A stretch of 53,250 nucleotides of DNA, taken from Clostridiales bacterium. Lineage in GTDB: Bacteria; Bacillota; Clostridia; Oscillospirales; CAG-272. The notes beneath the pieces are model-generated. The model saw nothing but the letters and a program-made list of their open reading frames with translations. It made no database searches and was not told the DNA's origin. The stretch is from the NCBI GenBank assembly GCA_024693345.1, contig JAILLB010000049.1, forward strand, positions 1 to 53,250. The letters run 5' to 3'. This document shows positions 1 to 53,250 of this stretch, in pieces; position 1 is the first letter of the stretch, and each line of letters opens with the position of its first letter. A program made the translations under genes and the position numbers.

Positions 1-113
1 AGAAATTCTTCTATTTCGGCAGTCAAAATCTTTTTTCTGTACTTTACTGACCATACCATATGATAGTTTATGTTGCACACAGATGTGCGGTAATGTATTA
101 GATTATTCTTCAT
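1..113 (-). CDS. tnpA: IS200/IS605 family Y1 (HUH) transposase TnpA, 5' part only (runs off the window)
   Basis: Manual translation from ATG at 113: MKNNLIHYRTSVCNINYHMVWSVKYRKKILTAEIEEF, the typical TnpA N-terminus (YHxVWxxKYRKK). Not in the ORF track. Confidence 0.9.
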   Translation of the reverse strand, partial: MKNNLIHYRTSVCNINYHMVWSVKYRKKILTAEIEEF

Positions 114-207
114 ACACATAGTATACCACATTTCCAATTAAATGTACATATAAAAGGGGCGCCTGTATCTCGGTAATTGAATTATCGAGGATTAGGCGTA
201 GTTCATC
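1..207 (-). mobile_element. Left end of an IS200/IS605 element
   Basis: Minus strand: TTAG (211-208), then a subterminal hairpin CTCGATAAT-TCA-ATTACCGAG (189-169) preceded by AATC (193-190), upstream of tnpA. Confidence 0.75.
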
Positions 208-323
208 CTAAAAATACGCACAAAACACGATATAATTATATCGCTAAAGGAAATTTATGATATGGAACGCAAAATATATAAAGACTTGATTGCCTGTAAC
301 ACCCAAAATGCAACAACAAAGCA

Positions 324-418
324 TTAGGGAACAAAAACAAACATATTTTATTAATAGTTCCCTAAAATTTGACAATTAGGGAACATTGTTGTATAATTAC
401 ATACAAAAAGTTCCCTAA
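324..418 (+). promoter_or_regulatory. Sigma-A promoter with four TTAGGGAAC operator half-sites
   Basis: TTGACA 369-374, 17 bp, TATAAT 392-397. TTAGGGAAC at 324-332 and 376-384; GTTCCCTAA at 357-365 and 410-418. Confidence 0.85.
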
Positions 419-430
419 GGAGGCTGTGAT

Positions 431-1363
431 GTGAATACATTTGAACAAATTCAGAGTCTTTTGCGTTCAAGAGCAGAATTACGCTCCAGACTTGCACTTA
501 TCCCGTACGATGGAACTGTAGAGGTGAAAATAGTTGGTGACAACAAATATCTCTATATACGTAAGAGAAAGGCAGGCAGGGTAACATCTACCTATGTCGG
601 TCAGTTCGGAGATGACCTCTACAACCTTTTGCTTAGAAACAGCAAAGAGGCAAGAGAATTGCGAAAGCAAATCCGACAAATCGAAAAAGAACTTGCAAAG
701 CTGGGCTATGAAGAGAACGACCTTCCGGCAGAGACGCTGCTTAATCTGGAACTTGCCAGAGCAAATATGAAGACGATGATATACGATCAAGCTGTTTTGG
801 AAGGCGTTGCTACGACTTTTCCCGACACTGAATCAATCATAGAAAACGGCAAGGTCAACAACATGAAAGCGGATGATGTTCAGAAAATACTAAATCTGAA
901 ACACGCCTGGGAATTCGTTCTTGACAAAGACGTGATACTCGCACCATCGAATTATTATCTTTCATCATACATTGCGAAGATTGTAAATGAGGGTTTTTAT
1001 CAGGAAGGTGGAAGAATCAGAAGTGTTACTGTAACGATAGGTGGCTCATCCTTTGTGCCTCCGGTACCAATTGAATACATAGTCAAGGAGGACATCGAAG
1101 CGATTCTGGCATCTAAGAAAGAAAAAATCGACATTGCAATCGATTTGATTCTTTATGTCATGAAAACCCAGATTTACAACGATGGAAATAAAAGAACTGC
1201 TGTAATTTTCGGAAATCACTATATGATAGCCAATGCTCTTGGCCTAATTATCATTCCTTATGACAAAGTAAGCGAATTTAAGCATAAGTTGGTGCTTTAC
1301 TATGAAGATGAGGATTTGACGTCCGTTAAGGTATTCCTGAAAGATTGTTGGGTAAAAAAATAA
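431..1363 (+). CDS. Fic/Doc family protein with extra basic N-terminal domain
   Basis: Motif QIYNDGNKRTA (Fic HPFxDGNGR / Doc HIFNDANKR variant); QAVLEG resembles the inhibitory (S/T)xxxE(G/N) helix; GTG start after AAGGAGG. Confidence 0.85.
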   Translation: MNTFEQIQSLLRSRAELRSRLALIPYDGTVEVKIVGDNKYLYIRKRKAGRVTSTYVGQFGDDLYNLLLRNSKEARELRKQIRQIEKELAKLGYEENDLPAETLLNLELARANMKTMIYDQAVLEGVATTFPDTESIIENGKVNNMKADDVQKILNLKHAWEFVLDKDVILAPSNYYLSSYIAKIVNEGFYQEGGRIRSVTVTIGGSSFVPPVPIEYIVKEDIEAILASKKEKIDIAIDLILYVMKTQIYNDGNKRTAVIFGNHYMIANALGLIIIPYDKVSEFKHKLVLYYEDEDLTSVKVFLKDCWVKK

Positions 1364-1394
1364 GGATCATTGTTGCGTATTCTGCAAAAAAAGA

Positions 1395-1422
1395 AAATCG
1401 GGCAAACTTAATTGCCCGATTT
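1395..1422. terminator. Hairpin terminator between convergent fic and tRNA-Pro
   Basis: AAATCGGGCAA-actta a-TTGCCCGATTT with an A-run on the left (U-tail on the minus strand). Confidence 0.75.
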
Positions 1423-1424
1423 AC

Positions 1425-1500
1425 TGGTCTGAGTGACTGGACTTGAACCAGCGGCCTCTACCACCCCAAGGTAGCGCGCTACCAACTGCGCCACACCCAG
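1425..1500 (-). tRNA. tRNA-Pro(GGG)
   Basis: Reverse complement CTGGGTGTGGCGCAGTTGGTAGCGCGCTACCTTGGGGTGGTAGAGGCCGCTGGTTCAAGTCCAGTCACTCAGACCA; cloverleaf, anticodon GGG, encoded CCA. Confidence 0.97.
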
Positions 1501-1560
1501 TTGTATTAAAAGTGATTTGGAACGACCGCGTTTGCGGTCGTTCCGTTTTGTAATTGAAAA

Positions 1561-1935
1561 TTACTTAAGTTCAACTTCTGCGCCGAGTTCTGTAAGCTGA
1601 GCAGCGATCTTGTCAGCTTCTTCCTTAGCAACGCCTTCCTTAACCGGCTTCGGAGCTGCTTCAACGAGTTCCTTAGCTTCCTTAAGTCCAAGACCTGTGA
1701 TTTCACGAACAGCCTTGATAACGTCGAGCTTCTTAGCTCCGAAAGATTTAAGAACTACGTCAAATTCTGTCTTCTCTTCAGCAGCAGCAGCGCCAGCGCC
1801 AGGAGCAGCAGCGACAGCTACGGGAGCAGCAGATACGCCGAATTCTTCTTCAAGAGCTTTAACGAGGTCAGATACCTCAAGAATTGTAAGAGCTTTTATC
1901 TCATCGATTATAGCAGTAATTTTTTCAGATGCCAT
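1561..1935 (-). CDS. rplL: 50S ribosomal protein L7/L12
   Basis: [30 protein letters not shown] motifs. Confidence 0.99.
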
Positions 1936-1975
1936 TTTAAATATCCTCCATTAAGATTTGTAATAGTTTGAAAAT

Positions 1976-2560
1976 TTATGCTGTTGGTTCTTCAGTTGAA
2001 GCAGGAGCTTCTTCTTTTGTCTCTTCTGCAACCGGTTCTGCTGCAGGAGCTTCCTCTGTTCCGGCTTCGCCGTTCTTGTCGACGATTGCCTGGAGTACGA
2101 AAGCAAGACTGTAAAGGGAAGACTGAAGACTTCCGAGTATTTTACCAATAAGAACTTCTTTGGCAGGAATATTAGCGAGAGCTTCTATACCAGCTTTGTC
2201 AAGAACTTCGCCATCAACGTATCCACTCTTTAATTCAAAAGTTTCAACCTTGTCTGCATATTTCTTGAGTATCTTAGCGGCAATAACCTGGTCTTTGGCA
2301 CTTGTAGCAAATGCTGTCATACCATTCAGATCATCAAAAAGTTTCTCATAACCATTTTCTTCAAAAGCTCTTTTTGCGAGAGTATTCTTTAATACGGAAT
2401 ATTCAACGCCAGCTTCACGAAGTTCTTTACGAAGTGCTGTGTCATCAGCAACGGTTATACCCTGATAAGAAACAACAACACCTGCAACCGAATTTTTAAC
2501 TCTTTCGGAAAACTCAGCTACGATCTGTTTTTTAGATTCGAGTACGCTTGCACTTGGCAT
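1976..2560 (-). CDS. rplJ: 50S ribosomal protein L10 with acidic C-terminal tail
   Basis: YQGITVADDTALRKELRE, VLKNTL; upstream of rplL; start set at the ATG of MPSAS after GAAGGGTGG. Confidence 0.97.
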   Translation of the reverse strand: MPSASVLESKKQIVAEFSERVKNSVAGVVVSYQGITVADDTALRKELREAGVEYSVLKNTLAKRAFEENGYEKLFDDLNGMTAFATSAKDQVIAAKILKKYADKVETFELKSGYVDGEVLDKAGIEALANIPAKEVLIGKILGSLQSSLYSLAFVLQAIVDKNGEAGTEEAPAAEPVAEETKEEAPASTEEPTA

Positions 2561-2616
2561 TAAGTTCACCACCCTTCATATATTTATAAGCTAAGCTTTT
2601 GCTCAAAATGAGCAAC

Positions 2617-2728
2617 AAAAAAATCTTTTTCGCAGACTCCTAAGGTATGCGGAAAAGATTACAATTATCATATTGATCTTTCCTCGGCAGGGAAGCTCAG
2701 CTTTTACAAAAACCTGCTGTCTTAGGAT
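2617..2728 (-). promoter_or_regulatory. L10 ribosomal leader with attenuator terminator
   Basis: Minus strand CCTAAGACAGCAGG...CCTGCCGAGG core, followed by a hairpin and a U7 run (2660-2617) before rplJ. Confidence 0.85.
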
Positions 2729-2737
2729 TGCTCGACT

Positions 2738-2766
2738 ATGTTATCACAAAATCATTGTGGTGTCAA
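2738..2766 (-). promoter_or_regulatory. rplJL promoter
   Basis: TTGACA, 17 bp, TGn-TAACAT on the minus strand. Confidence 0.7.
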
Positions 2767-2805
2767 CAAGAATTTTTATATTTTTAAAAGTTTTTTTAAA
2801 AGAAA

Positions 2806-2831
2806 AGATGTCCCGGTGAAACGGGACATCT
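2806..2831 (-). terminator. Intrinsic terminator after gpmA
   Basis: AGATGTCCCG/CGGGACATCT stem followed by a U-rich tract on the minus strand. Confidence 0.8.
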
Positions 2832-2843
2832 GACTTTCATTGA

Positions 2844-3590
2844 TTATTTCCTTTTTCCTTGGTTTGCAACAGCATCCATTTTAGCTTTGAGAGCTTCCTG
2901 GTCACCGAGATAATAACTCTTTACTACCTTGAAATTGTCATCGAATTCGTATACAAGCGGTACACCTGTAGGAATGTTTACGCCTATAATCTCGTCGTTT
3001 GAAAGGTTATCAAAATACTTAACCAATGCTCTGAGAGAATTTCCGTGAGCTGCGATAATTACTCTCTTGCCTGCCTTCATGTCAGCTTTGATTGTCTCTT
3101 CAAAGAAGGGAACAACTCTTTCAACTGTTGTTTCAAGGCTTTCGTTCTGAGGGAGAAGAGAAGGATCAACATTTCTGAACATTGCCTGTTTCTTTGCAGA
3201 ACGTTCATCATTGTCATCAAGTGCCGGTGGTTTGACATCATAACTTCTGCGCCATACTTTAACCTGGTCTTCACCGTATTTCTCTGCGGTTTCGGATTTG
3301 TTCAACCCCTGAAGAGCACCATAGTGACGTTCATTGAGTTTCCATGTTTTTACAACAGGGAGCCAGTTTCTGTCCATTTCATCAAGGACATGGTTGAGAG
3401 TGTGAATGGCTCTCTTAAGATAAGATGTATAGCATACATCAAAGTCATATCCTGCTTCCTTGAGTGTTCTTCCTGCCTGTTTAGCCTCTTCGTGACCTTT
3501 TTCACTGAGGTCGACATCTGTCCAACCGGTGAAAAGATTGAGTTTGTTCCATTCGCTTTCGCCGTGTCTAACAAGTACAAGTTTCATCAT
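2844..3590 (-). CDS. gpmA: 2,3-bisphosphoglycerate-dependent phosphoglycerate mutase
   Basis: [28 protein letters not shown]. Confidence 0.97.
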
Positions 3591-3628
3591 TTTTATATAT
3601 GCCTTTCTTTAAATAATTCATTAATTAA

Positions 3629-5017
3629 TTATTTGCCAACACAAAATCTTGAAAAGATGTCATCAACTATCTCAATGCCGACCTGTCTTCCGTCAAGTTC
3701 GCCGAGAGATGTCATGACTCCTTCAAGTTCGGTTCCCGCAACGTCAATTGTTGATTCGTCAAGTGCTTGCAATGCACTTTTTGCAGACTCAAGTGCTTTT
3801 GCCGCGCTTGCTTTTTGTCTTGCATTGGTGAGAACCGGATGAGAAATATCACTGAGCTGTTCATCCAAAAACAACTTGTTAATTGTCTCACATATTTTAC
3901 CATAATGCGAGTCGTTTTTGGTAGACATTTCTACTATATTTTTAAAATCTTCAAATTTTGATGTATCCGGATTCGGATTGAGATCAGTTTTATTCAACAC
4001 TATCAGTACTGTTGAACCTTTGTTCTGCATCTCGCGTGCTTTTTCAATTATCAATTCATCATCGGAATCAAAAGATACAGTTTCAAATACACAAATCAGA
4101 AAATCTGAATTTTCCATTTGTTTTAATGATCTTTTGACCCCTTCCGACTCTATCTCATCGATTGTGTTTCTTATTCCCGCAGTATCGGACAAGTTGAGAG
4201 TTACATCTCCGCACACCACCGATTCAGTTATTATGTCTCTTGTGGTACCCGCTTTGTCGGTTACAATTGCTCGGTCTTCTCTGCACAAAAGATTCAGCAA
4301 TGTGGATTTTCCGGTATTTGGCTTTCCGCAGATAACTGTAGGTATCCCTTCAACAATTGCTTTTCCGGTCTTATAAGTTGACAGCAACGATTCAAGTTCC
4401 TTTTGTATGGATTTGATTCTCTCTTTCATTTCTTCTTTGGACATTGAACTCAGTCCTTCATCAGGAAAATCAGTTTCAGCATATACTTCGGACAATACTT
4501 CCTTAGTGTCGTTATATATCTTATCTGTATATCTCGACAGCTGACCTTGAGCATTTCTGTTGGAGAGAATAATGGAACTGGAACTCTTGGCATCAATTAT
4601 GTTGCCGATTGCTTCCGCTTGTGAAAGAGAAATCTTTCCTGACGAAAATGCTCGTCTTGTGAATTCTCCCGGACCGGCCATAACTGCACCGCAGACAAGT
4701 GCACGCGTCAGTACTTCTTTTGTGACTACAATGCCACCGTGACAACTTATTTCTACAGTATCTTCACCTGTAAAAGATTTAGGTGAACGAAAAACTGATG
4801 CAATACCGGTGTCAAGAAGAACACCGTCTTCATAAGTTATGTTAACCGGAAAAGCACTGTTTGCAGGAAGAGAAGAAAGCGGTTTATTGTTTACAGGAAA
4901 AACGAATTTTTCGCATATTGAAATTGCCTCATCGCCTGATACGCGTATGACGGCTATTCCGCCCTTTCCGTGCGGAGTAGATATGGCAGCTATCGTTGAA
5001 GAAAACATTGAATACAT
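3629..5017 (-). CDS. mnmE: tRNA modification GTPase MnmE
   Basis: GKPNTGKS, GTTRD, DTAG, NKTD, C-terminal FCVGK; start moved to MYSMF after GAGG. Confidence 0.97.
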   Translation of the reverse strand: MYSMFSSTIAAISTPHGKGGIAVIRVSGDEAISICEKFVFPVNNKPLSSLPANSAFPVNITYEDGVLLDTGIASVFRSPKSFTGEDTVEISCHGGIVVTKEVLTRALVCGAVMAGPGEFTRRAFSSGKISLSQAEAIGNIIDAKSSSSIILSNRNAQGQLSRYTDKIYNDTKEVLSEVYAETDFPDEGLSSMSKEEMKERIKSIQKELESLLSTYKTGKAIVEGIPTVICGKPNTGKSTLLNLLCREDRAIVTDKAGTTRDIITESVVCGDVTLNLSDTAGIRNTIDEIESEGVKRSLKQMENSDFLICVFETVSFDSDDELIIEKAREMQNKGSTVLIVLNKTDLNPNPDTSKFEDFKNIVEMSTKNDSHYGKICETINKLFLDEQLSDISHPVLTNARQKASAAKALESAKSALQALDESTIDVAGTELEGVMTSLGELDGRQVGIEIVDDIFSRFCVGK

Positions 5018-5027
5018 ATTGTGCCTC

Positions 5028-5054
5028 AAAAAAGGAGTGGCATTGACCACTCCT
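5028..5054 (-). terminator. Terminator-like hairpin between jag and mnmE
   Basis: AGGAGTGG-tcaatg-CCACTCCT followed by TTTTT on the minus strand. Confidence 0.7.
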
Positions 5055-5069
5055 CATTGTGTATACAGA

Positions 5070-5969
5070 TTAGTTGGAAGAGTCGGTTGAATTTGAATTC
5101 AGGCTTGATGAAAACTCTTTGAGTTTTGCAAAATATGAATCCAAGTCTTTTGCCTTCTCTATTTTTCTTGGCTGAGGACGTGGTTTCGAAGGATCGCGCT
5201 TGGGAGTATATTCAGATGCTGTACTCTTACTTGATTTGTTATCCTTCTTGCTGTAGTGTTTGTTTCCGCCCTTGGAATTCTTTTTGCTTGATCTGTTCTT
5301 TTCGCTCTTTGCAACTGATTCTTCAGTTGGCTTTTCTGAGCCTTCCAGATAAATAACAACTCTTCTGTTGCCTTCTGATCCTACTGAATTTGTTGATACG
5401 CCTTCAATAGACTGGATTGTTGAATGGATGATTCTGCGTGAGTATGCATCCATGGGTTCGAGAGTAACGTTTTTGCCTGTTTTTTTAACTTTATCAGCCA
5501 TTTTTTCGGCGAGTTCTTTAAGTGTTGACTCTCTCTTCTCTCTGTAGTTTTCGATATCTACAGAAACGTGAGTATACTTTCTTGCATCATCTTCTTTTTT
5601 ATTTGCTGCAAGATTTATGAGATACTGAAATGCGTTTAGTGTGTCTCCGTGGTGACCAATCAGCTTGCTTGCATCTTCTCCTGAGATTGTCATCAATGCT
5701 TCTCCTTCGCCGTCATCATGAACGATTACTGTTGCATTGAGACCGAGGTTTTCAACGAGTGAAGTTGCGAATGATTTAGCAGCCTCAACTGGTTTGAAAA
5801 TGTATGTTATTTTAAATGTTGATGGGGTTGCACCCATGCCGAGAAAGCCTTTTTTGCCTTCTTCTATCAATTCGGCCGCGAGGTTTTCAACGCTTTCAGA
5901 CAACTCAACCGAGGCAATTTTGAGTGCCTCTTCCTGTGTCTTAGCTTGAACTGTTGTTTCTTTTTTCAT
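5070..5969 (-). CDS. jag: Jag/EloR/KhpB RNA-binding protein (Jag_N, KH, R3H)
   Basis: KKGFLGMG, LIGHHGDTLNAFQYL, RRIIH R3H motif; sits between yidC and mnmE. Confidence 0.95.
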   Translation of the reverse strand: MKKETTVQAKTQEEALKIASVELSESVENLAAELIEEGKKGFLGMGATPSTFKITYIFKPVEAAKSFATSLVENLGLNATVIVHDDGEGEALMTISGEDASKLIGHHGDTLNAFQYLINLAANKKEDDARKYTHVSVDIENYREKRESTLKELAEKMADKVKKTGKNVTLEPMDAYSRRIIHSTIQSIEGVSTNSVGSEGNRRVVIYLEGSEKPTEESVAKSEKNRSSKKNSKGGNKHYSKKDNKSSKSTASEYTPKRDPSKPRPQPRKIEKAKDLDSYFAKLKEFSSSLNSNSTDSSN

Positions 5970-6028
5970 AATATCCTCTGATTAATGAGGCATCATCGGG
6001 ATGGCCTTCTCCCGAAGTGCCATCAAGA

Positions 6029-7114
6029 TTACTTGTGTTTCTTTTTGTTTACGTTTTCTTTTGGTTTGGATGGTGCAGTGTATGATGCTGAAGGCATATC
6101 ATCACTTTCGTCATCGTCATCATCTCCCGGTAACGGCATATCTGTATCGTCATCATCTTCAAGATATGAAGATTTTTCATTGTACATGTCACGCGCGTTA
6201 CCTGATGAATAGTAAGATTTGTTCGATTGTTTTAATTCTCTTTCTGCTGCTTTGTAATCTTCCTCAGTAAACTTTGGCAAAGGCATTGCTTTGTAGAGTA
6301 TGAGTGTCTGAAGTGTGCTGAGAAGGCTGGTGAACAACCAGTAAATACCGATTGCTGCCGGTACTCTCAATGCTACGAAGAATGTGATGAACGGAAGAAT
6401 CAGCATCATCACTTTCATACCGATACCTTGCTGCTGTTGCTGCATGGGCTGGTATGTAAACTTCTTTGTGATAAACTGTGATGCAAAAGCAACTGCGAGG
6501 TTGAGAATCGGTACAAGAATCAACCATGAAGTGAATGTCGGTACGTCAGCCAAGAAGTTATCTATTCCGAACATATCGAAGTTCGGAAGTGTATCGAGTG
6601 TGACATTTGCGGTTGATATGTTGTTTGTCTCAAGATATGAAATTACTCCGTCGAAATTGTTTTTGATTCCGGCAATGAGTTCAATATCTCCTCTGCCTGT
6701 AAGCGTCAATCCGATTTCTTTGAGATATGTTGTGATGCCGGTGATTGTGTCAGCAGAATATCCGATCATGTTTTTTAAAGGATTGATGATCGTATTGTAA
6801 AGGATGAAAAGGATAGGGAGTTGAACAATCATAGGAAGACAACCGGACAACGGGCTGTATCCTTCGCTCTGATAGAGTGCCTGAATCTCCTGGTTCATCT
6901 TCTGCATGGTAGGCTGGTCAGTTCTACCTTTGTACTTGTTTCTTATTGCCATTTCCTTGGGCTTAAGTCTTGCCTGCTTCTGCATTCCCTTTTGCTGTTT
7001 GATTCCAAGAGGAATGAGAATGATTTTTACTGCAAGCGCAATTAACAACAGAGCAAGCAGGTAGTTGCCTGTTAAGTCGTTAAAAAACTTTAGGATTGTT
7101 CCCATTATTTGCAT
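6029..7114 (-). CDS. yidC: YidC/Oxa1 membrane protein insertase
   Basis: GCLPMIVQLPIL, PAAIGIYW; synteny; long acidic C-terminal tail. Confidence 0.95.
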   Translation of the reverse strand: MQIMGTILKFFNDLTGNYLLALLLIALAVKIILIPLGIKQQKGMQKQARLKPKEMAIRNKYKGRTDQPTMQKMNQEIQALYQSEGYSPLSGCLPMIVQLPILFILYNTIINPLKNMIGYSADTITGITTYLKEIGLTLTGRGDIELIAGIKNNFDGVISYLETNNISTANVTLDTLPNFDMFGIDNFLADVPTFTSWLILVPILNLAVAFASQFITKKFTYQPMQQQQQGIGMKVMMLILPFITFFVALRVPAAIGIYWLFTSLLSTLQTLILYKAMPLPKFTEEDYKAAERELKQSNKSYYSSGNARDMYNEKSSYLEDDDDTDMPLPGDDDDDESDDMPSASYTAPSKPKENVNKKKHK

Positions 7115-7383
7115 TGTGTAACGTCTCCATTAGGTGTTGAAACACCTTTTTTTCTTTTTGCGTATTTTTGTACGGGTATAGGATCGTATCCTCCACGACA
7201 GAATGGATTACAGCGAAGTATTCTCCAGCAGGAAAGGCCAAGTCCGCGGAAAAACCCCCATTCTTTAAATGCCTGCAGTGCATATTCGGAACATGTTGGA
7301 TAAAATCTGCAGCAAGGTTTTTTTAGGGGTGAAATACAATTCCTGTAAAACTTAACAAGGGCAATTGCGATTTTACTGAGCAT
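7105..7383 (-). CDS. yidD: Membrane protein insertion efficiency factor YidD
   Basis: CRFYPTCSEYA, RILRCNPF, GGYDP. Confidence 0.95.
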   Translation of the reverse strand: MLSKIAIALVKFYRNCISPLKKPCCRFYPTCSEYALQAFKEWGFFRGLGLSCWRILRCNPFCRGGYDPIPVQKYAKRKKGVSTPNGDVTQCK

Positions 7384-7768
7384 TTGGTTCTCCGTTCTCA
7401 ATCATATTCAGATTGCTCATTGCTTCAATCAGGTTTTCATAGATGTCAGTGCTTTTGACCGAAATAGCTGAGGATCTTGCGACAATTACAACAAGATATC
7501 CCTTTTTGACATCACATTCATTTTCCAGTCGTGTGTACGCTGTTCTGAGAATCCTTCTGACTCTCGATCTGATAACCGCTCCTCCTAGTTTCTTTGAAAC
7601 CGCTAACCCGACGCGGTTTATCTTCTTTTTGAGCGGGTTTTCGCGTTGCAAACGCGAAGCGTGGTAATCAGTCAATACATATACCACAATATGTTGGCAA
7701 ACATACTTTTTGCCGTGATCATACACCTTTTTGTAAAGGTGATTCTCCGAAATAGAATGAATTTTCAC
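7373..7768 (-). CDS. rnpA: Ribonuclease P protein component
   Basis: RVGLAVSKKLGGAVIRSRVRR; GTG start after GAGGAG. Confidence 0.93.
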   Translation of the reverse strand: MKIHSISENHLYKKVYDHGKKYVCQHIVVYVLTDYHASRLQRENPLKKKINRVGLAVSKKLGGAVIRSRVRRILRTAYTRLENECDVKKGYLVVIVARSSAISVKSTDIYENLIEAMSNLNMIENGEPNAQ

Positions 7769-7810
7769 GTGACTCCTCATCTCTTTTGTTTGCGCGTATA
7801 TCGCGCGCGT

Positions 7811-7850
7811 AAAAAAACAAAGCCCATGGATTCAGAATACCACAGGCTTT
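7811..7850 (-). terminator. Terminator/attenuator between rpmH and rnpA
   Basis: AAAGCCTGTGG...CCATGGGCTTT followed by GTTTTTTT on the minus strand. Confidence 0.65.
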
Positions 7851-7878
7851 CGGAATCATTTTAATGCCCGGAACTGAA

Positions 7879-8013
7879 TCAGTACGATAAGCGGGCTCTG
7901 CCTTTAGCGCGTCTTCTCTTAAGTACTTTGCGTCCGTTAGCTGTTTTCATTCTCTTTCTGAAACCATGTACTTTTTCCCTTTGAATCTTCTTGGGATTGT
8001 AAGTAGTAGTCAT
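7879..8013 (-). CDS. rpmH: 50S ribosomal protein L34
   Basis: [44 protein letters not shown], 44 aa, after AGGAGG. Confidence 0.97.
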
Positions 8014-8092
8014 AAAATTTCGCACCTCCTTGCGCTCAAATTGGTGGTGACTAGTGCCCGCCAAAGGGCATAAAGCCACAATTACAACGCGT

Positions 8093-8122
8093 ATTATACA
8101 CATAGCGCGTATTAAATGTCAA
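8093..8122 (-). promoter_or_regulatory. rpmH operon promoter
   Basis: TTGACA, 18 bp, TATAAT on the minus strand. Confidence 0.7.
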
Positions 8123-8163
8123 GATAAAAATTTTTAATACTATATAATGTGGTTTGGATGCTT

Positions 8164-9072
8164 CTAGGCATCTAGATATAGGGACTTTCCGGTCTTTCTT
8201 TCGTACATGACGAATGCGATATACAAAAATGCGAATCCAATTGCAAATCCGGCAGTAACATCTGAGAGGAAATGAGCCCCTGCAAGAATTCTTGAAAACA
8301 TCATCAGTGCTGTCCAGCAGAGAATACCTATTGTTGTAATTTTCTTTGCTTTTTTGCTTGCTCCGAGTGCTGTCATCCAAAGAATGACAAGCAACATGAG
8401 AATGGCTTCCACAGAATGCCCTGATGGAAAACTCTTGTGTCCAGTGAGACCGCTCACCTGGTACCAGTTGACAAATCCATCAAAACTTCCAAGTTCAACC
8501 AGTTCTCTTGGTCTTATTCTTCCCCAGATTAATTTTGCTGCTTCGGCAAAAGCCAATGCCGCGCCATATGATACAACGGTGATTATTGCCGGGACATAAG
8601 ATTTTTTTACAACAACCGGGTTGAGGTTTATCGCAACGTACCAAATAAGGAAGGTCATGACAAATATCATGAGAGCCATCATAAGGTAATGCCAAAAGCC
8701 GAACTTGGTTGTAGATATAGTATCCATTGTCTCATAAGCAATATATGCCATGCAGGCGATAACGCCAAGGAATAATACAACGCATATCAGCTTTTCCATT
8801 GTCTTCATTTTTTCTTTTTTTCTGAGCAAATTTAGTGTGATTACTGCTGCAGAAAATCCTATGAAAACAAAAGGCAAAAAATATCCTATTACTGTTAAAA
8901 TGATTGATGAAATCGGATGAACTCTCAGTGCAAGTGTTCCATCAGTTTCGGATATAGCAAGTGCCTTGGATATGTCAAGATCAAAAAACGCGCCAAGCGT
9001 TAAACCGAGTATCACGATAAAAATTGCTATAATGCAGGTGATTCCCTTAGGTGAAAGTATTTTGTTCATCAT
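8164..9072 (-). CDS. PAP2 family membrane phosphatase
   Basis: KxxWGRxRP, SFPSGH, SRILAGAHFLSD; multiple TM segments. Confidence 0.9.
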   Translation of the reverse strand: MMNKILSPKGITCIIAIFIVILGLTLGAFFDLDISKALAISETDGTLALRVHPISSIILTVIGYFLPFVFIGFSAAVITLNLLRKKEKMKTMEKLICVVLFLGVIACMAYIAYETMDTISTTKFGFWHYLMMALMIFVMTFLIWYVAINLNPVVVKKSYVPAIITVVSYGAALAFAEAAKLIWGRIRPRELVELGSFDGFVNWYQVSGLTGHKSFPSGHSVEAILMLLVILWMTALGASKKAKKITTIGILCWTALMMFSRILAGAHFLSDVTAGFAIGFAFLYIAFVMYERKTGKSLYLDA

Positions 9073-9917
9073 TTCTCCTTTTTGAAAACATATACCACTG
9101 TTCCGGTGAACGATTCAAACAATATAAGAGGCTTAAGCAGCTTCTTGAGTGGTAATTTTTTGTAATATTCCGGAGAATAACCGGATTTTTTCACAATATC
9201 CCTGGCCTTTTTGATTGACATATGGTTAATGTAACCAAGTCTATCCTTGCATCCTCCGGTTCGCAGATTGACTCTGTAACTTGCATCAGAGCATCCGCTT
9301 ACCAAAATTGAATAAGCTTCAATCAAATGTTTTTCTGAAAAAAACAGATGAACCCACGGAATATTGATTGCATCCGAGAGGTGTGCACCCCAAGGATGAT
9401 GATACGGCGGGAAGTTTATGTAAAGCCTTCCGCCTTCTCTGAGAACGCGCATTGACTCTTTTATAGCAGTAAGAGGATCGTTTACGTGTTCAAAAAAATC
9501 ATTCATGATAACTGAATCAAAACAGGAGTCCGGAAAGGGCATATCGCATGCACTTCCGAGAACGAATTTTGTTTTATCCGACACGGATTTTGACAATGCA
9601 TACTCCGATGCAGATGCCAAATCTTTGTCGTTTATATCCAGCCCTGTTACGCTTTTTGCACCATTTGATGCGTAAAAAACTGTTTTTCCGCCACCTCCAC
9701 AACCGCAGTCAAGAACATCTTTTCCTTGGAGAATGATTTCTTCGGTATATGCCTGAGAATATTTTCCGATTGTCTGGGGTCCTTTTTCAAATTCCCATTC
9801 AGAATATCCGAATTTGTTGTCTGAATTCATATTGAAGGGATGAGGAACCTTTGGAAATAGTTTGTTCAGGGCGATTATTAACCTGACGGATGGTGCGGGT
9901 TTGCCTGAGTTACTCAA
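9069..9917 (-). CDS. Class I SAM-dependent methyltransferase
   Basis: VLDCGCGGG motif I, GLD, FEHV. Confidence 0.88.
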   Translation of the reverse strand: MSNSGKPAPSVRLIIALNKLFPKVPHPFNMNSDNKFGYSEWEFEKGPQTIGKYSQAYTEEIILQGKDVLDCGCGGGGKTVFYASNGAKSVTGLDINDKDLASASEYALSKSVSDKTKFVLGSACDMPFPDSCFDSVIMNDFFEHVNDPLTAIKESMRVLREGGRLYINFPPYHHPWGAHLSDAINIPWVHLFFSEKHLIEAYSILVSGCSDASYRVNLRTGGCKDRLGYINHMSIKKARDIVKKSGYSPEYYKKLPLKKLLKPLILFESFTGTVVYVFKKEK

Positions 9918-10881
9918 TTTCTTGTTTTTTGGAATATGCGGCAGCGCCTATTATTCCTGCGTTGTTGGCCAACTGAGCCATTACGATTTTTGTTTTAAGA
10001 ACTTTGTCAGCTGAATAAACTTCTGATGCTACTGTTGGAATAACCATGTTGGCAATTATTTCACCTTCGTTTGACAGTCCTCCGCCAATGCAAAGGATTT
10101 CAGGCTGGAAAATGTTGATTATGTTTGCAATACCTGTAGCGAGGTGGTACATGTACTCCTCAATCACTTCTTTTGCGGGAACATCACCTGAATACATAGC
10201 CTGGAATGCTGTTTTTCCGCCAACATTATCCAGATTGTTTTCAATTATTTCATTCATTTTTGATTCAGGATGAGCTAAACATTTTTCCCTAGTTGCCTTT
10301 ATGAGTGCGGTGACTGAGCAATATGCTTCAAAACATCCGTGTCTTCCACATGTACAGGGCTTTCCACCTTCAATTATTACCATGTGTCCGAGTTCTGCTC
10401 CGCCTGACCAGCAACCGGTGAGAAGTTTGCCATCAACCACAACACCTGATCCAACACCGGTTCCAAGTGTTATTGTGATAGACGATTTTGCTCCCTTTGC
10501 TGCTCCGGCAACTGCTTCTCCGAAAGCTGCAAGGTTTGCATCGTTTCCTATCTTGATTTTGCTTGCCTCATATCCTGAGTATTCTGAAAAAGTGCCGACA
10601 AGATTAAAGTTTTCGATTTTGATGTTATTTGTGTATTCGATATATCCGGTTTTTTCATTGATTGTACCCGGAGCCGCAATACCAATGCTATCTAGATCAT
10701 TGATGTTCAAACCTTCTTCAGCACAAAGGCTTATGCAAAGGTCTGCCATGTCTTTAATGATCTCTTCCGGTTGTCTCCAGGCATTTGTCGGACAAGATTT
10801 TTTCTTTATTATTTTGTAGTTATCATCAACTATTCCTGCGGCGATTTTGGTACCGCCGAGATCAATTCCCAATGAATACAT
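9910..10881 (-). CDS. ROK family sugar kinase (glucokinase-like)
   Basis: GIDLGGT, NDAN, GTGVG, ELGH, CTCGRHGCFE. Confidence 0.93.
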   Translation of the reverse strand: MYSLGIDLGGTKIAAGIVDDNYKIIKKKSCPTNAWRQPEEIIKDMADLCISLCAEEGLNINDLDSIGIAAPGTINEKTGYIEYTNNIKIENFNLVGTFSEYSGYEASKIKIGNDANLAAFGEAVAGAAKGAKSSITITLGTGVGSGVVVDGKLLTGCWSGGAELGHMVIIEGGKPCTCGRHGCFEAYCSVTALIKATREKCLAHPESKMNEIIENNLDNVGGKTAFQAMYSGDVPAKEVIEEYMYHLATGIANIINIFQPEILCIGGGLSNEGEIIANMVIPTVASEVYSADKVLKTKIVMAQLANNAGIIGAAAYSKKQEIE

Positions 10882-10896
10882 AATTTGCCCCCCGAA

Positions 10897-12360
10897 TTAA
10901 GATTCTCTTACCGATGACCATGTTGAAGGTCTGAGCATGACTATGAAAGGATATATTTCAAGTCTGCCCAAAAGCATTGCAAAAACAAGTACTATTTTTG
11001 ACATCCAGGTCAGTGCGGCGTAGTTGCTTGCGGGACCAAATGCTCCGAGTCCCGGACCTATATTGTTGAAACATGCTGCGACGGCTGAGAACAGAGAAGC
11101 AATGTCTGCCCATCCGTCAAATATTGCCAAGAGCAGCACCATTACAGCAAAGAGGAAAATGTAGAGGATGAAGTACGCTGTAACGTAGTTAACAGTTTCC
11201 TTTTCAACGGTTCTTCCCTCAAATTTTACTGTATTTACTGAGCGTGGGTGAAGAGCTCTTGTTATGTCATTTTTGACGATTTTGTATAAGAGAATGAGTC
11301 TTGAGACCTTAAGTCCGCCACCGGTTGAACCCGCACATGCTCCCACAAACATCAAGCCCAGCAGAATTATCCTTGATAAAACGGGCCAAGTGTCATAATT
11401 TGCGGTGGTATAACCGGTAGTGGTTATGATTGAACCTACTTGGAAGAAAGAAGTTCTCAGAGTCTCTCCGAATGTCTCATATGTTCCCCAAATGTTTATG
11501 CAGATTACCGCAGTTGATGTGAGGATTATTCCAATATACCAAAGGAGTTCGTGGCTCTTGAAAGCCGTTCCTATTTTCCCGATTATTATCATGAAGAAGA
11601 TGTTGAAGTTTATTCCGAACAGAACCATGAACACACCGATTACCCACTGCAGGTAAGGCGTGTAACTTGCTATACTGTCTGCTCTAACTCCGAAACCGCC
11701 GGTTCCGGCAGTTCCGAACGTGTGGACAAGGCTTTCAAACAGGTTCATTCCTCCAAACAGTAGCATAACAACTTCAAGAATTGTCATGCCGATATATATG
11801 AGGTAGAGTATTTTTGCTGTTTCTCTTATTTTTGGCACTATCTTGCCTACTGACGGGCCAGGCATCTCAGCTCTCATAATGTGAATTGCATGGCCTGAGT
11901 TTGATGGAATGATGGCCATAATGAGTACGAGTACTCCCATGCCACCGATCCAGTGAGTAAAGCTTCTCCAGAACAGAAGTCCGTGGCTCATTCCTTCAAT
12001 TGCTTCTCCGCTTAGAATGGTTGCACCTGTCGTTGTAAAACCGCTGACTGTCTCAAAAACAGCATCCAGATAATTTGGAATCTCACCGCTTAGTAAAAAC
12101 GGAAGCGCTCCTATAAGAGACAAAAGAATCCAAGCAAAAGAAACGGTTATGAAGCCTTCCTTTGCATATATGGCTGAATTGACTTTTCTGAAACACAAAG
12201 TTAGAGGAAGACCGATTGCAACTGCTATTCCGATTGTTATCAGAAATGACAGAAAACAGGATTCTCCGTATATAATCGATACGACCATCGGAATCAACAT
12301 TAAAAACGCTTCCAGAAGCGTAATCTCACCGACAGTTCTGAATATCATTTTTTTGTTCAT
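10897..12360 (-). CDS. trkH: TrkH potassium uptake membrane subunit
   Basis: SGFTTTG, GTGGF, TTTGY, GSTGGG, NNIGPG pore loops. Confidence 0.95.
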   Translation of the reverse strand: MNKKMIFRTVGEITLLEAFLMLIPMVVSIIYGESCFLSFLITIGIAVAIGLPLTLCFRKVNSAIYAKEGFITVSFAWILLSLIGALPFLLSGEIPNYLDAVFETVSGFTTTGATILSGEAIEGMSHGLLFWRSFTHWIGGMGVLVLIMAIIPSNSGHAIHIMRAEMPGPSVGKIVPKIRETAKILYLIYIGMTILEVVMLLFGGMNLFESLVHTFGTAGTGGFGVRADSIASYTPYLQWVIGVFMVLFGINFNIFFMIIIGKIGTAFKSHELLWYIGIILTSTAVICINIWGTYETFGETLRTSFFQVGSIITTTGYTTANYDTWPVLSRIILLGLMFVGACAGSTGGGLKVSRLILLYKIVKNDITRALHPRSVNTVKFEGRTVEKETVNYVTAYFILYIFLFAVMVLLLAIFDGWADIASLFSAVAACFNNIGPGLGAFGPASNYAALTWMSKIVLVFAMLLGRLEIYPFIVMLRPSTWSSVRES

Positions 12361-12365
12361 CCGAC

Positions 12366-13724
12366 TTACCTCAGAATATCGTCAAGATTGTTGAGATGCA
12401 AATCTGTTGAGAATATGATTACTCTGTCTCCGGGAGAAATGATGTCATCACCGGTAGGTGTGATCGGCTGATTTCCCCTGATGATACCTGCTATAAGAAT
12501 CATCGGTTTGAGCTTCATGTACTTAAGAGGTATTCCGGTAACTTTTGCACCGCTTTGTACCTTAAATTCAAGTGCTTCACATTTGTCATCCATGAGTTTG
12601 TACAGGGTTTCAACATTGCTTCCCTTGGTGTTTTCTATGGCTCTTGCATATCTGACAATGAGATCCGCGACTATTTTCTTTGGGGTGATAATGGAGTCTA
12701 ATCCGAGTTTTTCAGCCATGACAAACAATTCGTCTTTGCTGACTTTTGTGATGACTTTCGGAACGCCTCTTGATGCGGCATAGTAAGATATGAGTATGTT
12801 TTCTTCGTCCATTCCTGTCAGAGAAATGAATGCGTCGGTTGATGCAATTCCTTCTTCATCCAACAGTTCCTGATGAGCACCGTCTCCATGGATAATTACG
12901 GATTTAGGCAATTCTTCGCTCAATTGATGACACACTTCGAGATTCTGTTCTATTATCTTGACTGAAACGCCACTGGCTTCAAGCATTTTTGCAAGGTAGA
13001 TTGCGGTTTTGCTTCCGCCCAGTATCATTACGGATTTTATTCTCTTTTGAATATAACCGATTTCTGTAAGGAATTCTTGAATATTGGCAGGAGTTGCCGC
13101 AATTCCTATTTTGTCTCCGGAATTGAGCAAAAAATTACCATCAGGAATGGTAACCTCATCGTTTCTCTGAACGCTGCATATCAGGCATTTGGTTTTGAAT
13201 TTTGCTCTCATCTCTTTAAGTGAGAGACCATGGAGCATTGAATTCTGTCTGAGAGTTATCTCGACAATTTCAAAGGCCCTTCTTGAAAATGACTCTATTT
13301 TTGCAGCTGCCGGAAATTTGATGATGTTGGATATTTCGTGTGCTGCGAGATATTCAGGATTTATTGAGCTGGAAAGATCGAGCTGCTGTCTTACGAATTC
13401 AAGTGAACTCTGGTTGTATTCTATGTTTCTTATACGTGCAATTGTATGCTTGGATCCGAGTTTTTTGGCAAGAAAACATGTGAGCATGTTCAGCTCGTCC
13501 GATTGTGTCGTAGCCACAAACAGATCTGCCTTGTCTGCTCCTGCTTCCATGAGTATACCGCTGTCAACACTGTTGCCGAAAACACCTATGACATCGTATA
13601 CGTCAGTTACTTCTGCAAGTATTTTTCTGTTGTTGTCGATAACGGTTACATCGTGACCTTCAGTAACTAAACTGGATACCACAGATGTTCCAACTTTTCC
13701 GCATCCTGCAATAGTAATGTTCAT
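12366..13724 (-). CDS. trkA: TrkA potassium uptake RCK subunit
   Basis: GCGKVG and ILGGS Rossmann motifs; two RCK pairs. Confidence 0.95.
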   Translation of the reverse strand: MNITIAGCGKVGTSVVSSLVTEGHDVTVIDNNRKILAEVTDVYDVIGVFGNSVDSGILMEAGADKADLFVATTQSDELNMLTCFLAKKLGSKHTIARIRNIEYNQSSLEFVRQQLDLSSSINPEYLAAHEISNIIKFPAAAKIESFSRRAFEIVEITLRQNSMLHGLSLKEMRAKFKTKCLICSVQRNDEVTIPDGNFLLNSGDKIGIAATPANIQEFLTEIGYIQKRIKSVMILGGSKTAIYLAKMLEASGVSVKIIEQNLEVCHQLSEELPKSVIIHGDGAHQELLDEEGIASTDAFISLTGMDEENILISYYAASRGVPKVITKVSKDELFVMAEKLGLDSIITPKKIVADLIVRYARAIENTKGSNVETLYKLMDDKCEALEFKVQSGAKVTGIPLKYMKLKPMILIAGIIRGNQPITPTGDDIISPGDRVIIFSTDLHLNNLDDILR

Positions 13725-13960
13725 ATAATCCCTCAATCAGAAATGGCTGAAAATAGTAGCTCATTTCTAAACAAATATTTTACCATATATATAGGTGAAC
13801 TTCAACAATAATCGGCTCAAAAATTCATGTCATAAGGTATTTGAACGCACGCATATGTGCACAATCTCGTTGCCTTTGTATCACAAAAGTGGTATCCTTA
13901 AACCAGGATTAATGTACAAATCGTACATGAGTACAACAAAAACGAAAAGGGAGAAAAAAC

Positions 13961-14692
13961 ATGCTTGAAATTAGGGGATTAAGCAAAACATATCCCGGTG
14001 GCAAAAAGGCCGTAGACAATCTTTCGCTGAGTATTGAATCGGGTGAGATCTGCGGATTCATCGGGAGAAACGGAGCAGGAAAGACTACGACCATAAAAGC
14101 CGTATGCGGAATACTGGATTTTGAAGAAGGAACAATTGAAATTGATGGAAAAAACATCAAAACTTCGCCGGTTGAAGCAAAGGCTGTCATGGCATATATA
14201 CCGGATAACCCGGAACCATATGGATTTATGACCGCAATCAAGTATCTCACGTTTATAGGGGATATATACAAGGTGCCTAGAGATGTTCAAAAAGAGAGAA
14301 TTGAAAAATATGCTGAGATGTTTGAACTCAAAGCTGTACTTGGAAACAATGTTTCTTCATTCTCACATGGAATGAAACAGAAACTGGCGGTGATTTCTGC
14401 TTTGATTCATAGACCAAAGTTGCTCATTCTTGATGAACCGTTTGTCGGGCTGGATCCGATTGCCACTCACCAATTAAGACAGATTTTCAAAGAAATGTGC
14501 GAAGAAGGAACTGCAATATTCTTCTCGACACACGTACTTGAAGTTGCACAGAAAATATGTGATAAGATAGCCATAATTAAAGATGGTGTGCTCGTGGCGA
14601 GTGGAGAAACAGAAGAGATTACCAAAAATGAATCACTCGAAGATGTATTCCTTGAATTGAATGATAGGACAGAGGAAACGGAAAATGAGTAA
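13961..14692 (+). CDS. ABC-2 type transporter ATP-binding protein
   Basis: GRNGAGKT, FSHGMKQ, LILDEP. Confidence 0.95.
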   Translation: MLEIRGLSKTYPGGKKAVDNLSLSIESGEICGFIGRNGAGKTTTIKAVCGILDFEEGTIEIDGKNIKTSPVEAKAVMAYIPDNPEPYGFMTAIKYLTFIGDIYKVPRDVQKERIEKYAEMFELKAVLGNNVSSFSHGMKQKLAVISALIHRPKLLILDEPFVGLDPIATHQLRQIFKEMCEEGTAIFFSTHVLEVAQKICDKIAIIKDGVLVASGETEEITKNESLEDVFLELNDRTEETENE

Positions 14693-16235
14693 TTTTGGAA
14701 ATGTCTTTAAAGTCCAGTTTTTATCTGGAATCAAGAGCAGTTCTTTAGGTGTAAGTGCAAGCGGAAAGCCAAAAAAAAGCATAGGCACTGTTGTGGTATT
14801 CGCAATAATGGGCTTATATATTGCAGCCATAAGCACATTTCTTGTTTTAACATCACCTGCTGACACACCTGTCGGAGAATATTTGACCACTTTTGCTACA
14901 ATGACGACATTTTTGACGTTATTAACAGCCATTAGTGAAACAAAAAGATCTATTTTCGATGCCAAAGATTTCGAACTGCTTTCGGCTCTGCCTTTGAAAT
15001 CCATCACGGTTGTGTCCGGAAAAATCATGGCCATTTATGCAAGTGAACTGATTTATTCAGCAATGTGCTTTGTCGTGCCGGCAATTATTGCGTCCATAAT
15101 CAGAGGGGCAACCGCAATGCTTTGGGTATCCACAATTCTAGGTGCTTTGCTGATGCCTGCTGTTCCTATGGCAGTTGGATCAATTATTGGGTTTTTGTTC
15201 AGTTTACTGGCATCAAAGTTCAAATATGCAAAAATACTGGAAACCATATTGTATCTCGCGTTCTTCGTAGGGATTTATTTCTTCTCATACAACATGTTCT
15301 ACAACATGGGCGGAGATCAGATAAACAACACGTTGACATCAATCGGGAAACTCTATCCGTTATCAGTATTCCTATCAAAAGGAGCATCAGGCGACATTGT
15401 GTCACTCCTGATTTTCCTCGGTATTTCCGTTGGCGTAATGGCAATTTGCTTTGTTGTTTTGTCAGTATTCTACAGAAAAGGCAGAGGCCTTCTCGAACAA
15501 AAACAGTTTTCCGGAAAGTATTCGTACAAGTCGGGAAGAAGCGGCGGGTCAGTAAAAATTCTTCTTAAGAAAGAAATGGCATCAATGTTTGCCAATCCAG
15601 GCGTATCCATTAACCTGTTCATGGGCCTTGTTCTTCCATTTGTGTTCCCGTTCGTTTTGCGTCAAATGGGTGAAGCCATACTGGCAATGTCAGTATTCGT
15701 TTACTCAATGGTTTCTATGACAACTTACGCATTTTCTCTTGAAGGACAAAGAATTGGAACACTTAAGAGTTTCCCGGTTTCTTTCAAAGATATTTGCAGA
15801 GCAAAGATGGCAAACCAGATGATATTTACCATGGTATCCGCCGTATTGTTCTGTATACTTGTTGTCTTCAACAACGGAGTCAGCTGGATTAAGATTCCAT
15901 TCTGTATGGTTGCAATCATTTTCCAGTCTTTGTTCAACTCAACAATGGGCATACTGAGAGATGTAAAGAAACCAAAGCTCAACTGGACAAACGAAGTACA
16001 GGCTGTTAAGCAGAATACGGGAATGCTCGTAATCATGTTGTTCTCAATGCCTGTGGCATTCGGATGTTTTATTGCAGACATTGTACTCACAGTTGATCAA
16101 GTTGTTATGCAAGCACATTGGATATTCAAGGTTATTCCTTACATCTGTACTGCATTCATTTACATGGTAATGTGGATAATTGTGAAGGTAAGATTGAACA
16201 AAAAAGGCGAAGATTATTTCGCAAGGATATCGTAA
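14685..16235 (+). CDS. ABC-2 type permease
   Basis: Many TM helices, DFELLSALP, SLEG motif; overlaps the ATPase stop. Confidence 0.8.
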   Translation: MSNFGNVFKVQFLSGIKSSSLGVSASGKPKKSIGTVVVFAIMGLYIAAISTFLVLTSPADTPVGEYLTTFATMTTFLTLLTAISETKRSIFDAKDFELLSALPLKSITVVSGKIMAIYASELIYSAMCFVVPAIIASIIRGATAMLWVSTILGALLMPAVPMAVGSIIGFLFSLLASKFKYAKILETILYLAFFVGIYFFSYNMFYNMGGDQINNTLTSIGKLYPLSVFLSKGASGDIVSLLIFLGISVGVMAICFVVLSVFYRKGRGLLEQKQFSGKYSYKSGRSGGSVKILLKKEMASMFANPGVSINLFMGLVLPFVFPFVLRQMGEAILAMSVFVYSMVSMTTYAFSLEGQRIGTLKSFPVSFKDICRAKMANQMIFTMVSAVLFCILVVFNNGVSWIKIPFCMVAIIFQSLFNSTMGILRDVKKPKLNWTNEVQAVKQNTGMLVIMLFSMPVAFGCFIADIVLTVDQVVMQAHWIFKVIPYICTAFIYMVMWIIVKVRLNKKGEDYFARIS

Positions 16236-16318
16236 ATTTAAAATATATCTTGACTAAATATCAATGCTGTGATAAATTACGATTTGGTAATTTCTAAGTT
16301 CAAACTCAGAAAAATTAA

Positions 16319-17653
<1,335 letters not shown>

Positions 17654-17670
17654 TTTCACAGAGTTAACAT

Positions 17671-17706
17671 ATGTCCGTTGCGTTCTTGCAACGGACATTT
17701 TTTTTT
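17671..17706 (+). terminator. Intrinsic terminator after eno
   Basis: ATGTCCGTTGC...GCAACGGACAT followed by a T-run. Confidence 0.85.
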
Positions 17707-17739
17707 GATATAATCTCGTGCTGAAAGCGAGAATTACAA

Positions 17740-18585
17740 ATGGAAAATATAAAAATCAAAGCACCGGCAAAGGTAAATTTTTATCTGGCGGTTGGCGGAA
17801 AAATGGATAATGGCTATCATGAAATCAAGACCATTATGCAGTCGATATCTTTATATGACAATGTATCTGTAACAAAGACCGATTTCGGAATCGAAGTAAA
17901 AAGTATCCAGGGTGTTGAACAACAAGATTTAATTGAATACAAAGCAGCCAAAGCCTTTTTCGATTTTTCCGGAATTGACGGTGGTGTATCCATAGTAACA
18001 GAGAAGAGTATTCCATCAGGAGCAGGCCTCGGAGGAGGATCAACTGACGGAGCTGCAGTTCTGATTGCAATGAACTCTCTTTTTGAAACAATGCTTGACA
18101 GAGATACGTTGTGCAAGATTGGCGCAACAGTCGGGGCAGATGTGCCCGCATGTGTCAAGAAGGGAACAGTGGCTGCTGAAGGAATCGGAGATCAGTTTAA
18201 AGACTGCGCACCGATTGTGGATTGCTTTATTGTCGTTGCAAAAAAAGCTGATTATTCGATTTCCACAAAAGAAGCATATGAAAAACTGGATTCCATCGAT
18301 AAAGAACCTGCTGATCTGGACAGTGTTATTAATACAATTTCTTTCTGCGACATTGATTTACTTAAGACAATTGCCAGAAATGATTTTGAACTGTTGTATG
18401 AGGATAATCAGGACATCAGTGAGATGAAAAAACGATTGAATGCGAACGGAGCAGTGTTCTCCATGCTGACCGGAAGTGGCTCGGCTGTTTTCGGAGTATT
18501 TAAAACAGTTAAACAAGCAAAAGCTGCTGCAGCTTCTCTTGAGGACGTTGCTGACACATACGTTTGCACATTATTCAGAAGATAA
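17740..18585 (+). CDS. ispE: 4-diphosphocytidyl-2-C-methyl-D-erythritol kinase
   Basis: APAKVN, GYHEI, PSGAGLGGGS, GADVP, LTGSGS. Confidence 0.95.
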   Translation: MENIKIKAPAKVNFYLAVGGKMDNGYHEIKTIMQSISLYDNVSVTKTDFGIEVKSIQGVEQQDLIEYKAAKAFFDFSGIDGGVSIVTEKSIPSGAGLGGGSTDGAAVLIAMNSLFETMLDRDTLCKIGATVGADVPACVKKGTVAAEGIGDQFKDCAPIVDCFIVVAKKADYSISTKEAYEKLDSIDKEPADLDSVINTISFCDIDLLKTIARNDFELLYEDNQDISEMKKRLNANGAVFSMLTGSGSAVFGVFKTVKQAKAAAASLEDVADTYVCTLFRR

Positions 18586-18588
18586 CAA

Positions 18589-18898
18589 AAAAGGGGCTGT
18601 TAAGAAACTAAATTTCTTAACAGTCTTTTGCTATGTATAAGAGGCTAAAAACCAGAAATAATTATATATAGATGAATTGAATTTGTTATTATTTCGATCC
18701 AAAATGAAAGATTTATATTGCTTCCTACGACACTTAGTAGGAGGAAAGCATATTGAACGATTTAGTTTCTTAACAACATAGTTGTTAAAGGTTGCAAAAA
18801 ATGTGTTTTTTCGCTGATTTTTATACACAAAACGCAAAAACAGGAGCTGAAAAGAAAACTTAGTTTGATATGTACCCAGTTTCTTAACAGCCCCTTTT
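18589..18898. mobile_element. MITE / internally deleted IS (IS1182-like ends)
   Basis: Perfect 21-bp terminal inverted repeat AAAAGGGGCTGTTAAGAAACT (18589-18609) / AGTTTCTTAACAGCCCCTTTT (18878-18898); no transposase ORF; family assignment is from recall only. Confidence 0.75.
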
Positions 18899-19112
18899 AA
18901 TTTTGTTTTTGAACGCTTTTGTATTCATCGTAGAATCTGTAATATGGACAGTCGCGCATAAGTCCTTTTGAAATCTGTTCGTATTCATCCTGATCCAAGC
19001 TTATATCGCACACATATTCCTGATATTCTTCATCGAAAACATAGAACTCGCACGTGTCACAACTCTTTGCCATCTTTTTCTTGATGGTTTTCTTTTCTTT
19101 TTTCTCTTCCAT
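18897..19112 (-). CDS. Small Cys-rich protein (DUF6472-like)
   Basis: CDTCEFYVFDEE...CDISLDQDE...CPYY...DEY pattern. Confidence 0.75.
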   Translation of the reverse strand: MEEKKEKKTIKKKMAKSCDTCEFYVFDEEYQEYVCDISLDQDEYEQISKGLMRDCPYYRFYDEYKSVQKQN

Positions 19113-19262
19113 TGATGACTCCTGCTTCCATATGATATATACGTTCCAATATTACAATTACTACGCGCAATTTGCAAGATTGTTGTTTCATTTCTGCCTG
19201 AAATGTTGAGAAAAAACATCAGTTGTGATAGACTTAACGAAGAACAAACGGAAGGTGAAAAT

Positions 19263-20573
19263 ATGCAGAAATTTGACGATAAAAATATTGTGTTCTCATT
19301 TGCTGTCATGACAGACGTACACATGTGCGATTCAATGGGATTTGATTCCAGATACAAGCTGAAAAATGCCATTGATTACACAAACGAGATATCTGCTCGG
19401 GATGGAAGAAAACTTGATGCATACTGCTTTGTTGGCGACACTCTTGACAGAGGACTTGACTACCAGGCAAAAATGTTCGGCGAAGTAATGCTCGATAATA
19501 TAAAAGACAATCAGAAGATTTTTTATTGTATGGGCAACCATGAAAGACTGAATCACGACGAGAAAGCAGCAATTCTTTCTATAAGAAAATACCTCGGAGA
19601 AAAATACTACGAATATGACGAAGAGGGCGAAGAAGAATTCCTGAAAGGATTCAGAATTACTCACATGGGCGGACATTTGTTCTTTGCAATCCAGTCTGAT
19701 GACTATGATGCTCCCATCAAATTCAATGATGATACACTTGATTACATAGATAAAAAGCTCTCCGAAGAATGCAAAAAGAATCCGGATAAATACATATTTA
19801 TGTTCAACCACAGCATGTGCTATGGTACATGTTACGGAAGCGATTTGGACGGACCTGACAGTCTGTGGAACAACACTCAGCTGGAACGGGTACTGAAGAA
19901 ATATCCCAATGTCGTTATCTTCGGAGGACATCTGCACTTCCCGTTAAACGATGAGAGAACAATCATGCAGACGGATTTCACCTCTATCGGTGCCGGATGT
20001 GTGACATATATGGCATGTGAAAATGGAAATTACGAATTCATGAGCGGGAGAACAACGATGAGGGATATGTTGCTGTTCTCTCAGAATCTTCTTTGTGAAC
20101 TGGACTCAGAAGGCAATCTGAAAATCAGAAGACTTGACTGTTTCAACAAGTGGGAAATAAAAGAGCCATGGATTCTAGAATCACCGAAACAGAACAGAGA
20201 ACATCTCGAAAAATACACATTCGACAGGGGAAACGACGATAATAACAAAGCTCCTTCCATGAAAGGATGCTCCGGAACAATAAACGAAGAATCAGATTAC
20301 GGAAAAGTGATTATGAGAGTTACCTTTGAATCCGGAACAGATGATGATTTGATTCATCACTACGAACTCGACAGCTACGAAAATGGTGAATTCGTAAAAC
20401 AGAGAAGAGTTCTTTCAGATTTCTATAAGCACAGAGTTCCTTCGGATATGAGAAAGAGTTACACTTTCAGATTTGCAGATAAAGAAGAAGGAAAGAGATA
20501 CGGATTCAAAATAAGAGCCGTGGATTCCTGGGGCAAAAAGAGCGAAGAAATTGTCGTCGGAGATATAGATTGA
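19263..20573 (+). CDS. Calcineurin-like metallophosphoesterase with FN3-like C-terminus
   Basis: DVH, GD, GNHE, H, GHLH motifs; C-terminal IRAVDSWG. Confidence 0.88.
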   Translation: MQKFDDKNIVFSFAVMTDVHMCDSMGFDSRYKLKNAIDYTNEISARDGRKLDAYCFVGDTLDRGLDYQAKMFGEVMLDNIKDNQKIFYCMGNHERLNHDEKAAILSIRKYLGEKYYEYDEEGEEEFLKGFRITHMGGHLFFAIQSDDYDAPIKFNDDTLDYIDKKLSEECKKNPDKYIFMFNHSMCYGTCYGSDLDGPDSLWNNTQLERVLKKYPNVVIFGGHLHFPLNDERTIMQTDFTSIGAGCVTYMACENGNYEFMSGRTTMRDMLLFSQNLLCELDSEGNLKIRRLDCFNKWEIKEPWILESPKQNREHLEKYTFDRGNDDNNKAPSMKGCSGTINEESDYGKVIMRVTFESGTDDDLIHHYELDSYENGEFVKQRRVLSDFYKHRVPSDMRKSYTFRFADKEEGKRYGFKIRAVDSWGKKSEEIVVGDID

Positions 20574-20576
20574 CAA

Positions 20577-20609
20577 ATATGGCCATGACGGAAAAAGTCA
20601 TGGCCATAT
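20577..20609. terminator. Hairpin between convergent genes
   Basis: ATATGGCCATGAC/GTCATGGCCATAT 13-bp stem. Confidence 0.7.
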
Positions 20610-20613
20610 AAAA

Positions 20614-22323
20614 TTAATCAAAGAATGGTTTATATGTAAATTCGTAATGTTCTTTTGCGTTTGAAGTTGAAAGCAATGCCACCGTGAAAGAGTCTCTGGC
20701 ATAAGGACCGGCACCGCGCATCGATCTTCCGAGGGATTTTTCAATGCCAGATCCTTTAATGGTAATGATTGGCCACCCGGGATGATATACTTCACCAGGG
20801 CCCTCAAGTTGCACGGCATATGTGCCTTTGTCAGCATAAATCATCGTGGATTTGTTTTTGTAAACTCCACCGGGGCTCATTACAAATTCAAATTTTAGTG
20901 GAATGTCCTCATCACCTTCTGTTTCGTAATCAATTGCGAAACCATTTTTGATGGGAGTGATTACAACCGTTCTGTTGAAATGTCTTTCATTTACAACTTT
21001 TCTCTTAGAGTGATCCATTTTCCACCAGTCGGAAGTCTCCGGTGGTGTATCGAACAGGCTCTTGTAACCTGCAGTATCATGTGCTGTCATTACAAATGAA
21101 CCATCTTCTCTCTGAGTAAGTGAATCTGCTCTGAATATGGAGTGTTCATCACCGAAGAATGCACCGGCAAATCTGCATTTGACTTCTGCATTTTTTGAAA
21201 AGTGGAAATTCAGGAAATTCTGATATGGCGACTGAACAAGTGTGAGACAGTCGCTCTTGTTCTTTCCATAGTAATATCTTGCCATTCCGGATTTGAGAAG
21301 CACGCTCTTATGTAAATCCGGTTTCTTTGTTTTTATTACTTTCTCAATTTTGTTGATTTCCTGATCCATCATTGTGAGAAAAATAACAAATGATCTGTCA
21401 CAGCGAGGTGGTATGTTTACCTGTTCCATCGCATTGAGTTTTCTCAAAAGATGATCGGCATACCAAGCGAGCTCGGGATCTTTTGAATAAATGGCAGCGG
21501 CATAATAGAACTGATAGTACTCTTCTATTGTGTGATAAGTGCCGTTATCTATTCTTGTGCTGGACATGGTGCAAACCGAATCATCAGCTTCGGTGAGACT
21601 GAACATAAGTTTCAGATTTCTGATGACAGGCTCAAGAAACTTTTTGTCCCCCGTCTGAAAATACAGGTAAATATATTCACGGTCACATATAAGGTTGTAG
21701 CATCCCGAGGATCTTTCGGTCCATTCGCCCTGATCAGAGCAGTCTATGCCTTCGGACAAGAAGCGATTCATCACTTCGAGTGACTCTTCATCTCCGAGGA
21801 ACTTATAACATGAACAAAGAGCTCCTGTAATTGCCCATCTGTGGTTTGGTGTGTGGAAACCGAGATGCTTTATAGCTTCGTTCATCTTTCTCAGAGTTGA
21901 AATCATTAAATCGAAAAGTTCATCTTCCTCTTTTGTGTGATTCGTATACTTTTCGATGATGTATAGAACTCTTGAAAAAAATGACGTGATTCCGAATCCC
22001 GTTGTGTTGGGACAGTGGAAGTTTGTGCTCTGAAGGTCTATTGACCCATCTTCATGAACATATCTCTCATCAAAGAATTTTGCATATGAAATACTTTTTT
22101 CAAGAAGCATTTTATCATGATAATGTTTGCTTCCTTTGAAGTAGTATCCCATCACATAGTTCATTACGGTAGCTATAATCTGATCAGCCGCGAACTGTGT
22201 ATCGAGATATACATAGATGCAAGTTCCATACAAATCTGCATTAGGGTCGTCAATTACATTCTTCAGCAGATAATCACAGGCGGAATTTATTGCTGCCAGT
22301 GTATATTTTGAGTGGTTTAACAT
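20614..22323 (-). CDS. Hypothetical protein, 569 aa
   Basis: Long ORF 10 bp downstream of pepC; GFHTPNHRW and TERSSGCYN segments; no assignable family. Confidence 0.8.
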   Translation of the reverse strand: MLNHSKYTLAAINSACDYLLKNVIDDPNADLYGTCIYVYLDTQFAADQIIATVMNYVMGYYFKGSKHYHDKMLLEKSISYAKFFDERYVHEDGSIDLQSTNFHCPNTTGFGITSFFSRVLYIIEKYTNHTKEEDELFDLMISTLRKMNEAIKHLGFHTPNHRWAITGALCSCYKFLGDEESLEVMNRFLSEGIDCSDQGEWTERSSGCYNLICDREYIYLYFQTGDKKFLEPVIRNLKLMFSLTEADDSVCTMSSTRIDNGTYHTIEEYYQFYYAAAIYSKDPELAWYADHLLRKLNAMEQVNIPPRCDRSFVIFLTMMDQEINKIEKVIKTKKPDLHKSVLLKSGMARYYYGKNKSDCLTLVQSPYQNFLNFHFSKNAEVKCRFAGAFFGDEHSIFRADSLTQREDGSFVMTAHDTAGYKSLFDTPPETSDWWKMDHSKRKVVNERHFNRTVVITPIKNGFAIDYETEGDEDIPLKFEFVMSPGGVYKNKSTMIYADKGTYAVQLEGPGEVYHPGWPIITIKGSGIEKSLGRSMRGAGPYARDSFTVALLSTSNAKEHYEFTYKPFFD

Positions 22324-22333
22324 TTTAACTGTC

Positions 22334-23668
22334 TCAGTCGGCTAAAGTACCCATCGGGTCCCAAGGCTTTAGATGGACTAACTCACTTTCATATATTTTT
22401 GCTTTTCCGCCAAGGTATTTTTTGTCAACAACTGCCTGATAGACATATAAATCAAACCAGCTGTCTGACATCATGTAATAACCGGAATTAACTCCGTCGC
22501 TTCCCCAGCTGTTTTCGATTTTCCAGCGTGTCGGGTTACCTTTTTCATCGAGGTGAACACCGGTAATACACATTGCATGGTTCATAGCACTTGCGTGATA
22601 ATCAAGGGCCTGAGCTTTTGTGAGTTTTGTATCAAGACCTGTTACTGAGTCATAGTCATACAATTTCTCATCCCAGAGATTCTTTTCCTGGCGTTCGCCG
22701 TATTTTCCGCAGTCACATCCGAACCAGACAATCTGATCATCCTTGAGTTGAGCTATTACTGCTTTCTTCATGTCTTCAATTCTGAGATTGAGATGGCGAA
22801 TCGGGTTTCCTCCGACAACATTGCCTAATCTGTCAATTGTGTATACTTTATCATAAGGCTTATCATTAGTCGGTCCGTTGATTACTGAACCGAACTGATT
22901 GAGGTAATTGCCGAAATACTTTTCATAGAATGAAAGAGGAGTATAGTCTTTTTCAATGAAATACTTGCCGTCTTTATCTTTGTATTCAAAGTCGAATTTC
23001 TTCGGAGGAATTCCATAGCATTCAGTCAGGAAAACATAAATTGATGACATCAATTCTTCCTTTTTGTCTTCAAGCTGTTCTTTTGTTTTTCCCTTAGCAT
23101 ACATGTCTCTCAACACTGCCGCGCCTTTTCTTAGAGATGCAACAATCTGACCATTAAGAGAACCGGTTGAAGAAGACTGTGCTGTTTCCGGATAAGCAGA
23201 TTTAGGTACGATGCCGTATTTATTTGCTATGTTTACGAACATATCCCACTGACCGCCATCAGATACTCCTTCACTCATTATGAAGGATACGACTCTGTCG
23301 TCTATATCAAGATCTGCCGTATCAATAACGTTTTCATAGAACCAGTTGCACTTTTCAAGCTTGTCCCAGAAAGCAAGCCAGCTCTGAGAAAATTCAAATT
23401 CAGTGATGTTCTTTTCTTTCCCGAATTTTTCTCTCATGAGATTTGTTGCTGCAAAGAGCCAGCAACGTCCCGAACTCTTCTGGTTTGCACATTTCATTGT
23501 TTTAACTTCGACATTGAACAAAAACTGTTGTTCTGTCATTTCATCTCCTACCATTGCCAGGTTTGGCAGGGTGGATTTATAAAGTGCATTGCGCACAAGT
23601 TTTGCGTTTGGAGTGTTTTTAAGGTTTGATTCAAAACTATTTAATACTTTTTTAGATATGCTTTTCAT
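22334..23668 (-). CDS. pepC: Aminopeptidase C (bleomycin hydrolase, C1B)
   Basis: QKSSGRCWLFA, NHAM, WKIENSWG, C-terminal PWDPMGTLA. Confidence 0.96.
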   Translation of the reverse strand: MKSISKKVLNSFESNLKNTPNAKLVRNALYKSTLPNLAMVGDEMTEQQFLFNVEVKTMKCANQKSSGRCWLFAATNLMREKFGKEKNITEFEFSQSWLAFWDKLEKCNWFYENVIDTADLDIDDRVVSFIMSEGVSDGGQWDMFVNIANKYGIVPKSAYPETAQSSSTGSLNGQIVASLRKGAAVLRDMYAKGKTKEQLEDKKEELMSSIYVFLTECYGIPPKKFDFEYKDKDGKYFIEKDYTPLSFYEKYFGNYLNQFGSVINGPTNDKPYDKVYTIDRLGNVVGGNPIRHLNLRIEDMKKAVIAQLKDDQIVWFGCDCGKYGERQEKNLWDEKLYDYDSVTGLDTKLTKAQALDYHASAMNHAMCITGVHLDEKGNPTRWKIENSWGSDGVNSGYYMMSDSWFDLYVYQAVVDKKYLGGKAKIYESELVHLKPWDPMGTLAD

Positions 23669-23853
23669 GACAGCCTCCTATTTTTCGGATATATTATGAT
23701 TTGGAAATGGAGAAATGTCAACATCAAATACTTGTTTAACTTGAGTGCATGTGTATATTTTTGTGATTATTGACCAAATGAAGTATAAAATTGTTCATTT
23801 TTTTTATTGTTTAATTGTGCAATTTTATATATAATATTTTCGTTAGAGACTAG

Positions 23854-25230
<1,377 letters not shown>

Positions 25231-25242
25231 GAGGTTATTTTA

Positions 25243-25824
25243 ATGGATGTAATTGAAAGGGCTGTTGAATTTGCTTGCAAAGCACATCATGGCGGAAAGA
25301 GAAAAACAAGGGATATTCCAAGTGTTCTTCACTCCCTTGAGGCAGGTATAATTGCAATCAGAATTACAGATGATCACAATACGATTGCGGCGTGCATTCT
25401 CCACGATGTGGTAGAGGATACTCCGTATTCGCTGGACGATATTCGTAAAGAATTTGGAGACAGAATTGCTTTTCTTGTGGATTCCGAAACCGAAGACAAG
25501 CATCCGGAACGTCCCAAGGAAGAGACATGGCTGGAACGTAAAAAGCAGTTAATATCTAAAATTGAGAGTACGGATGACAGAGAAGTCCATATTTTGTGGC
25601 TCGCAGATAAGTTGTCCAATATGAGAGACTTTTATAGGTTGTATTTACTTGAAGGCGATAAGATGTGGGAACACTTCAACATGAAAGATCCGGATGTTCA
25701 ATATGCATACTACAAGCGTGTGTTAGAATGCCTTTCGGATTTGAAAGACCTTCCCGCATACATGGAACTTGAACAATATATAGGACTTATATTCAGAAAA
25801 GGAGATTCAAAATGGGTGAAATAA
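25243..25824 (+). CDS. HD-domain protein, RelA/SpoT small alarmone hydrolase-like
   Basis: AxxAH, LHDVVEDT, LADKLSN. Confidence 0.85.
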   Translation: MDVIERAVEFACKAHHGGKRKTRDIPSVLHSLEAGIIAIRITDDHNTIAACILHDVVEDTPYSLDDIRKEFGDRIAFLVDSETEDKHPERPKEETWLERKKQLISKIESTDDREVHILWLADKLSNMRDFYRLYLLEGDKMWEHFNMKDPDVQYAYYKRVLECLSDLKDLPAYMELEQYIGLIFRKGDSKWVK

Positions 25825-26972
25825 GCAGCAAAGTTGAAAACAATAAACTCGTAATATTCTTAGAGGGAAGAGTTGATACAAACAATGCCGCTGAGGTGGA
25901 AGAAAAAATCAATTCAATTATAAGTAAAAAAAGTGGACATGAACTCGTTTTGGATGCTGCAAAACTCGACTACATTTCAAGTGCAGGTTTGAGAGTGGTA
26001 CTTAGATTGAGAAAAATACATCCGGAAATCATGGTTATAAATGTATCATCTGAAGTATACGATATATTTGACATGACCGGATTTACAGAGATGCTGAAAG
26101 TTGAAAAAGCTTTCAAGTCAATCAGTATCGAAGGATGTGACGTAATAGGTCAGGGATCCAATGGAATTGTCTACAGAACAGACCCTGAAACAATAGTAAA
26201 GGTATATAAGTACCCAGATGCTCTCGACGACATCAGACACGAGAGAGAAGTGGCAAGACGTGCACTGATTTTAGGTATTCCCACCGCTATTTCGTACGAT
26301 ATTGTTAAAGTCGGAGACAAATATGGTTCAGTATTTGAACTTCTCAATGCAAAGTCATTTACCGAACTCATAATTGAAAATCCGGATGATTTGGACAAAT
26401 ATGTCACAATATATGTTGATGTACTGAAAAGAATCCATGCGACTGAAGCATCGGAAAGTGACTTTCCGGATATAAAGAAGACTGCTCTAAAGTGGGTCAG
26501 CGATATTGAAAATGAACTGCCTGAAGAAATGATAACCAAGCTCCGCAAGATGATAAATGAAATACCATTTTCAAATACACTTGTCCACGGAGATTATCAC
26601 ACAAACAATCTCATGATGCAGGGTGACGAAGCTTTGATGATAGATATGGATACACTGTCATTGGGAAATCCGGTGTTTGATTTTGCATCTATTTACTCTG
26701 CTTATTCAGCTTTCAGCGAGGTTGATCATACAGTAATTGAAAAATTCCTTGGCATTTCTTTTGAAACAGGGTTAAAAATACTGAACAAAACATTTGAATT
26801 GTACTTCGACCCGGATGTCCGTGAAATCAACTTATCCAAAGCAAAAGTTATAAGCTACATGAGACTTCTCAGGAGGACGATCAAGAGATTCCCAGATGAC
26901 ACTGCCATGGTTAATCACTGCAAGGAAATGCTTATGGAACTTGTTCCAAATGTACACAACTTGTATTATTGA
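25812..26972 (+). CDS. STAS (anti-anti-sigma) domain fused to an APH/choline-kinase-like phosphotransferase
   Basis: N-terminal DYISSAGLR; IGQGSNGIVY, IVKVY, HGDYHTNN, IDMD. Confidence 0.88.
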   Translation: MGEISSKVENNKLVIFLEGRVDTNNAAEVEEKINSIISKKSGHELVLDAAKLDYISSAGLRVVLRLRKIHPEIMVINVSSEVYDIFDMTGFTEMLKVEKAFKSISIEGCDVIGQGSNGIVYRTDPETIVKVYKYPDALDDIRHEREVARRALILGIPTAISYDIVKVGDKYGSVFELLNAKSFTELIIENPDDLDKYVTIYVDVLKRIHATEASESDFPDIKKTALKWVSDIENELPEEMITKLRKMINEIPFSNTLVHGDYHTNNLMMQGDEALMIDMDTLSLGNPVFDFASIYSAYSAFSEVDHTVIEKFLGISFETGLKILNKTFELYFDPDVREINLSKAKVISYMRLLRRTIKRFPDDTAMVNHCKEMLMELVPNVHNLYY

Positions 26973-26987
26973 TTTTGAATGTAATAT

Positions 26988-27019
26988 TTTGCCCGGCTAT
27001 TCAAAAGTCGGGCAAATTT
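26988..27019 (+). terminator. Hairpin after the kinase gene
   Basis: TTTGCCCGGCT/AGTCGGGCAAA stem followed by TTT. Confidence 0.6.
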
Positions 27020-27064
27020 GTGATATAATATATTTGACAACCAAAACGATGAAGGGACATTGAT

Positions 27065-30016
27065 ATGAAAAAGATTTTATCACTTATTTTGGTTTTGACA
27101 ATGATTATTGTTCTTGTCGCTTGCAATGCAAACACAGACAAAAAAACAACAAGTGCCGACACAACTGTTGAAACAACAGAAAAGCCTGGCACCGAAACAA
27201 CAGTTGAAACTACTACTGCTGACACAACAGAAACGACAGAAGAAGAGACAACAACTGTTGAAGAAACCACCACCAATGAAGATCCTGAACCATTTAAAAC
27301 TTCCATTAAGATTCTTGCTATCGGAAACAGCTTTTCTGTAGACAGCATGGAATATCTTTACGGTATTCTCAAGGATCTCGGATATACAGACATTGTTCTT
27401 GCCAATCTTTATGTTGGCGGTTGTTCGCTTCAACAACATGCTGATTACATTGCAAAGTCTGCAAAACTGTCTCCTTATACATATTACAAAAACACATCTG
27501 GAACATGGACTACCAGAAATACAACCAAGATTACCGATGTGATCGATGAGTACGATTGGGATTATGTTTCACTCCAGCAGGTGAGCGGAAACAGCGGGTT
27601 GCCGGACACATTCGAACCATATTTGACACAGATTATTGAATTTGTTCACGAAAACTGTCCGAATACTGAATTGTTCTGGAATATGACATGGGCATATCCT
27701 GAAGGTTCTGATTATTCAAGTTTCAAGAACTACAACTATGATCAGGCAAGAATGTACAATGCAATTATTGAGACAACAAAGTCTCAGATTGTTCCGAGAG
27801 AAGACTTTTCATTTGTTATTCCGACCGGAACTGCAGTCCAGAATGCCAGAACAAGTTTCCTCACGGAAGGACAACTTCACAGAGACAATCTTCACTTGTC
27901 AAATGACATAGGAAGGTTCCTTGCTTCAATGATGTGGGCAAGACAGATAACAGGAAGAAGTGTTGCAAATGTCACATACAATCCAGCTTCGAAAGTTATC
28001 AACGAACAGATAATGAACGTAATCAAAGAATCAGTTGAAAATGCTTTCAACAATCCATTTGAGGTAACCGAATCTGAGTTTACTGAATATAATTCAGTAT
28101 CTACTGATGAAATACTTTCTTCTTACGGAATAGATCCTGCCAAATACTCAAAACTTAATTACACTCTGACAAGTTTTGCATATTGGAATTCAAATACATC
28201 TACAGAACTTATATGTGCTGAAAATGGCAGCACAGCAACAAATCTCAATCAATATGCTGCCACTCAGTTGTTTGACAAAACCCAGATACCCGTAGGCTCG
28301 ATTATAGTCATAGTTGAAGGATACAAATATAGACCAGATGCTTTTGTTGAACAGGATGGAACACTTCTCAAAAACGGAAACGGAACCGGAAAAAGTGGTT
28401 ATACAAGACAGGAAATGGTATCCGATGATGCTGTTGTCGTAACAGATGAATGGTGGGCAAACTGGTCAGTTGTCGGATTTAATATCAATCTGTACAACAA
28501 TATCGCACTCAAAGAATCGGTGATCCAATCGTTCTATAAGAAATTTACCATCTATGTTCCGAATGACCCTAATGAACCAATCCCGGTTTTGAACAAAGAA
28601 ACCAATGAGGAGAAATTAGATAAACTTCTCAGAGATAATGGGTTCAATCCATCCGAATATTCGGTTTTGAAGTTTGATTTAACTACATACGCATATTATA
28701 ATTCAACTCAGAATTCAAACCTTGTAAGCAAGGCAGGCGGAAGCACTGCAAGCAACATTAACCAGTTTGCAGCAACAAAGATTTTCACCAAAGACGAGAT
28801 ACCTAATGGTTCACTTGTGGTTATCTTTGACGAATATCAGTACAGACCTGAAGGCTGGGTTGATCTCAGCACCAAAAATGCAGGCTCTGCAAGACCAGGC
28901 AACGTTGTCACTAGCGTAGGCGGAATAGTGACTGTTGTCAACGATGAATGGTGGGGCAAATGGAACTACAGAGCATTTAACATTGCTAAAGCAGGCAACC
29001 CCGGACTGGCAGATGATGAAATGAAGGCACTGCAAAATCAATTCTTCATTCTTGTTCCAAAGGGAACAGTTTCCAATGCATTGCTTCATCAAGCACTCAA
29101 TGATAAGGGATATAACCTTGAAAACTATACACTCTTCAATTTGAAGATTACTTACTATGCGTACTATAATTCCACTGCGAACTCAAACTTGGTAAGCAAG
29201 GAAAATGGAAGTACTGCAAGTAATATAAACCAGTTTGCAGCAACACAGATTATTTCCAAAAATGAATTGCCTGACGGTTCACTCATTGTAGTATTTGACG
29301 GATATCAATACAGACCTGAAGGCTGGACATCACTGAGTTCCAAGAACAGTAGCTCATCTAGACCAGCAAATGTAATTACAAGCGGCGATCCTGAAATCAG
29401 AGAGGTCAACAGCGAATGGTGGGGATCGTGGAATTTTAGAGCATTTAACATCGCAAGAGCCGGAAATCCGGGACTGGGTGATGACGAAATGAAAAAACTT
29501 TCAAGTGTATTCTTTATCTTGGTTCCGAAAGATGCCATCGAAGAACCTACAATTGATAAATCACTTGCGAAAGTATTAAGTGACAATGGAATAGATGCTT
29601 CACAGTACACCGTTCAGAATTTGATGTGGACATACTATGCATATTACAATTCAACATCTAATTCACAATTAGTAAGCAAAGAAGGTGGCAGTACTGCGAC
29701 AAATCTAAACCAATTTGCAGCTACTCAGCAGTTTTCTGAATCAGATCTCCCAAAAGGAACACTGATTATTGTCCTCAAGGGATATCAGTATAGGCCGGAA
29801 GGATGGGAGACGCTATCCACCAAGAATACTTCAACAACCCGTCCGGGTAACGTTATTGCATCAACTGGTGTATCAATAACTAAAGTTGATTCGAAGTGGT
29901 GGAGTTCATGGACAGTACGGGCATTCAACGTTGCAAAAGCAGGCAATCCCGCATTGAGCGATGATGAAATGCATCAATTGTCAAATGTGTTCTTCATTTT
30001 GATTCCGAAAAAGTAA
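27065..30016 (+). CDS. Lipoprotein: T/E linker, SGNH (DUF4886-like) domain, four ~160-aa repeats
   Basis: Lipobox VLVAC; IGNSFS, QQVSG, RDNLH; repeated YAYYNST...YRPEGW...WWG.W..RAFN...FFILVPK. Confidence 0.85.
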   Translation: MKKILSLILVLTMIIVLVACNANTDKKTTSADTTVETTEKPGTETTVETTTADTTETTEEETTTVEETTTNEDPEPFKTSIKILAIGNSFSVDSMEYLYGILKDLGYTDIVLANLYVGGCSLQQHADYIAKSAKLSPYTYYKNTSGTWTTRNTTKITDVIDEYDWDYVSLQQVSGNSGLPDTFEPYLTQIIEFVHENCPNTELFWNMTWAYPEGSDYSSFKNYNYDQARMYNAIIETTKSQIVPREDFSFVIPTGTAVQNARTSFLTEGQLHRDNLHLSNDIGRFLASMMWARQITGRSVANVTYNPASKVINEQIMNVIKESVENAFNNPFEVTESEFTEYNSVSTDEILSSYGIDPAKYSKLNYTLTSFAYWNSNTSTELICAENGSTATNLNQYAATQLFDKTQIPVGSIIVIVEGYKYRPDAFVEQDGTLLKNGNGTGKSGYTRQEMVSDDAVVVTDEWWANWSVVGFNINLYNNIALKESVIQSFYKKFTIYVPNDPNEPIPVLNKETNEEKLDKLLRDNGFNPSEYSVLKFDLTTYAYYNSTQNSNLVSKAGGSTASNINQFAATKIFTKDEIPNGSLVVIFDEYQYRPEGWVDLSTKNAGSARPGNVVTSVGGIVTVVNDEWWGKWNYRAFNIAKAGNPGLADDEMKALQNQFFILVPKGTVSNALLHQALNDKGYNLENYTLFNLKITYYAYYNSTANSNLVSKENGSTASNINQFAATQIISKNELPDGSLIVVFDGYQYRPEGWTSLSSKNSSSSRPANVITSGDPEIREVNSEWWGSWNFRAFNIARAGNPGLGDDEMKKLSSVFFILVPKDAIEEPTIDKSLAKVLSDNGIDASQYTVQNLMWTYYAYYNSTSNSQLVSKEGGSTATNLNQFAATQQFSESDLPKGTLIIVLKGYQYRPEGWETLSTKNTSTTRPGNVIASTGVSITKVDSKWWSSWTVRAFNVAKAGNPALSDDEMHQLSNVFFILIPKK
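28100..30013 (+). repeat. Four tandem intragenic domain repeats (about 470-510 bp period)
   Basis: AY(Y/W)NS blocks start near 28169, 28682, 29149 and 29629; boundaries approximate. Confidence 0.85.
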
Positions 30017-30028
30017 TCTGATGACATA

Positions 30029-30070
30029 AAAAACCAGGAAGAGAACTGAAATCCCTTCCTGGTATTTTTT
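30029..30070. terminator. Bidirectional terminator
   Basis: AAAAA-CCAGGAAG...CTTCCTGG-TATTTTTT between convergent genes. Confidence 0.7.
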
Positions 30071-31464
30071 CAATTTTCATCTGGTTGAGTTTTTTTCTTT
30101 TTCGACGATACAACTAAAAAGACGGTATATGCAATGAACAGAACAAAGAATACACCCATCGAAATAAGGCATCCTGTCAAGCTTCTTGCACTCATGTTAA
30201 GCATCAGCAAAAGAGGTGCCACTGCTACCATTGCCGGAAACTGAGAAACGATGAAAATTGAACTTGTCGGAGTTTCAAAATTCGGATCGATTTCTCTCAA
30301 CAGAATCATTCCGTTTGAGGCTGTTCCTGTCAGTGTTCCGAAGTTTATCAAGAATGTTTCGTGCTCGATTTCCTTAAAACAGCATTTACATATGAGTCGC
30401 ACGTAAATGGTGGTGAATATCGCACCTGCGATTGACAGAACAACTATAGGCCATGCATATTTTGCCACTATATTAAAGTCTATTGCTGCAACTCCTGCAA
30501 TTATCATCATATCAAACGAAAAACCGGATATACGATCCATCTGATAGTTGTTTATGTATCTGCTCTTAATAACTTTTTTGTTTTCGAGTGCCTTGATGAC
30601 AACTTTGATTAGTGTGGCAGTTATAACGCCCCATATGAAATTGAAGCCCCAAGCTACATCATTGAAAAGTTTGATTCCCGTTACATCACTGAGTTTTGCA
30701 AAGAGAAACATAATAACAAATGATAATCCGTAAGACAGAGTACAAAGAGCAATTTGAATTGATGTTTTGTCGACGGATTCACAGTCTTCAATCTCATTTT
30801 TCTCTTCAAAGTGTTCGACTTTTCTTTCTAAGGTTGCAGTTCTTTCTGCTATTTTGCCTTTCTTTTTGAAAATGTTTATGTAAGTGACACCCACAACAGA
30901 AGCTACTATAAAACCAATTGATGCTATAGTGAGTCCAAAACTGCCATTTCCATCAAAGCCGTATTCACCGAAGTTTATATCCCAAGTTAGAGCGTTGCCA
31001 GGTCCTTGTCCAAAACCAAGTGGCAAAATGACACCTGCAGCATAAAACAGGGAAGATCCAGCGTAATAAAACACAAGGGAAATTGCTATTCCGACAACCG
31101 CCTGAAGCATATATGTTCCGCCTGTCAAAAGACCGTTCTGCAATGCTTTGCGCCCAATTTTTGTATTCTTATCTTTTTCAATTGTCTTCATTGTCATTGC
31201 AATGAAACCGACTCCAAGAGCATGATAAGTGATAATCTGCATTATTCTTGCATCAATGATGGAAACGCCTGCAGTTTTTTCAACTATCAAGTTAACCAAA
31301 AACAACAGAAGTCCGCCTATAAGTGCGCTCGGAATAAAAGCTTTTTTTAATAATGGTATGGTTCTTCTTAGAGCATTTCCTACAAGTAGAGCTATAAGTA
31401 ACAAACCAACGTTTATTACAACACTCCAGACACTATCAAATTGAGTTAAATCAAATCTCCACAT
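30070..31464 (-). CDS. Sodium:glutamate symporter (GltS/ESS)-like transporter
   Basis: FIPSALIGG, GFGQGPG, FGTLTGT, LLREIDP; many TM helices. Confidence 0.75.
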   Translation of the reverse strand: MWRFDLTQFDSVWSVVINVGLLLIALLVGNALRRTIPLLKKAFIPSALIGGLLLFLVNLIVEKTAGVSIIDARIMQIITYHALGVGFIAMTMKTIEKDKNTKIGRKALQNGLLTGGTYMLQAVVGIAISLVFYYAGSSLFYAAGVILPLGFGQGPGNALTWDINFGEYGFDGNGSFGLTIASIGFIVASVVGVTYINIFKKKGKIAERTATLERKVEHFEEKNEIEDCESVDKTSIQIALCTLSYGLSFVIMFLFAKLSDVTGIKLFNDVAWGFNFIWGVITATLIKVVIKALENKKVIKSRYINNYQMDRISGFSFDMMIIAGVAAIDFNIVAKYAWPIVVLSIAGAIFTTIYVRLICKCCFKEIEHETFLINFGTLTGTASNGMILLREIDPNFETPTSSIFIVSQFPAMVAVAPLLLMLNMSARSLTGCLISMGVFFVLFIAYTVFLVVSSKKKKTQPDEN

Positions 31465-31470
31465 TAACAG

Positions 31471-32670
31471 TTAACTCCATATATCGTAATATTTGTCGAT
31501 ACCGGTCCTTTGCATTTCGGTGTCAAGTTTGTGAAATGCAAATATGTATTTAATCGGATTGAATCGTTTTCCACCGCGAAGTGTGTAATCATTATCGTTA
31601 TACTGGAAAACGAGATTTCTGCCCGAAACAATCGAGGCTGAGGTTATTTTATTCACATCAAATGATTGGTTGCCGCACTGCAAGACAGAGTCTGTCAAAG
31701 ACAACTCACCTTTGCAGATTTCTGTTTTCTCGTTGAATGGTTTAGAGTCGAAGAGTTTGACATTTTCATCATGGAATATTACTTTACCAGGCACAACCGC
31801 CATTTCTCTAACCGCTTTTTTCTGGTATTCCCAGAAATCTATCAGCTTGTTAATTCCATCGATGCCGTGAATCATCAAATCTTCACCGAATTCTGCGCTC
31901 ATATTACATGAATTGCAGTAAAAATGAGAACCTTTGGAATAAATTGTTTCAAATTTCCCGCATTTTGGACAGCAAAACAGCATTCGTTCAATATATTCTG
32001 CTCTTTTGCTGCTCTTGTATTTGTTTCCGCTCTCGCTGTCAAAAACACGCAAATTTTCAGTTATGACTGAAAGTATGTCTTCATCTTTCATATGACTGTA
32101 TTGGTCATGCGAAAGAACATACTGGATGTTTCCGTAAAAAGGCCCATGTCTTTTTTTGTTTTTGAATCTTGGACTTACGCCTGAACCTCCGTGCATATTG
32201 AAGATAACAATTGTTGCATTAGTCCTTTTTAATAACAATGGAAAATCAGGTGTTATGTAGTATTGAAATTCAGCATAGTATCTGTTTCCTTCCGGGAAGA
32301 GAAGGACAGATTTGCCATCATTCAAATACTGTATCATCCGCATTACTGCCCGGAAATCAGGCTTTCCTTTGCTTTTGGGTATAACTGAGCAATATGTAAA
32401 CAATTTGTATAAAAACTTTCCCGAGAATATGTTGTCAGTTGCAACCGGGTAAACTGGTTTGTCAAATGCAGTGATAATGCAAATTGGATCTTCATCGGTT
32501 TGATGATTACTTAATACCAGTACAGACTCACCTTTTTTGATTTTATATTTGTCTTTACAGCGATACCCGAGGAAGATTCGAGTATACAGAAAAGAAAAGA
32601 AGCGAACTATTGGAAGCAAAATCTTATGAGACTGTTTAGCATACTTGCTTAAATTTATGTTTTTGTCCAT
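31471..32670 (-). CDS. Lysophospholipid acyltransferase (PlsC-like) with Zn-ribbon extension
   Basis: NHQTDED, FPEG, CPKC..CNSC; start reset to MDKNIN after AAGGAAGG because the longer ORF start lies inside a terminator. Confidence 0.85.
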   Translation of the reverse strand: MDKNINLSKYAKQSHKILLPIVRFFSFLYTRIFLGYRCKDKYKIKKGESVLVLSNHQTDEDPICIITAFDKPVYPVATDNIFSGKFLYKLFTYCSVIPKSKGKPDFRAVMRMIQYLNDGKSVLLFPEGNRYYAEFQYYITPDFPLLLKRTNATIVIFNMHGGSGVSPRFKNKKRHGPFYGNIQYVLSHDQYSHMKDEDILSVITENLRVFDSESGNKYKSSKRAEYIERMLFCCPKCGKFETIYSKGSHFYCNSCNMSAEFGEDLMIHGIDGINKLIDFWEYQKKAVREMAVVPGKVIFHDENVKLFDSKPFNEKTEICKGELSLTDSVLQCGNQSFDVNKITSASIVSGRNLVFQYNDNDYTLRGGKRFNPIKYIFAFHKLDTEMQRTGIDKYYDIWS

Positions 32671-32754
32671 GTGCTTCCTTCCTTTCTCTTTTTTAGCTAG
32701 ATAAAATAACTTTACCATATGAATGGGTCGAATTTCAAGTAAGCCAGGATAGTC

Positions 32755-32790
32755 AAAAAACCTCTTCTGTCGCATTGACAGAAGAGGCTT
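32755..32790 (-). terminator. Terminator after the PP2C gene
   Basis: CCTCTTCTGTC/GACAGAAGAGG stem with A6 on the left. Confidence 0.8.
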
Positions 32791-32806
32791 TGATTATGAA
32801 TTTTGG

Positions 32807-34258
32807 TTAATGACCTCTATATTCAAGACATAGCATTGTCAAATCATCGAATTGTTCTGCATCTTTGACGAATCCGTCAACTGAATTGCGCACCTGTTTA
32901 AGAATGCTTTCAGGAGAAGAATTTGGATCTTGATTCAATGCTTCAAGCATACGATCAGTGCCGTACAATTCTTTGACTGAACTTGTTGCTTCCGGTACTC
33001 CGTCAGTGTAGAGGAAGAGTTTGGAACCGGGCTGCATTGTGATTTCATATTCCCTGTACCTTATATCGTCCATTCCGCCTATAACAAATCCATGTTTATC
33101 TTTAACAAGTTCAAACTTGCTGTTGGCTTGATGTAATACCGGATATTCATGCCCCGCATTGGCAGCCGTAAGTTTACCTGTTGAAAGCTCAAGTATTCCA
33201 AGCCATACCGTGACAAACATTTCTTCGCGGTTGTTTGAACAAATTGCAGCATTTGTGTCCGTAAGAATTTGAGCAGGAGATTTTCCAAGCATAGCATTGT
33301 TGGCAAGGATGATTTTAGTGGCCATCATGAACAGCGCTGCAGGAACTCCTTTTCCCGAAACGTCAGCCATGACAATGCATAAATGATCGTCATCTACCAA
33401 GAAGAAATCATAAAAGTCCCCGCCTACTTCCTTTGCCGGATCCATGGATGCATATATATCAAATTCCGGGCGTTCAGGAAATGCAGGATAAATGCTTGGC
33501 AACATATCTGCCTGGATTGCTGATGCCATTGTCAGTTCTGTTTCAATTCTTGAGTTTTCAAGTTGCTGTTTCTCATATTTCTCAGTCTGATTTCTGACGA
33601 TGACAGAGAACATGAATACTGCGGCACCGACAGTGGCGAATATGATAAATTGTACTCCATAGAAAATGCCCTGCAGTATTATTGCAACTATTGGTGCTAC
33701 CATGTAAACCCAAAATGCGACATATACTTTTTTGTCGATGTTTTTGCGGTACTTGACCAATAAAACAATATCGAGAACAAGCATTACAATAGGCGCTGCA
33801 TTTGAAAGCAGGTACAAAGCACCACGGTGGTATATGTTGCCATCATCAAAGAAGAAAATAATGTTTGTGAATCTGTCAACAATCAAAAGAATTACGTGAA
33901 CTATCAAAAGGGTTAAAAGGGATATTGCTATACCTTTTGATTTGTGGTTGGGCCGAGCCACGGACAATACGAGCATAGACATCAAAAATGCCATGATTCC
34001 TGCTGCCAGCATTTCCACGAATGTTACTGCATATAGTGCAATTTTTATACCATCCCCGAGTAAGCCCTCCATAAGCTTGCGTGCCAGATGAGCCGATATG
34101 TAAAGAGTTATTAGAGAAAAAAATGCTTGGAAATATCTTCTAACTTCTTTGCGAAGATTAACTGCGGATGTGATGTGCAAAAAGCAAAGACCACAAACTC
34201 CGATTCCAGCAGAAATGAATAAGATGTTAATTAGGTTGGCAGTGGTTATACTTAACAT
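32807..34258 (-). CDS. Membrane-anchored PP2C/SpoIIE (RsbU-type) phosphatase
   Basis: About 7 TM helices at the N-terminus; VGGDFYDF, ADVSGKG, NAGH, LYTDGV, DDLT. Confidence 0.93.
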   Translation of the reverse strand: MLSITTANLINILFISAGIGVCGLCFLHITSAVNLRKEVRRYFQAFFSLITLYISAHLARKLMEGLLGDGIKIALYAVTFVEMLAAGIMAFLMSMLVLSVARPNHKSKGIAISLLTLLIVHVILLIVDRFTNIIFFFDDGNIYHRGALYLLSNAAPIVMLVLDIVLLVKYRKNIDKKVYVAFWVYMVAPIVAIILQGIFYGVQFIIFATVGAAVFMFSVIVRNQTEKYEKQQLENSRIETELTMASAIQADMLPSIYPAFPERPEFDIYASMDPAKEVGGDFYDFFLVDDDHLCIVMADVSGKGVPAALFMMATKIILANNAMLGKSPAQILTDTNAAICSNNREEMFVTVWLGILELSTGKLTAANAGHEYPVLHQANSKFELVKDKHGFVIGGMDDIRYREYEITMQPGSKLFLYTDGVPEATSSVKELYGTDRMLEALNQDPNSSPESILKQVRNSVDGFVKDAEQFDDLTMLCLEYRGH

Positions 34259-34350
34259 TTTAATATCTCCATACAGTTTTCTCTATGACAATGATACCAT
34301 GATTGATATAAAAATACAACGAAAATGAAATGTTAAATCTTTTGGGAAAC

Positions 34351-34384
34351 AAAAAACCTCTCTGGTTTTTGCTTACCAAAGAGG
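34351..34384 (-). terminator. Terminator after tRNA-Gln
   Basis: CCTCTTTGGT...ACCAGAGAGG followed by T6 on the minus strand. Confidence 0.7.
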
Positions 34385-34394
34385 CATATTTATC

Positions 34395-34471
34395 TGGCTG
34401 GGACAGCCGGACTTGAACCGACGAAATGCAAGAGTCAAAGTCTTGTGCCTTACCAACTTGGCTATGTCCCA
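34395..34471 (-). tRNA. tRNA-Gln(TTG)
   Basis: TGGGACATAGCCAAGTTGGTAAGGCACAAGACTTTGACTCTTGCATTTCGTCGGTTCAAGTCCGGCTGTCCCAGCCA; anticodon TTG. Confidence 0.97.
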
Positions 34472-34484
34472 TTAAGCAGTTAGT

Positions 34485-34513
34485 ATTTTAACAACTATTG
34501 AAAAATATGTCAA
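34485..34513 (-). promoter_or_regulatory. tRNA-Gln promoter
   Basis: TTGACA, 17 bp, TGn-TAAAAT. Confidence 0.75.
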
Positions 34514-34593
34514 CCGAAAAAACCATATTAATCATCATATTGTTATTCCCAGTTGTCTAGTGTAAAATGAACTACGGAAGGGAAGGTGGAGAA

Positions 34594-35523
34594 ATGTATA
34601 TTGCTATCGGTGTTATTGCAGCATTGATGATTGCATATGTTGTTTTTATGATCGTCATGTTCAACAAATCTGCCAGAGGAAGACAAACCGAGGATAATCT
34701 ATTTTCGGATGATCAGCCGAGTTATTTGAGGCCTTATCTTGAAAGATTGAGAGAGAACAGAAAGTGGCTTGACAAGATTCCGTTTGAGGAGATTTACGTA
34801 ACAAGCTTTGATAATCTCAAACTATATGCAAGGTTTTATCACTGTGAAAAACCCAAGGCAACTGCAATACTTGTGCATGGATACAGAGGTGACGGAGAAA
34901 CCTGTTATCCTATATTGTCCAGATATTTGCTTGAACAGAATATTGATGTTGTCATCATAAGACACAGAGCACATGTCCACAGCGAAGGGAAAAGACTTTG
35001 TCTGGGGTTAAAAGAAAGGTATGACGTCAAGAGCTGGTGCGATTATGTCAGCACAATAATACCAAAGGATATGCCAATGTTTGTGAGCGGAATATCCATG
35101 GGCGGTGCCTCTGTTCTACTATCTTCAAGTCTGGAATTGCCCGATAATGTTAAGTTCCTTATTAATGATTGCGGATATTCTGATGGGTATGAAGAATTGA
35201 AGGCTGCCGCCAGATTTATGAAGATTCCGCCGATTTTTTATGCTCCGATAGGGTGGTTGTTATACAAGATTACAGAGGGAGTAGATTTCAAAAAAGTTAG
35301 ACCTGTTGATGAAGTAAAAAAATCACATCTTCCTATATTAACCATACACGGAGAAGCCGATACATTTGTGCCATTTGAAATGTGTAAAGAGATATATGCT
35401 GCATGTGCATCTGAAAAAGAACTCGTGACTGTTCCAGGTGCAACTCATGGTATGAGTTATCTGGTTGATACCGACAAGTGCAATAAAGCTATTCAAAGAT
35501 GGATAGACAAATATCTTTCCTGA
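34594..35523 (+). CDS. Membrane-anchored alpha/beta hydrolase
   Basis: N-terminal TM, VHGY, GISMG nucleophile, HGEADTFVP, GATH. Confidence 0.9.
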   Translation: MYIAIGVIAALMIAYVVFMIVMFNKSARGRQTEDNLFSDDQPSYLRPYLERLRENRKWLDKIPFEEIYVTSFDNLKLYARFYHCEKPKATAILVHGYRGDGETCYPILSRYLLEQNIDVVIIRHRAHVHSEGKRLCLGLKERYDVKSWCDYVSTIIPKDMPMFVSGISMGGASVLLSSSLELPDNVKFLINDCGYSDGYEELKAAARFMKIPPIFYAPIGWLLYKITEGVDFKKVRPVDEVKKSHLPILTIHGEADTFVPFEMCKEIYAACASEKELVTVPGATHGMSYLVDTDKCNKAIQRWIDKYLS

Positions 35524-35536
35524 AAAATAAAAAATG

Positions 35537-35565
35537 ATGGCATGACTTTCGGTCATGCCATTTTG
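35537..35565. terminator. Bidirectional terminator
   Basis: ATGGCATGAC-tttcg-GTCATGCCAT flanked by A/T runs. Confidence 0.75.
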
Positions 35566-35576
35566 ATGTTTTTTAA

Positions 35577-35951
35577 TCATTGTTTGCCATATTTTTTCAT
35601 GTGTGCCTTAATGGCATCGAATGTTTCATCGCTTATATAATGCTCGATCCTGCAGGCATCATTTGTTGCTGTTTCTTCACTGACGCCCAGATTGATTAAT
35701 AGCTTTGTAAGAACTGTGTGACGATCATAGATGCTCTGTGCCTTTTTGTAACCCTTTTCGGTCAGCTGGATGTATCCAAGATTATCCGTAACAACATATC
35801 CGCCCTTTTTGAGCAGACCTATGGCGCGGCTAACCGAAGGTTTTGAAAATCCCATTTGTTCGCCAACATCAATTCCACGGATGGTGGAAGATTTCTGAGA
35901 AAGAATATATATGGTTTCGAGATACATTTCGCCTGATTCCAACATGGCCAT
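35577..35951 (-). CDS. DtxR/MntR family metal-dependent regulator
   Basis: ESGEMYLETIY, FSKPSVSRA, DACRIEH; divergent from feo. Confidence 0.92.
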   Translation of the reverse strand: MAMLESGEMYLETIYILSQKSSTIRGIDVGEQMGFSKPSVSRAIGLLKKGGYVVTDNLGYIQLTEKGYKKAQSIYDRHTVLTKLLINLGVSEETATNDACRIEHYISDETFDAIKAHMKKYGKQ

Positions 35952-36030
35952 TTGGACAACCTCCATCGTTTCGAGTGTAAATATAGATTATCACATTTTT
36001 ACGAAATTTTCAACAAACACAAAATCCCTC

Positions 36031-36083
36031 TTGACAAGTTAGCGTATGCTAACTATAATATATGCGGTTAGTGGTTGCTAACC
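36031..36083 (+). promoter_or_regulatory. feo promoter with two palindromic operators
   Basis: TTGACA 36031-36036, 17 bp, TATAAT 36054-36059; AGTTAGC-gtat-GCTAACT 36037-36054 and GGTTAGT-ggtt-GCTAACC 36066-36083. Confidence 0.88.
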
Positions 36084-36106
36084 GACAAATGCAGGAGGAA
36101 AAAACT

Positions 36107-36319
36107 ATGATGCCATTGAATCTGGCTGAAAAGGGTCAGCCACAGATTATAAAGAGACTTGGAGGCAATCCGGAAGTGAAAAAGCATCTGGAAGATCTTG
36201 GCTTCATAGTCGGAGGTGAGATAAGTATTATTAACTCACTTGGCGGAAACCTGATAGTTAAAGTCAGGGAAAGCCGCGTAGCCGTCAGCGACGAACTTGC
36301 ACGAAAAATAATGGTGTAA
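36107..36319 (+). CDS. feoA: Ferrous iron transport protein A
   Basis: HLEDLGF, VKVRESRVA; start at MMPL after AGGAGG. Confidence 0.9.
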   Translation: MMPLNLAEKGQPQIIKRLGGNPEVKKHLEDLGFIVGGEISIINSLGGNLIVKVRESRVAVSDELARKIMV

Positions 36320-36334
36320 AAAGGAGAAAATGAA

Positions 36335-36556
36335 GTGAAAACGCTCAGAGATGTAAAAATCGGCGAAACTGCAACGGTTGTCAAGCTTCACGGAGAAGGA
36401 GCTGTCAAACGCCGCATCATGGATATGGGGATTACGAAGAATACCTCCGTATATGTAAGAAAAGTTGCTCCGCTCGGTGATCCGATTGAAATTACAGTAA
36501 GAAATTATGAGTTGTCAATCAGAAAGGCTGATGCGGAAATGGTTGAGGTTGAATGA
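36335..36556 (+). CDS. feoA: Ferrous iron transport protein A (second copy)
   Basis: RRIMDMG, APLGDPIE. Confidence 0.95.
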   Translation: MKTLRDVKIGETATVVKLHGEGAVKRRIMDMGITKNTSVYVRKVAPLGDPIEITVRNYELSIRKADAEMVEVE

Positions 36557-36594
36557 TTAATCCGGATGATTATCCGGTTATATTTTCAGGCAAT

Positions 36595-36612
36595 AGTTAG
36601 CGCACGCTAACT
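36595..36612. promoter_or_regulatory. Third operator, between feoA and feoB
   Basis: AGTTAGC-gcac-GCTAACT. Confidence 0.8.
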
Positions 36613-36647
36613 GCTCAAAGCTGAAAAATGCAGAAAGGAAGAATAAA

Positions 36648-39044
36648 ATGAACATTCGTATTGCCCTCGCGGGCAACCCAAACAGTGGTAAAACAACGCT
36701 GTTTAATGCACTGACCGGTTCCAATCAGTTTGTTGGAAACTGGCCCGGAGTAACTGTAGAAAAAAAAGAAGGAAAATTGAAAAAACATGATGATGTTACA
36801 ATAACAGACCTTCCTGGAATCTACTCACTTTCTCCATACACACTTGAAGAAGTGGTTGCCAGAAATTATCTCATTGGTGAACGTCCGGATGCAATTCTGA
36901 ACATCATTGATGGTACAAACCTTGAAAGAAACCTGTATTTGACAACCCAACTCACAGAGCTTGGAATTCCGGTTGTTGTTGCAGTAAACATGATAGATAT
37001 AGTCAATAAAAATGGTGACCAGATTAATGTAGAAGAGTTGTCAAGACAGCTTGGGTGCAAAGTTGTAGTAATATCTGCACTTAAGGAAACCGGTGTGATG
37101 GAAGCCGCAGAAGCTGCCATTGAAGCCGCAAAGAATACAAAGACAATACCGATGCATTCGTTCTCCGGACCTGTAGAACATGCTCTTGCTCACATAGAAG
37201 AAGCTGCAGTACATAATCTTCCCGAAGAGCAGCAGAGGTGGTATGCCATCAAGATATTCGAGCGCGACGATAAAGTTCTCGAACAAATGAAGATTCCGCA
37301 GGAAACACTGGATCATATTGAAAAGGATATTCAGGCTGCGGAAACAGAACTGGATGACGATGCTGAAAGTATCATAACTAATGAACGCTATGTATATATA
37401 GCTGAAGTAATCAAGTCTTGTTACAAAAAGAAAAAGACAGACAGTCTGACAACATCAGACAAGATAGACAAAATAGTTACCAACCGCTGGCTCGGTCTTC
37501 CCATATTTGCAGTTATCATGTTCCTTGTATATTGGATTTCCATGGTCGCAGTAGGAGCTCCTGCTACTGATTGGGCCAATGATGGATTGTTTGGAGACGG
37601 ATACCATCTGATAGGCATTGATGGTGGATATAACGAATTAGCAGAAAGATATGCAGAAGCCCAGGCCATTGTCGACGGATATGATGCATATGTAGAAGAA
37701 AACGGAACGGCACCAACAGTTGATTTCAAATACTACATTGATGATGAAGAAACACTTGAACATGAAGAATTTACTGCAAGTCTTGAAGACTATAACGAGG
37801 CCGTAAAGACCCTTAATGAAATAGGTGATGAACCTGATCCCGCAGATTATGGTGTATGGGTTCCCGGAATACCGACTCTCGTCGAGAGAGGCCTTGATGC
37901 AATTAATGCAGCGGAATGGCTGAAAGGTCTTATTTTAAATGGAATTATTGCGGGTGTCGGTGCCGTTTTAGGCTTTGTTCCTCAGATGCTTGTCCTGTTC
38001 CTGCTGCTTGCATTCTTGGAAGCGTGCGGATATATGGCTCGTATCGCATTCGTGCTCGACCGTGTATTCCGTAAATTCGGATTATCAGGAAAATCCTTTA
38101 TTCCGATGCTTATCGGTGTCGGATGCGGAGTTCCTGGTATCATGGCAAGCAGGACGATTGAAAACGAACGTGATCGTCGAATGACAATAATGACAACAAC
38201 ATTTATTCCATGCGGAGCAAAGGTTCCGTTTATAGCAATGATTGCAGGAGCAATATTTGGACGTTCTCCTTTGGTGGCAACATCTGCATATTTCATAGGA
38301 ATGGCTGCAATTGTAATTTCAGGAATAATGCTTAAAAAGACAAGAATGTTTGCAGGCAACCCCGCACCATTCGTAATGGAACTTCCCGCTTATCACTGGC
38401 CGACAGTCAAAAATGTTCTGAGATCAATGTGGGAACGCGGCTGGTCGTTCATAAAGAAAGCAGGAACAATAATCCTTCTTTCAACCATTGTTGTATGGTT
38501 TACCAGCTACTTTGGATTTACTGATGAAGGATTCCGTATGCTGGCAGAAGAGGAACTTGAATTGTCCGTTCTTGCCAAGATAGGCGGATTTATTGCTTGG
38601 ATTTTTGCTCCTCTTGGATGGGGTAACTGGCAGGCAGCTGTAGCATCAATTACAGGACTTGTTGCTAAGGAAAACATTGTTGGAACAATGGGAATCCTCT
38701 ATGGCTCAGGCGAGTTGACTGCATGGCAGGCTCTGTCACAGGCATTTACAGGTGTGACTGCTTATTCATTCCTCGTATTCAATCTCCTCTGTGCTCCGTG
38801 CTTCGCAGCAATCGGTGCAATCAAGCGTGAAATGAACAATGCAAAGTGGACATTGTTCGCAATCGCATACCAGTGCGGATTTGCTTACCTGATAGCATTG
38901 ATGATTAACCAGTTTGGTGGAATCTTCACGGGAAATATCAGCGTAGTTGGATTAATATTTGCTGTAGCGGCTTTAGCACTTATAGTTTACATGCTGTTCT
39001 TCAAGAAATATAAAGAAGCAGATAAACTTACGAAAGTATCTTAA
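36648..39044 (+). CDS. feoB: Ferrous iron transporter B
   Basis: GNPNSGKT, NWPGVTVE, DLPGIYSL, gate motifs. Confidence 0.98.
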   Translation: MNIRIALAGNPNSGKTTLFNALTGSNQFVGNWPGVTVEKKEGKLKKHDDVTITDLPGIYSLSPYTLEEVVARNYLIGERPDAILNIIDGTNLERNLYLTTQLTELGIPVVVAVNMIDIVNKNGDQINVEELSRQLGCKVVVISALKETGVMEAAEAAIEAAKNTKTIPMHSFSGPVEHALAHIEEAAVHNLPEEQQRWYAIKIFERDDKVLEQMKIPQETLDHIEKDIQAAETELDDDAESIITNERYVYIAEVIKSCYKKKKTDSLTTSDKIDKIVTNRWLGLPIFAVIMFLVYWISMVAVGAPATDWANDGLFGDGYHLIGIDGGYNELAERYAEAQAIVDGYDAYVEENGTAPTVDFKYYIDDEETLEHEEFTASLEDYNEAVKTLNEIGDEPDPADYGVWVPGIPTLVERGLDAINAAEWLKGLILNGIIAGVGAVLGFVPQMLVLFLLLAFLEACGYMARIAFVLDRVFRKFGLSGKSFIPMLIGVGCGVPGIMASRTIENERDRRMTIMTTTFIPCGAKVPFIAMIAGAIFGRSPLVATSAYFIGMAAIVISGIMLKKTRMFAGNPAPFVMELPAYHWPTVKNVLRSMWERGWSFIKKAGTIILLSTIVVWFTSYFGFTDEGFRMLAEEELELSVLAKIGGFIAWIFAPLGWGNWQAAVASITGLVAKENIVGTMGILYGSGELTAWQALSQAFTGVTAYSFLVFNLLCAPCFAAIGAIKREMNNAKWTLFAIAYQCGFAYLIALMINQFGGIFTGNISVVGLIFAVAALALIVYMLFFKKYKEADKLTKVS

Positions 39045-39062
39045 TGAAAAGAGAGTGACGTT

Positions 39063-39233
39063 ATGTTAACATGGATGATTAATAATTTGGGAACAATCAT
39101 TGTTTCCTTGGTATTGATTGCCGTTGTGGTTTTAATTGTCTTCTATCTCAAAAAAGAGAAGAAGAGCGGTAAATCATCATGCGGCGGAAACTGCGCCCAT
39201 TGTTCCATGTGCAAATCGTGTCACCAGAAATGA
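39063..39233 (+). CDS. FeoB-associated Cys-rich membrane protein, 56 aa
   Basis: Manual translation MLTWMINNLGTIIVSLVLIAVVVLIVFYLKKEKKSGKSSCGGNCAHCSMCKSCHQK; below the ORF track cutoff. Confidence 0.88.
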   Translation: MLTWMINNLGTIIVSLVLIAVVVLIVFYLKKEKKSGKSSCGGNCAHCSMCKSCHQK

Positions 39234-39250
39234 AAAAATAAGTAAGGCAT

Positions 39251-39297
39251 AAAAAATACGGACTTCATTGAAATAGTCAATGCAGTCCGTATTTTTT
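39251..39297. terminator. Bidirectional terminator
   Basis: AAAAAATACGGACT...AGTCCGTATTTTTT. Confidence 0.85.
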
Positions 39298-39308
39298 GTA
39301 GTTGATAA

Positions 39309-39440
39309 GTGAACTACCCACCACCTGTTTACACTGAGGTGGGTGCTTCATAGATGATTTGCATCATCCAATCTTTTTTACTCTTCGATGCAGGTATCCC
39401 CACAAGCATAAGGAGTCTAGCCCCGGTGTCCCGACCGGTT
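39309..39440 (-). ncRNA. Putative TnpB omega-RNA (reRNA) scaffold
   Basis: AACCGGTCGGGACACCGGGGCTAG... through the right-end hairpin to GTAGTTCAC, resembling IS605 tnpB 3' ends; recognised by eye only. Confidence 0.6.
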
Positions 39441-39693
39441 ATTTTTTTCTTATTTACGTGATCTGTGTCTGAATTCAGATCTACGCTTTGCTCTCATTTC
39501 CGACTGTTCTTCTACAATTTCATAGCTTTCGCCAATAAACTCGCTTCATTACTACCGATAATTATACAACTTCGTATTTTTAATCTTAATATCTTGAGTT
39601 GTATTTCTTGTGTGTTTCGTAATCCTTTTTGCACTCTTTCTCACAATTCATCTCGCCTCCTATAGAGGAGGGAGACTTCTTGCTGAGTGCTTG
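39309..39693 (-). mobile_element. Non-autonomous IS200/IS605 derivative (PATE-like), 385 bp
   Basis: Minus strand: TTTAA, then CAAGCACTCAGCAAG-AAGT and a left-end hairpin (39674-39652); right end GAAG-CACCCACCT..AGGTGGTGGGTAGTTCAC; no tnpA or tnpB ORF. Confidence 0.85.
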
Positions 39694-40389
39694 TTAAATT
39701 ATCGAAGTTTGTTCAAGCCTTGAGACACTGAAAGAGAATCCTGCGGTTTCCGTTACAGGAACTGAGAACAATTTGGTTGCTGCTTCAGAATTAGCACCGG
39801 CTTTATCCAGAATAGATTTCATTATGTTGATCTTACTGTCTTTGTCAGTGACAATAATTACCAATTCCTTGTCATCGGCAATTGTCATTCCAAAGAATTT
39901 TCCTTTATCTTCAGGCTTTGTTCCTTTTGCATGGACAATTGTGCCTCCGCCGGCACCACCTGCTCTGGCAGCGTCCATTACCATATTTGAATAACCGGAT
40001 TCGGTTATACACATAATCATCTCATAATTAGAAGTATTCATATTTGTGTCCTCCTTGTCATTAAGGTTAATGTCTGTAAAGGTTTTGATGGTTGATGAGC
40101 TGATTGTGCTCACCGGTATCGTACATGCGATGCCTTTGTCCGGAAGATACATCATCATTTCCTTGTTCATCTTTTTCAGAACTGATGATGCTGTTTCAGA
40201 AGGAAGAATTGTCAAATAAAGCACTTTTTCCGTCTGAACCAGTCCGAACGTGTCAAGGATTTCTTTTCTGGTGGAACCGATGCATGGATGACTGATTAAA
40301 TAGGATATTCCGCTTTCAGAAAAGAATGACGTAAAATCACCGCTGTCGGACTTTTTGGTTATGCATAACAACAATTGTAAGTCTTTCAC
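39694..40389 (-). CDS. Tandem PII-like (GlnB-fold) protein
   Basis: VMDAARAGGAGGGTIVHAKGT, FSVPV; degenerate N-terminal copy; GTG start. Confidence 0.8.
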   Translation of the reverse strand: MKDLQLLLCITKKSDSGDFTSFFSESGISYLISHPCIGSTRKEILDTFGLVQTEKVLYLTILPSETASSVLKKMNKEMMMYLPDKGIACTIPVSTISSSTIKTFTDINLNDKEDTNMNTSNYEMIMCITESGYSNMVMDAARAGGAGGGTIVHAKGTKPEDKGKFFGMTIADDKELVIIVTDKDSKINIMKSILDKAGANSEAATKLFSVPVTETAGFSFSVSRLEQTSII

Positions 40390-40399
40390 GTTTCACCTC

Positions 40400-41950
40400 T
40401 TACATTACAAGCGTTTCGTTCTCAACCTCTTCAGTTTTTTCGGGTTGAACTGTTTCTTCGGCAACGTGTGCCTTTGATGATTTGATTTTGAATATAAGAC
40501 CGAGAATCTGGATTGTCAGAAGTGGTGCTCCGGCAACCAGGGCAATCAGTCCGAATGCATCTGTTATTACGCTATTTTCAAGTGATTCACAGGCACCTGA
40601 TGCAAATGGAAGAAGGAATGCGGCTGTCATGGGGCCCGATGCAACACCTCCTGAGTCAAATGCAATTGAAGTGAATATTTTTGGGGAAATGAATGTCAAC
40701 ACAAGCGCTATTACGTAAATCGGAACAATGAACCATAACAGAGAAATTCCTGTGAAAACTCGTATCATAGCCATTCCAACAGCTGCTGAAACACCAAGTT
40801 CAAGGGAGAGAAGAATATGCTTTCTTGTAATTGATCCCGATGTTATATTTTCCACCTGTACAGATAAAACGTGCACTGCCGGTTCAGCTCTTACTATGAA
40901 GAAACCTGTCAGCATTCCAATCGGAACAATAATCCAACTATATGGCAGATTACCAAGTTGTGTTCCTATGTAATAACCAACGGGCATAAATCCCGCATTT
41001 GCTCCGGTTAAGAATAATACAAGTCCAAGATACGTATAAATTGCTCCTGCCACTATCTTGTTTAATGCCTTTTTTTGAATTTTGCTTACAATGAACTGAT
41101 AAATGATAAAGAAAATCAGTATCGGAAGAAGGGCAATTGCGACCTCCTTAAAGTACTCCGGGAATTGTTTTAGAATAGATACTGCAAGTTCTTGTGAATT
41201 GTCAATTTTGGGCATTTCATATGGCGTATATACGGCATTTGCCTTTGTAATAATGCTTAGAATGATGACAGTAAGAATTGGCCCAATTGAACAGAGAGCA
41301 ACAAGACCGAAACTATCTTCTTCAGCTGCTTTATCCGAACGAATGGATGCCACACCTACGCCAAGTGCCATGATAAACGGAACCGTCATCGGACCGGTTG
41401 TGACGCCGCCTGCATCAAATGCTGCCGGTATAAACTCCTGTGGAGCAAATATTGCCAATATGAAAATAATCGCATATCCGGCAATAAGAATATATGAGAG
41501 TCTGATTTTGAAGACGATTCTCAGCATTGCTATTATGAGGAATAATCCGACACCGATTCCAACTGCAACTATGAGAAGTGTGCTGTTAATACTGCCATTC
41601 AGCTGTTTTGCCAGTACCTGAAGGTCAGGCTCAGATATTGTTACAAGGGTTCCTACCAAAAATGATACGAGAATAATCAGCCACAGTTTTCTCTTCTTTA
41701 CCACTGATGAGCCTACATGCTGACCCATGGGAGTCATTGAGATGTCAGCTCCAAGCGTGAAAAATCCCATCCCCAGTATGAGAAGGACCGTTCCGGTGAG
41801 ATATGCGAGCAATAGTCCGCTGTCGACAGGAACAACTATAAACGTCAAAAGCAAGACTATGACTGAAATTGGAAGTACAGAAGACAATGATTCTTTTATC
41901 TTTTCAACCAAAACTTCGCCCGTTGTCATCAACATAAGTTTTCTGACCAT
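40400..41950 (-). CDS. DUF1538 family membrane protein, two fused repeats
   Basis: SEPDLQVLA / AEPAVHVL, AFDAGGVTTGPMT / AFDSGGVASGPMT. Confidence 0.85.
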   Translation of the reverse strand: MVRKLMLMTTGEVLVEKIKESLSSVLPISVIVLLLTFIVVPVDSGLLLAYLTGTVLLILGMGFFTLGADISMTPMGQHVGSSVVKKRKLWLIILVSFLVGTLVTISEPDLQVLAKQLNGSINSTLLIVAVGIGVGLFLIIAMLRIVFKIRLSYILIAGYAIIFILAIFAPQEFIPAAFDAGGVTTGPMTVPFIMALGVGVASIRSDKAAEEDSFGLVALCSIGPILTVIILSIITKANAVYTPYEMPKIDNSQELAVSILKQFPEYFKEVAIALLPILIFFIIYQFIVSKIQKKALNKIVAGAIYTYLGLVLFLTGANAGFMPVGYYIGTQLGNLPYSWIIVPIGMLTGFFIVRAEPAVHVLSVQVENITSGSITRKHILLSLELGVSAAVGMAMIRVFTGISLLWFIVPIYVIALVLTFISPKIFTSIAFDSGGVASGPMTAAFLLPFASGACESLENSVITDAFGLIALVAGAPLLTIQILGLIFKIKSSKAHVAEETVQPEKTEEVENETLVM

Positions 41951-42211
41951 TGTCCCATCTCCAATCATTGAATGTCTATCATAATGATACCATAACAAAT
42001 GGCCAAACAAAAGTCCAAAATATACATTATCATTGCTTAAGCAGGGATACTTTTTGTGCAAATTGTCATCATAATTATCATTCCGGTTAATATTTTATAT
42101 TTTTTGAACATTGATTTTAATTGTTACGAAAATATATAATATTGGTAGACTAGGAAGAGAGGAGCGCATAAGTATTTTATGTGCTCCAATTCTATTTTCA
42201 AGGGGGATTAA

Positions 42212-42694
42212 ATGAGAAAAGTCGCAGTAATAATGGGCAGTGACAGTGATACAGAAGTGGTTAAAAAGGCTACATCCGTACTCAAAGAATTCGATGTTCC
42301 ATATGAAGCACACATCTATTCTGCACACAGGACACCTAAAGAAGCTGCAGATTTTTCAAAGAATGCTGAGAAAAACGGCTTCGGAGTAATTATCTGTGCT
42401 GCCGGAATGGCCGCACATCTTGCCGGAGCAATAGCAGCAAACACTACTTTGCCTGTTATCGGCATACCCGTATCATCGGGTGGACTTGGAGGACTTGATG
42501 CACTTTTGTCCACTGTTCAAATGCCAACTGGCATACCGGTAGCAACTGTAGCTGTTAATGGCGCTGCCAATGCTGCAATACTCAGTATTGAAATCCTTTC
42601 ACTTGAAGATGAAACTCTCAGAAAAAAACTTTCTGATTTCAGAGCATCCGGTGCTGAAAAAGTTATAGAAAAAGATAAAGCACTCAGCATTTAA
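42212..42694 (+). CDS. purE: N5-CAIR mutase
   Basis: IMGSDSD, SAHRTP, AGMAAHL, VQMPTGIPVAT. Confidence 0.97.
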   Translation: MRKVAVIMGSDSDTEVVKKATSVLKEFDVPYEAHIYSAHRTPKEAADFSKNAEKNGFGVIICAAGMAAHLAGAIAANTTLPVIGIPVSSGGLGGLDALLSTVQMPTGIPVATVAVNGAANAAILSIEILSLEDETLRKKLSDFRASGAEKVIEKDKALSI

Positions 42695-42707
42695 TCGGAG
42701 GTTTAAC

Positions 42708-42803
42708 ATGAGAAGAAGCGCTGTAAAAATCGGAATAGCATTAACCGGACAGGGAAAGAACTGCCCGGCCATAATCAGCGCAACTATAACCATAAGAATA
42801 TAA
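42708..42803 (+). CDS. Putative 31-aa leader peptide
   Basis: GGAGG RBS, ATG at 42708, MRRSAVKIGIALTGQGKNCPAIISATITIRI then TAA. Confidence 0.5.
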   Translation: MRRSAVKIGIALTGQGKNCPAIISATITIRI

Positions 42804-42805
42804 TA

Positions 42806-42838
42806 CCCGGGAATAGCCATATTCTCGGGATGTTTTTT
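42806..42838 (+). terminator. Terminator/attenuator immediately before purF
   Basis: CCCGGGAATA-gcca-TATTCTCGGG-atg-TTTTTT. Confidence 0.7.
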
Positions 42839-42849
42839 AGGAGGGAAAA

Positions 42850-44265
42850 ATGGGAGGCTTATTTGGTGCAGTTTCTAAAAGAGACGTAGTTAGTGATGTG
42901 TTCTTTGGAACGGATTATCATTCACATCTCGGAACCCACAGAGGTGGAATGGCGTGCTGGAATGAAGAAGATGGTTTTGAAAGGGATATTCACAATATTG
43001 AAACATCACCGTTCAGAACAAAATTTGCCAACATTTTGAATGAGATGAGAGGCAAATCCTGCATAGGATGTATAAGCGATTCTGAACCTCAACCTGTAAT
43101 TGTCAAATCAAAAATCGGTACGTTTGCATGCATTACTGTTGGGTATGTTTACAATGCTGAAGAACTCATAAACAAATATCTTGATGAAACAAGAGGACAT
43201 TTTGATACTCTGAGCGGAAGCAAAGTCAATGAAACCGAACTTGTCGCAGCAATGATTTGTGAAAAGGAAGATTTTGTTTCCGGAATCAAGTATGTTCACG
43301 ATACCATTAAAGGCTCATGTACAATTCTTCTGTTGGTTGAGGGTGGTGCACTGATTGCTGCCAGAGATAAATATGGAAGATTGCCCCTGAATATCGGTTG
43401 CGATGCAGATGGACACTGTGTTTCACTTGAGTCTTTTGCAATGATGAAACTGGGTTATTCTATGGAAAGAGAGCTTGGACCGGGTGAAATATGCAGAATA
43501 ACAAGTGAGGGTGTGGAAACTTTTGCTAAGCCCGGAAAAAAGAAGAAAGTATGTTCGTTTATGTGGACATATTATGGATATCCGACTGCAGAATATGAGG
43601 GAGTCAATGTTGAAATATCCAGAAACCGCGGCGGTGAGATTATGGCTCAGCGCGATGGAAATATAGGCGTTGATACCGTTTCCGGTGTTCCTGATTCCGG
43701 ACTCGCATATGCAATAGGTTACTCCAATAAATCCAAAATACCATATGCCAGACCATTCATAAAATATACACCAACGTGGCCCAGATCATTTATGCCTGCC
43801 ACGAAAAAGGATAGCGACAGGATAGCAAGAATGAAACAGGTACCTGTCACAGATTTGATCAAAGGAAGAAAACTTCTTTTCATTGATGATAGTATTGTTC
43901 GTGGAACCCAGCTCAGAGAAACTGTTGACTTTCTTTACTCCAACGGAGCAAAAGAGGTTCACATGAGAGCTGCTTGTCCTCCTGTTATGTTCGCTTGTAA
44001 ATATCTCCAGTTTACAAGATCAACACCGAACAACGAATTGCTGGCGAGAAAAGTTATATACGAACTTGAGGGCGAAGAAGGAGAAAAGCATCTGGAAGAA
44101 TATGCAAATCCGGATACAGAGAGAGGCAAGAAACTCAGGACCACGATTGCTGAAAAATTCCACTTTTCTTCACTTGAATACCAGACACTCGATGGAGTCA
44201 AGAAATCAATCGGAATCAACCCATGTGATTTGTGTACTTATTGCTGGGACGGAAAGGAAGATTAA
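42850..44265 (+). CDS. purF: Amidophosphoribosyltransferase, variant lacking the N-terminal Cys
   Basis: [19 protein letters not shown] motif, C-terminal CTYC; begins MGGLFG. Confidence 0.93.
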
Positions 44266-44267
44266 AC

Positions 44268-45314
44268 ATGTCGAAAGAGATTTCAAAATCCGAAAGCTAC
44301 GCGGCAGCCGGTGTGGATATAACGGCAGGATACAAAGCCGTTGAACTGATGAAAAAACACATAGCCAGAACAATGACAAGTGAAGTGTGCTCTGGTATTG
44401 GTGGATTCGGAGGTCTTTACGCACCCAATCTCGTTGGCATGAAAGAACCTGTTCTTGTTTCAGGTACCGACGGAGTTGGTACAAAACTCAAAATTGCATT
44501 TGAAATGGACAAGCACGATACGGTCGGAATAGATTGTGTGGCGATGTGCGTAAACGATGTAATCTGTTGCGGAGCAAGACCAATGTTTTTCCTTGACTAT
44601 ATTGCATGCGGAAAAAATGTACCAGAAAAGATTGCCCAGATAGTCAGCGGTGTTGCAGAAGGATGTGTTCAATCAGGTAGTGCTCTTATAGGAGGGGAAA
44701 CAGCAGAAATGCCGGGATTTTATCCAGAAAATGAATACGATCTTGCTGGTTTTTCAGTAGGCATTGTGGATAAAAGCAAGGTAATAGATAACTCAAAAAT
44801 GAAAAAGGGAGATGTTGTAATAGCACTTCCTTCATCAGGAGTTCACTCAAACGGGTTTTCACTTGTCAGAAAAGTGTTCGGAATAGGAACAAAAAAGATA
44901 GATAAACCGGTTCCAGAACTAGGCGGAAAAACACTCGGAGAAGTTCTTCTCACCCCAACAAAGATATATGTTAAACCGGTTTTGGCGTTATTGGACAAAG
45001 TAACTGTAAAAGGGATTTCTCATATTACAGGCGGAGGATTCTACGAAAACATACCAAGATCTGTTCCGGATGGGCTTTGTGCAAAGATAGATAAGAAAGC
45101 CGTTGAGATTCTTCCAATATTCAATCTAATCCAAAAGGAAGGAAAGATTGATGAGAGAGATATGTTCAATACATTCAACATGGGTGTAGGGATGGACATA
45201 ATTGTCAGAAAAGAAGATGCCCCAAAAGCGGTTGATATTCTCAAGGAAAATGGTGAAAACGCATACATAATCGGAGAAATAACTGAATCCGAAGACAAGG
45301 TACAAATATGCTGA
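44268..45314 (+). CDS. purM: AIR synthetase
   Basis: [36 protein letters not shown]. Confidence 0.98.
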
Positions 45315-45913
45315 AAGTTAAAATTGCTGTGTTTGTTTCAGGAGGCGGAACAAATCTTCAGGCATTGATTGATGCCCAAAAAGCGGGAATTATAGAAAGC
45401 GGAGAAATAAAACTTGTTGTTTCGTCTAATCCTGAAGCTTATGCTCTGACACGTGCAGAAAATGCAGGTATAAAGACAGTCATATGTTCGAGAAAAGAGC
45501 TCGGAGATGAATTTGAAGAGAAAATAAATGAGGCGCTTGTTGAGAATGGAATAGAACTCATAGTTCTTGCCGGTTTTATGTCCATTCTTTCGCCCGGTTT
45601 CACAAAAAAACACGAAAACAGGATAATTAATGTTCATCCGGCTTTGATTCCGTCATTCTGCGGAAAAGGTTTTTATGGACTCAAAGTTCATGAAGCCGCA
45701 CTTGAATATGGTGTAAAGGTCACCGGAGCAACGGTTCATTATGTAAACGAGGTGCCCGACGGAGGTAGAATTATAATGCAGAAAGCTGTCGAAGTTAAAG
45801 AAGGAGATACTCCCGAAGTTCTACAGAAAAGAGTTATGGAAGAGGCGGAATGGAAGATTCTGCCAAAGGCAACCGAACTTGTATGTAAAAAGATAATTGA
45901 TGAAAGGAAATAG
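45308..45913 (+). CDS. purN: GAR formyltransferase
   Basis: [25 protein letters not shown]. Confidence 0.97.
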
Positions 45914-45917
45914 GGTT

Positions 45918-46640
45918 ATGGATTGCTACGAAACAAAGACTTTTGACTCCCGGGTCAAAGGCAACTCATATGTCGGAAGAGGAATTGTGGTCGGAACATC
46001 ACCGAGCGGAGAATATGCTGTTTTCGCATATTTCATAATGGGAAGAAGCAACAACAGCAGAAACAGAGTGTTTGTCAAGGAAGGAAAGAACATCACAATT
46101 TATCCTTTCGATCCTTCAAAGGTTGATGATCCGTCTCTCATCATTTATTCTCCAATAAGAGAAATAGGAAACAGCATTATTGTCACAAACGGAGATCAGA
46201 CTGACACTATATATGATTTCATCAAAGATGGAAAGACGTTTGAAGAGGCTCTCGATACGAGAACATTTGAGCCAGATGAGCCAAACTTCACTCCGAGAAT
46301 CAGCGCAATTCTGAATTTAGGTGAAAAGTACACATATAAGATGAATATACTGAAGAGCATAGACAAAGATGGAAGCGACTGTCAGAGATTTACATATTCC
46401 TATCCTTCAGTTAAAGGACTAGGACATTTTATCCATACATACCAAGGTGATGGAAAACCACTTCCGACGTTCTTCGGTGAATGCGAGAGAGTTGAGATAC
46501 CGGAAGATATAGATGAATTCACAAAGACAATATGGAACTCACTTGACGAAGACAACAAGATATCTCTTTGCGTGAGATACATCTCACTGAAAGACAGAAC
46601 CGAAAGAGAAGTAATTATCAACAAAAATCAGGAGGCGTAA
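45918..46640 (+). CDS. PurO-like IMP cyclohydrolase
   Basis: YVGRGIVVG, YFIMGRS, TNGDQTD, EPDEPNFTPRI; position in the pur operon. Confidence 0.85.
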   Translation: MDCYETKTFDSRVKGNSYVGRGIVVGTSPSGEYAVFAYFIMGRSNNSRNRVFVKEGKNITIYPFDPSKVDDPSLIIYSPIREIGNSIIVTNGDQTDTIYDFIKDGKTFEEALDTRTFEPDEPNFTPRISAILNLGEKYTYKMNILKSIDKDGSDCQRFTYSYPSVKGLGHFIHTYQGDGKPLPTFFGECERVEIPEDIDEFTKTIWNSLDEDNKISLCVRYISLKDRTEREVIINKNQEA

Positions 46641-46641
46641 A

Positions 46642-47826
46642 GTGAAAGAATTTGAACTGAAATACGGATGCAATCCCAACCAGAAGCCATCAAGAATATA
46701 TATGGCCGACAGCAGAGAACTTCCCGTTGAAATACTTAACGGAAGACCAGGATACATCAATTTTCTGGATGCATTCAACAGCTGGCAGCTTGTTAAGGAA
46801 TTGAAAGAAGCTACGGGAAAAGAATGCGCAACCTCATTCAAACATGTCAGCCCTACATCAGCTGCTATTGGCAAACAGCTGAGTGCGGAATTAAAAAAGG
46901 CTTGTTTTGTTGATGATATTGAAGGACTTGACGATTCTCCTCTGGCCTGTGCATATGCAAGGGCAAGAGGCACTGACAGAATGTCTTCATACGGAGACTG
47001 GATTGCGCTCTCGGGCGAATGTGATGAAACGACAGCAAAGCTGATTCAGAGAGAAGTATCTGACGGTGTCATTGCACCGAGTTATTCTGAAGCTGCACTG
47101 GAAATACTCAGAACAAAGAGAAAAGGAACCTATAACGTCGTAAAAATCGACCCTTCATACGTGCCAGAAACTCAGGAGAGAAAACAGGTGTTTGGAGTAA
47201 CATTTGAACAGGGAAGAAACAATATAAAGATAGACAAGTCACTTCTGGAAAATATTGTGACCGAAAACAAAGTTCTCACTCCTGATGCTATAAATGATCT
47301 CATCATATCACTGATTACACTTAAGTACACACAATCAAATTCAGTTTGTTACGCGTTTGATGGACAGGCAATAGGCGTAGGTGCAGGTCAGCAGTCAAGA
47401 ATCCACTGTACAAGACTTGCAGGAAGCAAAGCGGATACATGGAACCTCAGAAGAAGCCCGAAGGTAATGGTGCTTCCATTCCTTGACGAGATGAAGAGAG
47501 CCGAAAGAGACAACGTAATCGACGGATATATAAACGGAAATGAAGAAGATGTATGTGCAGACGGAATCTGGCAGAAATATTTCAAAAAACAGCCCGAAAG
47601 ACTTACAGAAAAAGATAAGGAAGATTACCTGTCATCGCTATCAGGAATTTCTCTCGGTTCAGATGCATTCTTCCCGTTTGACGATAACATCAAGAGAGCA
47701 AAAAAGAGCGGCGTTTCCTATATTGCCGAGCCTGGTGGCTCCATAAGGGATGACGTAGTAATAGAAAGAGCAAATGAATATGGCATGGTGATGGCATTTA
47801 CTGGAACGAGGTTATTTCATCACTGA
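46642..47826 (+). CDS. Stand-alone AICAR formyltransferase (PurH C-terminal domain only)
   Basis: LKYGCNPNQ, SFKHVSP, GAGQQSR, SDAFFPF, RLFHH; no IMPCH domain. Confidence 0.92.
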   Translation: MKEFELKYGCNPNQKPSRIYMADSRELPVEILNGRPGYINFLDAFNSWQLVKELKEATGKECATSFKHVSPTSAAIGKQLSAELKKACFVDDIEGLDDSPLACAYARARGTDRMSSYGDWIALSGECDETTAKLIQREVSDGVIAPSYSEAALEILRTKRKGTYNVVKIDPSYVPETQERKQVFGVTFEQGRNNIKIDKSLLENIVTENKVLTPDAINDLIISLITLKYTQSNSVCYAFDGQAIGVGAGQQSRIHCTRLAGSKADTWNLRRSPKVMVLPFLDEMKRAERDNVIDGYINGNEEDVCADGIWQKYFKKQPERLTEKDKEDYLSSLSGISLGSDAFFPFDDNIKRAKKSGVSYIAEPGGSIRDDVVIERANEYGMVMAFTGTRLFHH

Positions 47827-47842
47827 TAAATAGGGGTTCAAA

Positions 47843-49117
47843 ATGAAGATAATGGTAATAGGCGGAGGCGGCCGCGAACACGCAATCATAAAAAAAATCA
47901 GACAGGGAAAAGGTGAACATGAGATTTACTGTCTTCCCGGAAATGCAGGAATGGCTGGAGAAGCAACATGCATTGATATCAAGGCAAAAGAGATAGATAA
48001 AATAGTGGAATTTGCCAGGGAAAACGGAATTGAATATGCAATAGTGGCTCAGGATGATCCGCTCGCACTCGGATGTGTTGACAGACTGAATGAGGTAGGA
48101 GTACCTTGTTTCGGACCAACTGCAAAAGCTGCTGAAATAGAATCAAGCAAAGTCTTTGCAAAGAATCTCATGAAAAAATATGGTATTCCGACATCAGAGT
48201 ATGAAGTGTTTGATAACTCCAAAAAGGCATTGAAATACGTAAAAACAGCCAAGTATCCTATTGTCATCAAGGCAGATGGTCTTGCACTCGGAAAAGGTGT
48301 GACAATAGCACAAAACGAAAAAGAAGCTGTTGATGCTATAGTGTCAGTAATGGAGACAAAGGTCTTTGGTGAATCAGGAAATAAAGTAGTTATCGAAGAA
48401 TTCATGGAAGGTCCCGAAGTGTCTGTATTGTCATTCTGTGACGGAAAGACAATTGTTCCGATGGTTTCTTCAATGGATCACAAGAGAGCATATGACGGAG
48501 ACAATGGTCCTAATACAGGAGGCATGGGAACAATTGCGCCAAATCCGTTCTACACTCCAGAAGTTCAGAGAGAGTGCGAAGAAAAGATTATTAAGCCTAC
48601 AGTTGAAGCCATGAGAAAAGAGGGAAGACCGTTCAAAGGCTGTTTATATTTTGGACTGATGGTAACAAAGGATGGTCCGAAAGTTGTCGAATACAACTGC
48701 AGATTCGGAGATCCAGAAACGCAAGTTGTTCTACCTCTTCTTGAGAGTGATTTGCTCGAAATAATGCTGGCGACCACTAACGGAACACTTGACAAAACAG
48801 AAGTCAGGTTTTCAAACAAATCTGCATGTTGTGTGGTTTTGGCTTCTCAGGGTTATCCTGTTAAATACGAAAAAGGGTATTCAATTTTTGTTCCTGATGA
48901 CATAAAAGACAACGTGTATTTTGCAGGTGTGGCTTCAGACCATGGAGAGCTTGTCACCAATGGCGGCAGAGTGCTTGGTGTTACAACAGTTGCTGATGAT
49001 CTAAAATCTGCCATCAAAAAATCCTATAAGTATGCAAAGAGAATTTCTTTCAGAAAGTCTTTCATGAGAACAGACATAGGAGCAAAAGCACTCAATGCTT
49101 TGGAGAACAATCAATGA
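47843..49117 (+). CDS. purD: Phosphoribosylamine-glycine ligase
   Basis: GGGGREHA, KADGLALGKGV, PNTGGMG, RFGDPE. Confidence 0.98.
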   Translation: MKIMVIGGGGREHAIIKKIRQGKGEHEIYCLPGNAGMAGEATCIDIKAKEIDKIVEFARENGIEYAIVAQDDPLALGCVDRLNEVGVPCFGPTAKAAEIESSKVFAKNLMKKYGIPTSEYEVFDNSKKALKYVKTAKYPIVIKADGLALGKGVTIAQNEKEAVDAIVSVMETKVFGESGNKVVIEEFMEGPEVSVLSFCDGKTIVPMVSSMDHKRAYDGDNGPNTGGMGTIAPNPFYTPEVQRECEEKIIKPTVEAMRKEGRPFKGCLYFGLMVTKDGPKVVEYNCRFGDPETQVVLPLLESDLLEIMLATTNGTLDKTEVRFSNKSACCVVLASQGYPVKYEKGYSIFVPDDIKDNVYFAGVASDHGELVTNGGRVLGVTTVADDLKSAIKKSYKYAKRISFRKSFMRTDIGAKALNALENNQ

Positions 49118-52100
49118 TATACAGAATTTTTGTTGAAAAGAGAAAAGAACTTGCAACGGAAGCAAAAGCTCTCGCTGCTGATTTGCGCTCTTTTCTTGGC
49201 ATTGACGGATTGAGTGATGCAAGGATTATCAATAGGTATGATGTTGAAAATATTTCGCAAGATGTCTTTGACGAGGCAGTTAAAACAGTGTTTTCAGAGC
49301 CGCAGTGTGACATTTCGACATCAGAAATTGATTTAAATAACTCAAAATCCTTTGCGGTTGAATATCTTCCGGGCCAATTTGACGCAAGGGCTGATTCAGC
49401 TGAGCAGTGTGTTCAGATAATGTCAATGGACGAAAGGCCGATTATTCGATCTGCAAAGGTATATGCTTTTTACGGAAATATTTCTGATGAACAGCTGAAT
49501 GCCATTAAGAAGTATCTTATTAACCCTGTCGAGTCCAGAGAAGCTTCAATGGATTTGCCGGATACTCTCATCGTAGACTATCCTTATCCTGAAGATGTAA
49601 AAGTTCTCGATGGTTTCAGAAAACTCAAGGGTAATGAGATAGGTTCTTTTATAAAACAATACGGACTCGCTATGGACGAGGCGGATCTAGAGTTCTGTGT
49701 GGAGTATTTCAACAGCGAACACAGAGATCCCACAATGACTGAAATAAGAATGATTGATACTTACTGGTCAGATCACTGCAGACATACAACATTCGGAACC
49801 ATCATTGATGGTATATCTTTTGCGGATGAAAAAGTTAAAAATGCATACGACAGATATATAGGAATCCGCAAAGAACTCAACAGAACAAAGCCCATATGTC
49901 TTATGGATATGGGAACAATTGGAGCCAAATACCTCAAAAAGCAGGGCAAACTGAACAAACTTGATGAGAGTGAAGAGATCAATGCGTGCACTGTCAAAAC
50001 AGAAGTTGAGATTGACGGAAAAAAGGAGCCTTGGCTTTTACTCTTCAAAAATGAAACACATAACCACCCAACGGAAATAGAGCCGTTCGGTGGTGCAGCA
50101 ACATGTATTGGCGGTGCCATAAGAGACCCGTTGTCCGGAAGGGCATATGTCTATGGTGCAATGAGACTGACAGGTGCAGCTGATCCTTTAAAACCAATCT
50201 CTGAAACCATAAAAGGCAAACTCCCGCAGAAGAAAATTGTCACTACTGCTGCCGCAGGGTATTCTTCATATGGCAATCAGATTGGACTTGCTACCGGTAT
50301 AGTTGATGAGATATATAATCCCGGTTATGTTGCAAAACATATGGAGGTTGGTGCAGTTATAGCGGCCGCTCCGGAAAAAAACGTCAAGAGAGAAAGACCT
50401 GAAAATGGTGACGTTGTAATACTCATAGGCGGAAGAACAGGACGTGATGGTTGCGGAGGTGCAACAGGCAGTTCCAAATCACACAATCTTAGTTCACTGG
50501 CAACATGCGGAGCAGAAGTTCAAAAAGGAAATGCTCCGGAAGAGAGAAAACTGCAGAGATTCTTCAGAAATCCTGAAGCTTCCATCCTCATAAAGAGGTG
50601 TAACGATTTCGGTGCCGGAGGTGTGTCTGTTGCGGTTGGTGAACTTGCAGACGGACTTGACATCGAACTCGACAAAGTGCCAAAAAAATATGCAGGGCTT
50701 GATGGAACGGAACTTGCCATAAGCGAATCACAGGAACGTATGGCAGTTGTTGTTGAAGAAAACAGTGTTGAAAAATTCCTTAAACTTGCAGAAGAAGAAA
50801 ATATAGAAGCAACAGAGATTGCAAGGGTTACTGATACAAACAGACTTGTCATGAACTGGAGAGGAAAAACAATAGTAGACATTTCAAGGGATTTTCTGAA
50901 TTCAAATGGTGCGGAAAAACATATATGCATTGAGACTCAAAAATCCGAAATGGTTACTAACACAGCCACAGGCGACTTTGCTAAGGATATAAAAGCTTTG
51001 GCAACAGATATTAACATCTGTTCCAAGAGAGGTCTGGCAGAGCGTTTTGACTCAACAATCGGAGCCGGAACTGTTGTGATGCCGTTTGGAGGCAAATATC
51101 AGCTGACACCATCCCAGACAATGGTTCAGAAACTTCCCGTAATGCACGGAGAAACAAATGACTGTTCACTCATGTCATGGGGGTTTGATGTCAAACTCAG
51201 TGAAAAAGATCCGTTCAGTGGAGCATACATTGCAGTTGTTGAGTCGCTCAGCAAACTAGTTGCATCAGGCGCAGAATACAAAGACATTTATCTGTCCTTC
51301 CAGGAATATTTCAAAAAGCCCGGAAATGAAGGCGAGAGATGGGGACAGCCTCTTGAGGCAGTTCTCGGTGCCCTCATGGCCCAGGTAGATTTTGAGGTTG
51401 CTGCAATAGGCGGAAAAGACTCAATGAGTGGAAGCTTTGAAGACATAAATGTTCCTCCTACACTTATTTCGTTTGCCGTAACTCAGTCCAAGACAGATAA
51501 TGTCATCACGAATGAGTTTAAAAACAGCGGTAATTACCTGTATCTCTTCAAACCTAAAGTAACAGAAATAGGCCTTCCGAAATCTGACAGCCTCATACCC
51601 ATTTATGGTGAGGTAAACAAGCTGTTCAAAAATAAAAAAGCCGTATCCGGTTACGCTGTAACAAGAGGCGGCATTGCTGAAGCAGTCATGAAAATGTCTT
51701 TCGGAAACGGAATAGGCTTTTCTTTTGAAAAAGGATTAAATGAAGAAGAGCTGTTCGAATCAGGTTGCGGAGCTATACTTGTTGAGACAACATGTGAAAT
51801 CGAAGGTGCAACCCTTGTCGGAAGAACAACTGATGATGGAACAATTAAATATGATGAGTCATCAGTAAGCCTGGAAGAATTATGCGGAGAATGGGAAGAC
51901 AAACTTGAACCCGTATACGCATGTAATCTCAAAAACGATTTGGACAAGCCCGAAACAGTCACATCATACAATAAATCTGTCTCAGCGCCTATGGTCAAAA
52001 AGTCAGTACCGAAAGTTGCTATACCTGCTTTCCCTGGAACAAACTGCGAATATGACACGGCAAGAGCATTCGAAAGAGCGGGCGCAGAACCTGTTATTTA

Positions 52101-52800
52101 CGTTGTTAAGAATCTCACAGCAGACAACATTAAGAAATCCGCAGAAGAATTTTCAAACATTGTCAGAGATTCACAGATGATATTCATTCCGGGAGGCTTC
52201 TCCGGGGGAGATGAGCCTGATGGTTCAGGCAAGTTCATCTGTTCATTCTTCAGAGCTCCCGAAGTCAAAGAAGTAACAATGAAACTCCTTGACGAAGGCG
52301 GACTTATGGCGGGAATCTGCAACGGATTCCAGGCCCTTGTAAAACTCGGTCTTGTCCCGTACGGAAAGATAATAGACGCTGATGAGAATTGTCCGACACT
52401 TACATACAACATAATTGGCAGACACCAGTCCAGAATCGTGAGAACAAGAGTTGCATCATCCATGTCGCCATGGCTGTCCATGACAAAGCCCGGTGAAGTG
52501 TACAGCGTACCGATTTCACACGGCGAAGGAAGATTTGTATGCTCTGAAAAAGTGTACGACGAACTCAAGGAAAACGGACAGATTGCAACTCAGTATGTTG
52601 ACTTTAATGATGAAGCTACATACGACATCCACTTCAATCCAAACGGCTCATTTATGGGAATTGAAGGAATTACGTCAAAAGACGGAAGAATCCTCGGAAA
52701 GATGGGACATTCGGAAAGAATCGGACAAGGTCTGTATAAGAATGTCGATGGCAACTACGACATCAAGATGTTTGAGTCTGCAGTCAGATACTTCAAATAG
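49114..52800 (+). CDS. purL: Large fused FGAM synthase
   Basis: WSDHCRH, ETHNHPT, DFGAGG, PGGFSGGD, GICNGFQ, MGHSER. Confidence 0.98.
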   Translation: MIYRIFVEKRKELATEAKALAADLRSFLGIDGLSDARIINRYDVENISQDVFDEAVKTVFSEPQCDISTSEIDLNNSKSFAVEYLPGQFDARADSAEQCVQIMSMDERPIIRSAKVYAFYGNISDEQLNAIKKYLINPVESREASMDLPDTLIVDYPYPEDVKVLDGFRKLKGNEIGSFIKQYGLAMDEADLEFCVEYFNSEHRDPTMTEIRMIDTYWSDHCRHTTFGTIIDGISFADEKVKNAYDRYIGIRKELNRTKPICLMDMGTIGAKYLKKQGKLNKLDESEEINACTVKTEVEIDGKKEPWLLLFKNETHNHPTEIEPFGGAATCIGGAIRDPLSGRAYVYGAMRLTGAADPLKPISETIKGKLPQKKIVTTAAAGYSSYGNQIGLATGIVDEIYNPGYVAKHMEVGAVIAAAPEKNVKRERPENGDVVILIGGRTGRDGCGGATGSSKSHNLSSLATCGAEVQKGNAPEERKLQRFFRNPEASILIKRCNDFGAGGVSVAVGELADGLDIELDKVPKKYAGLDGTELAISESQERMAVVVEENSVEKFLKLAEEENIEATEIARVTDTNRLVMNWRGKTIVDISRDFLNSNGAEKHICIETQKSEMVTNTATGDFAKDIKALATDINICSKRGLAERFDSTIGAGTVVMPFGGKYQLTPSQTMVQKLPVMHGETNDCSLMSWGFDVKLSEKDPFSGAYIAVVESLSKLVASGAEYKDIYLSFQEYFKKPGNEGERWGQPLEAVLGALMAQVDFEVAAIGGKDSMSGSFEDINVPPTLISFAVTQSKTDNVITNEFKNSGNYLYLFKPKVTEIGLPKSDSLIPIYGEVNKLFKNKKAVSGYAVTRGGIAEAVMKMSFGNGIGFSFEKGLNEEELFESGCGAILVETTCEIEGATLVGRTTDDGTIKYDESSVSLEELCGEWEDKLEPVYACNLKNDLDKPETVTSYNKSVSAPMVKKSVPKVAIPAFPGTNCEYDTARAFERAGAEPVIYVVKNLTADNIKKSAEEFSNIVRDSQMIFIPGGFSGGDEPDGSGKFICSFFRAPEVKEVTMKLLDEGGLMAGICNGFQALVKLGLVPYGKIIDADENCPTLTYNIIGRHQSRIVRTRVASSMSPWLSMTKPGEVYSVPISHGEGRFVCSEKVYDELKENGQIATQYVDFNDEATYDIHFNPNGSFMGIEGITSKDGRILGKMGHSERIGQGLYKNVDGNYDIKMFESAVRYFK

Positions 52801-52896
52801 ATACCACTCAATGATCCAACATCAAAATGATCATGTTTTGTAAGATAGATTCAACAAATATTGCGAATTATTAATGAGAAAGAGAGATTACATATA

Positions 52897-53136
52897 ATGA
52901 AAAAGTGGGTCTTGTCTATAGGTTTTTCGATAATCTTTTTAACATTCGCGGTAACAATAGTGTTTTTGATTCTAGATATTGCAAATGAATCGTACGATTG
53001 GTTCGACAAAGTTCTCATTGTTCCAGGATATTTGGCATTGATATTTCCTATTGTTTTGGAAGAGTTAGTTCTATTAGAAACTTGTACAAAATTATTTGTT
53101 TCAATCCTCGTTTATGCTTGCCGGGAACACCCGTGA
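52897..53136 (+). pseudogene. Short membrane protein, probably truncated by an IS remnant
   Basis: MKKWVLSIGF with two hydrophobic helices; the last codons run into an IS200/IS605-like end sequence. Confidence 0.45.
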
Positions 53137-53142
53137 CTTCAG
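53116..53142 (+). mobile_element. Fragment of an IS200/IS605-type left end (half hairpin)
   Basis: TTTAT then GCTTGCCGGGAACACCCGTGACTTCAG; the 3' arm of the hairpin is missing. Confidence 0.45.
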
Positions 53143-53148
53143 ATAATA

Positions 53149-53250
53149 TGAAGTGACCCCCAAATTTGCAAAGCCGTGGATTTACCCTTATAATTCATAG
53201 TGAATTTCAAAAACCACAAATTACGGGAATTACCGCACACAAATGGAGGT
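53149..53250 (+). mobile_element. Possible IS3-family left end
   Basis: TGAAGTGACCCCCAAA resembles IS3-family 5'-TG inverted repeats; GGAGG at the window edge could be a transposase RBS. Confidence 0.45.

Follow-up and report, generated by a model that had tools for sequence, protein, structure and literature searches.

A protein-free IS605-family derivative with an omega-RNA-type scaffold between a PII-like gene and its terminator in a ruminant-gut Clostridia genome

Background

What the 385 bp between the end of a PII-like gene and its terminator represent is the question raised by this locus, which lies in a window (the whole stretch of DNA analysed) of 53,250 nucleotides. A sequence-only reading had proposed a protein-free IS605-type element that keeps both ends, an omega-RNA-like scaffold and a candidate promoter, and had suggested that the element could be mobilised in trans and could borrow a TnpB, or a nuclease-dead TldR, encoded elsewhere. 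In the parts of Meers et al. 2023 (PMC10055086) that deal with such elements, gene-less PATEs are described as often encoding omega-RNAs that need TnpB in trans, and tnpB-only copies as outnumbering tnpA-bearing copies; the dependence of PATEs on TnpB in trans is raised in those parts and not tested. Our literature search on orphan omega-RNAs and MITEs returned nothing relevant.

Results and discussion

Host locus and boundaries of the insert

The coordinates of the features are summarized in Table 1. The PII-like ORF terminates in ...ATAATTTAA, so that its stop codon TAA (39696-39694) is inside the pentanucleotide TTTAA (39698-39694), and the 385-bp insert (39693-39309, minus strand), which starts with CAAGCACTCAGCAAGAAGT and ends with GGGTAGTTCAC, follows directly 3' of it, to the base as the sequence-only reading had it. 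All other sequence features of that reading were likewise found at its minus-strand coordinates, and no outcome that it had named as refuting was observed. The ORF scores 24.8 bits against the Pfam P-II family, just below the 25-bit cut-off, and the neighbouring DUF1538 gene (40400-42061) matches its family with E = 2e-135. On the 3' side of the insert, unique DNA is followed by a hairpin with a U-run (39297-39251), so that the insert, as claimed, lies downstream of the stop codon and upstream of the terminator; in its sense orientation it should be part of the host mRNA. The longest ORFs inside the insert encode 66 aa (plus strand) and 40 aa (minus strand), and neither matched any Pfam family at E <= 0.01. 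The absence of a tnpA or tnpB ORF from the insert was thus borne out; tnpA has been reduced to 11 nt and tnpB to 63 nt.

Table 1. Features of the insert and of its host locus (positions in the window)
Feature	Position	Strand	Basis or remark
Host PII-like gene, 231-aa ORF	39694..40389	-	downstream of the DUF1538 membrane-protein gene 40400-42061
TAM / target pentanucleotide TTTAA	39694..39698	-	directly 5' of the left end; 13/15 junctions
Protein-free IS605-family derivative (PATE/MITE), 385 bp	39309..39693	-	boundaries common to C1/C95, C37 and C86 of the same genome
Left-end DNA guide candidate AAGT and imperfect hairpin	39651..39678	-	conserved in every left-end copy
Native tnpA/tnpB promoter of the parent, TTAAGA-17-TATAAT	39561..39589	-	same position in L071 and the C1 copy
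First 11 nt of tnpA, ATGAAATTGTA	39513..39523	-	comparison with L071
Last 20 codons and stop codon of tnpB	39450..39512	-	matches the 3' end of L071 tnpB; 79% identity with the tnpB tail of C37
Omega-RNA-type scaffold, 132 nt, ending in TEM TTCAC 39313-39309	39309..39440	-	fold and compensatory changes
P1	~39438-39423	-	scaffold fold prediction; followed by the variable P2 hairpin
P3 with GCAA loop	39370-39351	-	scaffold fold prediction; followed by P4, the right-end hairpin
Flanking 20 nt, putative guide	39289..39308	-	last 9 nt in the 5' arm of the terminator hairpin
Terminator hairpin, A/U runs on both sides	39251..39297	.	-23.7 kcal/mol, z = -8.6; the PII-like and FeoB-associated genes converge on it

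Copies and sibling deletion forms

Copies of the ends were found elsewhere in the same genome, and they fix the boundaries of the insert because the shared sequence extends exactly from the junction after TTTAA to the junction after GTTCAC and the copies diverge outside. They comprise a second 385-bp copy (C1/C95, 98% identical), a tnpB-only element of 1706 bp (C37), a derivative of 331 bp (C86), a remnant of a right end (C22) and a left end that has diverged and runs off its contig (C93). Since 8 of 390 aligned positions differ between the two 385-bp copies, the transposition was not very recent. Further copies lie at unrelated sites in three other genomes (G004, G006 and G016), and relatives that have decayed and lack the right end (L065, L068 and L069) are present in a congeneric genome. 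Copies from different species are 94-99% identical, while the flanking host gene shares 77% identity with its orthologue; this indicates a recent spread. All four deletion forms with both ends (385, 331, 237 and 208 bp) have the complete scaffold from AACCGG onward, including two that lack the promoter. A scan with a 25-mer of P3 gave six stretches in the records of two MAGs, another with a degenerate 34-mer based on the right-end hairpin gave six in the records of four ruminant-gut MAGs, and our own covariance model matched 3 of 151 genomes sampled from the taxonomic family; the element family is thus narrow among the genomes searched.

Parent element and internal deletion

A full-length parent (L071) was found in a congeneric genome. 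It has TTTAA, the same left end and TTGAGA-17-TATAAT, followed by tnpA (a Y1 protein of 132 aa; PF01797, E = 1.6e-42) and tnpB (455 aa, with the Pfam domains OrfB_IS605 and Cas12f1-like TNB), and is 96% identical to the window copy over the 5' 192 nt; its contig ends within the scaffold region. Compared with L071, the insert results from a single internal deletion that starts at codon 4 of tnpA and spares only the last 20 codons and the stop codon of tnpB, with an exact junction between 39513 and 39512. The right end is shared with tnpB-bearing elements: C37 in the window genome (G000) is 79% identical over the last 206 nt, and the congeneric tnpB-linked L020 and L021 are 97-98% identical over 205-207 nt, as they are over the 134-nt scaffold. 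A second full element with tnpA and tnpB (L085) has the same scaffold architecture. The insert is therefore a PATE/MITE, a non-autonomous derivative, left without protein genes by deletion, of an IS605-family IS with Y1 tnpA and tnpB, and the proposal of a protein-free IS605-type element with both ends is borne out by the copies, the parent and the hairpins. It offers a clean natural example of the shrinkage of an IS605 element to its non-coding core, for which the parent, the junction and sibling forms are available.

Ends and target site

Both ends of the insert have imperfect subterminal hairpins, each with one bulged base in the 3' arm, and not terminal inverted repeats. At the left end, AAGT at +16 to +19 of the insert (39678-39675) precedes a hairpin of 5 bp, a bulged C and 4 bp (39675-39651); at the right end, GAAG lies directly 5' of a hairpin at about 39345-39317, and the last pentanucleotide is TTCAC. 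Both tetranucleotides are where they had been described. TTTAA was found at 13 of 15 distinct left-end junctions from four genomes (ATTAA and TTTAT at the remaining two), which is more than expected by chance, as its background frequency in this genome is 0.0012 per position per strand. The right flanks of the copies all differ and never repeat TTTAA, that is, there is no target-site duplication.

In IS608 of Helicobacter pylori, the tetranucleotides at the cleavage sites pair with the guide tetranucleotides as TTAC:AAAG at the left end and TCAA:GAAT at the right end. The pairs TTAA:AAGT and TCAC:GAAG of the window element parallel these position by position, with A:T (left end) and C:G (right end) at the fourth position, and in this respect the element fits the pairing rule that had been invoked for it. 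Unlike in IS608, however, the left guide of the window family is variable at its third position (AAGT or AATT) while the TAM is unchanged, and the TAM variants TTTAT and ATTAA are not accompanied by a matching change in the guide tetranucleotide. Since the covariation between TAM and guide is uninformative, the rule is only consistent with the data and not demonstrated by them. As a general principle, recognition of the cleavage sites through the tetranucleotide 5' of the hairpin foot is described in the corresponding part of Meers et al. 2023 (PMC10055086).

Scaffold

The 132-nt block that follows the 63-nt tnpB tail in the window lies 3' of tnpB in C37, L020, L021 and L085. In its predicted fold, both sides were changed in 7 of 34 base pairs in one analysis and in 8 of 38 in another, and the support from covariation is moderate because the lineages are few. 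The stem sequence of P3 was replaced in two lineages, with both sides changed in 2-3 of its 8 pairs and one side in 1-2 more; the GCAA loop was kept in one of the two (L085). At the tip of P4, U:A was changed to C:G and the GNRA loop was kept. A pseudoknot-like GGAC/GUUC pairing is also predicted, from invariant bases only. Our covariance model, with an effective sequence number of 1, gave the window copy 159 bits, which is partly so by construction. At the gathering score, Rfam 15 left the scaffold unmatched and found only two tRNAs and an L10 leader in the whole window, and at E <= 10 it gave 10 chance-level matches, mostly to the terminator hairpin, in 39100-39900; Rfam may be without a model for this clade. 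Thus, of the claim of an omega-RNA-like scaffold, the conserved fold with compensatory changes and the position after tnpB in relatives were recovered and a match to Rfam was not. The comparison of these sequences supports the assignment of the scaffold as a putative guide-RNA module of the TnpB omega-RNA type.

Promoter and transcription

Among three promoter-like sites in 39150-39800 (1.5 +/- 1.1 in shuffles), TTAAGA-17-TATAAT is the best, with 10 of 12 matches; the other copies read TTGAGA in place of TTAAGA. Since L071 has a promoter at the same position, the candidate promoter of the sequence-only reading turned out to be the native tnpA/tnpB promoter of the parent, and it is now about 114 nt upstream of the 132-nt scaffold. 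In two RNA libraries, assembled contigs of other insertion sites cover related sequences: one Logan contig of X15 bridges the deletion junction of a sibling copy, and Logan contigs of X17 extend over the tnpB tail and scaffold of full-length copies (DNA carry-over is possible in both). Both RNA and DNA contigs have loose ends at 39513. These contigs are weak evidence that guide RNA is transcribed from sibling copies.

Guide and candidate partners

The TnpB of C37 is 78% identical to that of the parent over 455 aa, and C37 has the same TTTAA target and a scaffold 84% identical to that of the window, with a different P2 hairpin. Its D, E and D residues align with positions 191, 278 and 361 of the 408-aa chain of PDB 9yyg, a TnpB-like chain as long as the ISDra2 TnpB chains of solved structure, and on this alignment the catalytic triad is intact. 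The TnpB of C37 could therefore be a partner for the window scaffold. A cognate A-type TnpB was not found in this assembly, nor was a cognate TnpA: the only Y1 homologues are 26-28% identical to the TnpA of L071, so the suggested mobilisation in trans is unsupported in this genome. When we searched the genome for a second match of the guide next to TTTAA (up to 2 mismatches in 12, 3 in 16 or 5 in 20 positions), none was found. The lack of a second target and the intact triad of C37 also leave the suggested nuclease-dead TldR partner without support. A search of the genome contigs for loci related to C37 TnpB gave 14 pattern stretches, none of which was confirmed, and an order-wide protein search of 301 genomes found in 10 other genomes TnpB relatives that, at 33-40% identity, are too distant for an alignment of the 3' ends. 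More distant TnpB-family frames also occur in the window genome (C4, C5, C16, C46 and C47).

Insert-free relatives

The same gene order without the insert was found in L076 and L077 (90% aa identity), in which the stop codon is followed by about 18 nt and then by the same terminator hairpin. These relatives read ATCTAA and not TTTAA, and hence the expected empty allele was recovered as a syntenic, insert-free arrangement, too diverged for a base-exact joint at TTTAA. The G006:C14 orthologue (77% DNA identity) ends in TGA and has a different downstream region, and L078 and L079 look like it. The DNA run X3 carries the filled site with no differences over 39287-39830, and no contig in the runs X3 and X4 joins across the insert.

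Proposed origin and alternatives

We consider it probable, at about 0.7, that the insert, a PATE/MITE deletion derivative, carries a transcribed omega-RNA module usable by a TnpB encoded elsewhere. The element inserted 3' of a TTTAA target, which here overlaps the host stop codon, and one internal deletion joined the promoter and 5' leader of the element to the tnpB tail and the 132-nt scaffold. The module would be transcribed from the retained promoter, by readthrough of the PII-like gene on the same strand, or both, presumably as far as the host terminator, and the transcript would be an omega-RNA with the adjacent flank as its guide. A TnpB from elsewhere, for which C37 is the candidate, could load this RNA and would then cut the donor joint of TTTAA and flank after excision, whereupon recombination would restore the element; movement would occur only when a cognate TnpA is supplied.

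Alternatively, and in our view rather unlikely, the insert may be an inert relic, immobile and without a functional guide RNA, whose scaffold was spared by chance in a copy too young to decay. The lack of both a cognate TnpA (only the 26-28% homologues) and an A-type TnpB in the assembly would agree with this, as would three substitutions private to the window copy, in the -35 box (TTGAGA to TTAAGA, 39587), in the former ribosome-binding site before the tnpA start (GGAG to GGCG, 39531) and in the outer stem of the right-end hairpin (C to A, 39344), which fit slow decay. The right-end remnant C22 shows that such elements decay in the same genome, and the three relatives without a right end are decayed in the congeneric one. 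Sparing by chance does not readily account, however, for the retention of the 132-nt scaffold in all four independent both-ended deletion forms, two of them promoterless, or for copies 94-99% identical across species in which the flanking host gene is 77% identical, and a compatible-looking TnpB with an intact triad is present. Between the two 385-bp copies, 1 of 134 scaffold positions differs, compared with 7 of 256 elsewhere, a contrast that also points away from a relic and is too small for significance. The position between stop codon and terminator in sense orientation could also be expected if the host had co-opted the insert as a 3' UTR or small RNA of the DUF1538/PII-like operon (acting in stability, termination or regulation), and the distant TnpB-family frames of the genome would leave room for a TldR-type guide. 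We regard either form of co-option as highly improbable: the same element has landed at unrelated sites here and in other genomes, L076 and L077 keep the gene order without it, the guide has no other TTTAA-flanked match within the mismatch limits searched, and the closest TnpB retains the catalytic triad.

Beyond the derivation of the usable guide-RNA module favoured above, we tentatively suggest, as a possibility that is rather doubtful at present, that the PATE lineage persists as a guide-RNA-only parasite of TnpB, in which only deletion forms with a complete scaffold survive and have spread between ruminant-gut species, and in which the 385-bp cassette of promoter and guide RNA works with a heterologous, 78%-identical TnpB after loss of the cognate transposase. 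If so, retention of the element through homing by TnpB, and not only recognition by TnpA, would set the minimal size of an IS605 MITE. The 385-bp cassette, the C37 TnpB and the parent TnpA are three defined parts with which dependence on TnpB in trans could be tested.

Comparison with known systems

Elements of this kind have already been described in other bacteria, and the insert does not represent a new kind of system. As described in the relevant parts of Meers et al. 2023 (PMC10055086), ISGst2/TnpB2 and the PATEs of Geobacillus stearothermophilus also have subterminal hairpins, with the TAM located 5' of the left end and the TEM at the right boundary; the TEM, TTCAC, is identical in the window element, whereas the TAM of ISGst2 is TTTAT, compared with TTTAA at most junctions of the window family. 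The likeness is to this published description, the window element being known from the sequence of an uncultured ruminant-gut Clostridia MAG. The anatomy is almost identical to that of a 271-nt PATE of Halanaerobium hydrogeniformans (PMC7290912), in which tnpA is absent and the left-end hairpin, the final 58 nt of tnpB and the complete long right end are present; the window element differs in its native promoter, leader and first 11 nt of tnpA, and the two sequence families are unrelated. The description of that PATE appeared before the concept of omega-RNAs and contains no discussion of a guide RNA (PMC7290912).

Like ISDra2 TnpB (8exa, 8bf8 and 8h1j), the TnpB proteins here have a RuvC triad and a zinc-ribbon/TNB domain, but only their C-terminal halves are similar (E = 2.8e-39, residues 249-428), and they are longer (455-462 aa versus 408 aa). 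The ISDra2 omega-RNA is likewise coded at the 3' end of tnpB up to the right boundary, takes its guide from the flank and has a multi-stem scaffold of about 130 nt, whereas the window scaffold shows no detectable sequence similarity to it and has no matching Rfam model. The TAM of ISDra2 also differs from that of the window family. For annotation, the 385-bp gap between the stop codon and the terminator is now explained, and gaps between stop codons and terminators can harbour guide-RNA genes.

Structure and origin of the insert

The insert behind the PII-like gene is very probably (probability about 0.95) a PATE, that is, a gene-less derivative of an IS605 element with tnpA and tnpB, which arose by one deletion. 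It is exactly 385 bp long and lies directly 3' of TTTAA on the minus strand, in sense orientation within the 3' untranslated region of the host gene, whose product matched Pfam P-II with 24.8 bits, marginally below the 25-bit cut-off. The insert starts with CAAGCACTCAGCAAGAAGT and ends in GAAG, a hairpin and GTAGTTCAC (last base 39309), and the flank beyond (TTATCAAC...) leads into the terminator hairpin. No Pfam family was matched by the longest ORFs, of 66 aa (plus strand) and 40 aa (minus strand). The details described in the sequence-only reading, namely TTTAA at the stop codon, the 385-bp length, the hairpins, the promoter-like site and the lack of a tnpA or tnpB ORF, were all correct.

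The terminator, with runs of A and U on either side, is located between the convergent PII-like and FeoB-associated (39063-39233) genes and is therefore likely to serve the two of them; L076 and L077, relatives that lack the insert, have conserved it. Read on the plus strand, the P1 stem and the T-run behind it form a site that scores like a terminator and could stop antisense transcription arriving via the right end.

Features of the insert, its scaffold and related loci (positions in the window unless a contig is named)
Feature	Position	Strand	Remark
PII-like ORF, 231 aa	39694..40389	-	3' end reads ...ATAATTTAA
Imperfect left-end hairpin	39675-39651	-	inside insert
TTAAGA-17-TATAAT	39589-39561	-	best sigma-70-like site of region, 10/12 matches
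First 11 nt of tnpA, ATGAAATTGTA	39523-39513	-	fused to tnpB tail
Last 20 codons and stop of tnpB, GAAGAACAG...	39512-39450	-	directly past deletion junction
Guide-RNA-type scaffold, 132 nt	AACCGG 39440 to right-end boundary 39309	-	follows tnpB in C37, L020, L021, L085
P1 stem			CCGGU/ACCGG
P2 stem			variable hairpin
P3 stem			UGGAUGAU-GCAA-AUCAUCUA
P4 stem			right-end hairpin
Terminator-like site	39423-39438	+	P1 stem, then T-run
Terminator hairpin and U-run	39297-39251		-23.7 kcal/mol, z = -8.6
385-bp form	window and C1		
331-bp form	C86		related to C37 type
237-bp form	L054		
208-bp form	L035		
Weak TNB-domain matches	C4:621-854; C5:135-338; C16:45706-45939; C46:26937-27137; C47:279-488		

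The 410-nt stretch was searched against the window's own 126-contig assembly. A second 385-bp copy was found at C1:38389-38773 (98% identity, 8 of 390 aligned positions differing), together with a 1706-bp element on contig C37, a 331-bp derivative on C86 and a right-end remnant on C22. The end of the C1 copy overlaps the start of C95, and the two are therefore one locus split by the assembler. In all copies the similarity starts directly past TTTAA and ends at GTTCAC (GTTCGC in C22), and the flanks are unrelated. TTTAA was present at 13 of the 15 distinct left-end junctions from four genomes, the remaining two being ATTAA and TTTAT; its frequency in the window's genome (40.7% G+C) is 0.0012 per position. 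Insertion directly 3' of a short target that is not duplicated, together with subterminal hairpins instead of inverted repeats, is the signature of the IS200/IS605 family. A third, diverged relative is represented by its left end (C93:1-175, minus strand), which runs off the contig; this end keeps TTTAA and AAGT, has a different hairpin sequence and carries a strong TTGACT-17-TATAAT promoter.

The search for copies and for a parent with tnpA and tnpB, which the sequence-only reading had proposed, yielded both. On the C37 element there is a gene for a 462-aa TnpB (Pfam OrfB_IS605 and Cas12f1-like TNB) but no tnpA; over its final 206 nt the element shares 79% identity with the insert's 3' part. 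The full parent, L071, from a congeneric genome (G006:C30), has TTTAA, the same left end and the same leader with TTGAGA-17-TATAAT, followed by a gene for a 132-aa Y1 transposase (PF01797, E = 1.6e-42) and an overlapping tnpB, whose 455-aa product is 78% identical to the C37 TnpB and whose tail is identical to query positions 196-267. The window insert is this parent minus one deletion, and the candidate promoter is thus the element's own tnpA/tnpB promoter, which now precedes the block downstream of tnpB by about 114 nt; the promoter suspected from the sequence was in this way traced to its native source. The PATE in the window carries a native promoter and an intact-looking scaffold. A second complete relative with tnpA and tnpB, L085, has the same 3' architecture. 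In L029, a related element from another genus (G016:C15), the tnpA frame after the left end is broken by an in-frame TAG, which may reflect a pseudogene or a sequencing error.

Gene-less copies in the genomes G004 and G006 are 94-99% identical between congeneric species; for the adjoining PII-like gene, the DNA identity to its orthologue in G006:C14 is 77%. The element's higher identity suggests that it recently spread between ruminant-gut bacteria by horizontal transfer.

Empty site and target recognition

The metagenome loci L076 and L077 have a 90%-identical orthologue of the host gene in the same gene order, and its stop codon is followed by about 18 nt and the same terminator, with no insert. 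Synteny and spacing speak for the empty allele expected in relatives, but because the site reads ATCTAA, the correspondence to a TTTAA junction is not base-exact. More distant orthologues end in TGA, and their neighbourhoods differ. A contig of DNA run X3 matched the filled site with zero differences across 39287-39830, and no contig joining across the insert was found in DNA runs X3 or X4.

The proposed pairing of guide tetranucleotides with the cleavage sites, compared with the IS608 values cited in the sequence-only reading, is consistent with the element but is not demonstrated, because the left guide varies between AAGT and AATT at an unchanged TAM (the target motif 5' of the left end), and neither of the two TAM variants comes with a corresponding change in it.

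A putative guide-RNA scaffold in the 3' block

The scaffold is predicted to fold into four stems. RNAalifold on a 12-sequence alignment gave 34 pairs, of which seven were changed on both sides; with 13 sequences the figure was 8 of 38. Two lineages have another sequence in the P3 stem, with two or three of its eight pairs changed on both sides and one or two more on one side, and the loop is GCAA in L085 and AUUC in the other. At the tip of P4, U:A is replaced by C:G and the GNRA loop is kept, and P2 differs between the two element types of the window's assembly, being a hairpin in both. A long-range, pseudoknot-like GGAC/GUUC pairing is predicted from invariant bases only and is thus unsupported. 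The block had no match in Rfam. A covariance model of our own, built from 12 scaffold sequences with an effective sequence number of 1, gave 159 bits for the window copy, a score that is partly by construction; across the window's assembly it recovered only the loci already given by BLAST, and of 151 genomes sampled within the family, 3 had matches.

Among elements with both ends, we distinguished four internal deletions. In all four forms the complete scaffold and no less than 64 nt of the left end are retained, and the 237-bp and 208-bp forms have lost the promoter. L065, L068 and L069 are decayed remnants without a right end, and C22 is also decayed. These four forms are suggestive of persistence that needs the scaffold and not just the hairpin of about 50 nt that a transposase would require.

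Contigs of four of 20 runs (DNA X3 and X4, RNA X15 and X17) were surveyed. In both RNA libraries, contigs derived from insertion sites other than this one cover the scaffold. The deletion junction is spanned by a 301-nt contig of X15, indicating that the gene-less form is present in this library, and X17 contigs extend into the tnpB tail and tnpA start of the parent. As a sign of transcription these contigs are weak: all come from sibling copies, and the assemblies carry neither strand nor end information and may include DNA carry-over.

Prospects for function in trans

Whether the guide RNA is still functional we regard as an even bet. In its favour, the window's genome has one close TnpB (C37) with the same TTTAA target and a scaffold 84% identical to that of the window over aligned positions. 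In an alignment with a 408-aa TnpB-like chain (9yyg), equal in length to ISDra2 TnpB chains, it has D, E and D at positions 191, 278 and 361, which we take to be the positions of the catalytic residues, as in ISDra2 TnpB. Against function, the parent's own TnpB type was not found in this assembly, and a search with the parent TnpA gave only two Y1 transposases of 26-28% identity (C97 and C116). Besides the 8/390 differences between copies, three substitutions absent from the siblings affect the -35 box (39587), the former ribosome-binding site (39531) and the outer stem of the right-end hairpin (39344). For the flank-derived guide there is no further near-match beside TTTAA in the genome, which fits a homing rather than a regulatory type.

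Transcription from the retained promoter or by host readthrough would give an omega-RNA with the 16-20 nt after 39309 as its guide; the host terminator would end the transcript, 9 bases of a 20-nt guide lying within its 5' arm. The C37 TnpB could load this RNA and would cut the donor joint of TTTAA and flank upon excision of the element, and recombination with a sister copy might then restore it, as in the 'cut-and-copy' retention model of Meers et al. (PMC10055086).

The interpretation in the sequence-only reading was essentially right and the finding is real, and the element belongs to an already known kind, a PATE with a guide-RNA module. PATE-like elements without genes are known in G. stearothermophilus from Meers et al. 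(PMC10055086), according to whom PATEs frequently code for omega-RNAs that depend on TnpB in trans; for ISGst2 the paper gives TTTAT as TAM and TTCAC as TEM (the motif at the right-end boundary). The TEM is the same here, whereas the TAM is TTTAA. A PATE-like sequence of Halanaerobium (PMC7290912) has near-identical anatomy (left-end hairpin, last 58 nt of tnpB and whole right end), and a figure legend of 10.1101/2023.11.20.567912 mentions a PATE with IStron ends. The value of the present case is an unusually complete natural series, comprising the parent, a form with tnpB alone and four forms without genes, which makes the idea of a guide RNA acting in trans easy to test.

Other elements and features

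The two Y1 TnpA genes of the assembly (C97:748-1107 and C116:1015-1371) appear intact, and their ends are unlike those of the PATE. Five further weak TNB-domain matches (21.7-36.4 bits), within open frames 141-329 aa long, represent distant genes of the TnpB family or pieces of such genes. The window begins within a Y1 transposase gene (6-80, minus strand; PF01797, 25 bits, first 25 residues only); its start, 31 nt or more, is common to contig C21, indicating an unrelated IS200/IS605 element at an assembly break. Ordinary features of the minus strand are two tRNA genes (1428-1500 and 34398-34471) and a ribosomal protein L10 leader (2609-2744), all unrelated to the element.
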